From contig CAVYTU010000017.1 of assembly GCA_963771465.1 (NCBI GenBank), positions 832,001 to 896,000 of the forward strand: DNA of 64,000 bases. Reading direction: 5' to 3'. The notes beneath the pieces were generated by a model. That model did no database searches and was not told the origin of the DNA. It saw only the letters and a program-made list of their open reading frames with translations. The number at the start of each line of letters is the position of its first letter. Position 1 is the first letter of the stretch. Origin of the DNA: an uncultured delta proteobacterium (GTDB lineage Bacteria > Desulfobacterota > Binatia > UBA9968). A program made the position numbers and the translations under genes. Below are positions 1-64,000 of this stretch, piece after piece.

Positions 1-1
1 G

Positions 2-361
2 GTGATGCGCTCTTACATCGCCAAACAGCCGGCGCGCGTGCGCAGCTTCGTCGCCGGCATTACCGAAGCGATCGCGCATATCAGACGGCGGCCAAGCGAA
101 GCCAAGGCGAGCTTGGAAAAGTATACTCGAGTTTCGGATCAGGCAATTCTGCAGCACGCCTATGACGCCGATACCCGTTACATGGAGTCGGTACCCAATC
201 CAACTCCTGAAGGGACCAGGACGATCTTGGAAAATTTAGGGGTGACGGGTCGGGTCGCCGAGCAGTTTGTCGCGGAGTTTAACGACGGCCGCTTTATGAA
301 GCAGATCATCGACGATGGTTTGTTAAAGCAGATCTATCCCGGCGGCGTTCCGGCGCGATAG
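2..361 (+). CDS. ABC transporter substrate-binding protein, SsuA/NMT1-like (C-terminal part, truncated by window edge)
   Basis: C-terminal pattern similar to the SBPs at 19973 and 44710 (..YI..P..VR.FV...EA......P...G...IL......F.D..F...I...G). Confidence 0.7.
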   Translation: MMRSYIAKQPARVRSFVAGITEAIAHIRRRPSEAKASLEKYTRVSDQAILQHAYDADTRYMESVPNPTPEGTRTILENLGVTGRVAEQFVAEFNDGRFMKQIIDDGLLKQIYPGGVPAR

Positions 362-413
362 AAGATTTGCGTAATTTCGCCAGCGCTGCCGCTCGGCGCA
401 GCGTGTCGAACAG

Positions 414-1262
414 CTAGAACGGGTATGTGGCTCCGCCACCGACGGGTAAAATCTGCCCGGTGATAAAAGACGCGTCGTGGGAGAGCAGGAATACGATTGC
501 CGATGCTTGTTCTTCCGACGTCCCTTCACGACCCATAGGGACTTCGTATTTATGGCGTTCTTCGCGCTCCTTGCTGCCTTCTATTTCATACCAGCGCGCT
601 CCGTCGGGCGGTTTCTTCGGTCCGGCAGGAGGCACCCCATAGCTTCTTGGAGTCACTTTGTCGGTGGAGCGGCTTGAACCGGGAGCGATACAGTTTACCC
701 GGATGCCTGTTTCCGCCACCTCTTTGGCGAGCGACGTAGTGAGCGCGATGACGCCGCCCTTGGACGCGGCATAGGGAACCCGCCCGGTGCTCGCCACCGC
801 GTGGGTGGCAAGGTTGCAGATGGCGCCGCTGCGTTGCTCGATCATATACGGCAGCACGGCCCAACAGAGCCACATGCTGGGCCAAAAATTCTTCTTAACG
901 GTCGCTTCAATTTGCTCCGGATTGAGCAGCTGATAATCATAGTGCCAAACGCTGCCGCCGACGATATTGGCCAATGCGTCGATCTTGCCGTAAGCGTCTT
1001 TGGCACATCTCATCAACGCTTGCACGTCTTTGAGTTCTCTGAGATCGCCAACAAACGGAGTCGCGGATTCGCCGAAATCGGCGATCTCTTTACACACTCG
1101 CTGTGCGGTATCCTCGACCTGGTCGGCGACCACCAGTTTGGCGCCTTCCTGGGCCAGGCGACGCGCAGTGGCGCGGCCGATCCCTTGGCCGGCGCCCGCC
1201 ACGATAGCGACTTGGCCTTCAAACCGCCGCCCGCCAGCGGCGCGCGAATCTAAATCTGCCAT
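414..1262 (-). CDS. SDR oxidoreductase, BenD/XylL-like cis-dihydrodiol carboxylate dehydrogenase
   Basis: RRFEGQVAIVAGAGQGIG, NIVGGSVW, RVPYAASKGGV (YxxxK), C-terminal ASFITGQILPVGGG resemble BenD. Confidence 0.75.
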   Translation of the reverse strand: MADLDSRAAGGRRFEGQVAIVAGAGQGIGRATARRLAQEGAKLVVADQVEDTAQRVCKEIADFGESATPFVGDLRELKDVQALMRCAKDAYGKIDALANIVGGSVWHYDYQLLNPEQIEATVKKNFWPSMWLCWAVLPYMIEQRSGAICNLATHAVASTGRVPYAASKGGVIALTTSLAKEVAETGIRVNCIAPGSSRSTDKVTPRSYGVPPAGPKKPPDGARWYEIEGSKEREERHKYEVPMGREGTSEEQASAIVFLLSHDASFITGQILPVGGGATYPF

Positions 1263-1292
1263 CGAATCCTCCGGTCAGCTTTCGTCTTTCGT

Positions 1293-2495
1293 TCACTGAT
1301 TCGCTTGCAACCACTCCGGCCGTTGCCATGGGTGCAGCGGCAAACCCTCGGCGAGGGCGTTGAGTTCTTGACTCCACAGCTTGCGAAACAAAATGACGGC
1401 TACGTCCGATCGCCCAAGGTGATCCTTTCGTCGATCGACAATGCGCGCCTGGCCGACTTGCGCTACCGCATCTTGCATGAGTCCCACGTTGGCGCCAGCG
1501 CCGGTGGCAAAAACTTTTTCCTTGGCGGCGATAGTTTCGGCTTCTTCGATCGTCATCTTGCCGGCCAACACTTTTTCGGAAAGCTCTGCGGCGCGCGCAC
1601 TGAGCGCGAGCATGTCTTCTTCCTTGCCGCCGCCATCGGTCGCCCACCGTCTACGACTATTTGCCGCATAAATGGTAAATTCGATACCGGTTTCATCATC
1701 GATCGGCACGTTCCAATTCAAACTGCCAAGTTTCCCCATCTCTTCCTGGATGCCGACTCGATGCGGATTGCCCTGGCGCTTTTCATGAACATTGGGCAAG
1801 CCCATGGCGGTGATCCAGGTGCGTCCGTCCGGTTCGGTAATGCGATTGATCAACCCCCACTCCATTTCCTCTGACGTCATCGTCATCAGATTCTCGCGCT
1901 TCCAATCGTTGCCGAATACCCAGCGATTGCGATGCACGAACGGGGTGTGAATGGGATCGCAGTGGTTTTCGATATATTGAAAAAAATTACATTTTCGAAT
2001 GTAGTAGCGCACGCCATTGACGCCCACCTTGTCCCAGTCAGGATAGCGCGGGAATGGCGGCGGCTCGCCTTCGCCGAGATACGCAAAGATAAGCCCCAAA
2101 TAGTCCTGCGTGGGATAAGTGCGAATGCGGATCTTCCCAGCGAACGATTCCTGCTCCGCGGGCTGTTCGACGCACTGGCCGGTCTGGTCAAATTTCCAGC
2201 CGTGGTATAAGCAGCGGATACAATCGTCCTCGACCCAACCCGCAGATAGTTGTGTGCCTCGATGCGGACAACGGAACTCAGTGAGATGGGGTTGATTGCT
2301 CTGGCCACGGTAGAGGGTAAAATCCTCGCTCATGATGCGCACGGGAAGAGCCCGGCCCGCCGGCACATCCTGGCTGCGGTAGACGGGTTGCCAGAACTTC
2401 CGCATGTATTGGCCCGCTAGGGTGTCGGGCCCAGTGCGGGCAAAATCGATAAAATTCTTTTCCTCGGATGAATTCCCTTGAACATCGTTAGCCAT
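1293..2495 (-). CDS. Rieske non-heme iron aromatic oxygenase, alpha subunit (phthalate 4,5-dioxygenase/LigX-like)
   Basis: Rieske CPHRG...CLYHGW, mononuclear Fe motif ENxxDPIHxxxxH, N-terminal TGPDTLAGQYMRKFWQP, C-terminal HLGRSD. Confidence 0.9.
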   Translation of the reverse strand: MANDVQGNSSEEKNFIDFARTGPDTLAGQYMRKFWQPVYRSQDVPAGRALPVRIMSEDFTLYRGQSNQPHLTEFRCPHRGTQLSAGWVEDDCIRCLYHGWKFDQTGQCVEQPAEQESFAGKIRIRTYPTQDYLGLIFAYLGEGEPPPFPRYPDWDKVGVNGVRYYIRKCNFFQYIENHCDPIHTPFVHRNRWVFGNDWKRENLMTMTSEEMEWGLINRITEPDGRTWITAMGLPNVHEKRQGNPHRVGIQEEMGKLGSLNWNVPIDDETGIEFTIYAANSRRRWATDGGGKEEDMLALSARAAELSEKVLAGKMTIEEAETIAAKEKVFATGAGANVGLMQDAVAQVGQARIVDRRKDHLGRSDVAVILFRKLWSQELNALAEGLPLHPWQRPEWLQANQ

Positions 2496-2775
2496 CGCTT
2501 ACCTCCATCGTTGATCCGCAAAAACGCCGTCGCGGTGTGTGATAACAAGTTGCGTCGATGGTTTTGAAATAGCTATTCGCTCGCGCCTTGTCAAACCGAT
2601 GATGTGACGCCAACAGTGCGCAGACGTCTGTCACGTTTCCCGCCTTTGAATTTGGCCCTCAGTTGCAAGCGAAGGCTTCTCAAATACCTGAATTGACATC
2701 CCCATACCGCTGCCCTATATGTAAACTGCTTCACCCGAACTCTCCTCGAAATTCATGACATTGGAGAAGATCCTC

Positions 2776-3879
2776 ATGAGAAATAGAAACCTTCGAGTAA
2801 GCTGGAAGTGGATATTGGCGTTGCTTTTGATCGGAGTTTTCCACCATTCGGCGGCCATCGCACAAAGCAAAGAAGCCCGGCTCAAGGTCAGCAAAGATGA
2901 GATCTTGGCGCGGGCGAAGCGGGAAGGAAAACTGTCATTGGTCCCCGGCTATGACAAAAGCACCATTGGCCCACTGGTTTCCGCCTTTACGAAAAAGTAT
3001 CCCTTCATCGATGTTTCGTGGCAGATGGTCACGGGAATTGCTGCGTCGCAAAGGCAATTGTTCGAGCTTGCGGCGGGCAAAGCCGATGTCGACGTCTTCA
3101 GCCCAAGCACGGTGTTCACGAGCGAGTATTTCAAGCAGAACCTGATCATGAAATACGATTTTCACGCCATGGCAAAGTCGGCTCAGCTCAAGATTCCCAC
3201 GGAGATGATCGATGAGTCGGGTGTGATGGCTTGGTTGGGCTCGAACGTCGGCGTGTTTGTTTATAACTCGAAACTGGTTCCGGCAGACAAAGCGCCCAAG
3301 CGCTGGGAGCAGTGCATCGAGCCGCAGTGGAAAGGCAAGATCGGCGTCGACACCAAGCCAAGCATACTTTCTTGGCTCGTTCCAACTTGGGGAGAAGAAA
3401 AAGTATTGGGATTTGCGCGCAACTTGAAAGCCAACGACCCGCGCTGGGTTCGTGGCCAGACTGGGAGTTTGGCGCTAATGGCTGCCGGCGAGTTCGTCGT
3501 CGACTGCGGCATGTATTTGCATACCGCAAATCGTGCTTTGAAGAGAGACCCGGCCATGCCGATCAAGATAGTTATCCCTGAGGACGTCGTTGCGACGTCG
3601 TTCCACGAGCCGGAGGCTATTTATGCGCGCGCCCAGCATCCCCACGCAGGCCTCTTGTGGATGGAATTTATCGCCTCCACGGAGGGACAGGCACTTGTCG
3701 ATGCGCAAGACCCGGGCAAGGCATCTTTTTTTGGCGAGGGAACTCTGGCGGGTAAAGTAATGCAAGGTCGCAAGGTCTCGCGCTGCAACGCGGTTTGTCG
3801 CAACCAAGAAGATAAAATGATCGAGCGAATTGCCGTGGAGGGATGGGGGCTGCCCAAAGCCGGGGTTCGGCCAAAGTAA
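2776..3879 (+). CDS. ABC transporter substrate-binding protein, Fe3+/thiamine (AfuA/FbpA)-like family
   Basis: Signal peptide, AKREGKL, YNSKLVP..APK.WE..I.P.WKGK, HPHAGLLWMEFIASTEGQ; start chosen after GGAG (ORF track starts at 2755). Confidence 0.85.
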   Translation: MRNRNLRVSWKWILALLLIGVFHHSAAIAQSKEARLKVSKDEILARAKREGKLSLVPGYDKSTIGPLVSAFTKKYPFIDVSWQMVTGIAASQRQLFELAAGKADVDVFSPSTVFTSEYFKQNLIMKYDFHAMAKSAQLKIPTEMIDESGVMAWLGSNVGVFVYNSKLVPADKAPKRWEQCIEPQWKGKIGVDTKPSILSWLVPTWGEEKVLGFARNLKANDPRWVRGQTGSLALMAAGEFVVDCGMYLHTANRALKRDPAMPIKIVIPEDVVATSFHEPEAIYARAQHPHAGLLWMEFIASTEGQALVDAQDPGKASFFGEGTLAGKVMQGRKVSRCNAVCRNQEDKMIERIAVEGWGLPKAGVRPK

Positions 3880-3907
3880 TCTCGGCTAATAACATCAAGC
3901 GCTATCA

Positions 3908-5695
3908 CTACTCGCGCTGGCGACCGCTAAAGGCATCCTCAACGAGCCGGCGCGATAGTAGAGTCAGCAGCGTAACGGTAATAATTAACAGCACTCCCAA
4001 TGCCGCAGCGCCGGAGAAGTCGGCGTTTCGATCCCAGAGAAAAAACAACAAGACACTGACCGTCTCGGTCTCCGGCGTGCTCAGCATCAATGGGATAGTC
4101 AGACTGCGCAAGCTATGGGACGCCACCCAGATGAAGCCCATCACGAAGGGAGGGAGGATCAGCGGTAAAGTGATTCTAAACAATACCGTCAAGCGCCGGG
4201 CACCGCTCACCAACCCCGCCTCCTCCAGCTCTTTATGAATTTGGGTCAGCGCGCCGTTCATGAGTCTTGTCGCAAACGGTAAATAGGAGACGAGCAGCCC
4301 CGCCACGATGATCCACAGGCTACCGTAGATGGGCAGCCAGCGCAGGGCCGGATGCAGATAGGTAAACACCAGTCCGAGAGCGATCACGGAGCCAGGCAGC
4401 ACGTGCGGCACGAAGATCGCCGCATCGAGGAAAAAACGGCCGGCGAGGCGCGACCGCACGACCACCCACGAGATAAAAAACGCCAGCGTCATCGTCATCA
4501 CCGCGGTGCCCGCGCCGAGAACCAGCGTGTTGATAACAACTCTGCCGATGTTCGGCCAATTCAAGATCTCCAAATACTTCTTAAAGGTTAATAAGCCGAG
4601 CGCCTCGACTGAGGGGGGCCGATAGCTCGGCAGCAGCGATGCCCACAGAAGGATCAGTAGCGGGATCGCGGTGCTGAGGAGAAAGTAGAGGAAAAAAAGT
4701 CCGAAAGCGGGATAGCGCCACTTGCCCAGCTGAATGATCCGCGTCTGGGCCGCCTTACCGGTGACGGTAACGTACTTCTGCCGCTCGGCTTGCTTGATGA
4801 TAAAATGAAAATAGGCATAGGACAGAGTAAGTGCGATGATAATGAATGGCGAGGACAGCGCGGTTGCCAAACCCCACTCGATCGGTGTGCTGTAGAAAGC
4901 GCTGAAAAAAATTAGCGTGGGCAAAACATAGACCTGTTTCTGCAATCCCAACAGCAGCGGAATATCCATGTCGTTCAAGTCGCCGGCGAATTTGTACAGC
5001 GTCGCCACGGTCAGCGCGGGCATGAGCACTGGCAGAGTGACTTTCCAGAGCGTGATTCTCTTGTTGGCGCCACTGACATGGGCCGCGTCTTCGATTTCCT
5101 GATTGATCAGCCGAAAAGCTCCGACCACAAGTAGAAACACCGTCGTCAATCCGGTGATGGAATTGACGAAGATCATTCCACCCAGGGAGTAAATATTGAT
5201 CGGCCCCGTCTCCAAATTTAAGCCGAATAAGCCGAGCAGCGCGCGCAAAATCGTGTTGATCACCCCGACGCGCGGGTTGAGCAGCAAGATCCAGCTCATG
5301 GTCAGAAGAAACGACGGCATGCCGATAGGCAGCAGGATCAGCATCCACGCCACGCGCCGAAAGGGCATGTCCGTGCGCTCCACCAGCCAGGCAAACAGCA
5401 CGGCGACGCACATCACCAGCACCACGCTGACGCCGGCGTAGATAAGCGAGTTTAGTAGCGTGGTATAGGTGAGCGAATAACTGTAGGTCAACGCATAATT
5501 GGCAAACGTAAACGGGCCCATGTCCAGAGGTGTGCCGGCGCGGAAGCTGACCATGACCACCATCAACAAAGGCACGACCAGGATCCAGAATAAGACGAAG
5601 CCGGCCAGCCCAACGAGGCTCGCCCGCATGATGCGGCGTCCCACGCCATTGAGAAAGGTTTGATAAGTCGCGGTTTCGGTGTAGTTGGCTGCCAA
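3908..5695 (-). CDS. ABC transporter permease, FbpB-like (two TM modules)
   Basis: AWLVERTDMPFR, two EAA loops (EIEDAAHVSGA; ELEEAGLVSGA). Confidence 0.9.
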   Translation of the reverse strand: MAANYTETATYQTFLNGVGRRIMRASLVGLAGFVLFWILVVPLLMVVMVSFRAGTPLDMGPFTFANYALTYSYSLTYTTLLNSLIYAGVSVVLVMCVAVLFAWLVERTDMPFRRVAWMLILLPIGMPSFLLTMSWILLLNPRVGVINTILRALLGLFGLNLETGPINIYSLGGMIFVNSITGLTTVFLLVVGAFRLINQEIEDAAHVSGANKRITLWKVTLPVLMPALTVATLYKFAGDLNDMDIPLLLGLQKQVYVLPTLIFFSAFYSTPIEWGLATALSSPFIIIALTLSYAYFHFIIKQAERQKYVTVTGKAAQTRIIQLGKWRYPAFGLFFLYFLLSTAIPLLILLWASLLPSYRPPSVEALGLLTFKKYLEILNWPNIGRVVINTLVLGAGTAVMTMTLAFFISWVVVRSRLAGRFFLDAAIFVPHVLPGSVIALGLVFTYLHPALRWLPIYGSLWIIVAGLLVSYLPFATRLMNGALTQIHKELEEAGLVSGARRLTVLFRITLPLILPPFVMGFIWVASHSLRSLTIPLMLSTPETETVSVLLFFLWDRNADFSGAAALGVLLIITVTLLTLLSRRLVEDAFSGRQRE

Positions 5696-5749
5696 GTGCT
5701 TCCCCGCTATTACGCTCTGGACGCCGCTTGATTCATCGGTCTTAGTTGC

Positions 5750-6565
5750 TCATGCTTGCAAGCCGTGCTTGGCATAAACATCCGTGCGGCGGTTTTTGAG
5801 CAGCGGCAGTTTCTCACGCGCTTCGCCGACTAACTTCAAATCGAGTTCGATCACTTTCAGTCCTTCGGTTTCTCCCAGATCGACAAGCGTGCGGCCCAGC
5901 GGGTCGACCGCCATGCTGTGGCCGGTGTAGATGTTGCCGACTTGGTTGGGCGCGATGACGAAGCAGCCGTTTTCCAATGCGCGCGCTTTGATCATCGTCT
6001 GCCAGTGCTCGACTTTGAGATCGCCTTGAACCCAGCCCGACGGCGCGACGAGAATATTGGCGCCGGAGAGAGCGAGCATGCGCGCCATCTCCGGAAAGCG
6101 CAGGTCGTAGCAAATCATCATGCCGCAGCGGCTTTCGGCAAATTCTACTAGCGGAGCGATATCTTCGCCGGGTTGAAACTTGTCGGACTCTTTGAAACCG
6201 AAGGCGTCGTACAAGTGTAGCTTGCGGTAAACCGAAGCGACGCTGCCGTTGGCATCGATCCACACTGAGGTGTCGAAAACCCGCTGGGCCACCGGGCTGG
6301 TTTCGTAGATCGGCGCGATGACGGCGATCTGATTTGTATTCGCCGCATCGCGCAGCGCCGTGATAAAAGCGCCGTCGACTGATTCGGCGACTTGGGTCAA
6401 CTCTTGCGCTGTTTGCTGAGCAGGAGAGAACGCCATCAGAAATTCGGGGAAGGCGATCAGCTCCGCGTCTTTGCGCTTGGCTTCTTTGATCAGCGTGAGC
6501 GCTGTTTGGAGATTTTGCTGCTTGTCGGTTGACGATGCAATTTGGGCAATGGCGAATTTTTTCAT
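5750..6565 (-). CDS. Carbon-nitrogen hydrolase (Nit1/deaminated glutathione amidase-like)
   Basis: Catalytic triad motifs FPE, YRKLHLYD, ICYDLRFPE; ARALENGCFV; start at MKKFAIAQ. Confidence 0.9.
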   Translation of the reverse strand: MKKFAIAQIASSTDKQQNLQTALTLIKEAKRKDAELIAFPEFLMAFSPAQQTAQELTQVAESVDGAFITALRDAANTNQIAVIAPIYETSPVAQRVFDTSVWIDANGSVASVYRKLHLYDAFGFKESDKFQPGEDIAPLVEFAESRCGMMICYDLRFPEMARMLALSGANILVAPSGWVQGDLKVEHWQTMIKARALENGCFVIAPNQVGNIYTGHSMAVDPLGRTLVDLGETEGLKVIELDLKLVGEAREKLPLLKNRRTDVYAKHGLQA

Positions 6566-6654
6566 CGGCGCTACCTGGTTCAATCGATCGATGACGGCTG
6601 GATAATGTTTGCCAGTCACGCTATCCAAGTAGAAACCTTCGGTCAACCCGTTCC

Positions 6655-8168
6655 ATGGCGCAAACCTCTCTCACTCCTCGCATCCAACGGCTCGCTTTAT
6701 TCAACTGCTGCCTGGGTCAGTTCATGAGCGCGGTGGACTCGCGCTCGGTGACCATCGCGCTGCCGACGATATCGCTGCATTTCGGTCTTTCGCTGGACGT
6801 CGTGCAATGGATTCCCCTGGCTTATCAGTTGACCATCGTCGGCTTGGTTCTGAGCATGGCGCGTTTGGGCGACATGTTGGGGCGGAAGAAAGTGTATGCC
6901 GTGGGTTTTCTCTTGCTGGCGACGGGCTCGACGGCTTGCGGGCTGAGCGAATATTTTTGGCTGCTGATTCTTTCTCGCGTCATCGAAGCCGCCGGCGGCG
7001 CCATGGTGCTCGCCAACGGCCGCTCCATCGCATCGACGCTTTATGCCGCTGAAGGCCGCGGCCGCGCGCTCGGCATGATGTCGATGGCGTTTCATGTCGG
7101 CTACATCGCCGGCCCTTCCGTCGGCGGCTTCTTGGTCGATACCGTTGGCTGGCGTTGGTCGTTCTTCATGATCTCGCCCTTGGCGCTCTTGGCGGGTTAC
7201 ATGTCTTGGAAGATTCTGCCGGAGTCGGCCGCCGACAAAGGCGAAGTGACGATCGATCCCTTTGGGCATGTTAGCGCTGTTACTGGTGGCGGTTTCGGTC
7301 ATTGTCGGCCTCCAGCAGATCGCCAAATCCGGCTTCGGCGCATTGCCGATGATATTGTTTCTGTTTGCGGCTTTGTGTTTTTGGTTGTTGCTGCGGGTCG
7401 AGGCTAAAGTTTCGGCGCCGCTGCTCGATCTTGTCGTTGTTCAAGCTTCGCATGCTGACCGCCGCCGTCTTGAGCCACTTTTTCGTGGTCATCACCCATG
7501 CCTCGACATTTTTTCTCCTGCCGTTTTTTCTCCAAGGAATCTTGAAGGTCTCGCCGACGCGAGTTGGGTTGACGATGATTTTCTTTTCGCTGGTGATTGT
7601 CTGTCTGGCGCCGATTGGCGGTTGGCTCGGCGATAAGCTCGGCTCTCGGCTACTTTGCACCGTCGGTTCCATCCTGACGGCGCTCAGCATGGTGGGCTTC
7701 GCTCGCCTGGATGGCGAGAGCACGCAGTTCACGGTTATGCTTTCGCTTATGCTTTTGGGTTTGGGCTGGTCGTGTTTTCAGTCGCCAAACCTAAGCGGCA
7801 TGTTCAATGCCGTCGGGCCGCGCCACGTCGGTTCGGTGAGCGGCTTGTCGCTGACTTCGGCCAACGTCGGCAATGCGATGGGCGTCGCCGTAGGCAGTCT
7901 GCTGTTCCTACGCTGGTTGAATTACTATGGTCTCGAAGGCGCGGTGGTGCCGCCGTACACGGAGTGGGGCGCGAGCCCGGAGATGTTTATCAAGTCGTTT
8001 CAGAACGCTTGGCTGGTGATCGCCGCGCTCGGTTCGGTAGCGATCGTCACGTCAGCGATGCGCGGCGCGGAGGAGGAGGAAGATGACTGGAGTGGACTGA
8101 TGGCGTATTGGAGTGATGAGTTTCAGATACTCGAATACTCCATCACTCCAATTTCAGTAGTTCAGTGA
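6655..8168 (+). CDS. MFS transporter, DHA2/EmrB-QacA-like; split across three frames by two apparent 1-nt insertions (~7261, ~7431)
   Basis: ARLGDMLGRKKVY motif A, GPSVGGFLV..GWRW motif C; homology continues through ORFs 7262-7636 and 7365-8168; true 3' end uncertain. Confidence 0.8.
8088..8152. repeat. Degenerate TGGAGTNN 8-mer fold-back repeat
   Basis: tggagtgatg pairs with catcactcca; same unit family as 9221-9300. Confidence 0.7.
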
Positions 8169-9209
8169 CGTACCGGAGTTTTTCGCTTTGATATTTTCTA
8201 GGACTTTCGCGCCTAGTGCTACGTCGGCGACGCCTTGGCCGGCGTTGTTCTTGTAAAAAGTGATTTGATCGAGGCGGGTGCGGCCTTCGCTGTTGCCTGC
8301 GAGGATCGAGCCGATCTCGATCAGCTGCTCCCACTTGATGACGCCGCGGTTTACCGGATCGAAAATATCGGCTTGCTCATCCTGCATCGCTTGTTGGATC
8401 GATACGATGGCGTGCACGTCGCTACGCGCCAGCGTGGCGTCGTCGATCTCGCGCCGCTTGGCGGCGGTGAAACCGCCTTTGACGAGACCGACGTTGCTGC
8501 CGACGATGGTCGTCACATGCTGGCCGGGCACCAATAAATTACCGTCAAACACCGGTACACTGGAATTGGTCGCGGTTAGAACGATATCGACGCCGCGCAC
8601 GGCCTCAGCCGGCGACGATACCGGAGTGATGTTGAGGTTGGTTACCCGGCCCATTTCTTCGGCGAATTGTTTTCGATTCGCCGGATTGCGGCTGAAGACT
8701 TTGACGGTTTTCAGTTGGCGCACTTGCATGAGCGCGAGCAAGTGATTTTTCGCCTGTCCGGCGGCGCCGAAGATACCCAGGCTTGTGGCATCGGGCCGCG
8801 CCAGCAGATCGGTGCCCACGGCGCTGGTCGCCGCGGTGCGCAGGCCGGTGACCGCGATGTTGTCGGGCAACTCGCTGCAGGTTATCTCGCCGACGATGAT
8901 GCCTTTAAGTTCGCCTTCAGCGGCGTCGTAGAGCACGATGACGGGATGATTGAGGCGCGGATAGACTTGTTCGTTGGCCATCGGCTTGACCCATTCGCAG
9001 TGGGTCATCAGGCCGGTGGCGTTGGCCGCGGGTACGCCGCCTTGATGGACGCTGACGCGCACGCCGGAGGGAATATGAATGCGCCGGCGCGGCGCGTTGA
9101 GCTGCGGGTTCTCACCCCACTGGCGAAATCCCAAACGCACGGCTTCGACCGCTTCGTTCATGGTGACGATGCCGCGAATTTCTTGCGGACTGACGAGAAT
9201 GGGTTGCAT
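8154..9209 (-). CDS. Ornithine cyclodeaminase/mu-crystallin family protein
   Basis: TGLRTAATSAV, GIFGAAGQA, DIVLTATNS, ITFYKNNAGQGVAD; start at MQPILVS. Confidence 0.9.
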   Translation of the reverse strand: MQPILVSPQEIRGIVTMNEAVEAVRLGFRQWGENPQLNAPRRRIHIPSGVRVSVHQGGVPAANATGLMTHCEWVKPMANEQVYPRLNHPVIVLYDAAEGELKGIIVGEITCSELPDNIAVTGLRTAATSAVGTDLLARPDATSLGIFGAAGQAKNHLLALMQVRQLKTVKVFSRNPANRKQFAEEMGRVTNLNITPVSSPAEAVRGVDIVLTATNSSVPVFDGNLLVPGQHVTTIVGSNVGLVKGGFTAAKRREIDDATLARSDVHAIVSIQQAMQDEQADIFDPVNRGVIKWEQLIEIGSILAGNSEGRTRLDQITFYKNNAGQGVADVALGAKVLENIKAKNSGTSLNY

Positions 9210-9220
9210 GGAAACTTCAC

Positions 9221-9300
9221 TGGAGTAATGGAGTGCTGGAGTGTTGGAGTATTGGGTTCCGGAACCCATCACTCCAGTATTCCATTACTCCAATACCCCA
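9221..9300. repeat. 80-bp fold-back of five TGGRNTNN 8-mers and five inverted copies around a perfect 16-bp palindrome
   Basis: TGGAGTAA TGGAGTGC TGGAGTGT TGGAGTAT TGGGTTCC|GGAACCCA TCACTCCA GTATTCCA TTACTCCA ATACCCCA. Confidence 0.9.
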
Positions 9301-9305
9301 TTCTT

Positions 9306-9866
9306 TCAGATCGTCGCGGCGACTTGCGGCCGGGCGATCAAGTTTTCTCCCCAACGTTTGAGGTTCGGATAATGATCATCGATCACTACTTTGTAGCGTT
9401 GGCGCCGGGTGTAAAAGGGGATGAACGTGATATCGGCGAGGGAATATTCGCCGACCAGAAAATCTTTGCCGGCCATCTCTTGGTCCAGGGTTTGGAGATG
9501 TTGCTTCATCTTCTCATCGGCTTTGTCCAAGTTTCGATCGTGCTGCAAATCGCTGGCCGCCGGATGGACGCGCGTGTTCATGAAATCGATCCAGATGCGC
9601 GCCTTGGAGCGCAAGAGCGGATCGCTCGGCATGAGCCGAACTTGCGGAAATTTTTCTTCCAGATACTCGTTCAGAATAGCCGATTCGTAAATCACGCCGT
9701 CGCCGTCGACCAGCACGGGCACTTTGCCGTAGGGATTTTGCCGGACGAGATCTTCCGGCTTGTTCTTAAGATTGACTTCGATCAATTCACACGCGAGCTT
9801 TTTTTCCGAAAGGACAATCCTTGTCCTGTGGGCGTAGGGTCAAGCATGTGCGGTGTAGAGTTTCAT
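9306..9866 (-). CDS. Glutathione S-transferase family protein, predicted selenoprotein (Sec9)
   Basis: GAGGAGG RBS, then MKLYTAHA-TGA-PYAHRTRIVLSEKK in frame with NPYGKVPVL...IYESAILNEYLEE; TGA at 9842-9840 occupies the C of the CPY motif. Confidence 0.85.
9811..9842 (-). promoter_or_regulatory. Bacterial SECIS-like hairpin downstream of the GST UGA
   Basis: UGA, 12-nt spacer, then AGGACAA-GGA-UUGUCCU (7-bp stem, G-first loop). Confidence 0.75.
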
Positions 9867-9948
9867 GGTTTGGCCTCCTCGTAGACCTCTATTTATTACC
9901 ACTCTCGGCGCGAGGAGCGCAACGTCGGGCCGGGAGCGGCGCATGCGA

Positions 9949-9969
9949 ATTCCAGATTACAGATTCCAG
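9949..9969. repeat. Short 7-mer tandem repeat (ATTCCAG ATTACAG ATTCCAG)
   Basis: Same unit as 35823-35890. Confidence 0.5.
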
Positions 9970-9988
9970 AAGTTTGGCCGCTTCTCGT

Positions 9989-10795
9989 CTAGCGGGAGCG
10001 GGTGTCGAGCCGTTCCTGCAGGGCGTCGCCAACTAAGTTGAGCGCGAGCACGGTGAGCATGATGGCGAGGCCGGGGTAGGTGGTGAGATGAGGCGCGACG
10101 AGGAGAAATTGCCGCCCGTCGTTGAGCATCGATCCCCATGACGGCGTCGGCGGTTCGACGCCCAGGCCGAGAAAACTCAGGCTGCCTTCGGCGACGATCG
10201 CCGCTGCCAGGCCGAAGGTGGACTGAATCAAAAGCGGCGGCAGTAGATTGGGCAACAGATGGCGCAGGATGATGCGCCAAGGCGGACAACCGAGAGCGCG
10301 CGCGGCTTGGATGAATTCTCTTTCCCGAAGCGCGAGAATCTCGCCGCGGACCAAGCGCGCATAGCTGGTCCAGCCGATTAAACAGAGCGCGATAATCACG
10401 TGATCGAGCCCCGGCCCGAGCACGGCGGTGAATGCGATGGCGAGCAGAATGCCGGGAAAGGCGAGGAGAATGTCGACCAGTCGCATCGCCAGTTGATCGA
10501 TCCAGCCGCCGCAGTAACCGGACAGTGAGCCGACGATGAGGCCGATGGCTAACGAAAGCGTGACCGTGCTGATGCCGACGAGCAGGGAAATGCGGCCGCC
10601 ATGGAGAATGCGGCTGAGGATATCGCGGCCGAGCTTGTCGGTGCCGAGAGGATGATCGGCGGAATAGCCGGTTAAGTCTTCGGACAGACTCTGCCGCAGC
10701 GGATGGTGCGGCGTGATCAGCGGTGCAAACAGCGCCGAGACGATTAAGACGAGCAAAGTCCCAGCGCCGATAGCGAGCCAGAGTTTGTTATTCAT
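9989..10795 (-). CDS. dppC: Peptide/nickel ABC transporter permease, DppC/OppC-like
   Basis: HPLGTDKLGRDILSR, REFIQAARALG, LSFLGLG..PPTPSWG. Confidence 0.9.
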   Translation of the reverse strand: MNNKLWLAIGAGTLLVLIVSALFAPLITPHHPLRQSLSEDLTGYSADHPLGTDKLGRDILSRILHGGRISLLVGISTVTLSLAIGLIVGSLSGYCGGWIDQLAMRLVDILLAFPGILLAIAFTAVLGPGLDHVIIALCLIGWTSYARLVRGEILALREREFIQAARALGCPPWRIILRHLLPNLLPPLLIQSTFGLAAAIVAEGSLSFLGLGVEPPTPSWGSMLNDGRQFLLVAPHLTTYPGLAIMLTVLALNLVGDALQERLDTRSR

Positions 10796-11717
10796 AGCTC
10801 ACGCGCGGATCGACGAGCTTGTAGACAAGGTCGGTAAAGAAATTTACCAGCAGGTAAGAGACGGCGATCACCAGGACACAGCCTTGGACGAGCGGGTAGT
10901 CGCGCGTCTGGATCGCTTGCACGGTCAAACGGCCGATGCCGGGCCAACTGAAAATCGTTTCGGTGATCAGCGAGCCGGCGAGCACGGCGCCGAATTGCAG
11001 GCTCATGATCGTAACCACGGATATCAGCGCGTTACGCAGCGTGTGTTTGAGCCAGACCTGTTTTTCCGCCAGGCCCTTGGCGCGCGCCGTGCGCACGAAG
11101 TCTTCATGCATCGTCTGCAGCAAACTGGCGCGCAGTATGCGAGTTAAAATAGCCGCCATACCCAAGCCGAGCGTTAGCGCCGGTAAAACTAAATGGCCGA
11201 AACTGCCGCGCCCGGAAACCGGCAACCAGCCGAGTTGAATTGAAAACAAGATCATTAGCAACGGGCCGAGCCAAAAGTTAGGCAGCGAAAGACCGAGCAA
11301 AGAAAAAAACAACGCGGCGCGATCGAGCCAGCGGCCGCGGTTCACCGCGGCGAGAATGGCCAGGGGAAATGAAATGAGTAATGCGGCGATCATGGCGCAC
11401 AGCGCGAGCTGCAAAGTCGCCGGCAGGCGCGCGCCGATGATCGCCCCGACGCTCGCCTGTTCGTAAAGCGAGCGCCCCAGGTCGCCGGTGGAGAAGTTGG
11501 TTAGAAAGTTTCGATATTGGGTCAGCATGGGCTGGTCGAGACCGAGGTTTCGGCGCAGTTCTTGTTTGTCAGCGCTGGTAGCGGTCTCGCCGAGCATAAC
11601 TTCGACCGGGTCGCCGGGGATGAGATGAATCAGCACGAATACCAACGTCAGCGCGCCGAGCAAGGTCGGCAGCAGGAGCAAGAGACGTTGGATGAAATAG
11701 CGTTTCACGGAATCCAT
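10788..11717 (-). CDS. dppB: Peptide/nickel ABC transporter permease, DppB/OppB-like
   Basis: IPGDPV, DFVRTARAKGL, ETIFSWPGIG, RDYPLVQG. Confidence 0.9.
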   Translation of the reverse strand: MDSVKRYFIQRLLLLLPTLLGALTLVFVLIHLIPGDPVEVMLGETATSADKQELRRNLGLDQPMLTQYRNFLTNFSTGDLGRSLYEQASVGAIIGARLPATLQLALCAMIAALLISFPLAILAAVNRGRWLDRAALFFSLLGLSLPNFWLGPLLMILFSIQLGWLPVSGRGSFGHLVLPALTLGLGMAAILTRILRASLLQTMHEDFVRTARAKGLAEKQVWLKHTLRNALISVVTIMSLQFGAVLAGSLITETIFSWPGIGRLTVQAIQTRDYPLVQGCVLVIAVSYLLVNFFTDLVYKLVDPRVSYE

Positions 11718-11748
11718 CTAATACAACTGGATATTCGTTGCGCCCAAT

Positions 11749-11826
11749 TCCGTCATTCCCGCCACGCGGGAATCCAGGTTTGTTGCGCCGAAATGCCCGG
11801 ATACCCGCTTTCGCGGGTATGACGGA
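11749..11826. repeat. REP-like intergenic palindromic element (CGTCATTCCCGC...GCGGGTATGACG)
   Basis: Terminal inverted repeats with two internal hairpins (ATTCCCGC..GCGGGAAT; ATACCCGC..GCGGGTAT). Confidence 0.85.
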
Positions 11827-11837
11827 TCAGAGAACAT

Positions 11838-13379
11838 TCAGCGCATCGATACATTCTTAAACGAAATCAAGTCGCCGTCGGGATAGGGTACGAAGTCTTT
11901 GACCGACGGTTGCTTCACGACGACATTTCTCCACCACCAGAGCGGCACGTAGGGAAGATCCTCGGCGAGTCGTTTTTGGATTTGACTGTAGATGGATTTG
12001 CGTTGGGCTTCGTCCAAGGTCATACGCCCGCGTTCCAGCAATCGGTCTATCTCCGGGTTGCTGTAGCGGCCGCGGTTGTCGCCATTGGGCGGCACGCTGA
12101 CTGAGTGGAAGATCTGATACTGAATATCGGGGTCCAAGATACCGACCCAGGCGAGCGAATAGAGATGAAAATTGCCTTGCTTGATATCGCTGAAAAACGT
12201 GCCCCACTCGTAGCTGCGAATTTCCAGCTCGATGCCGACACTTTGCAGCTGCTCTTTGAGCGCCTCAGCGATGCGCCGGCGCAGATCGATGTTGGTCGTC
12301 TTAAACGACAGGCGAAAGCGCGGCTGCGGTCCGTTGCCGTCAGGATCGCGGTAGCCGGCTTCGTCAAGCAATCTTTTCGCCTTCTCCGGATCATGCGGCC
12401 ATAGTCTAACGCTGTCATCGAAGGCCCAGTTTGCCGGCGCCAGGATACCGCTGGCGGCATCGCCGATGCCTTTAAGCAGATGACGAATGATGGCATCCCG
12501 GTCGATGGCGAGCGCGATGGCTTGGCGTACTCTGGAATGTTGGAGAATCGGGTGGGTCAGGTTAATACCGATGTACTGAAATGTCGTACCCTGATGAACT
12601 CCAATATCCGCGTGGGTATTATTTTTGAGCCACGGCAGCATGTCGGGCTCGATATCGTTTTGCATAAAATCGATGGTGCCTTTTTTAAACTCCAATACCC
12701 GCACCATGGCGTCGGGAACGTTCTTGAATACGACACCGGCGAGTGGCGGTTTGCCGTCGAAATAATTCGCATTGGCTTTCAGGGTGACTTTCTCGCCCGT
12801 ATCCACCGTCTCCAACATGAACGGGCCCGAACCTGGCGGCGGTTTGTCATTGGACGGCGAACCGGCGGGCACGATGCCGAGGGTAAACTGTTCGACAAAG
12901 GGCGCGTGCGGCGCGTTGAGTTCGAAGCGCAACTCGTGGGTGCCGGTTTGTTCGACGGACGCGAGATGCTTGAGCATGCCGCGTTTGGGCGAATGGGTAG
13001 CGGGATTGAGAATCGATTCGAAAGTGTATTTAACATCGGCCGCGGTGAGTGGTCGGCCATCGTGGAAGCGCACGCCGCGGCGTAAATTAAATTCAAAGCT
13101 GCGCTCGTCGAGTCGGCGCCAACTGGCAGCGAGCTCGGGTCGCAGCCGCAAATGCTCATCGGTGCGCAGCAAGGAGCTGTAAATCAGATTGCCGACTCGC
13201 ACGGAATTGGCGTCGGTGGCATGGCGCGGATCGAGCTGAAGCGGCTGGCTTTCGATGCCGGCGACGAGATAACCCGGCGGCCGGTCGGCCGGCGCATTGC
13301 GGCACGCGGTGTTGAATAATACGAGCGTAACGATGAGAGGGAGCAAAAAAGTTCGGCGCGCCAAGCTATTTCTCGACAA
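11838..13379 (-). CDS. Peptide ABC transporter substrate-binding lipoprotein (family 5)
   Basis: Lipobox-like NTAC, LRRGVRFHDGRPLTAADVKYTF, GSGPF, RVRQAIALAIDR. Confidence 0.9.
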   Translation of the reverse strand: MSRNSLARRTFLLPLIVTLVLFNTACRNAPADRPPGYLVAGIESQPLQLDPRHATDANSVRVGNLIYSSLLRTDEHLRLRPELAASWRRLDERSFEFNLRRGVRFHDGRPLTAADVKYTFESILNPATHSPKRGMLKHLASVEQTGTHELRFELNAPHAPFVEQFTLGIVPAGSPSNDKPPPGSGPFMLETVDTGEKVTLKANANYFDGKPPLAGVVFKNVPDAMVRVLEFKKGTIDFMQNDIEPDMLPWLKNNTHADIGVHQGTTFQYIGINLTHPILQHSRVRQAIALAIDRDAIIRHLLKGIGDAASGILAPANWAFDDSVRLWPHDPEKAKRLLDEAGYRDPDGNGPQPRFRLSFKTTNIDLRRRIAEALKEQLQSVGIELEIRSYEWGTFFSDIKQGNFHLYSLAWVGILDPDIQYQIFHSVSVPPNGDNRGRYSNPEIDRLLERGRMTLDEAQRKSIYSQIQKRLAEDLPYVPLWWWRNVVVKQPSVKDFVPYPDGDLISFKNVSMR

Positions 13380-13436
13380 AAATTTTGACTGACCATAGCT
13401 TGTTTGCTACACTCGGTCAATTTTCATCATCCCCTC

Positions 13437-14675
13437 ATGACGACCCATATCCATTCTCTAATCCGCAGCGCGATTGTTATCTTGGCGCTAACTTTGCCTA
13501 TCCGGTCGTTGGCGCAGGATTCGCCGTTCTCGGTGCCGGAGGGATTGACAGGCGCCGTTGAGTTTTGGAAGCAGATCTTTACCCGCTACGACTCTAGCGA
13601 CGTGGTATTGTTCGATCCCCTCGATCCGGGAAAAATTTACAGCGTCTTGCGCGTGCCCGAGAACGATGAGGGTCGTGCTCAGGTGAGTAAAGAGCGGGCG
13701 CGCATCTCCTCCGAGTATGACCTGATCGACGATGAGACGCGGATTCGCAGCCAACGCGGCGCCAAGGATCATTTCCGCGAGGGGTTGAGAATCTCCGGGC
13801 GGTACATGGCGCAGATGCAAAAAATCTTTCGCGACGAAGGTCTGCCGGCGGAGATCGCCTACCTGCCGCTGGTGGAGTCGTCTTTCAACATTCGCGCGCG
13901 TTCGAGCGTGGGCGCTTTAGGCATGTGGCAGTTCATGCCTGCGACCGGCAAGAAATTCATGCGCATCGACGCGGCGGTGGATGAGCGGCGCGATCCGATG
14001 GCATCGACGCGGGCGGCGGCGCGTTTGCTCAAACAGAACTATCAAATCCTCGGCAACTGGCCGTTGGCGATCACCGCCTACAATCACGGTACGGACGGCA
14101 TATTCCGCGGCATTAAGGCGGTCGAATCGGATGATCTCGTCGATCTGATTCGCGGTTATCAATCGCCGACCTTCGGTTTCGCTTCCAAGAATTTCTACGC
14201 CGAGTTTCTCGCGGTGGTTCAAATCGCCGGCAACAGCGAAACCTTCTTCCCGTTTCTACGCCATCATCGCCCGGTGAACTTGCGCGAAGTCGCGCTCAAG
14301 CGGCCGGTGGCGCTCAACGCCGTGCTCAAGCCCGCGGCGATTTCTCACAGCCAGTTTTTCGCCTGGAACCCAGCGCTGGAACCGACCACCAAGGTGTTGC
14401 CGCTCGGTTACCGAGTGAATCTGCCCGCGGAAAAAGTCGATCAGTTTGTCAGCGCGCAAAGCCGTGCGGGTGAAGGGAGAAAGATTAAAAAGACAATGGC
14501 CGCAAACACCCAGGCCAACGTGGCGGCGGCAAAATCTCGCGGCGCGCACGCACAAAGGATCGTCGCTCCGCCCAGCCGGAGTGCCGGCGCAAGCGTGAAA
14601 GCTAACGCATCGCCTATCGCTAAGCGGCAAAGATCGAACAAGACGCCGCAGACGTTCAAGATCGTTTCTCGTTAG
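13437..14675 (+). CDS. Lytic murein transglycosylase, MltD-like
   Basis: LPLVESSF, GALGMWQFMPATG, AITAYNHG; basic low-complexity tail. Confidence 0.85.
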   Translation: MTTHIHSLIRSAIVILALTLPIRSLAQDSPFSVPEGLTGAVEFWKQIFTRYDSSDVVLFDPLDPGKIYSVLRVPENDEGRAQVSKERARISSEYDLIDDETRIRSQRGAKDHFREGLRISGRYMAQMQKIFRDEGLPAEIAYLPLVESSFNIRARSSVGALGMWQFMPATGKKFMRIDAAVDERRDPMASTRAAARLLKQNYQILGNWPLAITAYNHGTDGIFRGIKAVESDDLVDLIRGYQSPTFGFASKNFYAEFLAVVQIAGNSETFFPFLRHHRPVNLREVALKRPVALNAVLKPAAISHSQFFAWNPALEPTTKVLPLGYRVNLPAEKVDQFVSAQSRAGEGRKIKKTMAANTQANVAAAKSRGAHAQRIVAPPSRSAGASVKANASPIAKRQRSNKTPQTFKIVSR

Positions 14676-14755
14676 TTCATTCCTAGCCGCTAAGGCGCGC
14701 GGATGACGCGTCGGTTGGTGGCAAACTCGTGATTGTCCTGTCACCGCTCTCAGGG

Positions 14756-14783
14756 TTGCAGGTAGTCAAGCTTAGCTTATAAT
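14756..14783 (+). promoter_or_regulatory. Possible sigma70 promoter for the ccsA-hem operon
   Basis: TTGCAG-16 nt-TATAAT, ending 12 nt before the ATG. Confidence 0.4.
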
Positions 14784-14795
14784 GACCGTGATTTC

Positions 14796-15614
14796 ATGGA
14801 ACCGCTCTTGGTCAAGATTACCGCGGCGATTTATCTACTTGCGGCGGCAAGCTATTTCTATTTCGTTTTCCGAAAAGATAGTTCGTCGCGACTCTCGGCG
14901 CTGGCTTTGACGGCTGGATTTGCGCTGCACACTGCCGCGCTGACCAATCGATTCGTCAGTGAGGGGTTCGCCGCAGTGGCGCTCATCGGCGAGGCGCTAC
15001 TTTTCAAGAGCTGGTTGATGGTCGGGCTTTATCTTTTGTTCCAGCTCAAGTATCGCCTGACCGTGCTCGGCGGCATCGTTGCCCCGTTGGCTTGCTTGAT
15101 GTGTCTGGCGGCCTTTGCCTTCGGCACCACGGGCGGCGAAATTCCGCCCGGCTTGGAATCCGTTTGGCTGCCGGTGCACGTTACCTTGGCGTTTCTCGGC
15201 AATGCCGTGTTTGCCCTCGCGTTCGGCGTGAGCTTGATTTACCTGCTGCAGGAGCGTCACCTCAAACACAAGAAGATGACCGCGCTGATGAAGCGCTTTC
15301 CCTCGCTCGAATCCTTGGACCGGTTGAATTACGTCTTGTTGGTTTGGGGTTTTCCCTTGATGACGCTGGGGATTCTCACCGGCAGCGTCTGGGCGGGAAT
15401 TCACTGGGGCACTTATTGGTCTTGGGAACCGCGCCAGATCTCTTCCGGCATCGCCTGGTTGTTCTACGGTGCGATACTTCATGGCCGCATCACCGCCGGC
15501 TTGCGTGGCAAGAAGGTGGCAGTGCTGACGATGGTCGGTTTCTGCGTGGTGCTCGGCTACTTTCTGTGGGGCGAAGCCGTGTTTCCCAGCCGTCACGGCG
15601 GACGGTTCGAGTAA
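14796..15614 (+). CDS. ccsA: Cytochrome c assembly protein CcsA/HemX family
   Basis: WWD-like TGSVWAGIHWGTYWSWEPRQ, PSLESLDRL, conserved His residues; precedes hemA. Confidence 0.85.
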   Translation: MEPLLVKITAAIYLLAAASYFYFVFRKDSSSRLSALALTAGFALHTAALTNRFVSEGFAAVALIGEALLFKSWLMVGLYLLFQLKYRLTVLGGIVAPLACLMCLAAFAFGTTGGEIPPGLESVWLPVHVTLAFLGNAVFALAFGVSLIYLLQERHLKHKKMTALMKRFPSLESLDRLNYVLLVWGFPLMTLGILTGSVWAGIHWGTYWSWEPRQISSGIAWLFYGAILHGRITAGLRGKKVAVLTMVGFCVVLGYFLWGEAVFPSRHGGRFE

Positions 15615-15617
15615 ATC

Positions 15618-16901
15618 GTGCACAAAGAAATCGTCATCGTCGGTCTCAACCACCGCAGCGCGCCGATCGAAGTGCGCGAGAGCGTGGCTTTTGAGAACGC
15701 TTACCTGCGCGACGCGCTGGCGCGCTTGCATGGCTATTCGTCGATCGACGAAGGGGTGATTCTTTCCACCTGTAATCGGGTCGAGGTCGTTGCCGCGGCG
15801 GCCGATCGTCGAGTGGCGCTCAGCGATATCACCGGCTTTCTGAGCGAACAAAAAATGCACCGTCAGCTGGGCGCCATCGATGAGCATATTTATTGTTATC
15901 ATGGCGCCGATGCGGTCCGTCATCTGTTCCGCGTCGCCGCCAGCCTCGACTCCATGGTCGTCGGCGAGCCGCAGATTCTCGGCCAGTTGAAGGCATACTA
16001 CGAGCGAGCGCAGCAGGCGGGCACCGTCGGCACCATTCTGCATCGGCTCTTTCATCGCTCTTTTTCGGTGGCGAAACGGGTGCGCACGGAGACCGGCATC
16101 GGCAGCGGCGCGGTGTCTGTCAGCTCGGTGGCGGTGGATTTTGCCAAGCGCATTTTCGATCGCTTCGACGATAAAACCGTGATGTTGATCGGCGCCGGCA
16201 AGATGGGCGATCTGATGGCCCGTCACCTGCAAAGCCACGGCGTGCGCAGTCTCATGGTGACCAATCGGACGTTTGAGCGCGCGGTGGAATTGGCCGAGCG
16301 GATTCACGGTAATCCGATCCGCTTCGAGGACTTTCCCCAGTATTTGAAAATGGCCGATTTGGTGATCGGCTGCACCGGCGCGCCGGAAGTTTTAGTCGAC
16401 GCGGCGCAAGTCGATAAAGTGCTGCGCGAACGCAAGCAGCGGGCGATGTTTTTCATCGACGTCGGCGACCGGCGCAACTTCGACGCCAAGATCAACGACC
16501 TCGACAACGTTTATCTTTACAACATCGATGATCTCAAAAGCGTCGCCGACGAAAATCTCCAAGGACGCTCCAACGAGGCGAACAAAGCCGAGGGCATTGT
16601 ACAAGACGAAGTGCAGAGCTTCGTGCGCTGGATCGGCTCTTTGGAACAGGTGCCGACGATCGCGGCATTGCGCCAGCGCTTCGACGATATTCGCCGCGGC
16701 GAGCTGGAAAAATCCCTGGGCGGCAGTCTCAAGGACTTATCCCATCAACAACGCGCCGCGTTGGAAGACATGACCACGGCGATGATCAACAAGATGCTGC
16801 ACGGGCCCATCGCGCAATTGAAAAATAATAGCGACAACGACAACGAAGCGACGCTTTACGTCGCCGCGCTGAAAAAGCTCTTCGACCTGGAGGGCAAGTG
16901 A
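15618..16901 (+). CDS. hemA: Glutamyl-tRNA reductase
   Basis: GLNHRSAP, LSTCNRVE, SLDSMVVGEPQILGQ, GAGKMG. Confidence 0.97.
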   Translation: MHKEIVIVGLNHRSAPIEVRESVAFENAYLRDALARLHGYSSIDEGVILSTCNRVEVVAAAADRRVALSDITGFLSEQKMHRQLGAIDEHIYCYHGADAVRHLFRVAASLDSMVVGEPQILGQLKAYYERAQQAGTVGTILHRLFHRSFSVAKRVRTETGIGSGAVSVSSVAVDFAKRIFDRFDDKTVMLIGAGKMGDLMARHLQSHGVRSLMVTNRTFERAVELAERIHGNPIRFEDFPQYLKMADLVIGCTGAPEVLVDAAQVDKVLRERKQRAMFFIDVGDRRNFDAKINDLDNVYLYNIDDLKSVADENLQGRSNEANKAEGIVQDEVQSFVRWIGSLEQVPTIAALRQRFDDIRRGELEKSLGGSLKDLSHQQRAALEDMTTAMINKMLHGPIAQLKNNSDNDNEATLYVAALKKLFDLEGK

Positions 16902-17809
16902 TGCTTGTCCGCATCGGCGGCCGCGGTAGCCTGTTGGCGTTGGCGCAAGCGAATTGGCTGAAACGCGAAGTCGAAGCCCATTACCCAGAGGCGCAGGTCG
17001 ATTTGACGATCATCAAAACCAGCGGCGACCAGTTCGTCGACCGGCCCATCGCCGCCATTGGCGGTAAAGGCGTTTTCACCAAAGAGATCGAAGATGCGTT
17101 GCTCCGAAATGACATCGACATCGCGGTGCATTCGATGAAGGATTTGCCGACCGACAGGGTCGCGGGTTTAACGATCGCCGTCATGCCGCGGCGTGAAGAC
17201 GCGCGGGACGTTCTCGTCAGTCGAGACGGACGAATATTCCGCGAATTGCCTGCTAACGCGCGGCTGGCGACGGGGAGTTTGCGGCGGCGCTCGCAATTGC
17301 TGCATTATCGCAGCGATCTCGCGTTGACGCCGATCCGTGGCAACATCGATACGCGTTTGCGCAAACTCGATGACGGTGCAGCCGATGGTTTGATCATGGC
17401 GGCGGCCGGGTTGAAACGCATTGGCCAGGAAGGGCGTATAACCGAGTATTTGCCGGACGAGATTTGCGTCAGCGCCGTCGCCCAGGGCGCCCTCGGCATC
17501 CAGGCGCGCGACGACGGCGCCATGGGCAAGATGTTGGCGTTTCTGCATGATTCCAATACCCATGCCGAGGTGACGGCGGAACGAGCATTGCTCGAAAGAT
17601 TGGGCGGCGGCTGTCACGTGCCGATCGGCGCGCGCGCGCGCGCGAGTGCCGATTCGCTGGCCATGATCGCTGTGGTGGCCCAACCGGACGGCAAGTCGCT
17701 CTGTCGGGGAAAAATAACGGGGAAGGCGAGCGAGGCGGCTGAGCTTGGCCGGGATTTGGCCGAGCAGTTACTGCGGGACGGTGCCGATAAGTTGTTGGCA
17801 AAGAACTGA
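16898..17809 (+). CDS. hemC: Hydroxymethylbilane synthase
   Basis: GKGVFTKEIE, AVHSMKD, TGSLRR, RGNIDTRLRKL, GGCHVPIG. Confidence 0.97.
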   Translation: MMLVRIGGRGSLLALAQANWLKREVEAHYPEAQVDLTIIKTSGDQFVDRPIAAIGGKGVFTKEIEDALLRNDIDIAVHSMKDLPTDRVAGLTIAVMPRREDARDVLVSRDGRIFRELPANARLATGSLRRRSQLLHYRSDLALTPIRGNIDTRLRKLDDGAADGLIMAAAGLKRIGQEGRITEYLPDEICVSAVAQGALGIQARDDGAMGKMLAFLHDSNTHAEVTAERALLERLGGGCHVPIGARARASADSLAMIAVVAQPDGKSLCRGKITGKASEAAELGRDLAEQLLRDGADKLLAKN

Positions 17810-17813
17810 GGCT

Positions 17814-18647
17814 ATGAGCAAGTCTGCGCCAGTTCGCCATGCCGTAAAAGCCGCCGGAGCGGAAAAACCGCTTGCCGGGCGACGGGTCGTCGTCACGCGC
17901 GCGCGCGCGCAAGCGGGAGTCTTGGCGCAGCGCATCACTGATCTTGGCGGTGTGGTGATCGAGTGTCCGACCATCGAGATTCAACCGCCGGGCGATTTTC
18001 TCGCCTTCGATCGAGCACTGGCGCGGCTTGACTCCTACGACTGGCTGATCTTCACCAGCGTCAATAGCGTCGAGCCATTTCTTTCGCGGCTCGATCATGT
18101 CGGCAAACGTGTCGCTCAACTGGCGCGATTGAAGGTCGCGGCGATCGGTTCGGAGACGGCGAAGCGGCTCGATGCCGCGGGAATTTCCGTCACTGTGGTT
18201 CCACAGCGCTATCAAGCCGAGGGCCTGCTCGATTCGCTCGGTGCCGATGAGATGGCCGGTAAAAATGTCCTGATTCCGCGCGCCGCCAAAGCGCGCAACG
18301 TGTTGCCGGAAACGTTGCGCCAGTGGGGCGCCAACGTCGACGTGGTTGAAGCCTATCGCACCGCGGCGCCGAATATCGACGTCGCGGCACTGCGCCAGCG
18401 TTTGCAGCGCGGTGATGCGGATATCGTGACGTTTACCAGTTCGAGCACGGTGAGTAACTTCGTTGAGCTTTTTGCCGCAGCTGATCTTCCGTCTATCGTT
18501 GGCACCGCTGCGGTCGCCTGCATCGGTCCGATTACTGCAAAGACCGTTGAAGATCTCGGCGGCAAGGTCGCCATTACGGCCCGTGAATTCACCATCGACG
18601 GGTTGGTTAAGGCGATGGTCGATTATTGTAACGCCGACACTAAGTGA
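17814..18647 (+). CDS. hemD: Uroporphyrinogen-III synthase
   Basis: VVVTRARAQ, WLIFTSVNSV, TFTSSSTV, ACIGPITA. Confidence 0.93.
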   Translation: MSKSAPVRHAVKAAGAEKPLAGRRVVVTRARAQAGVLAQRITDLGGVVIECPTIEIQPPGDFLAFDRALARLDSYDWLIFTSVNSVEPFLSRLDHVGKRVAQLARLKVAAIGSETAKRLDAAGISVTVVPQRYQAEGLLDSLGADEMAGKNVLIPRAAKARNVLPETLRQWGANVDVVEAYRTAAPNIDVAALRQRLQRGDADIVTFTSSSTVSNFVELFAAADLPSIVGTAAVACIGPITAKTVEDLGGKVAITAREFTIDGLVKAMVDYCNADTK

Positions 18648-18710
18648 ACCCGTCCAAACGCAATAAGCTCCGGCAAAAATACTTTAAAGAGTTTCAGTCG
18701 GGAGAACAGA

Positions 18711-19690
<980 letters not shown>

Positions 19691-19693
19691 CCG

Positions 19694-19954
19694 TCAAAGC
19701 AAATTCCACAGGTCCTTGATTTTTCTTCGGAGCGTGCGCTCGCACTCGGCTTCGCGGCCGTCGGTATAAACCTGGTTTGCCGACAGACGGAAGATCAATA
19801 CGCGCGCGCCTTTTGCGAGCCGCACGATGAAGGTGTTCGAATCGTCTTCAAAGATCACATCGGCGGCGATTGCCGGATCGGCGCTGCGGGCGATGTCTTG
19901 AGCCCAGGTCGCAAGTTGAGGGCACGCGGCTTCGCCCCTATGGTCACTCAGCAT
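19694..19954 (-). CDS. Hypothetical protein (86 aa)
   Basis: Fills the gap exactly, co-oriented with the upstream SBP; no recognisable family. Confidence 0.55.
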   Translation of the reverse strand: MLSDHRGEAACPQLATWAQDIARSADPAIAADVIFEDDSNTFIVRLAKGARVLIFRLSANQVYTDGREAECERTLRRKIKDLWNLL

Positions 19955-19972
19955 CGCAACGGCACAAGCGGA

Positions 19973-20986
19973 TCATTTCTTCTTATAGAGGCCGTCGATG
20001 AAGCCGCTTTGATCGAGCTCGCGGATAAAAGTGTTGTCGACGAACTGCTCTGGCTTCACTGATTTCGCTCTTGGGTCTCTTTCAGCGAGATCTTCTATGA
20101 CAGTTTTGAGGCCCTCTAGGCTCGGATACTGTTTTTTCGGATAGAGCGTTTCGTGCATGACATTTTCGTAGCTCTTTTGGAGAATCTCGCGATCGAGGCC
20201 GCTGCCCATGTATTTGCTGAGCGCGCGAATGGTCGCTTCCTTGTCGGTCCACATTCTGTGCACGGCTTCGACATGGGCTCGGACATAGCGCCGCACGATG
20301 TCGTTGTGTTCGCGAATGTACTTCTTGGTGGTTGCCGCGCCGGTGTGTTGAAACACCAATCCCATCTGCGCGACATCGGCGATCACCGCCATGCCGCGCT
20401 TCTCGGCGATGAAACTTGATGGCGGGTTGATCACCGCCGCGGTTACCCTGCCGGTCTGTAAGGCGCCCAAGCGCTCCGGTCCACTGCCGACTTGAATCAG
20501 CGTGACGTCCTTGCCAACGCTCAGCCCAACTCTCTTCAAGGCGAAACGGGCGATGGAATCCGTCGCCGAGCCGAACCGGCTGATTGCCAACGTGCCGCCT
20601 TTTAGTTGCTCGATGGTTTTTACACCGGGTTTACCCATCAAGACATAATTTAGCGACGTGATGCCCGCAGCGACGAAGACCGCGTCTGAACCGCCGATAC
20701 CACTGCTCACCAGGCCCGGCCCAGAAACTTGCGTGATCGGCACATCTCCGGAAACCAGAGCCAGGATCGCAGTTGAACCGCCGGTAAAGAAAATCAGCTG
20801 GACGTCGAGTCCATTCTTGGCGAAGATTCCCGCGTCCTTGGCGACCCAGGCCGGTAACTGGTCAGCGCTGACAGCGCTGTAGCCAACGTTGAGGCGGGTC
20901 GTCTGGGCGAGGCTAATTTTGAGCCGACAGCAAAAAGCGAGCGACAAGTGAGCAAATAAATCCCCAATATATTTTTTCGATTTCAT
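19973..20986 (-). CDS. ABC transporter substrate-binding protein, SsuA/NMT1-like
   Basis: GGAGG RBS, WVAKDAGIFAKNGLDV, LKGGTLAISRFGS, FVDNTFIRELDQSGFI. Confidence 0.9.
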   Translation of the reverse strand: MKSKKYIGDLFAHLSLAFCCRLKISLAQTTRLNVGYSAVSADQLPAWVAKDAGIFAKNGLDVQLIFFTGGSTAILALVSGDVPITQVSGPGLVSSGIGGSDAVFVAAGITSLNYVLMGKPGVKTIEQLKGGTLAISRFGSATDSIARFALKRVGLSVGKDVTLIQVGSGPERLGALQTGRVTAAVINPPSSFIAEKRGMAVIADVAQMGLVFQHTGAATTKKYIREHNDIVRRYVRAHVEAVHRMWTDKEATIRALSKYMGSGLDREILQKSYENVMHETLYPKKQYPSLEGLKTVIEDLAERDPRAKSVKPEQFVDNTFIRELDQSGFIDGLYKKK

Positions 20987-21047
20987 TAGTCACCTCCTAC
21001 GATGATCTGTCAAAGAAATTACTATCACAGGACGCAGGGCCAGAAAC

Positions 21048-21080
21048 AAGAAAGCCCCTGCCGACGGCAGAGGCTTTCTT
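21048..21080 (-). terminator. Rho-independent terminator closing the cytochrome cluster (possibly bidirectional)
   Basis: AAGAAAGCC(c)CTGCCG-ac-GGCAG(a)GGCTTTCTT inverted repeat with U-rich tails. Confidence 0.75.
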
Positions 21081-21108
21081 TAGGACGAATTAGAAGCGCA
21101 TTGAGTGT

Positions 21109-21570
21109 TTAATCGTGTCGCTTTAGTTTCTGCGAACAGGCGCGGGATAAAGCTTTTGACAAGTCGCCGCAAGCACCCTCGCGGTTGTTGCCCAGGTCTT
21201 TAACTTTGGCGTTAACCTCCGCCTCATTCTTGGCCGTGGCAGCCTTGCTAAGGCTTCGGCTGCTTGCTTGTACTGCATGCAGCTCGGTTTTTGAAGTCAT
21301 CACATTTTTACCCAAATATTCAGGCTTGAGCCCGGGATTTTTCGGTAACGCTTCCTTTTGGAAATAGCGCGAAGAATATTTTCCGTGGTTCCCATGATTT
21401 CCTTTGCCTTAAGTTCGATCGGTCGAAAGTCTTTTTCCTTCAGTGGCTTTCGCAATGGCCTTGACGCGCGAATTTTGCTGTCTCCATCAAGATACTTTTC
21501 TTTTTTTGACGATTTCATCTTGAGCAGAACCGTCGGGAAGAAATGAAAAGAGATAACAACAGCATTGTCA
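21109..21570 (-). pseudogene. Cytochrome c'-like gene copy with many frameshifts (pseudogene or sequencing noise)
   Basis: Fragments IELKAKEIMG, LFPKGSVTEKSRA, KAATAKNEAEVNAKVKDLG..GACGD match the adjacent paralog; second Cys lies one base out of frame and the His is not intact; ends approximate. Confidence 0.6.
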
Positions 21571-21689
21571 CTCCGCTTAATAGTTCCTTGGTAATACATA
21601 AGGTTTCTTTTAATTTTAGTTTTTTAACACACCTGTAGTTTTGTTGTGAATTAAGAGCAAGCTTGAATTTTTAACGAAACTCCTCGTTC

Positions 21690-22139
21690 CACTATTGGCT
21701 TTGGCGCGCGGAAGTCTGCTGTGACAGGCTTTACAGGCCTCTCCCAGGGCTTTAAACTTGTCTTCGACCAATGCCGCATCTCCAGCTTTGGCGGCGGCGG
21801 ATAGCTCTTGGGCCGCTTTGGTTACATTGGCAGGATGTTTGGTGAACTCTGACCACTGTGGCCCATATCTCGGATTTGGCTCTGGAGTCTTTCGAAAGGC
21901 TGCCGCGCGGAAATAACTCAGGAACCTTATTCATATTTTCTTGGATTAGCTTTGCACTTGTTTTCAATCTCAACGAAATTTTTTTCCTTAACGGCTTTGT
22001 TGAGGGCTTCAGCCACTAAGCTATTGTTGCTCTCCATTTGCCGCCGTCTTTGCACGACTGTATCCTGAGCCAGCGCTCCAACGAGAACCACGCAGCCTGT
22101 CGCCAAGATCCCCGTCACCGACCACTTTTTTTTTGTCAT
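21690..22139 (-). CDS. Cytochrome c' (class II), frameshifted
   Basis: Signal peptide, RRRQME, LFPRGS...SRAKSEIW, C-terminal LGEACKACH (21721-21735); at least two indels; 3' end approximate. Confidence 0.8.
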
Positions 22140-22160
22140 GCATCGGCTTCACGACCTCAG

Positions 22161-23085
22161 TCAGTTAGTCTTATTAACAATAGGGTGGATCGATTTTAAA
22201 TAATCTGCGATTGCCAGCGCATCCTGCCGCGTCATATTTTTGTAACCCACGGATACTCCTTCGATCACTTCCTCCATGAGACCTTGCACGTTGTCCAAAT
22301 TGGGCTTAAACCCGGTCAAGGTGAGATGCGCGATCTCTTCTCGACTCCATTTTCCTAACCCGGTCTCATTATCCGGAGTAATATTAGGGCTCTCTTCTCC
22401 GAATAATGCGGTTTGACTGCCGGCAAGGTAAAGTTCGGCGCTGTGAAACCCCAAGGAAGTTGCGCGGAGTATGGCAATCACCGCACAGTGAAACATGGTC
22501 AGTTAGATACTGACCTCTCGGGATACCGCCTTTAGGCGCTTCGCGAGGGGGCGTGGAAAAACGACCAAATAACTTTAGCCACAAAGGAGTAAGCAGGGAA
22601 CGGTAAAAAGGGACCCAAGTCTTCAGCCGGGGAGTTTCTTTGCGCACCGGCTTTAGGGTTCGTAAGTAAGTTATCAGGGCCTTTATGTCCTCTTTAGCTA
22701 TGCCGGAGTATGCCTCGTGCGGCATGATCGGCAATATCCATTCGCCGTTTGGGCGGACGCCAGTAGTCATCGCTTTGATAATATCCTTGTCGGACCAACT
22801 GCCAATCCCGGTTTCCTTATCCGGGGTTATATTCGTAGCATACACGGTTCCAAAGGGGATTGGGAAGGCTCGTCCACCTGCGTGGGGTATTCCCTTAGGA
22901 ACCGTATGACAGGCGCAGCCTCCAGCGACTCCGAAAATGTATTGGCCTCTTTCAAGAAGCTCTTTCCGATCCTCTTGGGCGAGACCCATTCGAGGAGTAA
23001 GCGCTGCGAACATGAACAAAACAGGCAACGAATAGAGCGGCCTTAAGAGAATTCTCCACATAACAACGGAGTAAGTCGCCTTCAT
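22161..23085 (-). CDS. Diheme cytochrome c (alcohol/gluconate dehydrogenase cytochrome subunit-like), one frameshift near 22445
   Basis: ERGQYI..GGCACHT, FGTVYATNITPDKETGIGSWS, RGQYL..LCGDCHTPR, SPNITPDNETGLGKWS, AIADYLKS. Confidence 0.85.
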
Positions 23086-23122
23086 CTTGACTTGACATCG
23101 CAGCCTTGCCGCTGGTGTCGCG

Positions 23123-23437
23123 TCACTTCACTTGATCGGCAAGCGCCTTCGCGGCTTTGGCCTTCGCCTCAGAATTGTAATGAAGCTGCGCGTCTTTCTT
23201 GGCACCCGCCTCTTTGTGGTCGGCCACTGATTGTTGCACCATCTCTTTAGCCATCGCGATGTTCGTCAAGGCGCGACCCTTTTCTCTTTCATCGGTAATA
23301 TTGCCAACTGCCGCTTCCGCTTTAGCGATCGATTCATTGGCGGATTTTTGTAGTGCCGGGCATGAGAACGCGAAAACGTTCCCAGCAAGAAGGCCCACTC
23401 CAATTAATGTCCCGAGTCCTAGAATGGATTTTTTCAT
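23123..23437 (-). CDS. Small exported helical protein with N-terminal CP and two His
   Basis: GGAGG RBS, signal peptide ending NVFA, mature FSCP...DH...LH.NS. Confidence 0.75.
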   Translation of the reverse strand: MKKSILGLGTLIGVGLLAGNVFAFSCPALQKSANESIAKAEAAVGNITDEREKGRALTNIAMAKEMVQQSVADHKEAGAKKDAQLHYNSEAKAKAAKALADQVK

Positions 23438-23527
23438 GCGATCCTCCTTAATAATATTACCGACGTTTAGAACACTATGATGTTTAACGCGCCGTCATTT
23501 GAAGGGCACGCTACCTTCAGTGTCGCG

Positions 23528-23980
23528 CTATTTCACGGGAGTCAGTTGTGCGCGTATTTCTCCGCCCTTATTTGCGGCGCTATGCACATTGACGTAAAGG
23601 TTCCCGGCCAAGTAGCTCGCGTATTGAGGATCCGTCAACTTCGCTCCGGCAGAAGCAGACCATGTGTTATCGGCGGTTTTGGTTAGCGGCACGATTACTG
23701 GGCCGTTCGCACCCTTAGCGCCTTCGTGGATGTGCGCCGCAGTTGCTTCTATGCCAGAAGTCATAACTCTGCCGCTGACCGATTTATCTGACGAGATTAC
23801 AAAAGTGGCGCTTCCGGATGCCGACGTTTTCACCGGCGGAACCTCCTGGTCGCCGGACAATGTAACTTTGATACCCTGCGGGCTCGAACCATTTGTCGCC
23901 GCCAGCCACCGATGAGCAGCACCAAAGCTAAAATTATCGACGATGGTCCAATTTCTGCACAACTCTTTCATGATGCTCAT
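23528..23980 (-). CDS. CHRD domain protein, probable lipoprotein
   Basis: LSGDQEVPPV, AAHIHEG..GANGPV, GNLYVNVHS....GEIRAQL; an alternative frame at the N-terminus reads SIILALVLLIGG. Confidence 0.85.
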   Translation of the reverse strand: MSIMKELCRNWTIVDNFSFGAAHRWLAATNGSSPQGIKVTLSGDQEVPPVKTSASGSATFVISSDKSVSGRVMTSGIEATAAHIHEGAKGANGPVIVPLTKTADNTWSASAGAKLTDPQYASYLAGNLYVNVHSAANKGGEIRAQLTPVK

Positions 23981-24002
23981 TAAGTATTGAATCCACTATT
24001 GT

Positions 24003-24568
24003 TTAACTCCCTTGGTTGACCTTCTTAACCGCGTTCAGTAATTGCTCCGTCGTCAGTAAATCTTTCTCAGTGTTGCTCGGCCTAACGTCGTAGTAGCGAA
24101 TAACTCCGTCTTTATCGACGATGACATAGGATCGTTTTGCCACCAGCCGAGCTTCGTCGAAAACGCCATAGGCTCTCATCACTTTGTGAACCACGGTCAC
24201 ATCGCGTACCCCTTAAGCATGGGGTATTGTATTTTGGCGAATTCCGCAAAGGCCTGTTGAGCGAATCTCGTACTCGAGGCGATGCCGAATACTTCTGTGT
24301 TCTCTGCTTGGAATTTTGGATAATTGTCATCCGAACCGGATGCTTGTAAGCACTTTACTCAGGTAGCGCTGAAATCGAAGTTGTAAAAGTTAATCAAGAC
24401 GTTTTTGCCCTTGAGGCTGCTAAGTTTGACCTTTCCGCCTTTAGTGCTGTCGAGCTCAAAGTCCGGCGCCTGGTCGCCAACCCCGATGGCTACGGCGCTC
24501 CGTAGTTGTCCAACGAACAAACTCAAGGAAAGCGCTAGGGCAAAAACTAAAATCTTTTTCGATCTCAT
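24003..24568 (-). CDS. Exported peroxiredoxin-like (AhpC/TSA) protein, predicted selenoprotein (Sec70, UxxC); one apparent 1-nt deletion near 24210
   Basis: GGAGG RBS, signal peptide, VGDQAPDFEL, FYNFDFSAT-TGA-VKC, FQAENTEVFGI, QYPML, AYGV, KRSYVIVDKDGVIRY. Confidence 0.85.
24328..24361 (-). promoter_or_regulatory. Bacterial SECIS-like hairpin downstream of the peroxiredoxin UGA
   Basis: UGA, 16-nt spacer, then CAUCCG-GUU-CGGAUG (6-bp stem, G-first loop). Confidence 0.7.
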
Positions 24569-24701
24569 AAACGCCTCCAATTAGACGAACGTTAGCGATC
24601 AATCTTCTAAAAAGTTGACGAAATATCTCCTAGAATCCGGTTACTGTCAATCCCTCTGACGGGGTGATGGTATATTCCCCATATGGGTAATTTACGGTTT
24701 T

Positions 24702-24716
24702 TGGCGCTGCTATTGC
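24702..24716 (+). promoter_or_regulatory. Possible sigma54 (-24/-12) promoter
   Basis: TGGCGC-TGCTA-TTGC with exact consensus spacing, 50 nt before the ATG at 24767. Confidence 0.5.
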
Positions 24717-24766
24717 GCTTGATGAAAGTAGATTGCAAGATATTACTGTACCATTGGGAGATCTTG

Positions 24767-25393
24767 ATGAAAAAAATCATTGCCGGCGTGAGCGGATTTA
24801 CCCTAGTCACGTTATTGTTAGTGGTTGGGACTACGGCGCACTTGCAGGGGGCTGCTTCAAGCCAGCCCGTAACCGTTCGAGGAAAAATGAGCGGTCTGAA
24901 TGACCAGAACCTTATCGTTGCGACCAACTCCGGCGACGTATTAGTTCAGCTCACTGAGACGACAAAGTTCGTTACCGAGGCGCCGATTAAATTATCGGAG
25001 ATTAAGTCAGGTCTGTATCTTGGAACAACCGCTCAAAAACAAGCAGACGGTACATTCCTGGCGTCCGAGGTTCATGTCTTCGCCGACGATGAGCGCGGAC
25101 TCAGTGAAGGGCATCGGCCGTCGTCGTCGTCGCCGACCAGTACAATGACCAACGCCAATGTGGAGCGGGTTGAAGACGTCGTCGTGCAAGACATCAGAGG
25201 ACCGTTGATGACGCTCAGGTATAAGGACGGCGAAGTGAAAGTGTTTGTGCCGCCCAACGTTCCGATTACCAAGCGTCTGCCCGGCGATCGCAGTTTACTG
25301 AAAACCGGCGCGGTGGTCAGCGTTCAAGCGCTACCGGGCGCGGACGGGGTAATGAGCGCTGCTCAAGTAACCATTCGCAATTTAACTAATTGA
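24767..25393 (+). CDS. Exported hypothetical protein (DUF5666-like beta-repeat)
   Basis: Signal peptide, VRGKM, LSEIKSGLYLG, ASEVHVF, EGHRP, TMTNANV, YKDGEVKVFVPPNVPI. Confidence 0.7.
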   Translation: MKKIIAGVSGFTLVTLLLVVGTTAHLQGAASSQPVTVRGKMSGLNDQNLIVATNSGDVLVQLTETTKFVTEAPIKLSEIKSGLYLGTTAQKQADGTFLASEVHVFADDERGLSEGHRPSSSSPTSTMTNANVERVEDVVVQDIRGPLMTLRYKDGEVKVFVPPNVPITKRLPGDRSLLKTGAVVSVQALPGADGVMSAAQVTIRNLTN

Positions 25394-25432
25394 ACCGCCG
25401 ACCTAGTCGACTTCGCCTGCCGTGAATCCGTA

Positions 25433-26089
25433 CTAAACGCATTGACGCACCGATAGGACTGCGGCCTCTGTGCGGTTTTTAACATCTAACTTGCGAAATA
25501 GTGACTTTAGGTGTCCCTTGATCGTTTCACGCGCCAAGCGCGTGATCTCGCTGATCTCTTCGTTGCTCAGACCCTCGGCTACCAAGCGAAGTATTTTCAT
25601 CTCCAACTCGGTTAGGGAAAATTTTTCGGCGAATTTATTTATGCTGGCCTGGCTCGGCGGCGATTTGGGAAGACCCGTGCGCTCAAGTGCGAGATGAGCT
25701 AGGTACGGCGACGATGGGATTTTCCCGGCGTGGGTTTGCTGGATAATTTTGATGAACTCGGTCCGGTCGGTGTCTTTCAAAATATAACCCAGCGCGCCAG
25801 CGCCAATCGCCGCGTGAATTTTTTCTTCCTCGTGATGCACCGAGAGCATGAGTATCTTGGTCCGCGGCGAGAGCGCGCCGATCAGCCGGGCAGCTTTGAT
25901 CCCGTCCATTTTCGGCATGTCGACATCGAGCAGTGCCAAGTCCGGCTCAAAATCGCGCGCACCGGTCACCGCCTCCTGGCCGTCACCGGCGTCGGCTACG
26001 ACCTTGATGTTGCTGTCGGTCTCAAGGAGAATTTTTAGGCTCTGGCGAAATAGCCTCTCGTCGTCGGCGATAAGCAGTTTGATGGACAT
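25433..26089 (-). CDS. NarL/LuxR-family DNA-binding response regulator
   Basis: IADDE, LLDVDMP, GYILKD, C-terminal HTH GLSNEEI...TIKGHLKSLFRKLDVKNRTEA. Confidence 0.92.
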   Translation of the reverse strand: MSIKLLIADDERLFRQSLKILLETDSNIKVVADAGDGQEAVTGARDFEPDLALLDVDMPKMDGIKAARLIGALSPRTKILMLSVHHEEEKIHAAIGAGALGYILKDTDRTEFIKIIQQTHAGKIPSSPYLAHLALERTGLPKSPPSQASINKFAEKFSLTELEMKILRLVAEGLSNEEISEITRLARETIKGHLKSLFRKLDVKNRTEAAVLSVRQCV

Positions 26090-26170
26090 GGTATTAACTT
26101 TCTTTGCCAATGTGCCAACCAATCGATGACCCCAATTCACCAACGCTGTGCGTCCGCGCTCAATTCAAGA

Positions 26171-28594
26171 CTAAACCGGTTTAAGAAGCAAGTGGCGTGA
26201 CGGCGACGTTTCGGTCTTGTCGGGGGCGAGCGCGATTTGCGCGTTGCGCTGCCACAACTGTGTCTGATCTCTGTAGTGAGGTGACAACGGATGGCCCGAT
26301 TGGCCCGACGGTAGGACGAAACTAGAGCGTGGAGATTGTTCCAGCTCGACCAGGAAACGCAACGCAGCACCGGCGCTCTGGGCGAAGGGATTAGAGTGGC
26401 GGTAAAATCCGAAATTGACCGTCATGCCGTCGCCCGGCGCCGGCAGGGGACCGATGCCGAGCAGCGGCTGCAATAACTTGATGCGGCCAAACGTATGATT
26501 CATCTGTAAGCGGTGAATTTTACCCCACTGCCACTTATTCATATCGCTGCCGCATGCGACCGTTAAATCGGCACAAGCTTCTCGCAAGGAGCGCGCGATA
26601 TGCTCGAATCTCGAGCGGCCGGTGAACCAAAGTGAATTGGCATCGCGCAAAATACGATCCGTCGGCACGATACACTGATTGAGTATCTCAACGTACGCCG
26701 ATGAGAGTTGTTCGCCCAAATGCGGCGTCAGCAAATTGACCAACAGGCGGTGGTGAAACCCATGAAAGATCGCTGCCTCGACACTCTGCGCTTCACATCG
26801 GCCATCCCAGGACAGTAAACGCGTCGCCGCCTGTTTGGCTGTTTGGTCTTGATCGGCAATCCGGGCGAGGTCTTCGCCAAGCGTCTCGAGCATTTCCCGA
26901 GCGTGGAGCGAGACATCGTCCAATTGAATATGGGTCAAGTCTTCGGCCGAGAGTTTTTGCCGGGCGCCGAGACGTTGTTCGATGCGGCGCAGGCGCTGGG
27001 GCGGTTCGAAAAAATGCGACAGGTAATAGGGATAGGCGCCGTCGGTGATGTGGTTATTGGCGCTGGCAACGGCGCCTTGGGGCGGATTGTAAACACGCGG
27101 CAGTTCTTCGAACGGAATGTAACCGGACCAATCGTTGCTTTTGTCCGAGCCCGCCAATGGCAGCAGCGTAGGTTCTTCGATGCGGCGGGGAATGTTACCT
27201 GCGAGGCAGTAGCCGATATTGCCGTCGCGGTCGGCGTAGACGAAATTTAGACTGGGCGCACTGTGATCGCGCAGGGCGTCGACGAACTCCGGCCAGTTGC
27301 GGGCGCAATTGATGCGGTGAACACTGCACAACTCTTGGCTCGGCTCGTGCGCGGTCCAACGCAGGGACAAGATTTCACGAGCGTTATCTGCGCCGTTAAA
27401 GTCGCTGATCACCGGGCCATGGCGCGTGTGGCGGATGACCTTTTCGACGGATTTCTTTGCTCTGATCGAGATAGTTTCACGCCGGCTTGTGAGCTTGCGC
27501 CACTCCTGGCCGACGAGATAGCGATCGGGTTCAAGCGAATGGAGCCGCTCGCGATAGATTTCGACATCGTCGCAAAGCGCCGCAGTGGCGCCCCAGGCGA
27601 TCCAGCGATTATGACCCAGTTGAATCCCGGGGGTGCCGGCGATGGAAGCGCCCCAAACTTCGTAGCCGTCGGAACGGTCAGGCGTCGCGTCGGCTTTGAG
27701 ATGCATCAAATACCAGGTCGAAGGCAGAGTCATGCGCAGGTGCGGATCGTTACAGAGCAGCGCCTTGCCCGTAGCCGAGCGCTGCGGCGCCACTGCCCAA
27801 CTGTTGCTGCCATGGCCGGCGGGATGCCAGTTGCTGGCCATTAAAACGCCACTGGTGAATTGCCACATGCCGCTCGCCTGCTGCCACACCGCGCGAGTAG
27901 TAGTCGGTGCATCCGTGGGATAATGGGGCATCAGCGAACGGAGCATTGCCGGTTGGGCGGCGAGTTTGTCGGCAATGGCGATCAGGTTTAGCCGAGTGTA
28001 TAGCGCGGTGGAAAGCAAAAAGGCGAAGCCTTTGACGATGATTAAACTATCTTCCGGGCGCCATGGCTCAGGTGCGTGGCGCAGCAGGCGAAACTCCCAA
28101 GGGAGTCTTTTGCCGCAGTGCTCGATGTAAGCGTTAACCCCGAGACTGTAGTCGCGCAGACGGAGTTGCTCGGCTTCCGGCAGCTGCGCAAGTGAATGGA
28201 GCGCGGCATCGCGGACGCCGAGCAGGCGAACGAAGTAATCGAAGTCGACGCTCGTGCGGCCGCGAAAGTGGGTTGACAATTCTTTCCAGGGAAGGGAAAA
28301 ATCACCGAAGATTTCGGCCATGCGGCCGGCAAGAAAACGCCGGCTGACCTCCATTTGCCAGAGTCTTTCCTGGGCGTGCAGATAACCTTGGGCAATAAAG
28401 AGATCGTGCTCGTTGGCGGCATGGACGTGCGGAATCCCATAATCGTCCCAGCGCACGTCGACGGCAAATGTAAGACCCGGGATGGTCAGCTGACCGGAAT
28501 ATCTGGCGAGCGAATGGCGATCGAGACGGCCAACGATGGGACGTAGGAGCGCCGAAAAGACGGCCGGGAAAAAACCGCTTTTCGGCAGCTCCAT
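26171..28594 (-). CDS. Penicillin acylase family (Ntn hydrolase)
   Basis: DDYGIPHV, HAQERLWQME, GSNSWAV nucleophile, NDPHL, GQSGHPLSPHYRDQ. Confidence 0.93.
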   Translation of the reverse strand: MELPKSGFFPAVFSALLRPIVGRLDRHSLARYSGQLTIPGLTFAVDVRWDDYGIPHVHAANEHDLFIAQGYLHAQERLWQMEVSRRFLAGRMAEIFGDFSLPWKELSTHFRGRTSVDFDYFVRLLGVRDAALHSLAQLPEAEQLRLRDYSLGVNAYIEHCGKRLPWEFRLLRHAPEPWRPEDSLIIVKGFAFLLSTALYTRLNLIAIADKLAAQPAMLRSLMPHYPTDAPTTTRAVWQQASGMWQFTSGVLMASNWHPAGHGSNSWAVAPQRSATGKALLCNDPHLRMTLPSTWYLMHLKADATPDRSDGYEVWGASIAGTPGIQLGHNRWIAWGATAALCDDVEIYRERLHSLEPDRYLVGQEWRKLTSRRETISIRAKKSVEKVIRHTRHGPVISDFNGADNAREILSLRWTAHEPSQELCSVHRINCARNWPEFVDALRDHSAPSLNFVYADRDGNIGYCLAGNIPRRIEEPTLLPLAGSDKSNDWSGYIPFEELPRVYNPPQGAVASANNHITDGAYPYYLSHFFEPPQRLRRIEQRLGARQKLSAEDLTHIQLDDVSLHAREMLETLGEDLARIADQDQTAKQAATRLLSWDGRCEAQSVEAAIFHGFHHRLLVNLLTPHLGEQLSSAYVEILNQCIVPTDRILRDANSLWFTGRSRFEHIARSLREACADLTVACGSDMNKWQWGKIHRLQMNHTFGRIKLLQPLLGIGPLPAPGDGMTVNFGFYRHSNPFAQSAGAALRFLVELEQSPRSSFVLPSGQSGHPLSPHYRDQTQLWQRNAQIALAPDKTETSPSRHLLLKPV

Positions 28595-28632
28595 ACTCGG
28601 GTGATGAGATTTATGCGGTTGCGCGCGCTGAA

Positions 28633-29235
28633 CTAAAGTAAAGCCTTGACCGAAGGGCGGGCTTTCACTCGTTCGAGATATTTTCCCAGGCGCGGGAGCG
28701 CCGCATCGGGCAGCACGCCAAATCCCTCGAGCCGGGTGAAGCGCGGAATCAAGTCGGCGTCGACCAGAGAAAAATCGCCGAGCAAGTATTGCTGTTCGCC
28801 GAGCTCATCTTCGAAACGCTGCAGGAGTTTTTTTAGATCGCTCTTGGCGCCGTCGATGGTCGGCTGGCTTTGTTCCTTCGCTTCTTTCATCAGCTCCATG
28901 CGCAGCTTCTGATAAGCCGAGTCAAAGTGCGCCATGCCGTAGTCGACGAGTATCCGCCCTCGGGCTTTTTTCGCCGGGTCTTTCGGCAGCAGCGGCGGAT
29001 TGGGATATTTTTCTTCGAGATATTCGTTGATGATCAGCGACTCATACAGCACGGTGGAGTCGTCGGTCAGCACCGGCACTTTGCCATAAGGATTCATTTG
29101 CAAATATTCCGGGTTTTTCTGTTCTTTCTTGGTGAGATCGACGGGTACGATCTCGTAGGGCAGATTCTTTTCCGCCAATACCACTTTTACTCTTTGACAG
29201 TTAGGCGACGATTTGAAGTCGTAAAGTTTGATCAC
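28633..29235 (-). CDS. Glutathione S-transferase family protein (SPNC type)
   Basis: KLYDFKSSPNCQRV, NPYGKVPVL, LYESLIINEYLEE. Confidence 0.92.
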   Translation of the reverse strand: MIKLYDFKSSPNCQRVKVVLAEKNLPYEIVPVDLTKKEQKNPEYLQMNPYGKVPVLTDDSTVLYESLIINEYLEEKYPNPPLLPKDPAKKARGRILVDYGMAHFDSAYQKLRMELMKEAKEQSQPTIDGAKSDLKKLLQRFEDELGEQQYLLGDFSLVDADLIPRFTRLEGFGVLPDAALPRLGKYLERVKARPSVKALL

Positions 29236-29367
29236 GGCAATTCTCCTTTTGTGCTATTTTTGGTTTGCAGCTTTTATACTAAGATTCTTGCCAAAGGAAA
29301 AGCGCCATTGTTGATCTACCTATCCTTTGATGTTAAGCGGATAAGACTGATTGCGAAATGAGCCAAC

Positions 29368-29889
29368 GTGAATCCAATCGAAGCGGCGAAAGCCATTGTC
29401 ATGGGTTTGAAAGGCGCGGGCATCAATCTCGTCGCCACGTTGCCGGACGTCAATCTCGCCGACGTCTTGAGCGAAGTCGACGAAGATCGTGAGATTATCC
29501 ATGTGCCGCTGTGCCGCGAGGAAGAGGGCATCGGCATTTGCGCCGGCGCCTATCTCGTCGGCAAAAAATGCGCTGCGATCATGCAGAACGGCGGTTTTTT
29601 CAATAGTAATAACGCCATCGTCAGCACTTTGCTGCAATATCAGATTCCGCTCTTGCTGTTGATTTACTACGCCGGCGACATCGGCGATCGAACGTTTAGC
29701 ACGACGGGCAGCATGACCGAGCCGGTGCTTCAAGCCTTGGGGATTCGCTATTATATCATGCGCGATAGTGAAGACGCTGCCGAGCTGATCAAACGCGCTC
29801 AAGTGCTGAGCGAAGACGCTAAGCGACCGGTGGCGCTCTTGGTAACCAAAGAAGTGCTGGGCCGGCGTGTGGCGCTTCAATCTCTCTGA
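29368..29889 (+). CDS. Sulfopyruvate/phosphonopyruvate decarboxylase alpha subunit-like (ComD-like)
   Basis: REEEGIGICAGAYL, IMQNGG, YQIPLLL. Confidence 0.85.
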   Translation: MNPIEAAKAIVMGLKGAGINLVATLPDVNLADVLSEVDEDREIIHVPLCREEEGIGICAGAYLVGKKCAAIMQNGGFFNSNNAIVSTLLQYQIPLLLLIYYAGDIGDRTFSTTGSMTEPVLQALGIRYYIMRDSEDAAELIKRAQVLSEDAKRPVALLVTKEVLGRRVALQSL

Positions 29890-29912
29890 TTAGGAAATAC
29901 CATATTCGACCG

Positions 29913-30518
29913 ATGAAAAGATTCGATTGTCTCAAAGCTGTGGCGGCGGCTGCTGGCGATGCGCTCGTGGTCAGCTCGGCCGGCGCGATGACCTTGGAGT
30001 GGAACACGATCCATCCGAGCGACGGCAACTTTCGCGTGCGTACGTTGGGGCTTTGTTCGTCCATCGCCCTCGGCATGGCACTGGGACTGCCGCGGCGAAA
30101 AGTTATCGCTCTCGACGGCGATGGTTCGTTGCTGATGAATCTAAGTTCGCTGGCGACGATCGCGCGCATGAAACCCAGCAATCTTCTTCATATCGTTTTC
30201 GACAACGAAGTTTACGAAGCGTCCGGCAGCAAGAAAACCGCCACCGCTGCGGGCACGGACTTGGTCGGCATGGCGCGCGCCGCGGGGATAAGAAATTCAG
30301 ATTGGACCAATTCCCTAGAAGAATTCGCGCCAGCGGTGACCAACGCAATGAATGGCGGCGAGTTGTGTTTTATCGGCGCCAAGGTCACCACCGAGCGTGC
30401 TCAGGTGGCGCCGTTCCCGATCGACGAAGTCGAGAACAAATATCGCTTTATCCGCCACATCGAAAAAACCGAACAGATCGCAATTCTCAGTACCAGCTTG
30501 CCGGCAAGCTACGTTTGA
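29913..30518 (+). CDS. Sulfopyruvate/phosphonopyruvate decarboxylase beta subunit-like (ComE-like, TPP-binding)
   Basis: DGDGSLLMNL...FDNEVY TPP motif. Confidence 0.85.
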   Translation: MKRFDCLKAVAAAAGDALVVSSAGAMTLEWNTIHPSDGNFRVRTLGLCSSIALGMALGLPRRKVIALDGDGSLLMNLSSLATIARMKPSNLLHIVFDNEVYEASGSKKTATAAGTDLVGMARAAGIRNSDWTNSLEEFAPAVTNAMNGGELCFIGAKVTTERAQVAPFPIDEVENKYRFIRHIEKTEQIAILSTSLPASYV

Positions 30519-30548
30519 GAATTGTTTTCGCGACGACATTCCTCAGTC

Positions 30549-31565
30549 ATGAAAATCGACATCGAGTTTAATTCCGGTGCGCAGCTGCCGATGGATGCGA
30601 TCCCGGAGCTCGCGCGCCTCGCTGAGGCCCATGGCTTTGACTGCGCCTGGGGCGGCGAGGCCAACAACAAGGATCCCACGGTGATGCTGTCGGCCATTGC
30701 CGCGGTTACCACCCGGTTGAAAGTCGGCTCGGCGATCTATCATATCCTCGGTCGCACACCGGCGACCCTGGCGCTTCAAGCGGCGGGTTTGGACGAGCTT
30801 TCGGGGGGCCGGTTTCTCTTGGGAATCGGTTCGTCCAATCCGACCATTGCCAAGTGGCATGGACAGACTCTCGATCACCCGCTGGGCCGCGTGCAGGAGT
30901 ATATCGACATCGTGCGCGCCGCGATGGCCGGCGAGAAATTGAATTACCAGGGCAAATATTTCACCGCGCAAAATTTCAAGATGGCATTTAAGGCGTCGGG
31001 TCGGACCATGCCAATCTATTTGGCCGCCTTCGGTTCGCAAATGACACAGCTGGCAGGGCGCATCAGCGACGGCGTACTAATCAATATGGCCAATCCTGCG
31101 GAGATTCGCCGTATCGCTGACGAAGTGCGGGCCGGTGCGGTAGCCGCCGGCAAAGACCCGTCGCAGATGGAGATTATCTGCAAAATCCGTTGTTCAATTG
31201 CGCCGAATTACAATGTCGCCCGCGAGGCGCTTAGCCACGCGCTGACTTACTATGCTTTGGCCGACTACTATCGCGACTTACTCGGACGTATGGGATTTGC
31301 ATCTGAAGTCGAAGCGATGCGCGCGGCGTGGAAGGCCGGTGGATTTCATTCGGCGCGCAGGTTAGTCACCGACGAGATGTATCGATCGTTGCCGTTGGTC
31401 GCAGCGACCTCGGCGGCGCAAGTCGTCGAGCAGATAAAGCCCTACGTTGATGCCGGCGCGACCAGAATTATTTTACCCTACGTGGCGGCCTCGGATGACA
31501 TTGTCGGCGAGTTAAGAGATTTTATTCATTACTGGAGCCCCGCAATTACGGGCGCGATCGGTTAG
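30549..31565 (+). CDS. LLM class flavin/F420-dependent oxidoreductase
   Basis: AEAHGFD..W.GE, LDELSGGRFLLGIG, PIYLAA, AGRISDG. Confidence 0.9.
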   Translation: MKIDIEFNSGAQLPMDAIPELARLAEAHGFDCAWGGEANNKDPTVMLSAIAAVTTRLKVGSAIYHILGRTPATLALQAAGLDELSGGRFLLGIGSSNPTIAKWHGQTLDHPLGRVQEYIDIVRAAMAGEKLNYQGKYFTAQNFKMAFKASGRTMPIYLAAFGSQMTQLAGRISDGVLINMANPAEIRRIADEVRAGAVAAGKDPSQMEIICKIRCSIAPNYNVAREALSHALTYYALADYYRDLLGRMGFASEVEAMRAAWKAGGFHSARRLVTDEMYRSLPLVAATSAAQVVEQIKPYVDAGATRIILPYVAASDDIVGELRDFIHYWSPAITGAIG

Positions 31566-31578
31566 CAGGAGAAACACG

Positions 31579-31980
31579 ATGCCATTTGAACTCATCGATC
31601 CCAAAGGCCTGGAAGCGCCAGTTGGTTATGCCCACGCTGCCAAGATTACCGGAGGCGCGGTTGTCCATATCGCCGGCCAAGCGCCTTTTAATGAGCGGGG
31701 TGAGGTTGTTGGCAAAGACGACTTCGTCGCGCAATTCACTCAAGTGATGGGCAATCTCAAGACGGCCATCGAAGGGGTCGGCGGCAAACCGAATCAGTAC
31801 GCGGCATTGACGATTTATATCACCAGTCTGGAAGCGTACTGGAGCAATAAAAAGCCGCTTGGGACCGCCTATCGCGCCGTATTTGGTAAATATTTCCCCG
31901 CCATCACCTTGGTCGAGGTTAAGCGGCTTTATAATCCCGATTGCATGATCGAGATCTCCGGGATCGCCGTCATCGACTAG
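31579..31980 (+). CDS. RidA/YjgF family protein
   Basis: GYAHA, IAGQ, FPAITLVEV, MIEI. Confidence 0.88.
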   Translation: MPFELIDPKGLEAPVGYAHAAKITGGAVVHIAGQAPFNERGEVVGKDDFVAQFTQVMGNLKTAIEGVGGKPNQYAALTIYITSLEAYWSNKKPLGTAYRAVFGKYFPAITLVEVKRLYNPDCMIEISGIAVID

Positions 31981-32121
31981 TCGCTAGCGTCGGTTGGACT
32001 GTAGGTTTTTGCCGCACTGTGCGTCAATTTTGGGCGGCAATCGACAATCTTTGCACTTAGAAACTTCCCGTCCAAGCCTTAGAATAGCTCGATTCCCTGT
32101 ATTTTTCATAAGTTGTAAAGC

Positions 32122-32136
32122 TGGCAGTGGATTTGC
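32122..32136 (+). promoter_or_regulatory. Possible sigma54 (-24/-12) promoter
   Basis: TGGCAG-TGGAT-TTGC with exact spacing, about 50 nt upstream of the ORF at 32188. Confidence 0.5.
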
Positions 32137-32187
32137 GTTACTACCTTGCCAATTGCCTCAATGGTTTAAGGTAGAAAGACACTGATT

Positions 32188-32397
32188 ATGTTTCGTATGA
32201 ACCCGATTGCCGCCCTAGATAGAGGATTGGATCAGGATCTTTTCGAGAGCGTTACGGAAGAAGAGATTATTTATCTCTGGCGTTCTATCAAAGGGCGCGG
32301 CCTCTCCGAAGATCAAGCTTGGCAAGCCATTGTTACCGGAATCGCCCTCGATATGGCTTTCGCCAAGTCGCGCAACTCCACCCAGATCGAACACTGA
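32188..32397 (+). CDS. Hypothetical small protein (69 aa)
   Basis: Standalone ORF in a gap, preceded by a sigma54-like motif. Confidence 0.55.
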   Translation: MFRMNPIAALDRGLDQDLFESVTEEEIIYLWRSIKGRGLSEDQAWQAIVTGIALDMAFAKSRNSTQIEH

Positions 32398-32545
32398 CAA
32401 GATTCTTTCAGATATCTGCCGTTAAAATCTCATTAGTCGAAGCGCGCTGGCGCGGTGTCATTTGGGGTCGCTGATCAGGCTCCGTTACATTGACTCGTCC
32501 GCCGAAATCTGGTTGAATCTCTGCATACTTACCAAGGAGCTTTTG

Positions 32546-32740
32546 ATGTCACGGATTACCGTAGAAGACTGTTTGCAGAAGGTCGCCAACCGCTTCGATT
32601 TAGTCATGCTGGCTTCCAAACGGGCGAGACAGCTTTTTAAGGGCGCTAAGCCGCTAATCGATGCCGATAACCGGGAAGTTGTCGTCGCGTTGCGCGAGAT
32701 CGCCGACGGCAAAGTTAGAAAAGTTCCAAACCAATCATGA
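32546..32740 (+). CDS. rpoZ: RNA polymerase omega subunit
   Basis: [10 protein letters not shown]...[16 protein letters not shown]...ALREIA; AAGGAG RBS. Confidence 0.96.
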
Positions 32741-32873
32741 CGAGTTTTTGGGTCCGCGGATAACGAGGCTTTTTCTCCGCTAGTCGCCAAGCAAATCTCA
32801 GTTTCGATAATCTTGAATAGCTCGCTAAGCCCTGCGATGCTCCGCTTTGGTGGTGCAGGTGCAAGAACCGCCC

Positions 32874-33836
32874 ATGGCCGAAGACGAAAGCAATAACGAA
32901 TTAGACTTTTCGATTCCTGGCGTTGAACTGCCGCAGATTGTTCACGAGCCAGACGATGGGGCAACTGCGTCGGATAAGGCGCTGGTTCCCTACGATCCGC
33001 TGCAGCGCTATCTGACCGAGATACGCCGATTTCAAGTGCTGAACCGCGAAGACGAGCATCGCCTCGCGGTAGAGTATAAAGAGTTTGGCAATGTTAAGGC
33101 AGCTTACCAACTGGTCACCGCGAACCTCCGCCTGGTCGTTATGATCGCGCGCGAGTATCAGAAATCATTCAAAACCCTGCTCGACCTCATCCAAGAGGGC
33201 AATATGGGATTGATGGAGGCGGTCAAAAACTTCGATCCCTATCGCGGTGTCCGTTTTCCATCCTACGCGGTGTGGTGGATTCGCGCTTATATGATTCGTT
33301 ACATCATGAACGACTGGCGCATGGTCAAGATCGGCACGACCCAGGCGCAGCGCAAACTATTTTTCAATCTGCAAAAAGAGAAGGAAAAAATCGAAGCAGA
33401 AGGGCTCATTGCCGGCCCCAAGTTGCTGGCCCAGCGCTTAAACGTAAAAGAGGACGAAGTTGTCGAGATGGAACAACGGCTCGGCAGCCGCGATCTGTCG
33501 GTTGATATGCCGATCGGTGAAGGCGACGAGGCGACGTTGCTCAACTTTTTGCCCGACCGCAATGAGAATCCCGAAGAGCAGTTTGCCGAAAATCAGTATC
33601 ACGATTTGTTGCGCCAAAAGATGGAGCAGTTTGCTCAAGGTCTTAAGGACAAGGAGTTGGTGATCTACCGCGAGCGGCTGCTCAACGAAGAACCGCTGAC
33701 CTTGCGCGAGATCGGCGATAAATACGGCATCAGCCGCGAGCGAGTTCGTCAAATCGAAGAACGAGTGAAGAAAAAACTCAAAACGTATCTTAAAAAAGAA
33801 CTCAAGGATGTCACTGACGTCGTCGGTCCCGAGTAA
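32874..33836 (+). CDS. rpoH: RNA polymerase sigma-32 family factor
   Basis: DLIQEGNMGLM, YAVWWIRAY, RpoH box VKIGTTQAQRKLFFNL, SRERVRQIE. Confidence 0.92.
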   Translation: MAEDESNNELDFSIPGVELPQIVHEPDDGATASDKALVPYDPLQRYLTEIRRFQVLNREDEHRLAVEYKEFGNVKAAYQLVTANLRLVVMIAREYQKSFKTLLDLIQEGNMGLMEAVKNFDPYRGVRFPSYAVWWIRAYMIRYIMNDWRMVKIGTTQAQRKLFFNLQKEKEKIEAEGLIAGPKLLAQRLNVKEDEVVEMEQRLGSRDLSVDMPIGEGDEATLLNFLPDRNENPEEQFAENQYHDLLRQKMEQFAQGLKDKELVIYRERLLNEEPLTLREIGDKYGISRERVRQIEERVKKKLKTYLKKELKDVTDVVGPE

Positions 33837-33979
33837 TTCGCTTTTGCCTTTCGTACTGTTTTGCACCTGATATGCAGCGCACTGTGTTGCCTGTAGACGC
33901 GCCCGAAACGCGCGTTTCGCTTGCGCGTTTGCGGTGCTTCTGATAGCAAAATTAGAAAAATAGTTTTCTGGGGGCTAGT

Positions 33980-34432
33980 TTGCAATTTCAAAAGGAAGTC
34001 GAAATTCTCGCGCCGCGGGAAAAGGTGTGGCAGTTCATCTGGGACGTCGACCGGTTCATCGCTTGTGTGCCGGGGTGTAAGGACGCCAAAACGGTTGAGG
34101 AAGGCAAACGTTATACGGCGACGATGACTGAAAAGGTTGGACCCTTCAAAGTCGAATTTCCGACGACCATCGAGATTCTTGAGCGGGAAGAATTGACGCG
34201 CATCAAGGCGCAAGCCTCGGGCGCCGATAACAAGATCGGCAGCCGCATGAAGATCGATCTTGACGTTCATCTGCGTGAATCGGACAACAAGACAATTTTG
34301 AGCTTTACCGCCGGGGTCGATGTCTTGGGCAAGCTGGCGGCGTTGGGCCATGGCATCATCAAGCGCAAAGCCGATCAGGTGCTCGACGAATTCGCCCAAG
34401 CCGTCAAGAAGAAGTTAGAAGGAGAAGCGTGA
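33980..34432 (+). CDS. CoxG/SRPBCC family protein
   Basis: APREKVW...ACVPG, KVGPFK, GKLAALGHGII. Confidence 0.85.
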   Translation: MQFQKEVEILAPREKVWQFIWDVDRFIACVPGCKDAKTVEEGKRYTATMTEKVGPFKVEFPTTIEILEREELTRIKAQASGADNKIGSRMKIDLDVHLRESDNKTILSFTAGVDVLGKLAALGHGIIKRKADQVLDEFAQAVKKKLEGEA

Positions 34433-34433
34433 G

Positions 34434-35282
34434 ATGCTCAGAAGATTTCGTCTGGAAGAGCCGCAGAGCGTGGCAGAGACCTCTGAGCTGCTCGGCCGCT
34501 TCGGTGACAGCGCTAAAATTTACGCCGGCGGCACGGAACTGCTTTTGGCGATGAAGGAAGGCTTGGTTCAATACGAGCGGCTGATCAACGTCAAAAGGCT
34601 CGGCCTCAATCAAATCTCGGCCGAAAACGGTGCCGTCAAAATCGGCGCCCTATGTACGCATCATGAACTGGAACTGTCGCCGGCCATTCAGCAACGGCTG
34701 CCTTCTCTGCTCAAGCTGGAACACAACGTCGCCAACGTGCGCGTGCGTCAAGCCGGCACCATCGGCGGCAACCTTTGCTTCGCCGAGCCGCATGCCGATC
34801 CGGGAACTTTGCTGATGGCGTTGGGCGCGACGATGGTCGCTGAGACGGGGAACGCGAAACGTGAGATCGCGGCTGAGGAGTTTTTCGTCGATGCTTATGA
34901 GACGTCATTGACGGCCGACGAAGTTCTCACGGAGATTCGTGTGCCGGCGCCGGGCGCTAATGCGCGCAGCGCATATCTTAAATTCGGCTACCTGGAGCGG
35001 CCGAGTGTGGGTGTCGCTCTGGCATTCAATCTGAACGGCGCTAGCGTGAGCGACGTCAGGATCGCCGTCGGTTGTGCCGGGCCGGCGCCCAAGCGGGTGG
35101 TTGAAGCCGAGGCGTTGCTCAACGGTAAAAGCAAAGACGAGGCGACGCGCAATCTGGCGCAAGCCGGCGCGGTCGCTGGGCGCGCGGCGCAAGCGATCAG
35201 CGATCTGCATGGGGCACAGGATTATAAGGAGCACATTGTCGGCGTGCTCTTAAAGCGGGCCTTTCAAGCCGCGGTCAGTTAG
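34434..35282 (+). CDS. Molybdenum hydroxylase FAD-binding subunit (CoxM/CutM-like)
   Basis: YAGGTEL, RQAGTIGGNLC.A.P.AD. Confidence 0.9.
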   Translation: MLRRFRLEEPQSVAETSELLGRFGDSAKIYAGGTELLLAMKEGLVQYERLINVKRLGLNQISAENGAVKIGALCTHHELELSPAIQQRLPSLLKLEHNVANVRVRQAGTIGGNLCFAEPHADPGTLLMALGATMVAETGNAKREIAAEEFFVDAYETSLTADEVLTEIRVPAPGANARSAYLKFGYLERPSVGVALAFNLNGASVSDVRIAVGCAGPAPKRVVEAEALLNGKSKDEATRNLAQAGAVAGRAAQAISDLHGAQDYKEHIVGVLLKRAFQAAVS

Positions 35283-35316
35283 CTATGCGCGATCATTGGG
35301 ATGAGGGGAGAAATTC

Positions 35317-35823
35317 ATGGCGACGGCGTTGAGTAGACATTCGGATGGGCAAACGATACCGGTGTCATTTACTTTGAACGGGCGGTTGCAAGAGATTGAC
35401 GTCGAGCCGCACGAGCTGTTGCTCGATGTCATCCGCGATCGATTGGGCCTCACCGGCGCGAAGCGGTCCTGCGACGTTCAGGTCTGCGGCGCATGCACGT
35501 TGCTGGTCGACGGCCGGCCAGTGAGCGCATGCACGACGCTCGCGTTCGAAGTGCGCGGCCGTTCGGTGCTGACGATCGAAGGCTTGGCGGACAACGGCAC
35601 GCTGCATCCGCTCCAGCAGGCGTTCATCGAACATGGCGGCTTTCAATGCGGCTTTTGCACGCCGGGAATGATTTTGGCGTCTAAAGCGTTGTTGGACGAA
35701 AATCCCAATCCCAGCGAAGAGGAACTCAAACATTTCATGCACGGCAATCTGTGCCGCTGCACCGGCTATAAGAAAATCATCGAGTCGATAATGGCCGCGG
35801 CTAAGAAGATGCGCGCCAAATAA
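35317..35823 (+). CDS. Molybdenum hydroxylase 2Fe-2S subunit (CoxS/CutS-like)
   Basis: CDVQVCGAC, QCGFCTPG, GNLCRCTGY. Confidence 0.93.
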   Translation: MATALSRHSDGQTIPVSFTLNGRLQEIDVEPHELLLDVIRDRLGLTGAKRSCDVQVCGACTLLVDGRPVSACTTLAFEVRGRSVLTIEGLADNGTLHPLQQAFIEHGGFQCGFCTPGMILASKALLDENPNPSEEELKHFMHGNLCRCTGYKKIIESIMAAAKKMRAK

Positions 35824-35890
35824 TTCCAAATTCCAGATTACATATTCCAAATCCGAATTCTGGAATCTGAAATTTGTAATTTGGAATCTA
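35823..35890. repeat. 7-mer fold-back repeat between convergent genes
   Basis: ATTCCAA ATTCCAG ATTACAT ATTCCAA ... TGGAATC TGAAATT TGTAATT TGGAATC. Confidence 0.8.
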
Positions 35891-35912
35891 ACCTGCTCGC
35901 GTCGCGAGCAGG

Positions 35913-37340
35913 TTAGTCTTCTATTCCGTATTCCTTCCAGCGGCTCGCGACGATATCTAGATGTTCCTTGGGCGGTAACGATATGGCCGGATATTTGTGC
36001 TTTCGCGTGGCGTCGATGGCGATGCGAGAGCCGACATAACGGCTTGGATGATGTTGTAGCACGTCGGCCGGCGCTTGGGATGGATCGAGGCCGACGGCTT
36101 GCACGTCGCGCTCGATGTAGACGTCTTGGTCAGGACGGACATGCCAACTGAGCGCCCAGTCGACCGCGAAATCATCCCAGACGTCGATATCGTCGTCGAC
36201 GACCACGGTAATTTTTCCGAAGCCGGTGCGTTGCGACCAGGCGCCGTACATGAGTTGGCGCACCTGGCCGACGAATTCTTTTTTCAGCGAGATGACAAGG
36301 TATGCGCCGCTGCCGCCAGCTTCCTTCAAGCGCAGGTCCTTGATCGGAATGCGCAACACATCTTTTAGATGCTTGAACAGCGGCCACTCACGGCCGATGC
36401 CGCGAATACAACTCGACTCCGACGGCGGCATCTGGCTGATGAATGCTTGATAGAGCGGCTTGTTGCGAAAGGTCATGCATTTGATGTTGAAGAACGGTTC
36501 GTTGCCCGCCGGGCCCATGTAGCCGGTGTATTCGCCGAAAGGACCTTCATGCTCGAAGGCATTGGGCGGAATCTCGCCTTCGAGGACGATTTCGGCGGTG
36601 GCGGGTACTTCCAACGGCACGGTTTCACAGGCCACCAAATCGACCGGCGCGCCGCGCAACGCGCCGGCGACGGCAAATTCATCGAGCGCGTCGGACATTT
36701 TCGAAACCGAAACATAGCCGATGGTTGGATCAGCGCCGATGACGACCGCCACCGGAGTAGGCTTGTTTTGCGCATTGTTCTTGTACATGTGCCACGCCAT
36801 GTCTTGGCGCTTGCCAATCAATAGGCCGGTCTTATTCGGCCCTTTAATTTCCATGCGATAGGTGCCGACGTTGCGCACGCCGGTCTCGGGATCTTTAGTG
36901 ATGAGATACGGCGAAGTAAAAAATGGCGCGGGGTCTTCACCGACGGTCCAGGTCGGTACCGGCAGTTTGGTGATGTCGACGTCTTTACCGTGGAGAATGT
37001 TTTCTTTGCACGGCGCGTTTTTGGCTGACACCATGCGCGGTTCGATGGGATGACCCAAGGCGTAATCCCATTTGCGATTGATGCCCTCGACCGTTTCGGT
37101 TTGCAGTCCGAGGGCATAGATTTCCCGTGACGCGCCGAGCACACCGGCGACCACGGGGATGTTGAAGCCTTTAACGTTTTCAAATACTAGCGCCGGACGA
37201 TTTTGCGGCGCAATCTTCTTGAAAAGTTGTCGGCAAACAGCCGCGATTTCCCAATCCTTATCGACTTCCTTGGTGACGCGTTTGAGTTTGCCATGCTTTT
37301 CTAGGGTGGCGACGTATTCGCGCAGATCGTGATAAGCCAT
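35913..37340 (-). CDS. UbiD family prFMN-dependent decarboxylase
   Basis: RNVGTYRM, EIVLEG, EGPFGEYTGY, VVVDDDID, IDAT. Confidence 0.93.
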   Translation of the reverse strand: MAYHDLREYVATLEKHGKLKRVTKEVDKDWEIAAVCRQLFKKIAPQNRPALVFENVKGFNIPVVAGVLGASREIYALGLQTETVEGINRKWDYALGHPIEPRMVSAKNAPCKENILHGKDVDITKLPVPTWTVGEDPAPFFTSPYLITKDPETGVRNVGTYRMEIKGPNKTGLLIGKRQDMAWHMYKNNAQNKPTPVAVVIGADPTIGYVSVSKMSDALDEFAVAGALRGAPVDLVACETVPLEVPATAEIVLEGEIPPNAFEHEGPFGEYTGYMGPAGNEPFFNIKCMTFRNKPLYQAFISQMPPSESSCIRGIGREWPLFKHLKDVLRIPIKDLRLKEAGGSGAYLVISLKKEFVGQVRQLMYGAWSQRTGFGKITVVVDDDIDVWDDFAVDWALSWHVRPDQDVYIERDVQAVGLDPSQAPADVLQHHPSRYVGSRIAIDATRKHKYPAISLPPKEHLDIVASRWKEYGIED

Positions 37341-37477
37341 GAATCCTCCTCTGATGACAGCAGCGGCGAGAAATTTTCCTTATAATTAGCACAAATGGTT
37401 AATATATCAACAATCGTGATTGGAAATATATCCTAGGTGACATCCTGGCAACCGGTGCCAGCAATCAGCGCTGCGAC

Positions 37478-37509
37478 AAGAAAAAGGCAACCGCGATTGC
37501 GCGGTTGCC
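37478..37509 (-). terminator. Rho-independent terminator after the ABC operon
   Basis: GGCAACCGCG-CAAU-CGCGGUUGCC followed by UUUUUCUU on the minus strand. Confidence 0.8.
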
Positions 37510-37539
37510 GTCATATCAGCAGTGATGAATGGAAGTAGC

Positions 37540-38463
37540 TTAAGCGCGAATTTCGGCGCGCATGAAAATGATGTAGGAAATCCCGAAGCAGACGGCGACC
37601 AGGCCGAAAATTGTTGTGATGTGCGGCCAGATAAGCGTCAAGCTTTGGTCGAGGGCGAGCGGCGTCGGCAAGATGCCTTCGGCCTGGCTTTGTAACGCCA
37701 TGCCAAAGACGCGTGCCGCTGGGTTGAGCAGGATGCCGACGCTTTCGTTGAACAAGGTGCTTGGTGAAATGCGGCCAATGATATTTTCGACGTCAGAGCG
37801 GCGGGAAAGCGCTTCAGGAGTCGTCGCGTCGGGGACGATCAAGCCGGCGATCCCCGAACTAACCACGGCGATGAACAGGGAGAGGAAAAGCCAGACCGCC
37901 ATTGACGCGAGGGCGGCGGTGACGGTTTTCTGAAATAGCAGTGAGAAGAGCATGGCCAGGGCGAGCCAAAAGCCGACGTAAAACACGCCGACCACGGTGA
38001 AGATTATCATGCGCCAAAGCTCTTCGGCGTTGGGCGGAAAACCTAATAGCGTGATTCCGAGGCCGATGACAAGCAGCAGGATCGACCCCCACAACACCGC
38101 GACGGTGGTCAGGCCGGCGAAAAATTTGCCATTGATCAGGCTATCGCGATAAATCGGCTGTGACAGCACGCGGCTCAAGGTGCCGCGGGCGTATTCGCCG
38201 CTGATCGAATCGAAGCCGAGAGTGATGCCCACCAGCGGGCCGAAGAAGCCGAGAAAGGTTGCCAGCGAAAAAAGCGTTTCGCCGCTGGAGGTGAGCAAGA
38301 GCAGAAAAACATACTGCGCCGGGACGGTGTCGGTGTTTTGCCGGATCGCTTGGCCGGTGGCGTAAGCGGCCCAAAGGCCGGAGAAGACAATGAGGATCAG
38401 CAGGATCATGAAACGGCGGCTGCTGAAATGGTCCGCCAGTTCTTTCCAGAAAACAACGCTCAT
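37540..38463 (-). CDS. ABC-2 type transporter permease (NosY-like)
   Basis: MSVVFWKELADHF, GFDSISGE...GTLSRVLSQPIYR...GKF. Confidence 0.88.
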   Translation of the reverse strand: MSVVFWKELADHFSSRRFMILLILIVFSGLWAAYATGQAIRQNTDTVPAQYVFLLLLTSSGETLFSLATFLGFFGPLVGITLGFDSISGEYARGTLSRVLSQPIYRDSLINGKFFAGLTTVAVLWGSILLLVIGLGITLLGFPPNAEELWRMIIFTVVGVFYVGFWLALAMLFSLLFQKTVTAALASMAVWLFLSLFIAVVSSGIAGLIVPDATTPEALSRRSDVENIIGRISPSTLFNESVGILLNPAARVFGMALQSQAEGILPTPLALDQSLTLIWPHITTIFGLVAVCFGISYIIFMRAEIRA

Positions 38464-38468
38464 GTGAT

Positions 38469-39402
38469 TTAAGCCTCGCGGAAGTATTTCAGATAGATCT
38501 CTTCCAGAGTCGGGATCTTCGGAACGGAGTTGCAATAAGTTCAAACCGCGCCGCGCCACCAGCGAAACGACTTCGCCGCGAACGTCCTCGGTGCAGCGGA
38601 GAAACCAACCGTGCGGTCGCCGCTCGATTTCATCGACGCCTTTGATGCTTTGCAGATCGCGGTCGAGACCTTCGGTGTTGCCGCTCACATCGAGCAGAAA
38701 GTTCCACTGGCGCCCCTTGAGGATCCCTCTACCCAGCGTGTCCATTTCGCCTTGGACGATGAGTTTGCCTTTGACGATAATGCCGACGCGGTTGCAGATT
38801 TGCTGCACTTGCTGCAGCTGATGCGACGACAGCATGACCGTGAGACCGTGATCGTGATTCAAATTTTTGATCAATTCGAGAATCTTGATGGCGCCATCGG
38901 GATCGATGCCTAACGTGGGCTCATCGAGGATGATGGCGGTCGGTTTTTTGACCAGCACTTCGGCGATGCCGAGGCGCTGCTTCATGCCGCGTGAGTATTC
39001 CTTGACCAAGCGCCGGCCATCGTCGGCGAGACCGACTTGCTCCAAAACTTGCGTGGTGCGCCGCTGCGCTTCGTCTTCGGGGATGCGATTCAAGCGCGCC
39101 ATATAGAGCAGATTTTCGCCTGCGCTCATGTCGTCGTAGAAGCCGGGATTCTCCGGCAGGTAGCCGACGCGCTTTTTAACTTCCAGGGATTGCCGGCGTG
39201 GATCAAAACCGCATACTGAGACCTCGCCTGAAGTGGGCTCGGTGAGCCCCAAGAGCATTAAGATCGTCGTCGTCTTGCCGGCGCCGTTGGGCCCGAGAAA
39301 ACCGAAGACTTCACCTTCCTCGATAGTCAAGTTGAGCGAGTTTACGGCGAGTTTTTCGCGGTAACGCTTAGTCAGATTTTTGGTGTCGACGACGGTGCTC
39401 AT
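38469..39402 (-). CDS. ABC transporter ATP-binding protein; a 1-nt insertion near 38512 falsely fuses it to the permease
   Basis: GPNGAGKTT, YSRGMKQR, LDEPT, SSH; removing one C gives the typical end DPTLEEIYLKYFREA-stop. Confidence 0.88.
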
Positions 39403-40652
39403 CTACGGCCCAAGCGGAAAAATACCACGGCTAAACCGAGCACGACCAAGCCGACGATACCAAAGCCGATCCAACCCCAGATGGTCGGTGTCGACACGGT
39501 GACGCGGAATTCAACCGACTTGGTAACGTCGGCGGAGTTAGCCGTCAACGTCATCAGATAATCTCCGGCGATGGTTCGGTCCGGCGCCAAAATTTCCATC
39601 TTGATTTGTCGCACTTCGCCGGGGCCTAGGGCGTCGATCTTGTCCGGTTTGAATTCCACCGTCCATTTATCGCTGGGCTTTTTGGTGACGAAGCCGAGAT
39701 TGCGCACCGGCGCAGTGCCGGCGTTGCCGACGACAAAGTCGATGGAAGATTTGGTGCCGGCGGTGATACCTGCGTTGAGCGTGCCAGCGAGTGAACCCAT
39801 CTTTAGATCCTGGGTGCCTTTAAGCGAGACTTTGACACTGGTCGAAGCTTCATAGGCGCCGGCGCGCGCTTGAACGGTGACGGGAGATTCTTTCGCTTCG
39901 GCGTTGGCCGGCGTGTCGATTTCCACGCTCAAAGTTTCCGAGCCGTTCTCTTTCAATTGGATCGACGAAATTTGTTGATCGCCGAATTGCGGTTTGAAGC
40001 GAACGGCCCAACCTTGCGGCGCCTGGGCTACCAGTGAGGTCGGCAGTGCTTTATTGGTTTCGTTTTTGAGATCGACGGTGAACTTCAAAGTCTGACCGGA
40101 GGCGGTGCTGAGAACGGGATATTGGCTGCTCACTTTTAACCCGCCGGTTTCAATTTTCTTGGAAGCTACGCGGTAATTGATAGTTTCGACGTACTGGGTT
40201 GAACCTTTAGTGTCTTTCGCGGTGATTTTGATGGCATAGGTTCCCGGTTTTGTATTCTCGGGAATTTTGGCTTTGAACTCGAGGGTCGTCGCCTTGTTTG
40301 TGGCTTGGTCGCCGCCGCCAACCGTCACTGAACGCACTGGAAAGCTCGGGTAGCGCGAGTTGAAATTGACATCCCATCCCGCGGGTACGCCTTCGATCGT
40401 CAGATTCACTTCCACGGGGTCTTTCGTTCGGTTAATCACTTCCGCGTCCATGGTCGCTTCTTGGCCCTGGCCGACGCTGAGATCCTTGAACGGTAGGATT
40501 AGATTGAAAGATTCTTTAGATGCTGTTGCGGCAGGCGCCGCCGCCGGCTCGGCAGCCGAGCCACTCGTAACGAGATTGGTAGAGGCGATCAATATCCACG
40601 CAAGCACGTAGATAAACATGCGCGGGCTGATACTTGCAGGCCCGATCCTCAT
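39399..40652 (-). CDS. NEW3-domain (COG1470-like) membrane-anchored protein
   Basis: Signal peptide, three Ig-like repeats (P.GW.V.F), C-terminal TM and FFRLGRR. Confidence 0.8.
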   Translation of the reverse strand: MRIGPASISPRMFIYVLAWILIASTNLVTSGSAAEPAAAPAATASKESFNLILPFKDLSVGQGQEATMDAEVINRTKDPVEVNLTIEGVPAGWDVNFNSRYPSFPVRSVTVGGGDQATNKATTLEFKAKIPENTKPGTYAIKITAKDTKGSTQYVETINYRVASKKIETGGLKVSSQYPVLSTASGQTLKFTVDLKNETNKALPTSLVAQAPQGWAVRFKPQFGDQQISSIQLKENGSETLSVEIDTPANAEAKESPVTVQARAGAYEASTSVKVSLKGTQDLKMGSLAGTLNAGITAGTKSSIDFVVGNAGTAPVRNLGFVTKKPSDKWTVEFKPDKIDALGPGEVRQIKMEILAPDRTIAGDYLMTLTANSADVTKSVEFRVTVSTPTIWGWIGFGIVGLVVLGLAVVFFRLGRR

Positions 40653-40732
40653 AATGAATAACCCCCTCAGCGAGAAAATTTGTTGCCGATAAATAACCAT
40701 AAAGTCTCTTAGCGTCAAGGCCTTCGTAAGAA

Positions 40733-41185
40733 TTAAGTTTTACCCAACTGACGTAGACCTTCATAGAGCACGATGGAAACGGCATTGGAGAGATTGAGAC
40801 TGCTAACGCCGCTTCCCGCCATGGGAATGCGGAAGGAGCGGGCGTCGTTGGCCGCCAACACTTGGGCTGGCAAGCCGCGCGTCTCCGGCCCGAAAACCAA
40901 ATAATCGTCATCTTCGTAACGGACCGCAGTGTAGGAGCGTTCAACTTTTTTCGTAAAGTACAGCAAGCGCGCGCCTTTGGCCTCGGACAAAAAATCATCC
41001 CATGACTTGTGCACGTGAAGATCGACGAACTGCCAATAATCGAGACCGGCCCGCTTTAAATGTTTATCGTCGATCTTAAAGCCCAACGGTTCGATCAGAT
41101 GGAGCGGCGTCAGGGTCGCCGCGCACAGACGCGCGACACTACCGGTATTGGGTGGAATTTCGGGTTGGAAAAGCACCACGTGCAT
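40733..41185 (-). CDS. trmL: tRNA (cytidine34-2'-O)-methyltransferase
   Basis: PEIPPNTG, LKRAGLDYW, FGPETRGLP, SLNLSNA. Confidence 0.95.
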   Translation of the reverse strand: MHVVLFQPEIPPNTGSVARLCAATLTPLHLIEPLGFKIDDKHLKRAGLDYWQFVDLHVHKSWDDFLSEAKGARLLYFTKKVERSYTAVRYEDDDYLVFGPETRGLPAQVLAANDARSFRIPMAGSGVSSLNLSNAVSIVLYEGLRQLGKT

Positions 41186-41187
41186 GA

Positions 41188-41625
41188 TCAATATTCCAAC
41201 ACGAAAGTAACCGGCCCGTCATTCACAATCGCGACTCTCATGTGCGCCTGGAACTGGCCGTTGGCGACATTTAAACCGCCGTCGCGCAGTCGTTGAGAAA
41301 AATATAAATATAGCCGTTCGGCTTCGGCCGGTGCTGCGGCGTCGGTGAACGATGGCCGGTTGCCCTTGCGGCAATCGCCGTACAAAGTAAATTGCGAGAC
41401 GACGAGCAACTCGCCGCCGACATCGACCACCGAGCGATTCATTTTGCCCTGTTCGTCTTCGAAGATGCGCAGATGCTTAATCTTGTCGGCGAGGGCGTCG
41501 GCGTTAGCTTCGTTATCGTCCTTGCCGACGCCGAGCAGGATTAACAGCCCGGCGCCGATTTGACCGACACTGCGGTCGCCGACGTCAACGCGGCCTGCCG
41601 CGACTCTTTGCATGACGGCACGCAC
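41188..41625 (-). CDS. dtd: D-aminoacyl-tRNA deacylase
   Basis: MRAVMQRV, SQFTL, NDGPVT. Confidence 0.97.
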
Positions 41626-41792
41626 GGTGAAGTCAAAACGCGCAGACGTGGAGGGTTAGTCGGGTGATGATTGGCAACGCATCGCTCATGGTTTCTATGT
41701 CACAGGTAACAAAGAAAGCCGCAGGTGACAAGACGAGCGAAGCTGGTAGAATCGCGGCGGACTCTCAGTGAACGGCGAGTAGATTTATTGTT

Positions 41793-42512
41793 ATGGCTTT
41801 AGCTCACTCGATTCGAGTTGTGCTCGGCGGCTGGTGCGCGATGATACTCATCGGTTGGGCATCGATGGCGTTTGGCGCTGCCGTCGCGGGCCGCATCGTG
41901 ATCGCCGGCGGCATTGCGCCTGCCAAGCCGTTGCCGGTTTTTAAAAACCGCAATTTCTGCGGCCGTCAAGTTGCCAATGAAACGCTGATCATCGGGCGAG
42001 ACGGCGGCGTGAAGAACGCGGTGGTGATCCTGCGCGCGCTCCAGCCCAAGGATCGCCTGATGTCCGGGCTGCCGACGCCAGCCATTCTCGACAATCGGCA
42101 CTGCGCCTTTGCGCCCCATGTCCAAGTGGTGACCGTGGGCAGCGATGTGGTGCTCAAGAACAGCGATCCGATTCTCCATACCGTGCACGCGCGTTTAGGT
42201 GGGGAGACTTTATTCAATGTCGGCTTGCCTAACTGGCGCCAGGTCACTAAGCGGCTCGACCGCCCCGGCGTGGTGCGCATCGATTGCGACGTGCTGCACA
42301 CATGGATGAGCGCGGCGATCGTCGTCAGCGATAGCCCGCATTTTGCCGTGACCGATGAAAATGGCGGGTTCAACGTTGACGGCCTGCCGCTGGGTGAGTA
42401 CGAGTTGGAAGTCTGGCACGAACGTTTGGGCACGCGCCGGCAGCGTGTGCGTGTCGCGGCAAGTGGCGTGATGAGCGTGGAGATAATTTATTCCGCGGAA
42501 AAGATTCGCTAG
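41793..42512 (+). CDS. Exported protein with cupredoxin-like and carboxypeptidase-regulatory-like domains
   Basis: C.F.PHV, NSDPILHTVH, CDVLHTWMSA, GEYELEVWHE. Confidence 0.7.
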   Translation: MALAHSIRVVLGGWCAMILIGWASMAFGAAVAGRIVIAGGIAPAKPLPVFKNRNFCGRQVANETLIIGRDGGVKNAVVILRALQPKDRLMSGLPTPAILDNRHCAFAPHVQVVTVGSDVVLKNSDPILHTVHARLGGETLFNVGLPNWRQVTKRLDRPGVVRIDCDVLHTWMSAAIVVSDSPHFAVTDENGGFNVDGLPLGEYELEVWHERLGTRRQRVRVAASGVMSVEIIYSAEKIR

Positions 42513-42567
42513 TGCTGTAATTGGATGACCGATCTGTTAGTTTTCAATCAGTCCGACTTACGCCCCG

Positions 42568-43353
42568 ATGTATCCGATCGTATTTCAATTCGGCCCTCTG
42601 ACAGTCTATAGCTTTGGCGTGTTCATGGCGTTGGCGGCGCTGACGGCGGCTTGGGTCGTCAGTGCTGAGCTCAAGCGTCATCATTTGAATTCAGAGCTCG
42701 CCTCGAACATCGTCTTTGCCGCCGCCGTCGGTGGGCTCATCGGCGCGCGTCTGCTTTTCATCGTCGAAGAATGGCAAGGATTTCTTGCCGCCCCGTGGCG
42801 CTATATTTTCACTGGCGCCGGATTTACCTGGTACGGCGGTTTTTTCGGCGGCGCAGCGGCTATTACCTGGGTCCTGAGGAAGAATAGGATTCCGTGGCTT
42901 ATCGGCGCCGATATCTGCGCGCCGGCGCTGGCGCTGGCCTACGGCGTCGGGCGCATCGGTTGCCACGTCGCCGGCGACGGCGACTGGGGCGCGGTCACGG
43001 ACGTGCCCTGGGGCGTGGCGTATACCAATGCGATTGTCGGCTGGGCCGATCCCAACACCGGCATTCCGTATGCGCCCGGCGTGCGCGTCCATCCGACGCC
43101 GATCTACGAGTTTCTCCTGGGAGTTTTCGTGTTCGGTATCCTCTGGTCGTTGCGCAAAAAAAAGTTCGCCCCGGGAACGCTGGCGTGGCTCTATCTGATT
43201 CTTGCCGGCCTATCACGCTTCGTCGTCGAGTTCTGGCGCATCAATCCTGCGATCGGCTTCGGCTTTTCCGAAGCGCAATGGTTCAGTTTGATCTTAATGA
43301 TACTTGGTTTGTTTCTGCTCTTGGGCCGGCCGGTGCGAGTGCAGACGCAGTAG
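42568..43353 (+). CDS. lgt: Prolipoprotein diacylglyceryl transferase
   Basis: GARL, WYGG, GRIGC, HPTPIYE, RFVVEFWR. Confidence 0.9.
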   Translation: MYPIVFQFGPLTVYSFGVFMALAALTAAWVVSAELKRHHLNSELASNIVFAAAVGGLIGARLLFIVEEWQGFLAAPWRYIFTGAGFTWYGGFFGGAAAITWVLRKNRIPWLIGADICAPALALAYGVGRIGCHVAGDGDWGAVTDVPWGVAYTNAIVGWADPNTGIPYAPGVRVHPTPIYEFLLGVFVFGILWSLRKKKFAPGTLAWLYLILAGLSRFVVEFWRINPAIGFGFSEAQWFSLILMILGLFLLLGRPVRVQTQ

Positions 43354-43479
43354 GTTTAGTTTTCATCCGCTAGATCGGCGCTCTAGCTCCAATCACATTG
43401 ATTCCTCAACCATCGAGGTGCTACATAAGTAAGGATGAGCATGCAACTTTAGCGCGTGCTTTGTGAATCGGAGGCGAAG

Positions 43480-44649
43480 ATGAACGATTTTAAATTGATT
43501 TCCGCCGATGGCCATATCAACGAGCCGCCGGCGGCTTGGGAGCGAGTTCAGAAGGAATACGGCGAGCGGGCGCCGAAGGTTGTCAAAGACCCGGAAGGAT
43601 TTAAAGGCATCTGGGTGATTACCGATGGCTTGCCGCCGAGTCCGTGCTCCAATTATTCCATCGGTCATGTGGTGAGCAAGCCTGATGGCCTGGGCAGCGT
43701 TGATCCGGACAAACACTACGAGCGCATCCACTTTCACGAAATCTTTCAGTACGAGAGCTATCCGGCCTCGTGGGAGCCAACGGCACGAATCAAAGATCAA
43801 GACAAAGATGGTGTGGCGGCCGAAGTGCTTTTCGCTAGCGTCGGCCGGTTTTTCTACGGCCTCACCGACGGGCCGTTTCAGCGCGCCATATTTCGTTCGT
43901 ACAACGCTTGGCTACATGAATTTTGCGCGGGCGATTCGAAACGTTTGATCGGCGTGCCGCTGATTTCCATCCTCGATCCGGAGAAAGCGGCCGATGACAT
44001 TCGCGAATACGCCAAGCTCGGTTTTAAGGCGGCGCAGATTCCCTACGCGATCAAAGATGGCGGCTATTTCGACGCCGCTTATGAGCCGATCTGGAACGCC
44101 GCCAATGAAACCGGAATCGTGCTGCACATTCATCTCGGCGGTCCAGCCCAGGGTGCCACGCCGCGCTGGTTCGGCTTCAATCGTTTGACTGCCGAAGGAT
44201 CGTCAGATTTTTTCGGCGCCCAGCGCATCGCCACGGCGACCGGATTCATCAGCCATTTGATGTTCGCCGGCGTCTTCGATCGTCACGAAAATCTCAAAGT
44301 CGTTTGCACGGAATATGACGTCGGCTGGGTCGCGATTATGTACGAGCAGGCCAATTATCGCTACGGCCGCGCGACGGCCTACGGGTCGGACGTTAAGCTC
44401 AAGATGTCGCCCGGCGATTACATGCGCAAACACGTTTGGTTTACTTTTCAAGACGACCGCGCCGGCATGCTGACCACGTCCGTGTTCGGCGCAGAGAATT
44501 TCATGTGGGCGAGCGATTACCCGCACGGCAATACCACGTTTCCCTATTCGCAGCAGACGATGGAACGATTGAGCGCGGGCCTCGATCCATCAGTGAAGCG
44601 CAAGGTTGGCCGCGAAAATGCCAATCAGCTGTATCGAATGGGGTTGTAG
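43480..44649 (+). CDS. Amidohydrolase_2 family protein
   Basis: ISADGHINEP, QDKDGVAAEVLF, GVFDRH, WASDYPH. Confidence 0.9.
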   Translation: MNDFKLISADGHINEPPAAWERVQKEYGERAPKVVKDPEGFKGIWVITDGLPPSPCSNYSIGHVVSKPDGLGSVDPDKHYERIHFHEIFQYESYPASWEPTARIKDQDKDGVAAEVLFASVGRFFYGLTDGPFQRAIFRSYNAWLHEFCAGDSKRLIGVPLISILDPEKAADDIREYAKLGFKAAQIPYAIKDGGYFDAAYEPIWNAANETGIVLHIHLGGPAQGATPRWFGFNRLTAEGSSDFFGAQRIATATGFISHLMFAGVFDRHENLKVVCTEYDVGWVAIMYEQANYRYGRATAYGSDVKLKMSPGDYMRKHVWFTFQDDRAGMLTTSVFGAENFMWASDYPHGNTTFPYSQQTMERLSAGLDPSVKRKVGRENANQLYRMGL

Positions 44650-44709
44650 TGGGCGAATTTGGCGACCGCCGTGTGTCTACTCGCGGTGTTGAAGCAAAAA
44701 TCAGGAGAT

Positions 44710-45723
44710 ATGTGCATGAGGTTTAGCTGCGTAAATGTTCGCTTTCATGCTTGCATAGTTTTTGTAGTTGTCGCGCTTTTAATCGGCTTTGACCGGCCTG
44801 ATTCACTCGCCGCGGAAAAATTTATCTGCATTCTCGGTGGCACGGGGACGCGACATGCGATTCCCGTCTTGGCCCAGACATTCGGCCTTTATCCCAAGTA
44901 TGGGCTCGATGCGACCATCGTGCGCATCGGCAGCGGTACAATCGCGACAGCTGCTCTGTTGGGCGGCGAAGGCGATGTCATCAATACTTCTGGACCGGCG
45001 CTGGTGAATGCGCGGCTATCCGGCACGCCGATATTGTATGTTACCAATTTTAACGAATGGAGCGATGCGCATGTTCTCGTTCGTCCCGAAGTGACAAGTA
45101 TCGAACAGCTGCGCAGCGGGCGATTTGCCGTTCCAGGGTTGGGCGGCGGCTACGCGCACATGCTGCGCGCTTTTGTTTTTCCCAAGTTTGGACTGGACAA
45201 GGGACCGAAGCAACCGACGATACTCTCCGCCGGCGATACACCGTCGGCGTTGGCCGGAGTGGTAAACCGCCAATACGATGCGGCGTTGGCGTCCTATGAA
45301 AACTACATGGCCTTTCGAAAACGCGGTCTTAAGGTGTTGGTCCAGCCTGAAGAAATCAACGTGCGTTGGTACACGGGTCTGATCACCGTGGAGAAGAAAG
45401 TCAAAGAGCGGCGCCGGGCGATGATTCAATTCATCAAGGCGCAGATTGAAGCCGTCAGCATCATCAAGCGAGATCCAGTCAAGGCGCGCGCGGCGCTGAA
45501 AAATTATTTTCGCAGCAACGATGACGAGCTAATGGCGGAGTACCAGAATTATCTGGCGGCGAAATTACCGCTTAACACTCGGGTCGAAACGGAAAATATT
45601 AAAACACTGCTATTGACCTCGACTCATCCGGCGGCGGGAAAAGCCAAGCCGGAGGATTTCATCGATAACTCGATGGTGGAAGAGATCGTCCGTGAAGGAT
45701 TCATCAAGCAATTCGAGCAGTGA
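44710..45723 (+). CDS. ABC transporter substrate-binding protein, SsuA/NMT1-like
   Basis: Signal peptide, GLYPKYGLD, KPEDFIDNSMVEEIVREGFI. Confidence 0.85.
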   Translation: MCMRFSCVNVRFHACIVFVVVALLIGFDRPDSLAAEKFICILGGTGTRHAIPVLAQTFGLYPKYGLDATIVRIGSGTIATAALLGGEGDVINTSGPALVNARLSGTPILYVTNFNEWSDAHVLVRPEVTSIEQLRSGRFAVPGLGGGYAHMLRAFVFPKFGLDKGPKQPTILSAGDTPSALAGVVNRQYDAALASYENYMAFRKRGLKVLVQPEEINVRWYTGLITVEKKVKERRRAMIQFIKAQIEAVSIIKRDPVKARAALKNYFRSNDDELMAEYQNYLAAKLPLNTRVETENIKTLLLTSTHPAAGKAKPEDFIDNSMVEEIVREGFIKQFEQ

Positions 45724-45747
45724 GATTGGAACGGAGATTTTACATCG

Positions 45748-47064
45748 ATGATAACCGAAGACATCGCGGATTTTGTCGCGACTTTCGATCTCAAGAGCGC
45801 GCCGGCTGACCTATTACCAAGAGTGCGAGAGACCTTTCTCGATTCCTATGGCGTCATGCTTGCCGGCAGCCGAGAGGAGAGCGCACAGCTGGCGGCCGGC
45901 TGGGTGCGGAGCCAGGGAGCCAAAGGTGACTGCCGCCTTTTTGCCGATGCGGGCTTGCGTACGTCCGCCGCAAACGCCGCGCTGGCCAACGGCGTGGCCG
46001 CGCATACACTTGACTACGATCATTTCGGCCATCAAAGCGCCGTTATGGTGCCTTGTGTTTTGGCCGCCGGGGAAGCCAAGGGTGTCAGCGGGTGGGACTT
46101 GATCGAAGCTTATGTCGTTGGCGTCGAAGTTAGCACACTGTTAGCTAACGGGATGGGTGAAGAGGCAAAATCGATTGGGCTTCATCCGGCCGGATTGTGC
46201 GGTACATTCGGCGCGACTGCCGCGGCGGCGAAAATTTTGCATCTAACGCGGCAACAGATTCAAGTTGCCCTGGGAATCGGCGCATCGATGACTTCCGGGC
46301 TCAGCCAAAACTTCGGTACTATGGTAAAACCGCTTCACCTCGGTAACGCCGCGCGCAACGGCATCATGGCGGCCGAGCTTGCAGCCATCGGCTTTACTGC
46401 CCATGCCAGTATTCTCGACGAGCCCAGTGGATTCTTCGGCGCGCTAAATGCAGCAGATGTGAGTGAAAATCTCGGCAAGAGTTTTCGCTTCTTGGAGCCG
46501 GGCATAGCGTTCAAGGCTTATCCTTGTCCCTATAGTTCACAGCGCGCCGTCGATGCGATCATCAAGATCGCCGAGGGTCAAAATATAATGCCAAGCGACG
46601 TGATGGAGATCACTTGTGCGGCCGCGCCCAAAACGTTTCGCGTCTTGATCCATCATCGCCCAACGACCAGCTTGGAGGCCAAGTTCAGCCTCGAATATCT
46701 ATTGGCTGCCGGGATAGCGTTCAAGACGATCAGTGAAGAGTGTTTTGATCTCAAGCATGTCGGCGATCCAACGATGCGCGGGCTAGTAGAAAAAGTTCGC
46801 TTGGTCGACGCGCCTCTCGAACGCGGCACGCCGGGTGAAGGAGCGGTCACCGTGCAGGTGAAGACTCGCGCGGCGGTTTTCGCAGAAACCGTCAGCTATG
46901 CCCCCGGTCATCCGAAAAATCCTTTGAGTTGGGATAAGCTTGCGGAGAAATTTCGTCAATGCGCTCGTCAGGGTGGTGTCGATGGACCGGCGCTATCGCG
47001 CACGTTGGAAATGCTAACGCGGATTGAGGAAATCGCCGACGTGAGAGAACTCACGAGTTGTTAG
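45748..47064 (+). CDS. MmgE/PrpD family protein
   Basis: NGVAAHTLDYD, GLHP, NFGTMVKPLHLG, KAYPC, EAKFS, GHPKNPL. Confidence 0.9.
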   Translation: MITEDIADFVATFDLKSAPADLLPRVRETFLDSYGVMLAGSREESAQLAAGWVRSQGAKGDCRLFADAGLRTSAANAALANGVAAHTLDYDHFGHQSAVMVPCVLAAGEAKGVSGWDLIEAYVVGVEVSTLLANGMGEEAKSIGLHPAGLCGTFGATAAAAKILHLTRQQIQVALGIGASMTSGLSQNFGTMVKPLHLGNAARNGIMAAELAAIGFTAHASILDEPSGFFGALNAADVSENLGKSFRFLEPGIAFKAYPCPYSSQRAVDAIIKIAEGQNIMPSDVMEITCAAAPKTFRVLIHHRPTTSLEAKFSLEYLLAAGIAFKTISEECFDLKHVGDPTMRGLVEKVRLVDAPLERGTPGEGAVTVQVKTRAAVFAETVSYAPGHPKNPLSWDKLAEKFRQCARQGGVDGPALSRTLEMLTRIEEIADVRELTSC

Positions 47065-47147
47065 CCGTCATTTAGCGCCCCGCCAAGCCGGCTTTCACCG
47101 GCATGACGGGAGCGAAAGCAAACTTCAGCGTGAAAATAAACCGGTGA

Positions 47148-47585
47148 CTAGGTCCGCGCGACGCGCTCGCCGCCGAGATGGCCTTGCCAGTCTTTCAGTT
47201 CGTCGTAGTTGAGCCGTTTGGCTTCGGCGTTGGGATCGCGCGCTGACATGCGGATGATTTTCAGCGGCACGTCGGACGCCGACTCGAACCAATAGTCCGC
47301 GCCGTCAGGCACAAAAAGCCCTTCCATCGCATCGAGCTCAAACACGTCGTCATCGGTTTTGCCGTAGAAGCGGGCGCGTCCTTCGAGCACGAGCCAAGCG
47401 GCGTCCTGTCCCGTGTGTGCGTGGCGATTGGTCTCGCCGCCCGCGAGGACGACTTGCATGCCGACGCCGAGCAGGTCGCTATCTTTTTTACCGACAAGTC
47501 GCTCGGTCTTTTTCGGCAGCCCTTTAAAATCCGGGTTGCTGAACTCACACTTGAACTTCTTGATCTCGCGCTGTGCCTTATCCAT
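47148..47585 (-). CDS. Cupin domain protein
   Basis: GGETNRHAH...WLVLEG.ARF, VP....YWF; GGAGG RBS. Confidence 0.8.
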   Translation of the reverse strand: MDKAQREIKKFKCEFSNPDFKGLPKKTERLVGKKDSDLLGVGMQVVLAGGETNRHAHTGQDAAWLVLEGRARFYGKTDDDVFELDAMEGLFVPDGADYWFESASDVPLKIIRMSARDPNAEAKRLNYDELKDWQGHLGGERVART

Positions 47586-47804
47586 GATTGTTATCTCCTC
47601 CTTTAGCTGGAACGATTTTCGCAATGGACCTCAACTGTTATCTAACCATACGTCCGGCGTCGGACGATTTTCAACAACAATCTTACCTCTTAATCTCATC
47701 CGTATCCGTTTGAAGCCGTGCGTTTTTGACAGCGATGCGTTGTTATGACATGTGTAAGTATGTTTGTTTGCGGACCGCGTAGTGGTCAACTTAGCGGAGG
47801 TGGT

Positions 47805-48848
47805 ATGAGCAGTAACAACCGGTACAATACCGCTCATCTTGTGATTTTATGCTTAGTTTTATTTCTGGGCGGCATTTTTCCAGATGATTCGGCGCGTGCG
47901 CAGGACACCAACACGGCTAAGCTCGTCGAAGGAGCTAAAAAAGAGGGGAAGATGGTTTTTTATTCTTCCCTAAATGTCGAGGACAACAACGGCCTGCTCA
48001 AGCGGTTTGAAGAGAAATATCCCTTTATCAAAACTGAGCTCAACCGGCTGACCGCGGATCGGCTGCTAATTCGCTTTCAATCTGAAGCGAGAGCGAAGAA
48101 ACCGATCGCTGACGTGATCATGAACGGCGGTGCGCGTACTTACATCACCAAGAAAGAGGGCTTGTTGATGAAATACGTATCGCCGGAGAGCAAATTTTAC
48201 GGCACCGGGTTCAAGGACCCCGACGGCTATTGGACCGACGCCTATCTCAACGCTCACGTCCTGGTCTATAACACGCGCATGCTCAAGCCGGCGGAAGTGC
48301 CTTTGACGCATGCCGATTTGTTGAAGCCGCAATGGAGCGGTAAGTTCGTAATGGTGTCTAAAGCCTATGAATGGTTTTTGAAGATTATCAAGCTGCAGGG
48401 CGAAGCCAAAGGTATGGAGTTCTTCAAGCGATTGGCGGCGCAAAAGCCCGGCTTCCGGATCGGCTCGAGCCAGATCGCCGATTTGGTCGCGGCCGGCGAG
48501 CATCCGCTCGGCATCAATACCTACTCGACAAATATAGAGGACTTAAAAGCCAAAGGTGCGCCGGTCGAATGGGTCGGGCTCGATCCCGTTGTGGCGACAC
48601 TTCACCCGATTGCGGTCAGTGCCGCTGCGCCGCATCCGAATGCGGCGAAACTGTTCGTCGATTTCGTGTTGTCGCGCGAGGGTATGCTGTTGTTACGCAG
48701 CTTCAAGAGAATCCCCAGCCGGCTCGATGTCGAGCCGATGGTGGCGCGCCTGACCAAAGGTATCAAGTTTTATCCGAGCGAGCCGGAGCTGGCTGAGGAG
48801 TTCGACAAGTATGCGCGCACGTTTCAAAATATTTTCGAGATCCGATGA
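47805..48848 (+). CDS. ABC transporter substrate-binding protein, Fe3+/thiamine-like family
   Basis: GAKKEGK..FYSS, FEEKYPFIK, APHPNAAKLFVDF. Confidence 0.9.
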   Translation: MSSNNRYNTAHLVILCLVLFLGGIFPDDSARAQDTNTAKLVEGAKKEGKMVFYSSLNVEDNNGLLKRFEEKYPFIKTELNRLTADRLLIRFQSEARAKKPIADVIMNGGARTYITKKEGLLMKYVSPESKFYGTGFKDPDGYWTDAYLNAHVLVYNTRMLKPAEVPLTHADLLKPQWSGKFVMVSKAYEWFLKIIKLQGEAKGMEFFKRLAAQKPGFRIGSSQIADLVAAGEHPLGINTYSTNIEDLKAKGAPVEWVGLDPVVATLHPIAVSAAAPHPNAAKLFVDFVLSREGMLLLRSFKRIPSRLDVEPMVARLTKGIKFYPSEPELAEEFDKYARTFQNIFEIR

Positions 48849-48897
48849 CGGTTGTGTGAAAAGCGTGAGCTGACAAACACGAGGCACGAACAGGAAT

Positions 48898-49929
48898 ATG
48901 TCCGATATCCGCATAGGACTGCATCTTCATCCGCCGCCGCGCCAGAGCTTGGAAGATTTTGTCGACACCGTAAAGCGTGCCGATAAATACGGCTTCGCCC
49001 GTATCGGCACCGGCGATACCCAGTGGCACAACATGGAGTGCTTCATTGCGTTAACGCTGATGGCGCTTAACAGCGAAAGGGTTGAAATCGGGCCACGGGT
49101 GACTAACCCGGTGACGCGGGAGCCTTCCGTGATGGCAAGCGCAATCGTCAGTTTGGATTTGATTTCACGCGGACGCGCCGTGCTGACGATGGGCCGCGGC
49201 GATAGCGCGGTGCATAACATTGGACTCAAACCGGCCAGCGTGGAAGAAACCCGCGACTACATCGTTGCGGTCCGCGAGTTGTTAGAAAATGGCGACACCA
49301 CATATCGCGGCCGCCATAATCACTTCGATTGGCCGCGCCCTGCGCCGCGCCGGCGCATTCCCATCTGCGTCACCGCCGAGGGTCCGAGGATGCTACGCTT
49401 GGCTGGGCAGATTGGCGACCAGGTGTTGATCGGTACGGGTGTGACAGCTGACATCGTCGAAGCGTCGTTACGTGAACTTCACGCCGGCGCCCATGAGGCT
49501 GGAAGAAATCCTGATGAGTTGGAAATCTGGTGGGCGCCGCGGCTGAGTATTGCCGAGACCACCGACAAGGCCGTAAAGAATATCATGGCGAGCATCGCTT
49601 CTTCCGGCAACCATGCGTTGCGCTCCGGCTTTGCTGGCAAGCAAGTGCCGGACCGGCTTAAGGAAAAGATTCGGCGCTTTCACCACGAGTATGATTATGC
49701 TCAGCACGGCGTGAAAACCGGGAAGAATGCTCAGCTCGTGGAACAGCTAGGTTTGACTGAATATTTTCTTGAGCGCTTTGCCGTAGCCGGCGCGCCGGCG
49801 GATATCGTCACGCGAATTCGCGCTTTGTCGCGCTTGGGACTTAAGAATCTCTGGCTGAGCTCGCCGGGCGACGATCCATCGGCGCTCGATTTGATGGGAC
49901 AAGAAGTGCTGGCGCGGCTAAAAAAATGA
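48898..49929 (+). CDS. LLM class oxidoreductase (Mer-like)
   Basis: GPRVTNPVTR.P, GRGDSA, AEGPRMLRLAGQIGD. Confidence 0.9.
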   Translation: MSDIRIGLHLHPPPRQSLEDFVDTVKRADKYGFARIGTGDTQWHNMECFIALTLMALNSERVEIGPRVTNPVTREPSVMASAIVSLDLISRGRAVLTMGRGDSAVHNIGLKPASVEETRDYIVAVRELLENGDTTYRGRHNHFDWPRPAPRRRIPICVTAEGPRMLRLAGQIGDQVLIGTGVTADIVEASLRELHAGAHEAGRNPDELEIWWAPRLSIAETTDKAVKNIMASIASSGNHALRSGFAGKQVPDRLKEKIRRFHHEYDYAQHGVKTGKNAQLVEQLGLTEYFLERFAVAGAPADIVTRIRALSRLGLKNLWLSSPGDDPSALDLMGQEVLARLKK

Positions 49930-49952
49930 ATCGGCACGCACTAGGAGATTAG

Positions 49953-51317
49953 ATGGTTTACGACGCGGAAAAAGGTAATTTTGCCATTGCACTCACGGGC
50001 GATTCGATGTTGACGCGCAAGCTGTCGACCTTCGCCGAGCCGGCCTATTTGAAGCTGGCGCAAACCTTGCGCGGCGCCGATGCCTGTTTCGGTAATCTCG
50101 AAAGCACCGTGCGCGCTTGGGATGAAGGTTCGCCGGCGATCAGCCGGATGGGGCGCGGCACTTTCATGACCACGGATCCTGCGCTGGTGGCGGAAATGAA
50201 ATGGCTCGGGCTCAACTTGCTTTCGTGCGCCAATAACCACGCTTTCGAATACGGCGAAGAAGGCGTGCTGGCGACGCTGCGCCATTTGGATAGCGGCGGA
50301 CTCGTGCATGCCGGCACGGGAAAGAATCTCGCCGAAGCGCGCGCGCCCGGATATCTGGACACCAACAACGGCCGAGTCGCTCTAGTCGCTGCCAATGGCA
50401 CGAGTGGGCGCTCTTGGATCAGCGCGCCGTGGGGCAAGGCGGGAAGCCAACGGCCGGATCATGGCGGACGGCCCGGAGTTAACCCGCTCGGATTTGACAC
50501 CATGTTTGTCGTCGATCCCAAATCATTCGAGGATCTGGAGCGGATCGAACGCGAGCTCGGTTTCGATCCCGAGAAGGAAAGAGACAAGCGCGCCGACTCG
50601 GGAGAAAAGATGATTGACTTCCGCGGCAACCGATTTGTTGCCGGCGAAGGTTTCTCCGTTTGCGCTAGAGCTGACGCCCACGATCTCGAAGAAAATTTAC
50701 GTTGGATCGGCGAGGCGCGCCGGCAAGCTGACTGGCTGGTGGTGAGTCTTCACTGGCACGAGTTCGGCGGCCAGAGTTTGCGCACGGCGAAAAATGTGAC
50801 CGAGTGTGAGGAGGCCGCCGAATTTGTCACCGATTTCGCTCATCGAGCGATCGACGCCGGGGCCGACCTGTTCGTTGGCCACGGCCCGCATGTGCCGCTT
50901 GGCGTCGAAATCTATAAAGCCAAGCCGATCTTCTACAGCCTCGGCAATTTTATTTTTCAAAACGAGACGGTGAAATCTTTTCCCGCCGATGCCTACGAGC
51001 GTTTTGGTCTCGATGAGAGAGCGACGCCGGCCGATTGGTGGGACGCGCGCACCGATCATGGCAAGAAAGGCCATCCGGCCAATCCGCTCTATTGGGAAAA
51101 TTTTGTCGCGGTGTGCGAGTTTGCCAATCGGAAATTTAGCGCGGCGAAACTCTATCCCATCGATCAAGGTCATGGCCGCCCCCGCGGCCAACGTGGACGA
51201 CCGGTATTGGCCGACGGCGCAGTCGCCGAGCGTGTCCTTAACCGCATGCAGCGCCTTTCGCGTCGCTACGGGACGGAAGTTAGATTGCAAGACGGTATCG
51301 GTGTCATTGGGGTTTAG
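49953..51317 (+). CDS. CapA/PGA_cap family metallophosphatase-fold protein
   Basis: TGD, NLE, ANNHAFEYG, SLHWHE, GHGPH, YSLGNF; no signal peptide. Confidence 0.88.
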   Translation: MVYDAEKGNFAIALTGDSMLTRKLSTFAEPAYLKLAQTLRGADACFGNLESTVRAWDEGSPAISRMGRGTFMTTDPALVAEMKWLGLNLLSCANNHAFEYGEEGVLATLRHLDSGGLVHAGTGKNLAEARAPGYLDTNNGRVALVAANGTSGRSWISAPWGKAGSQRPDHGGRPGVNPLGFDTMFVVDPKSFEDLERIERELGFDPEKERDKRADSGEKMIDFRGNRFVAGEGFSVCARADAHDLEENLRWIGEARRQADWLVVSLHWHEFGGQSLRTAKNVTECEEAAEFVTDFAHRAIDAGADLFVGHGPHVPLGVEIYKAKPIFYSLGNFIFQNETVKSFPADAYERFGLDERATPADWWDARTDHGKKGHPANPLYWENFVAVCEFANRKFSAAKLYPIDQGHGRPRGQRGRPVLADGAVAERVLNRMQRLSRRYGTEVRLQDGIGVIGV

Positions 51318-51338
51318 GCGAATCGAAGTCTGGAAGCG

Positions 51339-52355
51339 ATGAAGTTAAAGAAAAAAGTTTCGGTCAGTTGGGCGCTGTTCGTATTATTGTTTCTCCTTAG
51401 TAAGTTTGCCGAGGCGGCAACGGACGGCGCAGTCGTCGAAAAAGCCAAGGCTGAAGGTGAGGTTGTTCTCTACACTGCTTGGGGTCTGGACACCGTTCAG
51501 GCAATCCAGAAAGCGTTTGCCAAGAAATATCCCTTCATCAAATTCGAGGCGCGCCGCACCGGCAGCGAGCGGTTGTTAAACATCGCCATCACCGAGCACA
51601 AACAAAAAATCTTTCGCGCTGACTTGTTCAGCGGCAGCCACCTGGCGATGATCAATCATAAGAAAGTCGGCCATCTACAAAAATACGTCAACGCCGAACA
51701 GCGGGCGTTTCCCAAGGAATACAAAGATACGGAAAGTTTTTGGACGGCTTTCTACATGGATACGCGGGTGCTGGCTTACAACACGCGTATGGCCAGCCGT
51801 GATGAATTGCCCAAAACCTACGAAGAACTCTTGCTTGCCAAGTGGAAAGGCAAGATGGCCATGGACGACGCCGACTATATTCTTTACGGCACGTTGCTAG
51901 AGATGATGGGACGCGAGCGCGGGGTTTCATTCATGAAAAGGCTGGCCCAACAGGAGCTGATTATTCGCAGCGGCCATTCGTTACTGACGCAACTTATCAT
52001 CGCCGGCGAGTTTCCAATCTATCTAGACGGTTTCGGCAGTAATATCGAAAAGTTCAAGTCGCAAGGAGCGCCTATCGATTGGGTGCCGTTGGAACCAGTG
52101 ATCGTGTCGCTCAATCCAGTCGGGCTGGCGGTCAATGCGCCGCATCCCGCGTCGGCGCGTTTGCTGCTCGATTTTCTCCTGTCCAAAGAGGGACAAGAGG
52201 TCGGCCGGATGGTGGGCAAACTTCCCGCCCGTGCCGATGTCGAGGCGCCGTATCCGAGGCTTACTAAAGGGCTCAAGCTGTTTCCGGTTCCGCTGTCTGT
52301 CGCGGACCGATACGGCGAGATCGTCAAAGAGTTCCGCGACATTTTTCTGAAGTGA
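51339..52355 (+). CDS. ABC transporter substrate-binding protein, Fe3+/thiamine-like family
   Basis: AKAEGEVVLYT, FAKKYPFIK, APHPASARLLLDFLLS.EGQ. Confidence 0.9.
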   Translation: MKLKKKVSVSWALFVLLFLLSKFAEAATDGAVVEKAKAEGEVVLYTAWGLDTVQAIQKAFAKKYPFIKFEARRTGSERLLNIAITEHKQKIFRADLFSGSHLAMINHKKVGHLQKYVNAEQRAFPKEYKDTESFWTAFYMDTRVLAYNTRMASRDELPKTYEELLLAKWKGKMAMDDADYILYGTLLEMMGRERGVSFMKRLAQQELIIRSGHSLLTQLIIAGEFPIYLDGFGSNIEKFKSQGAPIDWVPLEPVIVSLNPVGLAVNAPHPASARLLLDFLLSKEGQEVGRMVGKLPARADVEAPYPRLTKGLKLFPVPLSVADRYGEIVKEFRDIFLK

Positions 52356-52369
52356 ATTCTTAGGGACAA

Positions 52370-53116
52370 ATGGAGACCGGACTCAAAGGTAAAGTCGTTC
52401 TGATCACAGGGGCGACCCGCAATCACGGCAAGGCGACCGCACTAGCGTTTGCGGCGGAAGGGGCAAATCTTTTGATCTGCACACGAAAGAGCATGGACCT
52501 GCTAAGGGAAACCGCTCGACTCGCTGCCGATCTAGGCGGCAAAGTCATCGCGAAACAATGCGACGTTACCGACGAAAATCAAGTTAGCGATTTGCTGCAA
52601 AGCGGACTTAGCGAGTTTGGCCGCATCGATGTGCTGATCAATAACGCCGGATGGAGAGTGCACGGCGACGTCATGAAATTGGACATGGAAGAATGGCAGG
52701 CGGCACTTGACGTCAATGTCCACGCGCTATTTCGCACGTGCAAGGCGGTTATTCCGGGCATGGCGGAGCGTCGCTGGGGAAGGATTATCAACTATACGGG
52801 AAACTCATTCATGCGCGGCATCTTGGGTCCGGGAACGTTGAAGATGGCGACTCTCGGATTCACTCGCGCTATCGCCCAGGAGTATGGCGAATTTAATATC
52901 ACGGCCAATTGCATCGCTCCCTGGGCGATAACAGTTGAAAGAAACGCGGGACATGTGGGTAGCGCAATACCTGCGGTCCGGGTGGAGGGCCAGGCAATTC
53001 CCAGAAGGGGCACCATCGAGGAATGCGCCTCTCTGGCGGTATTTTTGGCGAGCGACAAAGCGGGATACATCACCGGCCAGAATTACGCGGTGAATGGGGG
53101 AGCTTATTTTCTTTAG
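52370..53116 (+). CDS. SDR family oxidoreductase, atypical (no catalytic Tyr)
   Basis: TGATRNHG, INNAG, PGTLK in place of YxxxK, YITGQ..VNGG. Confidence 0.85.
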   Translation: METGLKGKVVLITGATRNHGKATALAFAAEGANLLICTRKSMDLLRETARLAADLGGKVIAKQCDVTDENQVSDLLQSGLSEFGRIDVLINNAGWRVHGDVMKLDMEEWQAALDVNVHALFRTCKAVIPGMAERRWGRIINYTGNSFMRGILGPGTLKMATLGFTRAIAQEYGEFNITANCIAPWAITVERNAGHVGSAIPAVRVEGQAIPRRGTIEECASLAVFLASDKAGYITGQNYAVNGGAYFL

Positions 53117-53178
53117 CCGTTTTCTTTCGCGACCGGCAAATTGCCCACACGATAGATAGAAATTGTTTTTTCACAACC

Positions 53179-53919
53179 ATGGAATCTGATCTTAAAGGGA
53201 AAAACGTTTTGGTGACGGAAGTTGGCAACCCGTTAGGGAGAAGCAGTGCCGTGGCATTTGCCCGTGAAGGCGCCAACTTAGTTCTTGGTTCTACGGATGA
53301 CTCCGATTCGCTCGGCGCGGCAGAGCAAGAAACCGCTGCGCTGGGAATCAAAGTGGTCGCCGGGATTTACAACGCCGGCAATGAAGATGGCGTCAAGCAG
53401 TTCGTGCAAAGGGGTCTCGATGAATTTAGTCATATCGATATTGTGATAAACAATATGGCGTGGAGCGCGGCGAATCAATCTTTTGCGGCCATGTCTTTCG
53501 AAGGATGGCAGCGCGCGATTCATCTAGGGCTAACCCGGTCCTTGTTCATGTGTCGCGCCGTGCTTCCTGGAATGATTGAGCGGCGCTGGGGACGGCTGAT
53601 TCAGTGCATAGGTCTTGAGGGTTTTGTCGGCGGCGATCCCGCGACCAGCGCAGTCTACGGCGGGCTTATCGGGCTTACGCGGGGCATGGCGACCCAATAC
53701 GGCAAATATCGAATCACCGCTAACTGCATCGGCTATGGCGGCGTCGACGGCTTGGACAATTTCCCGGGTGCTTACCCAGTGTCAAGACTCAATGACCCTC
53801 TGTTGCGCTGCGGCACGGGGCAAGAAACCAGCTCGGCGGCAATTTACTTGGCGAGCGAAGATGCCGGCTACATTACCGGTCAGTGCTATCTGGTGAACGG
53901 CGGCAGGTGTTTTCTTTAA
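53179..53919 (+). CDS. SDR family protein, degenerate
   Basis: TEVGNPLG in place of TGxxxGxG, no YxxxK, otherwise similar to the upstream SDR. Confidence 0.8.
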   Translation: MESDLKGKNVLVTEVGNPLGRSSAVAFAREGANLVLGSTDDSDSLGAAEQETAALGIKVVAGIYNAGNEDGVKQFVQRGLDEFSHIDIVINNMAWSAANQSFAAMSFEGWQRAIHLGLTRSLFMCRAVLPGMIERRWGRLIQCIGLEGFVGGDPATSAVYGGLIGLTRGMATQYGKYRITANCIGYGGVDGLDNFPGAYPVSRLNDPLLRCGTGQETSSAAIYLASEDAGYITGQCYLVNGGRCFL

Positions 53920-53960
53920 CAACCGAATCAAAATATTTCTAAAGCGCGGGTATCGAACCG

Positions 53961-55329
53961 ATTACTACTACAACCGACAAATCAATTATTGGGCAACTGT
54001 CGGAGTACATCGCTGGGGCGCGGCGCGGCGAGTTACCAAGCGATGTTTCGACCCGAGCGCGGCATCACATCCTCGATGCCATTGCGGCGATGGTTTCCGG
54101 CTCAATGCTGCCACCTGGGCGCCTCGCCATTCGATACATCCAGGCACAGGGAGGCACTCAAGAAGCGCGTGTCATCGGTAGCTCTTTGCTGTCGACAGCC
54201 GTCAACGCCGCGCTTGCCAACGGAGTAATGGCTCATTCCGATGAGACCGACGACTCACACGCGCCATCGTCGACCCATCCGGGTTGCGCGATTGTGCCCG
54301 GCAGCGCTGGCGATGGCTGAGCGAGAGGGCGCTGATGGCAGAGCTTTGCTCCGTGCTGTCGTGGCAGGTTACGACGTTGGCTGTCGCGTGACTCAGGCTT
54401 TGGGGCCGAGCTTTCTCTCCGGCAAAGGACTCAGCAGCCACAGTATCGGCGGCAGCTTTGGCGCCGCCGCCGCGGCGGCCAGCTTGGCCAATCTGAATCC
54501 ACTCGAGGTTAGTCACGCACTGTCCTACGCGGCGCAACAAGCGTCCGGAGTCAAAGCCTGGGTGCAGAGCGAAGATCACATCGAGAAAGCTTTCGATTTT
54601 GCCGGCATGCCGGCGCGCAACGGCGTGACCGCCGTGACGCTGGTGCAGGCCGGGTTCACCGGCGTGGCCGACGTCTTCCAGGGCGAACAAAATTTTCTCA
54701 AGGCCTACTCCGATGATCCGAAAGCGGAAGAGCTGATTCGCGGCTTGGGTACTGAATTCGAAATCATGCGCGCGAACATCAAGAAATTTTGCGTCGGCTC
54801 GGCCATACAGGCGGTGCTCGATGCGCTGCTGCAAATCATCGGCGAGCATCGGATCACCGCGGATGACGTCGATTATCTCGTCGCGCGAGTTCCCGAAAAT
54901 GGCGGGCGCATCGTCAACGATCGCAACATGCCCAATGTCAATCTGCAGTATATTTTATCCGTGGCTCTGCTCGACGGCGGTCTCACTTTCGCAGCCGCCC
55001 ATTCCTACGAGAGGATGAAAGACCCGCGCGTTCTAGCCGTGAAGTCGCGCATCAAACTTGAACTCGACCCGGAGTTGACACACGCGCGGCCACGCCGCCA
55101 GGGAATTGTCGAAGTCCATACCAAAGATCATAGAACGCTACGCGTGCACGTAAAAAGCGTGCGCGGAACGGCGGACAATCCAATGAATGATCAAGAAGTG
55201 GAAGACAAGGCGCGAGATCTTATAGAGCCGGTCTTGGGCAGCGCGAAATGCGAAAAGATATTTGCCCTAGTGAAGAATCTGGAGCTGGTCGCGGATGTGC
55301 GAGAACTCAGTGCGGCGCTGGCAAACTGA
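53961..55329 (+). CDS. MmgE/PrpD family protein, 1-nt insertion near 54298; start uncertain
   Basis: NGVMAHSDETDDSH..THPG continues into PAALAMAE...EKAFDFAGMPARNG...RGTADNPM. Confidence 0.85.
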
Positions 55330-55371
55330 ACGGAAATCAAAGGATTTTATTTAATGCAAAAAGGGACACCA

Positions 55372-56517
55372 ATGAAAAACCTACGATCCCGTATGAAGGC
55401 CGTCGGGTTGGCAATGTTGATCGGAACGCTTTGCGCGCCGGAATTCGCCTTGAGCGCGGATGCGCCCGGACGGGCGGCGATGAATACCATCATCGAGGGC
55501 GCGAAAAAAGAAGGCAAGGTTTCCTGGGGAAGTTATCTGGATGACGCCGAAGTGGGAGAGTTGAACAAAGCGTTTCAAAAGGAATTCCCTTTCGTCAAAG
55601 TCGAATACACTCGACTCAGACCGCCTTACGAGCGTTTGTTGCTCGAGATGCAAGCGGGAACTTTTCCCTACGATACGTTTGCTATTCGTCCCAATCTTAT
55701 CGGCCAGCATCGCCAGCTCGGTTACTTGATCGATCCCATCGATTGGAAGGGCATTTTCAGCGTCGATCCGAGAATGGTCCATCCCGAAGGCATCGCGGTA
55801 TCGGTGATCACCAATCCGGCGGTTATCGCATACAACAAGAATCTGGTTCCCAAGCAGCACGTTCCCAAGAGTTGGGCTGACTGTTACAACCCTTTTTTCA
55901 AGGGCAAGTTGGCAGTGCTGGTGGGGACGAGCCAGGTAATCACTCTGTGGAGCGCCTTCGGCGAGAAATGGGGTCTCGATTTCACTAAGAGACTTTTGAA
56001 CAACAATCCGCGCTGGGTCAGCGGCAATACCAATGCGCAGAACCTCGTCGCCACTGGCGAGATGCTCATGGTTTGTCCCACCGGACATGGCACATGGTAT
56101 CGCTATGTTAAAGACCAACCCGGTGCGCCGCTTGCCGCGGTCTTTCCCGAAGGTCCGATTGCAACGGATCGCGACATGCTCCTCACACCGATCAAGGGCG
56201 CTGCTCATCCCAACGCAGCGTTGCTGTTGACGGGCTGGATTGGCGCCAAAGGGGTGACGTATATGCGCACCGGTCGGGAAAGTCTGTTTCATCCGAATTC
56301 GGAGCTGGGCGCGCAGGTGAAACGGATGGGCAGGGAAATCAAGGTACAACCCTGGGAGGTTTTGCTCGAGGAAGAGAAGTACGAGCGGCGAATTCTAGAG
56401 ATCTGGGGATTCCCCAAAGCCAAGAACTTGAGAAAGTCCCTCGATCAAGATCACCTTCACGCACTTAGGAGTCAACTTCTAGATCAATGCCAGAACAAGC
56501 GCATCATACCGGATTGA
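55372..56517 (+). CDS. ABC transporter substrate-binding protein, Fe3+/thiamine-like family (true stop probably ~56431)
   Basis: GAKKEGKVSWG...HPNAALLL...EIWGFPKAKN; the paralog at 59528 ends FPKPKN-stop. Confidence 0.85.
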   Translation: MKNLRSRMKAVGLAMLIGTLCAPEFALSADAPGRAAMNTIIEGAKKEGKVSWGSYLDDAEVGELNKAFQKEFPFVKVEYTRLRPPYERLLLEMQAGTFPYDTFAIRPNLIGQHRQLGYLIDPIDWKGIFSVDPRMVHPEGIAVSVITNPAVIAYNKNLVPKQHVPKSWADCYNPFFKGKLAVLVGTSQVITLWSAFGEKWGLDFTKRLLNNNPRWVSGNTNAQNLVATGEMLMVCPTGHGTWYRYVKDQPGAPLAAVFPEGPIATDRDMLLTPIKGAAHPNAALLLTGWIGAKGVTYMRTGRESLFHPNSELGAQVKRMGREIKVQPWEVLLEEEKYERRILEIWGFPKAKNLRKSLDQDHLHALRSQLLDQCQNKRIIPD

Positions 56518-58270
56518 CTATTCCAGCGCCGGCACGGACTGGACGGTCCTTTTTCTAAGTTTAAGCTGAACCGAGCTGCTCCTGCCTTTGGTCATCATCA
56601 TCGTGTTATGGTTGTTGGTCATACCGGTGGTCATGCTGATCGCGAGCAGCTTGCGCACCGGGCCGCCGAGTCTTCCCGGTCCCTGGACCCTAAGAAATTT
56701 CGCGGTTGCGTTTAGTAGTGAGTTTTTCTTTCGCAGCCTTCTCAACACTTTTATCGTCTCCAGCGGCGCGACCGCGGCGGCGGTGGGCCTCGCCATAGTA
56801 TTCGCCTGGCTGATTGAGCGTACGGACATGCCCTTTCGCGGCGCAGCCTGGGTCGCCGTGTTGCTACCGCTGGTGATTCCGGGAGTTCTTTTCGCGTTGG
56901 CTTGGATGTTATTGCTATTGCCCAAAACCGGCTTGATTAACGTTGTCGCCCGCGCTGCGCTATCCACGTTTGGCTGGCACCTTGAGGAGGGACCGCTGAA
57001 CATCCAGTCTTTGGGAGGTCTTATCTATTTGGGAGCGCTGCGCGGCGTGAGCACGGCTTTTCTCATGATCGTGGGGCTCTTTCGACTGATGGATCCTGGA
57101 CTGGAAGAATCGGCGCGAATTTCGGGCGCACGACCTTTCGTCGTTTTCATCAAAATAACTCTGCCTCTGCTTGCGCCGGCACTTTTCGCCGCCGCCACAT
57201 ATTCCTTCGTATCGCATCTCGATTCTTTCGAGGCGCCGCTCGCCGTGGGCTTACCGGCGGGGATTTTCGTTCTCGCGACGTTAATTTATTTCCAAGCGAT
57301 GCTGTCGGTTCCGGGTGACTACGGCTTGAGCGCGGCCTATGCGGTCCTGTTTATGGCGCTCATGTCCCTCATGGCAGTTTTTTACGCGCGTTTGATCAGA
57401 CGTTCTGAGCGTTATGCCGTGATTCGCGGCAGGGGGTTTAATCCCAGCAGGCATCGTCTGGGAAAGTGGCGCTTTGTCGCCGTGGGATTATTTGGCGCTT
57501 ATTTCTTATTGACTGTCGCCGCTCCGATTCTCGTGTTGGCTTGGGCTTCGCTTCTGCCTTACTATATGACGCCGTCGGCGCAGGCTTTGAGCACCGTTTC
57601 GTTCAAACACTATATCGCCATTCTCGGCGATCCGCGGTTCACGACCGATCTACTCAATACGGTTTCCCTGGCCCTCGGCGCGGGCACGGTGACCATGGCT
57701 GTCGCACTGCTTATTTCCTGGGTCGTGGTGCGCGGGAAAAGCCGCGCTCGGTTTATTCTCGATGGTCTCACATTCATTTCATTCGCCGTTCCCGGTGTCG
57801 TCCTGGCGCTGGCGCTGATTTTTGTTTATTTGAAGCCGCCATTCCGTTATCTCGGCATTTACGGTTCGATGTGGATGATCATCCTCGGTCTGATGACAGA
57901 GTATCTCGCTTTCGCAACGCGCACGACGAATGGCGGGCTTATGCAGATTCACAGCGAGTTGGAAGAGGCCGGCGCAGCCAGCGGCGCCCGCCAGTTTACA
58001 ACCCTGCGGAAAATTACCATCCCGTTATTGATTCCCTCTCTGGTAGCGGGATGGGTTTGGGTCGTCGCGCATTCGCTCAGAGCATTCTCGCTTCCGCTGG
58101 TATTAGGGACGAAGAAGAACGAAGTGCTTTCGGTATGGATTTGGATTCACTGGCAGAACGGACATATTCCCATGGCCGCCGCGTTGGGCGTTATCTTGAT
58201 TGGCATAACAGCTTTATTGGCTATTGTTGCGCGACAGGTCATCGCGCGCGGCTCACTGGGATCGAGGTAG
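56487..58270 (+). CDS. ABC transporter permease, FbpB-like (5' end frameshifted; open from 56588)
   Basis: AWLIERTDMPFR, two EAA loops. Confidence 0.88.
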
Positions 58271-58327
58271 CGCTGTTTATTCGGTTGTCGAGTTTGAATC
58301 TCTTTTGATTTTAGAAGGAGAGGTCAC

Positions 58328-59491
58328 ATGGCCAAAAGTTTCAAAGTGATTTCGGCTGATTCGCATTTGGAAGTCTCGACCGATCGATGGATGCATCGGG
58401 TGCCGCAAAAATATCAAGATCGCGCGCCGCGCCGGTTGCGCTTGCCGGGTGGCGGCGATGCTCATGTCGTCGAGGGACGCGCCATCATGATCGAACCCGT
58501 TCGTGTGACGGGTGAGTGGCGCGTCTATCCATTCGGCGGTCGTTTTGGCGAAAACCCCGGCTCCGGCTCAGCCGAGCAGCGATTGCAAGAACAAGATATC
58601 GACGGCGTCGAAGCGGAGGTGCTTTATCCGGGCAGCCAGGGCCCGAACTTCTGGCGCGGCATAAAAGATGACGGAGCTTACAGAGCGGTCGTGCGAGCTT
58701 ACAACGATTGGCTCGGCGAGGAGTACTGCTCGGTGGCGCCTGAACGCTTGATCGGCCTCGGTCTGATTCCCGAGACCGGCGTTAAAGACGCCATCGCCGA
58801 GATGGAAAACTGCCTACGCATGGGACTCAAAGGGGTTGCGCTCAACGCTTTTCCCGCCGGGCGCATGTATCCCAGCGCCGATGACGATGAATTCTGGCGC
58901 GCGGCGGTCGACATGAATGTGCCGATCAGCGTCCACGTGATGTTCCAATTCGGCGGCGGCGAGGGTTACAGCGGGCCGTGGTTTCAATACGAGCGCAAGT
59001 TCGAGCAAGAAGTCTACAGCGCCGGACGCGACATCGTCGGACGCTACGCGAACTATTACACTCAGCGAGGCGCGCGCGACGCCATCCGTCTGGTTGTCGC
59101 CGGGGTATTTGATCGGTTCCCGCGCCTGAAGATCTATTTCGCGGAAAACCAAATCGGTTGGATTCCCCACTGGCTCGAACAGGCCGACAGCATCTACGAA
59201 CGGAACCACAAATGGGCGGTGCAATTGCTCGGGCTAAAACCGCTCGCGCGTCTTCCTAGTGAATATGTTCGCGAACATTGCTACTGGGGCTTTCAGAATA
59301 ACCCCGTCGGTGTCCAGATGCGTCACTTGATCGGCGTCGATCACGTCATGTGGTCTTCGGACTTTCCGCACACGGAAACCGACTGGCCGAATTCGCGGCG
59401 CACCATCGAACATAGCTTCAAGGATGTGCCGGAGCGTGAGCGCCATCAGATGCTGGCAAAAAATGCCGTGGAGTTTTTTCATCTCGGTTAG
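58328..59491 (+). CDS. Amidohydrolase_2 family protein
   Basis: ISADSH, QDIDGVEAEVLYP, GVFDRFPRL, WSSDFPH. Confidence 0.9.
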   Translation: MAKSFKVISADSHLEVSTDRWMHRVPQKYQDRAPRRLRLPGGGDAHVVEGRAIMIEPVRVTGEWRVYPFGGRFGENPGSGSAEQRLQEQDIDGVEAEVLYPGSQGPNFWRGIKDDGAYRAVVRAYNDWLGEEYCSVAPERLIGLGLIPETGVKDAIAEMENCLRMGLKGVALNAFPAGRMYPSADDDEFWRAAVDMNVPISVHVMFQFGGGEGYSGPWFQYERKFEQEVYSAGRDIVGRYANYYTQRGARDAIRLVVAGVFDRFPRLKIYFAENQIGWIPHWLEQADSIYERNHKWAVQLLGLKPLARLPSEYVREHCYWGFQNNPVGVQMRHLIGVDHVMWSSDFPHTETDWPNSRRTIEHSFKDVPERERHQMLAKNAVEFFHLG

Positions 59492-59527
59492 GCGTGAGGA
59501 GCGGTCATCGCAAGTGAGGAGGCTGAC

Positions 59528-60590
59528 ATGAGTTTACGCAACCGATTAGTATTAGTCATCACGCTCGGATGGCTGCTGTCGCAGCCGTGCTTCCACAGCG
59601 CTCTCACGCTCTGCCGCTGAGCTCGGTCAACCCGTTACCATGACCTCGATCGTTGCGGGCGCGAAAAAGGAAGGCAAGGTTTCCTGGGGCACCTATCTTG
59701 ATGAAAAAGAAGTTGGCGAGATCAACCAGGCGTTTCAGAAAGAATTTCCCTTCATCAAGGTCGACTACACCCGTCTCAGGCCGCCACACGAACGCTTGAT
59801 GTTGGAAATGCAGGCGGGCAATTTTCCGTATGACGCCATGATGGTGCGGCCCAACCTGATCGCCCAACACAAACAACTGGGCCACTTATTTAGCGCCATC
59901 GATTGGCGCGGGCTGTTCGCCATTGATCCACGAATGATTCATCCCGATGGTTTCGGCGTGGGGCTGATCACCAATCCCATTGTAATCGTATACAACAAGA
60001 ACCTGGTTCCCAAAGAGCGTGTCCCCAAAACTTGGGCCGACTGTCATGATCCCTACTTCAAGGGCAAGCTTGTCACTTTGGTGGACGCCAGCCACACCGT
60101 GGCGCTTTGGGGTGCCTTCGGCGAGAAATGGGCCACCGACTTCGCCAAGAAACTCCTGACCAACAACCCGCGCTGGGTCAGCGGCAACACCAACTCGCAG
60201 ACACTCGTCGCCACCGGCGAGATGTTGCTCGTCTGCCCCGCGGGACACGGTTCGTTCTACCGTTATGTCAAAGATCAGCCGGGTGTGCCGTTGGGAGCGG
60301 TGTTTCCTGAGGGACCGATGGTGGTAAACCGCGATGTCGTCGTTGCACCGATTAAGGGTGCCGCCAATCCCAACGCCGCCTTGCTGTTGACCGGTTGGAT
60401 CGCGAGCAAAGGTGTGACGTTGATGCACACCGGTCGTGAGAGCGTTTTTCACTCCGGTTCGGAGCTGGGCGGCCTGGCAAAGCGCATGAAGCGCGACATC
60501 AAGGTCGAGTCTTGGGAGATGCTCGCCGAGGAAGAAAAATACGAAAGACCATTGATGGAAATCTGGGGCTTTCCCAAGCCAAAGAATTAA
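59528..60590 (+). CDS. ABC transporter substrate-binding protein, close paralog of 55372 (frameshift in the signal-peptide region)
   Basis: GAGGAGG RBS with ATG at 59528; mature frame open from about 59610. Confidence 0.85.
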
Positions 60591-60606
60591 TCTTAGAGGA
60601 GCGTTC

Positions 60607-61659
60607 ATGAGCGAGGAAACGGTTGAATTGGTTCTAGTTGGCGACGTTTACGTGCAACGTCCGGACCCGGACTCGACGTTTACCCATGCCGGAAAGTATT
60701 TGAGAGCGGCGGACATCGCCTTCGGCAATCTGGAGACTGTGGTTGCCGATCGGGAGCATCTCGACGGGGACGGTCACGGCCCGCGTACCGATGAGTGGAT
60801 GATCGGCGCCTACGTGAACGCAGGGTTCAAAGTGATGAATCTGGCCAACAACCCGAGCATGTATCGGGGCGTGAAAGGCTTACTCTGCACCATGGACGTG
60901 CTCGATAAAGCCGGCATCGCCTACGGCGGCGGCGGAAAAAATCTCCCAGAAGCGCGGCGTCCCGCGGTGATCGAGCGAAAAGGCGTCAAGGTTGCCTTCG
61001 TTTGTCGCACTTCGGTTTGCACCATTGACGCCGCGGCAACCGCGCAGCGCGCCGGGCTTGCCGTCGTGCGGGTTGCCACCGCCTACGAAGCGCCATCACT
61101 TCTGCCAAAGGAAGTGCCGGGGGCGGCGCCAATCGTTCATACGATTCCCAATGCTGCAGATGTGGAGGCATTACGCGAGGATATTGCGTCGGCCCGAAAG
61201 CAAGCCAATGTGGTGGTTGTGTCGTGGCACTGGGGAATCTCTCCGTTCAGCGGCGGAAAAGGCGAGCTCGTGGGATACCAAACTGAAATGGCCCATCTTG
61301 CAATAGATGCAGGGGCGGATCTCGTCGTCGGCCATCACCCTCATCTCGTCCAGCCCATCGAAGTTTATAAAGGAAAAGTGATTTTTTATTCTCTCGCAAA
61401 CTTCGTTCACGACGGGCCGTCTTTCTGGACCAAGAAGAAACAAGACACCATCCTGGTGCGCTGCCGCATACAAAGCGGAAAAATAAATGAAGTTTGTTTC
61501 ATGCCCGGCCGCATCAACGAGCAGAATCAGCCGGTGCTGCTGACACCGGCAGAAGCCCCGGAATTACTGAGCCATATTCGAGAAGTTTCGGCGCCGTTCG
61601 GAACCGGCTTCCAGGTTAGAGAAGGAGAAGTGGCCGTCGTAACCGAGACGGTGAATTGA
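60607..61659 (+). CDS. CapA/PGA_cap family protein
   Basis: VGD, GNLE, LANNP (His to Pro), SWHWG, GHHPH, YSLANF; no signal peptide. Confidence 0.88.
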   Translation: MSEETVELVLVGDVYVQRPDPDSTFTHAGKYLRAADIAFGNLETVVADREHLDGDGHGPRTDEWMIGAYVNAGFKVMNLANNPSMYRGVKGLLCTMDVLDKAGIAYGGGGKNLPEARRPAVIERKGVKVAFVCRTSVCTIDAAATAQRAGLAVVRVATAYEAPSLLPKEVPGAAPIVHTIPNAADVEALREDIASARKQANVVVVSWHWGISPFSGGKGELVGYQTEMAHLAIDAGADLVVGHHPHLVQPIEVYKGKVIFYSLANFVHDGPSFWTKKKQDTILVRCRIQSGKINEVCFMPGRINEQNQPVLLTPAEAPELLSHIREVSAPFGTGFQVREGEVAVVTETVN

Positions 61660-61818
61660 TGAAGGGCAAAAATTATTTCCGAGCGCGCCGGCTGCACAGA
61701 TGCGGCTTGGCCCAGCCTTGACGGCGCGAGCGGTGCTGTATAGTTTCAAAAAAGAGAAATTTTAATCGAAGTTAAGTCGCGAGGAATGTTATCTAGCTAA
61801 GGAAAGTGAGGAATTTGC

Positions 61819-62970
61819 ATGTCGGAGATTATTTCGGCCGATTGTCATTTGGATTTTTGGTATTTACCTGGCGATCTATTTTATTCGGAGGCGCCGGCGT
61901 CATGGAAAGAGCGCATGCCGCGAGTACAGAACACCGATAGCGGCCGCGCTTGGGTGCATAACGGCAAGATCATTCGCTACGTCGGCGACGTTGGGCTTGG
62001 CCGAGAAAACGTGCGGCACGACCGGGTGACGATGTCGGTGCGTCTGCGGCGCAAGGCGCGCACGGGAATTTATTCAGACGCGGCCAATGGAGTCTTTCGT
62101 CCAGCGTCGCCGGAGCTGCGACTCAAGGATATGGAGTTGGACGGTGTCGGCGCGGAAGTCATTTACGGTATTTTGGGACTGAGCCGGCGCTTGCAAGACG
62201 GCGAAGCGATGGGCGTGATCTTTCGCATCTACAACGACTTCGTGATGCAGTTTCGCAAGTACGATCCGGACCGGTTGGCGCCGCTCGCCTGTTTGCCAAA
62301 CCACGACCCAAAGGCAGCGGCTGAAGAGTTACGGCGAGTCGCCAAGCTCGGCCTTACCGGCGCGGAGTTGATCGCGTCCGATTCGGTGCGGCCGATTTGG
62401 GATCGCGATTGGGATCCGGTATGGGAAGCAGCCGATGACACCGGCATTCCAATCTCATTTCACAATCAGGGACAAGATGTTCGTCCCCTCAATGCCAACG
62501 ATCCGCATGCCGAAGAGAACGCTAAAGTGCGCAATGCCGTCCGACAAGCGGTGTCGCGTTTCGGTTCGGCGCAATTTCTCGCCTCGATTATTTACTCCGG
62601 CGCATTTGACCGCTATCCCAGTTTTCGCTTTGTCCTCGGCGAGTCGAGCATCGGCTGGATTCCCTATTTCCTGCAGCGCATGGATTACGAGTACGAGGAA
62701 GAGGAATCGTTTCATCTGCGACTCCGGCTTAAGCCGAGCGATTATTTTCGCGTCAACGGCTTCGTCACCTATGAACGCGATGCCGTCGGCGCGCGCTTGA
62801 TGGATTTATTGGGGGAGGACAATGTGATGTGGGGCTCGGATTATCCTCATCCCGACGGCACCTGGCCCGATTCACAGCGCTTCCTGGATCAAGAGCTCGC
62901 ATGCTTGTCCGACAGAGTTCGGCGCAAAGTTACCCACGATAACGCGGCGAAACTTTACAAACTTAAATAG
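61819..62970 (+). CDS. Amidohydrolase_2 family protein
   Basis: ISADCH, MELDGVGAEVIYG, GWIPYFL.RMD, WGSDYPH. Confidence 0.9.
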   Translation: MSEIISADCHLDFWYLPGDLFYSEAPASWKERMPRVQNTDSGRAWVHNGKIIRYVGDVGLGRENVRHDRVTMSVRLRRKARTGIYSDAANGVFRPASPELRLKDMELDGVGAEVIYGILGLSRRLQDGEAMGVIFRIYNDFVMQFRKYDPDRLAPLACLPNHDPKAAAEELRRVAKLGLTGAELIASDSVRPIWDRDWDPVWEAADDTGIPISFHNQGQDVRPLNANDPHAEENAKVRNAVRQAVSRFGSAQFLASIIYSGAFDRYPSFRFVLGESSIGWIPYFLQRMDYEYEEEESFHLRLRLKPSDYFRVNGFVTYERDAVGARLMDLLGEDNVMWGSDYPHPDGTWPDSQRFLDQELACLSDRVRRKVTHDNAAKLYKLK

Positions 62971-62995
62971 TCGACAGTGGTTAAGAAAGATTCCG

Positions 62996-64000
62996 ATGGC
63001 AACCTGTACTGAAGCGCTCGCTGGCTTTGCCCTGGGGGAAAAATTCGAAAACCTACCGCCAAGCGTGGTTGAAAAAAGCAAGCTGCTGATCTTGGACGGC
63101 GTCGGTTTGGCGTTGGCTGCGGCGCGCGAAGACTTCGCGCTCAAGACGATCAGAGCGCTGCGGCTATTGGGTCAGGGGACGGATGCGACGGTGATCGGCG
63201 CTGAGGAGAAAGTCCCGGTGAGCAGCGCGCCGTTGCTCAACGGTATGTTGATTCATGCTTTCGATTTCGACGACACACATCATCCGCTGGTGATTCACAA
63301 TACGTCAGTGGTGATGCCGGCGGCGTTGGCGGTTTCCGAATGGCTGGGGTTGAGCGGTAAAGAATTTATTACCGCCTGCGCCGTCGGCTTCGAAGTCTCG
63401 CTACGCGTTGCCCGCGGCACGCGGGTTCATGCGATCCACGGCCGCGGTTATCATCCGACGGCAATCTGCGGCGTGTTCGGCGGCGCCGCGGCGGCCGGCC
63501 GGCTGTTGGGTCTAAAATATCAGCAACTCACCAATGCGTTTGGCCTGGCAGGGAGTCAAGGTTCGGGCAACATGGAGTGGCAATCCGACGGCAGTTGGTC
63601 CAAACGCTTTCAGCCCGGTTGGTCATCCCACGGCGCAGTCGTCGGCGCTTTGTTGGCGCGCGAAGGTTTTACCGCGCCCACCACAGCGCTGGAGGGATCC
63701 AAAGGTTTTTACGCGACCCACGTAGGCGAGGGGAATTTTAGCGTTCAATCCGCGCTTGATGGAATGGGCCAAGATTGGGAGCTCAACCGGGTGGAGTTCA
63801 AACCGTATCCGTGCGCCGGCGCGCTGCAAGCGACCGTGCGCGCCTGTGTCAATCTCCACAACCGTTTGCATTTTAATGCCGACGATATCGCTGACGTCGA
63901 ATGCCGCGTGCGCATGGGCGATCGACCGGCCGAGCAGGGCGGCGAGCAAGTCTTTTCGCAACATTCGCCGCAGGGCGATTACGGCGCGCATTTCTCAACG
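62996..64000 (+). CDS. MmgE/PrpD family protein (runs off the window; absent from the ORF track)
   Basis: Manual translation: MATCTEALAGF...NGMLIHAFDFDDTH...GYHPT...KRFQPG...FKPYPC. Confidence 0.88.
   Translation, partial: MATCTEALAGFALGEKFENLPPSVVEKSKLLILDGVGLALAAAREDFALKTIRALRLLGQGTDATVIGAEEKVPVSSAPLLNGMLIHAFDFDDTHHPLVIHNTSVVMPAALAVSEWLGLSGKEFITACAVGFEVSLRVARGTRVHAIHGRGYHPTAICGVFGGAAAAGRLLGLKYQQLTNAFGLAGSQGSGNMEWQSDGSWSKRFQPGWSSHGAVVGALLAREGFTAPTTALEGSKGFYATHVGEGNFSVQSALDGMGQDWELNRVEFKPYPCAGALQATVRACVNLHNRLHFNADDIADVECRVRMGDRPAEQGGEQVFSQHSPQGDYGAHFST

Follow-up and report, generated by a model that had tools for sequence, protein, structure and literature searches.

Glutathione S-transferase (GST)-like proteins with a selenocysteine (Sec) residue have been catalogued since 2005, when four such sequences were predicted from the Sargasso Sea (Zhang, Fomenko and Gladyshev 2005, PMC1088965), and the GOS study of 2008 set 12 Sec-containing against 1036 Cys-containing GST-like sequences (PMC2398784). 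In the passages that two reviews devote to it, the GST-like selenoprotein is described by PF13409/COG0625 and a single Sec (PMC9312934, PMC13188914), and, according to the review passages, natural Sec-GSTs are known from bioinformatic prediction, none of them having been characterised. As for engineered counterparts, high glutathione-peroxidase activity is reported for GSTs that were turned into selenoenzymes artificially (PMC9944854), and E. coli has been made to produce a Sec-containing GST with the help of an inserted fdhF SECIS (PMC10778597).

Here we describe a gene of this kind in a stretch of 64,000 nucleotides (hereafter, the window) from the genome of an uncultured member of the Binatia. 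Judged from its sequence, it is a genuine GST gene whose catalytic residue is almost certainly a Sec, specified by an in-frame UGA and a conserved RNA hairpin. A Sec-GST as such is not a new kind of protein, given the literature of 2005, 2008, 2022 and 2026 in the parts that concern it. Like the family of 2005, as it is there outlined, the window protein has the PF13409 domain (67.6 bits against a cut-off of 25) and one Sec, in whose place widespread homologs have Cys; the published members, in contrast, come from marine metagenomes, whereas the clade of the window is found in soil, rhizosphere and sediment metagenome-assembled genomes of ‘Candidatus Binatia’; the likeness drawn here is one of domain and Sec. 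With engineered proteins such as seleno-GST zeta1-1 it shares the Sec in a GST active site, but those, in the accounts cited, are artificial and mostly built on Ser- or Tyr-type GSTs, whereas the window protein is a natural GST of the Cys type. What appears to be new is a conserved operon made of an ABC importer, the Sec-GST and a cyclodeaminase-family gene, together with two Sec paralog clades and at least two Sec-to-Cys reversions. Neither the order-wide presence of the gene nor its two paralog clades nor its operon was found in the main text of the literature searched (the supplements of the papers on the marine family may list taxa), and no selenoprotein of Binatia or Binatota was found in that literature either, where selenocysteine occurs beside Binatota only in the title of a reference.

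The Sec-GST Gene and Its Product

The coding sequence lies on the minus strand of the window (9306..9866) and comprises 186 codons plus a TGA stop (9308-9306). A Shine-Dalgarno sequence, GAGGAGG (9874..9880), is separated by a 7-nt spacer from the ATG (9864..9866), from which a single frame reads MKLYTAHA, the TGA of codon 9 (9842-9840) and PYAHRTRIVL. This TGA, the only Sec codon in the frame, occupies the catalytic position of a U-P-Y motif, and 12 nt after it begins a perfect hairpin (9811..9827), whose 7-bp stem is formed by the arms AGGACAA (9827-9821) and TTGTCCT (9817-9811) around a GGA loop (9820-9818). The ribosome-binding site, the ATG, the peptides on both sides of the TGA and the hairpin had all been called by the first-pass annotation, which also stated that the open reading frame assigned to the GST lacked its N-terminus, and each was found again on the minus strand; the table-11 list of reading frames indeed holds, for this gene, only a truncated form of 159 residues (9306-9785).

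Residues 3-75 make up the GST N-terminal domain and residues of about 109-180 the C-terminal one, with Pfam matches above their cut-offs to GST_N_3 (74.2 bits), GST_N_2 (67.6) and GST_C (47.6). The AlphaFold2 model (pLDDT 94.7, pTM 0.88) has a beta-alpha-beta-alpha-beta-beta-alpha N-domain, in which helix alpha-1 starts at residue 10, followed by a helical domain. Foldseek aligned it to solved GSTs with TM-scores of 0.80-0.92, the glutathione-bound 4hoj, 4qq7 and 6v91 coming first, followed by tau and omega GSTs. Those three beta-proteobacterial, SspA/RegF-like proteins are the best matches both in sequence (E-values from 1e-33 to 7e-31) and in fold (TM 0.80-0.86); they are short (197-211 aa) and carry T-C-P-F at the catalytic position, but are only about 32% identical to the window protein and have Cys instead of Sec. 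In human GSTO1 (1eem), the stretch F-C-P-F-A-E-R-T-R-L-V-L aligns with U-P-Y-A-H-R-T-R-I-V-L of the window protein; since the alignment is gapless and residue 2 of the query matches residue 25 of 1eem, residue 9 falls on Cys32. GSTO1 differs, however, in its length (241 aa versus 186 aa) and in its N-terminal extension, which the window protein does not have; we take that extension to define the omega class, of which the window protein, on its sequence, is not a strict member. The motifs V49-P50 and E61-S62, which make up the glutathione site of the GST fold (the V-P with its cis-Pro), are invariant in the alignment. The product is very probably a Cys-type GST of 186 residues with a catalytic Sec, related to the omega-class and the SspA/RegF-like GSTs. 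Omega-class enzymes perform Cys-type thiol-transferase and reductase chemistry, and by analogy the same would be expected of the Sec-GST.

Could the protein be a regulator rather than an enzyme? An RNA polymerase-associated factor similar to SspA or RegF, with the Sec serving as a redox sensor, might be suggested by the fact that the closest solved structures, in sequence as well as in fold, bear the names stringent starvation protein A or RegF in their database entries, and that the best NCBIfam model is SspA (NF007016). Nevertheless, that equivalog scores 99.8 bits and does not reach its cut-off of 314, 4qq7 and 4hoj have the Cys and contain glutathione in their solved structures, the V-P and E-S of the glutathione site do not vary, and the gene sits among transporter and enzyme genes in a predicted operon, which is not a regulatory context. 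Sec is, moreover, costly and typically retained where it is catalytic, which also counts against a sensor. Although it is the likeliest of the alternatives, we consider it very improbable.

Conservation of the UGA Codon

A match with exactly one TGA was found in at least 57 of 61 genomes (G000 included) of one ‘Candidatus Binatia’ order; among the other four, one match is cut by a contig end (G033) and three genomes (G001, G004 and G048) have only paralog-level matches. The 130 loci collected were reduced to 95 distinct copies after the removal of duplicates, and to 93 without two copies from unpublished genomes. Codon 9 is TGA in 92 of these 93 and TGT in the remaining one (L086), the single TGA is held at this same codon across three families of the order, and the sequence is conserved on both sides of the UGA in the TGA-containing orthologs of other genomes. 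Codons 1-8 encode a conserved peptide with synonymous variation among relatives, and an SD-like motif stands within 20 nt upstream of the aligned codon 1 in 86 of 92 distinct copies.

The residue found in homologs at this position is Cys. Two full-length database proteins, P0003 (76% identical) and P0016 (69% identical), read S-C-P-Y-A-H-R-T-R and G-C-P-Y-A-H-R-T-R, respectively, with their Cys under the Sec-UGA, and the T-C-P-F of 6v91, 4qq7 and 4hoj shares that column with the F-C-P-F of human GSTO1, so the alignment with Cys-GSTs that the first-pass annotation had proposed as a check favours its reading. TGA also works as a true stop in this lineage, where 29 of 92 of the GST genes end with it, as do 17 of the 38 long reading frames of the window, and this frequent use argues against any change of the genetic code. 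As for a read error, which had been regarded as a way in which the reading could fail, public contigs from three studies (X1, X5 and X17) have zero differing letters at 9840-9842. X1 and X5 derive from DNA, the former covering 9813-10050 with 0 differences, and X17 from an RNA library, covering 9815-9965, also with 0 differences; the identical TGA in the three contigs rules out an assembly error at this codon. Two RNA-library contigs, X15 and X17, cover parts of the gene, such contigs carrying neither proof nor level of transcription. On this comparative evidence, the TGA of codon 9 almost certainly encodes Sec.

The Hairpin as a Probable Bacterial SECIS Element

According to the constraints for bacterial SECIS elements as stated in the relevant part of PMC13188914, the apical loop has 3-9 nt with a G in its first two positions, the stem has 4-16 bp, the spacing is 16-37 nt and the minimum free energy (MFE) is at most -7.5 kcal/mol. 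The hairpin of the window, with a GGA loop of 3 nt opening with G-G, 7 bp and a distance of 19 nt between UGA and loop, falls within all of them; its fragment has an MFE of -9.0 kcal/mol, and 74 of 76 distinct Sec fragments lie at -7.5 kcal/mol or lower. It resembles the consensus bacterial SECIS (bSECISearch, E. coli fdhF type) in being a stem-loop that lies inside the coding sequence directly 3' of the UGA, with an apical loop that is small and opens with G-G, the 19-nt spacing and an MFE below the threshold. It differs in that no bulged U is evident, in that it is written wholly on a conserved peptide motif, and in that its primary sequence is almost invariant even across paralogs 51-63% identical to the window protein. 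The Rfam scan of positions 9000-10100 gave no match at the SECIS position. A lower-stem extension (alignment columns 13-15 with 36-38), in which pairing reaches only 88.8% of the cells and is loose at the third position, is not claimed.

The case for the hairpin lies in its relatives. The sequence is nearly invariant across the 92 TGA copies, and 98% of the stem cells are paired across 86 distinct sequences. The codons underneath are frozen, with R14 being AGG in 87/92, T15 ACA in 84/92, R16 AGG in 92/92 and V18 GTC in 92/92, as compared to the conserved Arg residues 86, 90, 99 and 179, which use 5-6 codons each, and the conserved Val residues 49, 51 and 58, which use 4 codons each. The first-pass annotation had suggested testing TGA and hairpin for covariation in related genomes; the two are kept together, and within the stem itself covariation is almost nil: five of the seven pairs are invariant, a single compensatory change (A-U to U-A, in L107) stands beside 12 mismatched cells, and RNAalifold retains only a 4-bp GGAC/GUCC core with a covariation term of 0. 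Due to this, the hairpin rests on conservation and pairing potential. Nor does it exceed chance when the window is taken alone, since the single-sequence fold of 66 nt has a z-score of 0.49, with 134 of 200 shuffles folding at least equally well, and 555 of the 10368 synonymous recodings of codons 14-19 (5.4%) do so too; its significance comes from the relatives.

The Cys ortholog L086 serves as a natural control. Where its codon 9 has become TGT, the peptide R-T-R-I-V is kept, written as AGA ACA CGA ATC GTC, and the hairpin is lost, its 17-mer remaining unfolded (0.0 kcal/mol) versus -5.6 to -7.0 kcal/mol in the Sec forms. Three of the five hairpin codons differ synonymously between L086 and its closest Sec relative, L083, a number that no more than 4 of the 3834 Sec-Sec pairs diverged to a similar degree attain.

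Selenocysteine Machinery and the Proposed Decoding of the UGA

The tRNA-Sec and SelB, without which the reading would be in jeopardy, are both present in the genome. The tRNA-Sec, with 76.7 bits where the gathering score is 47, is called by ARAGORN as tRNA-SeC with anticodon TCA. The genes selA (614 bits), selB (358.6) and selD (376) each exceed the cut-off of their model and are adjacent on one contig, selD with an in-frame TGA of its own. In this assembly only, the reading frame of selB is broken in two near codon 28, at a T/A homopolymer around 198,800 of contig G000:C14, while it is uninterrupted in 20 relatives; if the break were real, the organism could not insert Sec. The assembly has further possible indels, in the second GST copy and at the reading frames 6655-7407 and 7365-8168. 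The contamination estimate for the genome is 6.29%, and the Sec machinery is encoded on contigs other than that of the window.

Sequence data by themselves cannot tell which residue is inserted at a recoded UGA, Sec or a different one, and near-cognate decoding or a lineage-specific change of the code might have the codon read as Trp, Cys or Gly; indeed, were selB truly broken, no route would be left but near-cognate read-through at a low level. Against this stand the common use of TGA as a true stop in the lineage, the full set of Sec genes here and the intact selB of the relatives, the hairpin, which fits a SelB-type SECIS and disappears in the very copy in which TGT replaces TGA, and the coincidence of the position with the catalytic Cys of homologs, all of which leaves decoding as a standard amino acid a very small probability. 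Least probable of all is that the TGA is a true stop in front of a pseudogene or of a decayed or truncated GST, i.e., the 159-aa frame (9785-9306) starting at a downstream TTG, for although gene callers yield exactly this form, nearly all of the 120 listed database homologs have 137-168 aa and only P0003 and P0016 are full length (186 aa), the single-sequence fold is not significant and selB is frame-shifted here, the eight upstream codons, the SD and the frame are kept in 92 distinct copies, whose N-termini are intact rather than decayed and whose synonymous variation indicates translation, a protein beginning at residue 28 would, in the model, be devoid of beta-1, the catalytic residue and helix alpha-1, and a pseudogene would not keep one TGA at one codon across three families.

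Decoding as Sec, followed by redox chemistry, is by a wide measure the best explanation, the activity being a prediction. Translation would start at the ATG at 9866, and the UGA of codon 9 would be recoded by SelB with Sec-tRNA(Sec), recruited by the AGGACAA-GGA-UUGUCCU hairpin inside the coding sequence for R-T-R-I-V-L. Residue 9 would then lie at the N-terminal end of helix alpha-1, facing the glutathione site of V49-P50 and E61-S62, from where its selenolate could attack either a hydroperoxide or a sulfur atom, that of an S-conjugate or of a mixed disulfide with glutathione. The Se-SG or Se-OH intermediate of the enzyme so formed would be resolved by a second glutathione. The enzyme would accordingly work as a thiol transferase, a deglutathionylase, a reductase or a peroxidase rather than as a GST of the classical conjugating sort.

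Gene Neighbourhood

The Sec-GST is the fourth member of a five-gene cluster on the minus strand, in the order binding protein, two permeases, Sec-GST and a gene of the cyclodeaminase/imine-reductase family, with no ATPase gene. The cluster is opened by a family-5 ABC substrate-binding protein (11838..13379), the next upstream reading frame being on the plus strand; its Opp4A, NikA, DppA and GsiB models all stay below their cut-offs. A ‘B’-type permease (10788..11717; 354 bits for Opp2B, whose cut-off is 350, and 319 for GsiC) and a ‘C’-type permease of the Opp/Nik/Gsi kind follow, the latter (9989..10795) directly upstream of the GST and with 300.2 bits for Opp2C against a cut-off of 300, the NikC, Opp4C and GsiD models scoring close to it. 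Since the Opp, Nik, Dpp, Gsi and Cnt models score similarly, we refrain from naming a substrate for the transporter, and a glutathione importer in particular is not specifically supported. Downstream of the GST, an ornithine cyclodeaminase/mu-crystallin family gene (8154..9209) encodes 351 aa with an OCD_Mu_crystall match of 131.8 bits, no NCBIfam equivalog cut-off being reached for it.

The synteny of both permeases and the binding protein with the GST is conserved in relatives, and the cyclodeaminase-family gene lies downstream of the GST in most of the clade-A loci long enough to show it. The two are on the same strand with gaps of 8-40 nt in many relatives, which supports their co-transcription, as the first-pass annotation had supposed. 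The promoter and terminator scan of positions 8000-10100 gave 0 promoter-like sites and 4 terminator-like ones, versus 2.7 expected. The spacer between the two genes contains, in the window, a REP-like palindromic repeat (9221..9300, arms 9221-9261 and 9260-9300), which has 37 matches in the genome and is not part of the selenoprotein gene; the Rfam miRNA-precursor matches on this palindrome are sub-threshold and were taken as chance. The Sec-GST probably acts on an imported substrate or on the product of one, this being the least firm step of the proposal.

Paralogs and Probable Reversions to Cysteine

A quick maximum-likelihood tree with SH-aLRT support points to two Sec paralog clades and to at least two Sec-to-Cys reversions. 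The true Cys orthologs are P0003, P0016 and L086, the last of which sits in the same operon as the Sec forms. One further match without a stop (G046:C29) runs into the end of its contig before it reaches the Sec position and is uninformative as a Sec-free form. For clade B no operon is claimed, as the reading frames that surround L124 are found again in no more than 10 of the 33 other loci of that clade. The window itself contains another GST paralog on the minus strand (28633..29235), which had been put forward as an internal comparison: it exists, has no in-frame stop and reads S-S-P-N-C-Q-R, including the SPNC announced, but it is 38-39% identical and of the Ser type, with Ser in the Sec column instead of Cys, which makes the comparison a weak one.

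Conclusions

Taken jointly, these observations would allow a broader reading, which we put forward tentatively and hold to be rather less probable than not: that Sec is ancestral and order-wide in this GST, in two lineages, and that the five-gene cluster is a dedicated pathway. Within it, the SECIS would be written wholly in synonymous positions of the omega-type signature R-T-R-[IL]-V-L, which implies that Sec and Cys forms differ by one base of codon 9 plus silent changes, and Cys would have been regained at least twice, with the decay of the hairpin afterwards. The cluster could import a peptide-like, glutathione-like or thiol-conjugated compound for reductive processing and, if so, the selenoenzyme would perform the S-S or C-S cleavage step of the pathway.

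The public gene calls of the clade, among the 120 listed homologs, are almost all N-terminally truncated, and this renders the catalytic residue and the selenium dependence invisible in the databases, in spite of the presence of the gene in nearly all the searched genomes of the order. The general picture of selenoproteins remains unchanged, and a catalogued family is extended to abundant soil bacteria. The clade also offers a compact evolutionary example, that of a SECIS which shares its bases with a conserved peptide motif and decays once Sec is lost, and, with close natural Sec/Cys pairs (e.g., L083 and L086), a confident model and a conserved operon hinting at a substrate, it allows a clean test of what selenium brings to a GST of the Cys type.

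Gene structure and the in-frame TGA

The gene for the selenocysteine (Sec) glutathione S-transferase (Sec-GST) lies on the minus strand at 9306-9866, starting at an ATG (9866-9864, window sequence) that a 7-nt spacer separates from a Shine-Dalgarno-type GAGGAGG (9880-9874). Codon 9 is an in-frame TGA (9842-9840), between MKLYTAHA and PYAHRTRIVL, and the hairpin AGGACAA-GGA-TTGTCCT (9827-9811) begins 12 nt past it; when this TGA is read as Sec, 186 codons are open until the stop TGA at 9308-9306. The standard ORF list holds solely a 159-aa fragment (9306-9785). The first-pass annotation had described the GAGGAGG, the ATG at 9866, the in-frame TGA and the hairpin, and all of them were found on the minus strand as described.

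An assembly error at the TGA can be dismissed, as public-run contigs from three studies, one run being a metatranscriptome library, have no differing letter listed at 9840-9842. TGA terminates 29 of the 92 Sec-GST genes and 17 of the 38 long frames in the window, and by these counts UGA is an ordinary stop in the lineage, with no code change.

Conservation of the Sec codon and its replacement by Cys

A search of 5.8 billion protein sequences gave 120 listed matches, nearly all of 137-168 aa, a length that implies gene calls cut short at the TGA or beyond it. Among those listed, P0003 (76% identical) and P0016 (69%) are full-length and have Cys at position 9. At the nucleotide level, a panel of 61 genomes of the same Binatia order (11 genera, 3 families, the window's own genome G000 included) contained a match with exactly one TGA in at least 57 of them, and many genomes of the order carry two such single-TGA copies. 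As for the remaining genomes, the G033 match runs off its contig, while only paralog-level matches came from G001, G004 and G048. G004, of the same genus and ~92% complete, has a full-length selB, yet no Sec-GST ortholog was found in it with the window query (best match 1e-25).

A scan with one genome per species returned 575 related stretches, the best 80 of which were kept; all of these 80 come from MAGs, mostly titled ‘Candidatus Binatia’. The 130 loci fetched were reduced to 95 distinct copies, and to 93 after removing two from genomes flagged unpublished (G005 and G035). The loci of these two genomes, and any locus identical to them in sequence, were excluded from deduplicated counts, alignments and tree; they are still within raw tallies such as those of single-TGA genomes, selB and synteny, and no conclusion depends on G005 or G035. 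Codon 9 is TGA in 92 of the 93 distinct copies and TGT (Cys) in one, L086. In one relative (L102:1209-1280), TGA-TCC (U-S-Y) replaces U-P-Y, the sole case in 86 distinct sequences where the residue next to Sec is not Pro.

A quick IQ-TREE phylogeny (SH-aLRT support only; midpoint root for drawing, adjoining the Ser paralog at 28633-29235) places three Cys forms at two positions within clade A, the Sec-bearing paralog clade of the window gene. The Sec copy L083 has L086 and P0016 as its sister group (support 99), and P0003 falls inside the window's own subclade (support 84), which by parsimony suggests at least two Sec-to-Cys changes. From sequence comparison, the window GST gene is almost certainly a real selenoprotein gene.

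Regarding distribution, close orthologs were found in 7/7 sampled genomes of the order (G000 not counted) and, at E <= 1e-38, in none of 53 genomes sampled from the rest of the class, and a phylum-wide sample gave a match at E <= 1e-45 in 2 of 301 genomes.

The hairpin as a probable bacterial Sec-insertion element

Judged from the window alone, the hairpin is unremarkable: the fold of its 66-nt region has z = 0.49 against shuffles, and when codons 14-19 are recoded in every synonymous way, 5.4% of the versions fold no worse than the native sequence. It falls within all the bSECIS criteria (loop, stem, UGA-loop spacing and energy) of a 2026 review (PMC13188914), with a 3-nt loop beginning G-G, a 7-bp stem, a UGA-to-loop distance of 19 nt and -9.0 kcal/mol, and 74 of 76 distinct Sec fragments are within the energy limit. 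Codon use among the 92 Sec copies is nearly fixed over the hairpin (R14 AGG 87/92, T15 ACA 84/92, R16 AGG 92/92, V18 GTC 92/92), compared with 5-6 codons at other conserved Arg residues and 4 at other conserved Val residues. The Cys ortholog L086, located in the same operon as the Sec copies, encodes R-T-R-I-V as AGA ACA CGA ATC GTC and has no fold (0.0 kcal/mol). It differs synonymously from L083, its nearest Sec relative, at 3 of 5 hairpin codons, and of 3834 similarly diverged Sec-Sec pairs, just 4 have at least three such differences. Stem covariation is near nil, as 5 of 7 pairs are invariant, there are 12 mismatched cells, and one sequence, L107, has a compensatory change (A-U to U-A); in the RNAalifold consensus, all but the GGAC/GUCC core is lost and the covariation term is 0.

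Depth in contigs from public soil metagenomes increases two- to three-fold precisely at the hairpin (9801-9831), which fits many relatives having the nearly invariant 17-mer in common.

Sec machinery in the genome

The genome encodes a tRNA-Sec (76.7 bits; SeC with anticodon TCA by ARAGORN) at G000:C13:400992-401082, on another contig than the adjacent selA, selB and selD (G000:C14:197319-201637). The selD gene has one in-frame TGA of its own, and from its sequence is probably a selenoprotein gene too. The selB gene is split in two frames (G000:C14:198726-200613; L009 1377-3345) by a 1-nt shift in a T/A homopolymer near codon 28. Of 26 genomes, 22 have a selB match, as do 13/13 high-quality ones (G000 counted in both), and the gene is uninterrupted over model positions 2-580 in 20 relatives. 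The break could be a real lesion or an assembly indel, the latter being plausible because the same assembly has two other candidate indels. The second, clade-B Sec-GST copy (G000:C5:65038-65484, minus strand; L051 about 400-985) is frame-shifted near codon 103; it has the TGA and hairpin of the window gene, and its shifted frame gives a good GST C-domain. On the plus strand of the window, two long ORFs (6655-7407 and 7365-8168) overlap by 43 nt and resemble halves of one hydrophobic membrane protein, so that they may be one gene split by a frameshift.

Operon context

Upstream of the GST, an ABC cluster of the Opp/Nik/Dpp/Gsi type (9989-13379, minus strand) comprises a binding protein and two permeases; it contains no ATPase gene, and the next upstream ORF is on the opposite strand. 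The same-strand order binding protein, permease B, permease C, GST and ornithine cyclodeaminase/mu-crystallin-family gene (OCD; 8154-9209 in the window, minus strand) is found in clade-A loci that are long enough, and is kept in nearly all of those 65-91% identical to the window protein; more distant members (55-63% identical) retain the transporter without the OCD gene. The GST-OCD spacing goes down to 8-17 nt in relatives. Conserved neighbours were looked for around the clade-B copies and none were found.

In the window, a TGGAGT-rich, REP-like palindrome of ~80 nt (9221-9300) lies between both genes, with a partial copy (8093-8150) just 3' of the OCD gene. Over both strands, the genome has 37 matches to the element, including one immediately 3' of the second Sec-GST copy, and public metagenome contigs accumulate over the element.

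Protein family and proposed mechanism

The protein scores above the Pfam cut-offs for GST_N_3 (74.2 bits), GST_N_2/PF13409 (67.6) and GST_C (47.6), and reaches no NCBIfam equivalog. SspA, the top one, was rejected as an identity (99.8 bits vs a cut-off of 314), as was strict membership of the omega class, since the protein has 186 aa and lacks the N-terminal extension of human GSTO1 (241 aa). An AlphaFold2 model from an 18-sequence alignment is confident (pLDDT 94.7, pTM 0.88) and has the topology typical of GSTs; residue 9 lies immediately N-terminal to helix alpha-1 (residues 10-21). By sequence and fold, the closest solved structures are the glutathione-bound SspA/RegF-like 6v91, 4qq7 and 4hoj, followed by tau and omega GSTs. 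The TGA column aligns with the Cys of T-C-P-F in these three structures and with Cys32 of GSTO1 (F-C-P-F-A-E-R-T-R-L-V-L), and the glutathione-site motifs V-P and E-S show no variation across the family.

In the proposed mechanism, the selenolate of such a Cys-type GST with Sec should attack a glutathionyl sulfur or a peroxide, and the resulting Se-SG or Se-OH intermediate would be resolved by glutathione. Artificially selenated GSTs are described as gaining high glutathione-peroxidase activity (PMC9944854), and an inserted fdhF SECIS is reported to have allowed production of a Sec-GST in E. coli (PMC10778597).

Relation to known selenoproteins

In the Sargasso Sea set, GST-like selenoproteins were one of the newly listed families, with 4 sequences (PMC1088965), the GOS data gave 12 Sec vs 1036 Cys sequences (PMC2398784), and reviews from 2022 and 2026 catalogue them (PMC9312934, PMC13188914), such families being still functionally uncharacterised according to the latter. 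No link between Binatia/Binatota and selenoproteins was found in the literature searched. The window gene adds a member to a kind already known, and its value lies in annotation and in its use as a model system.
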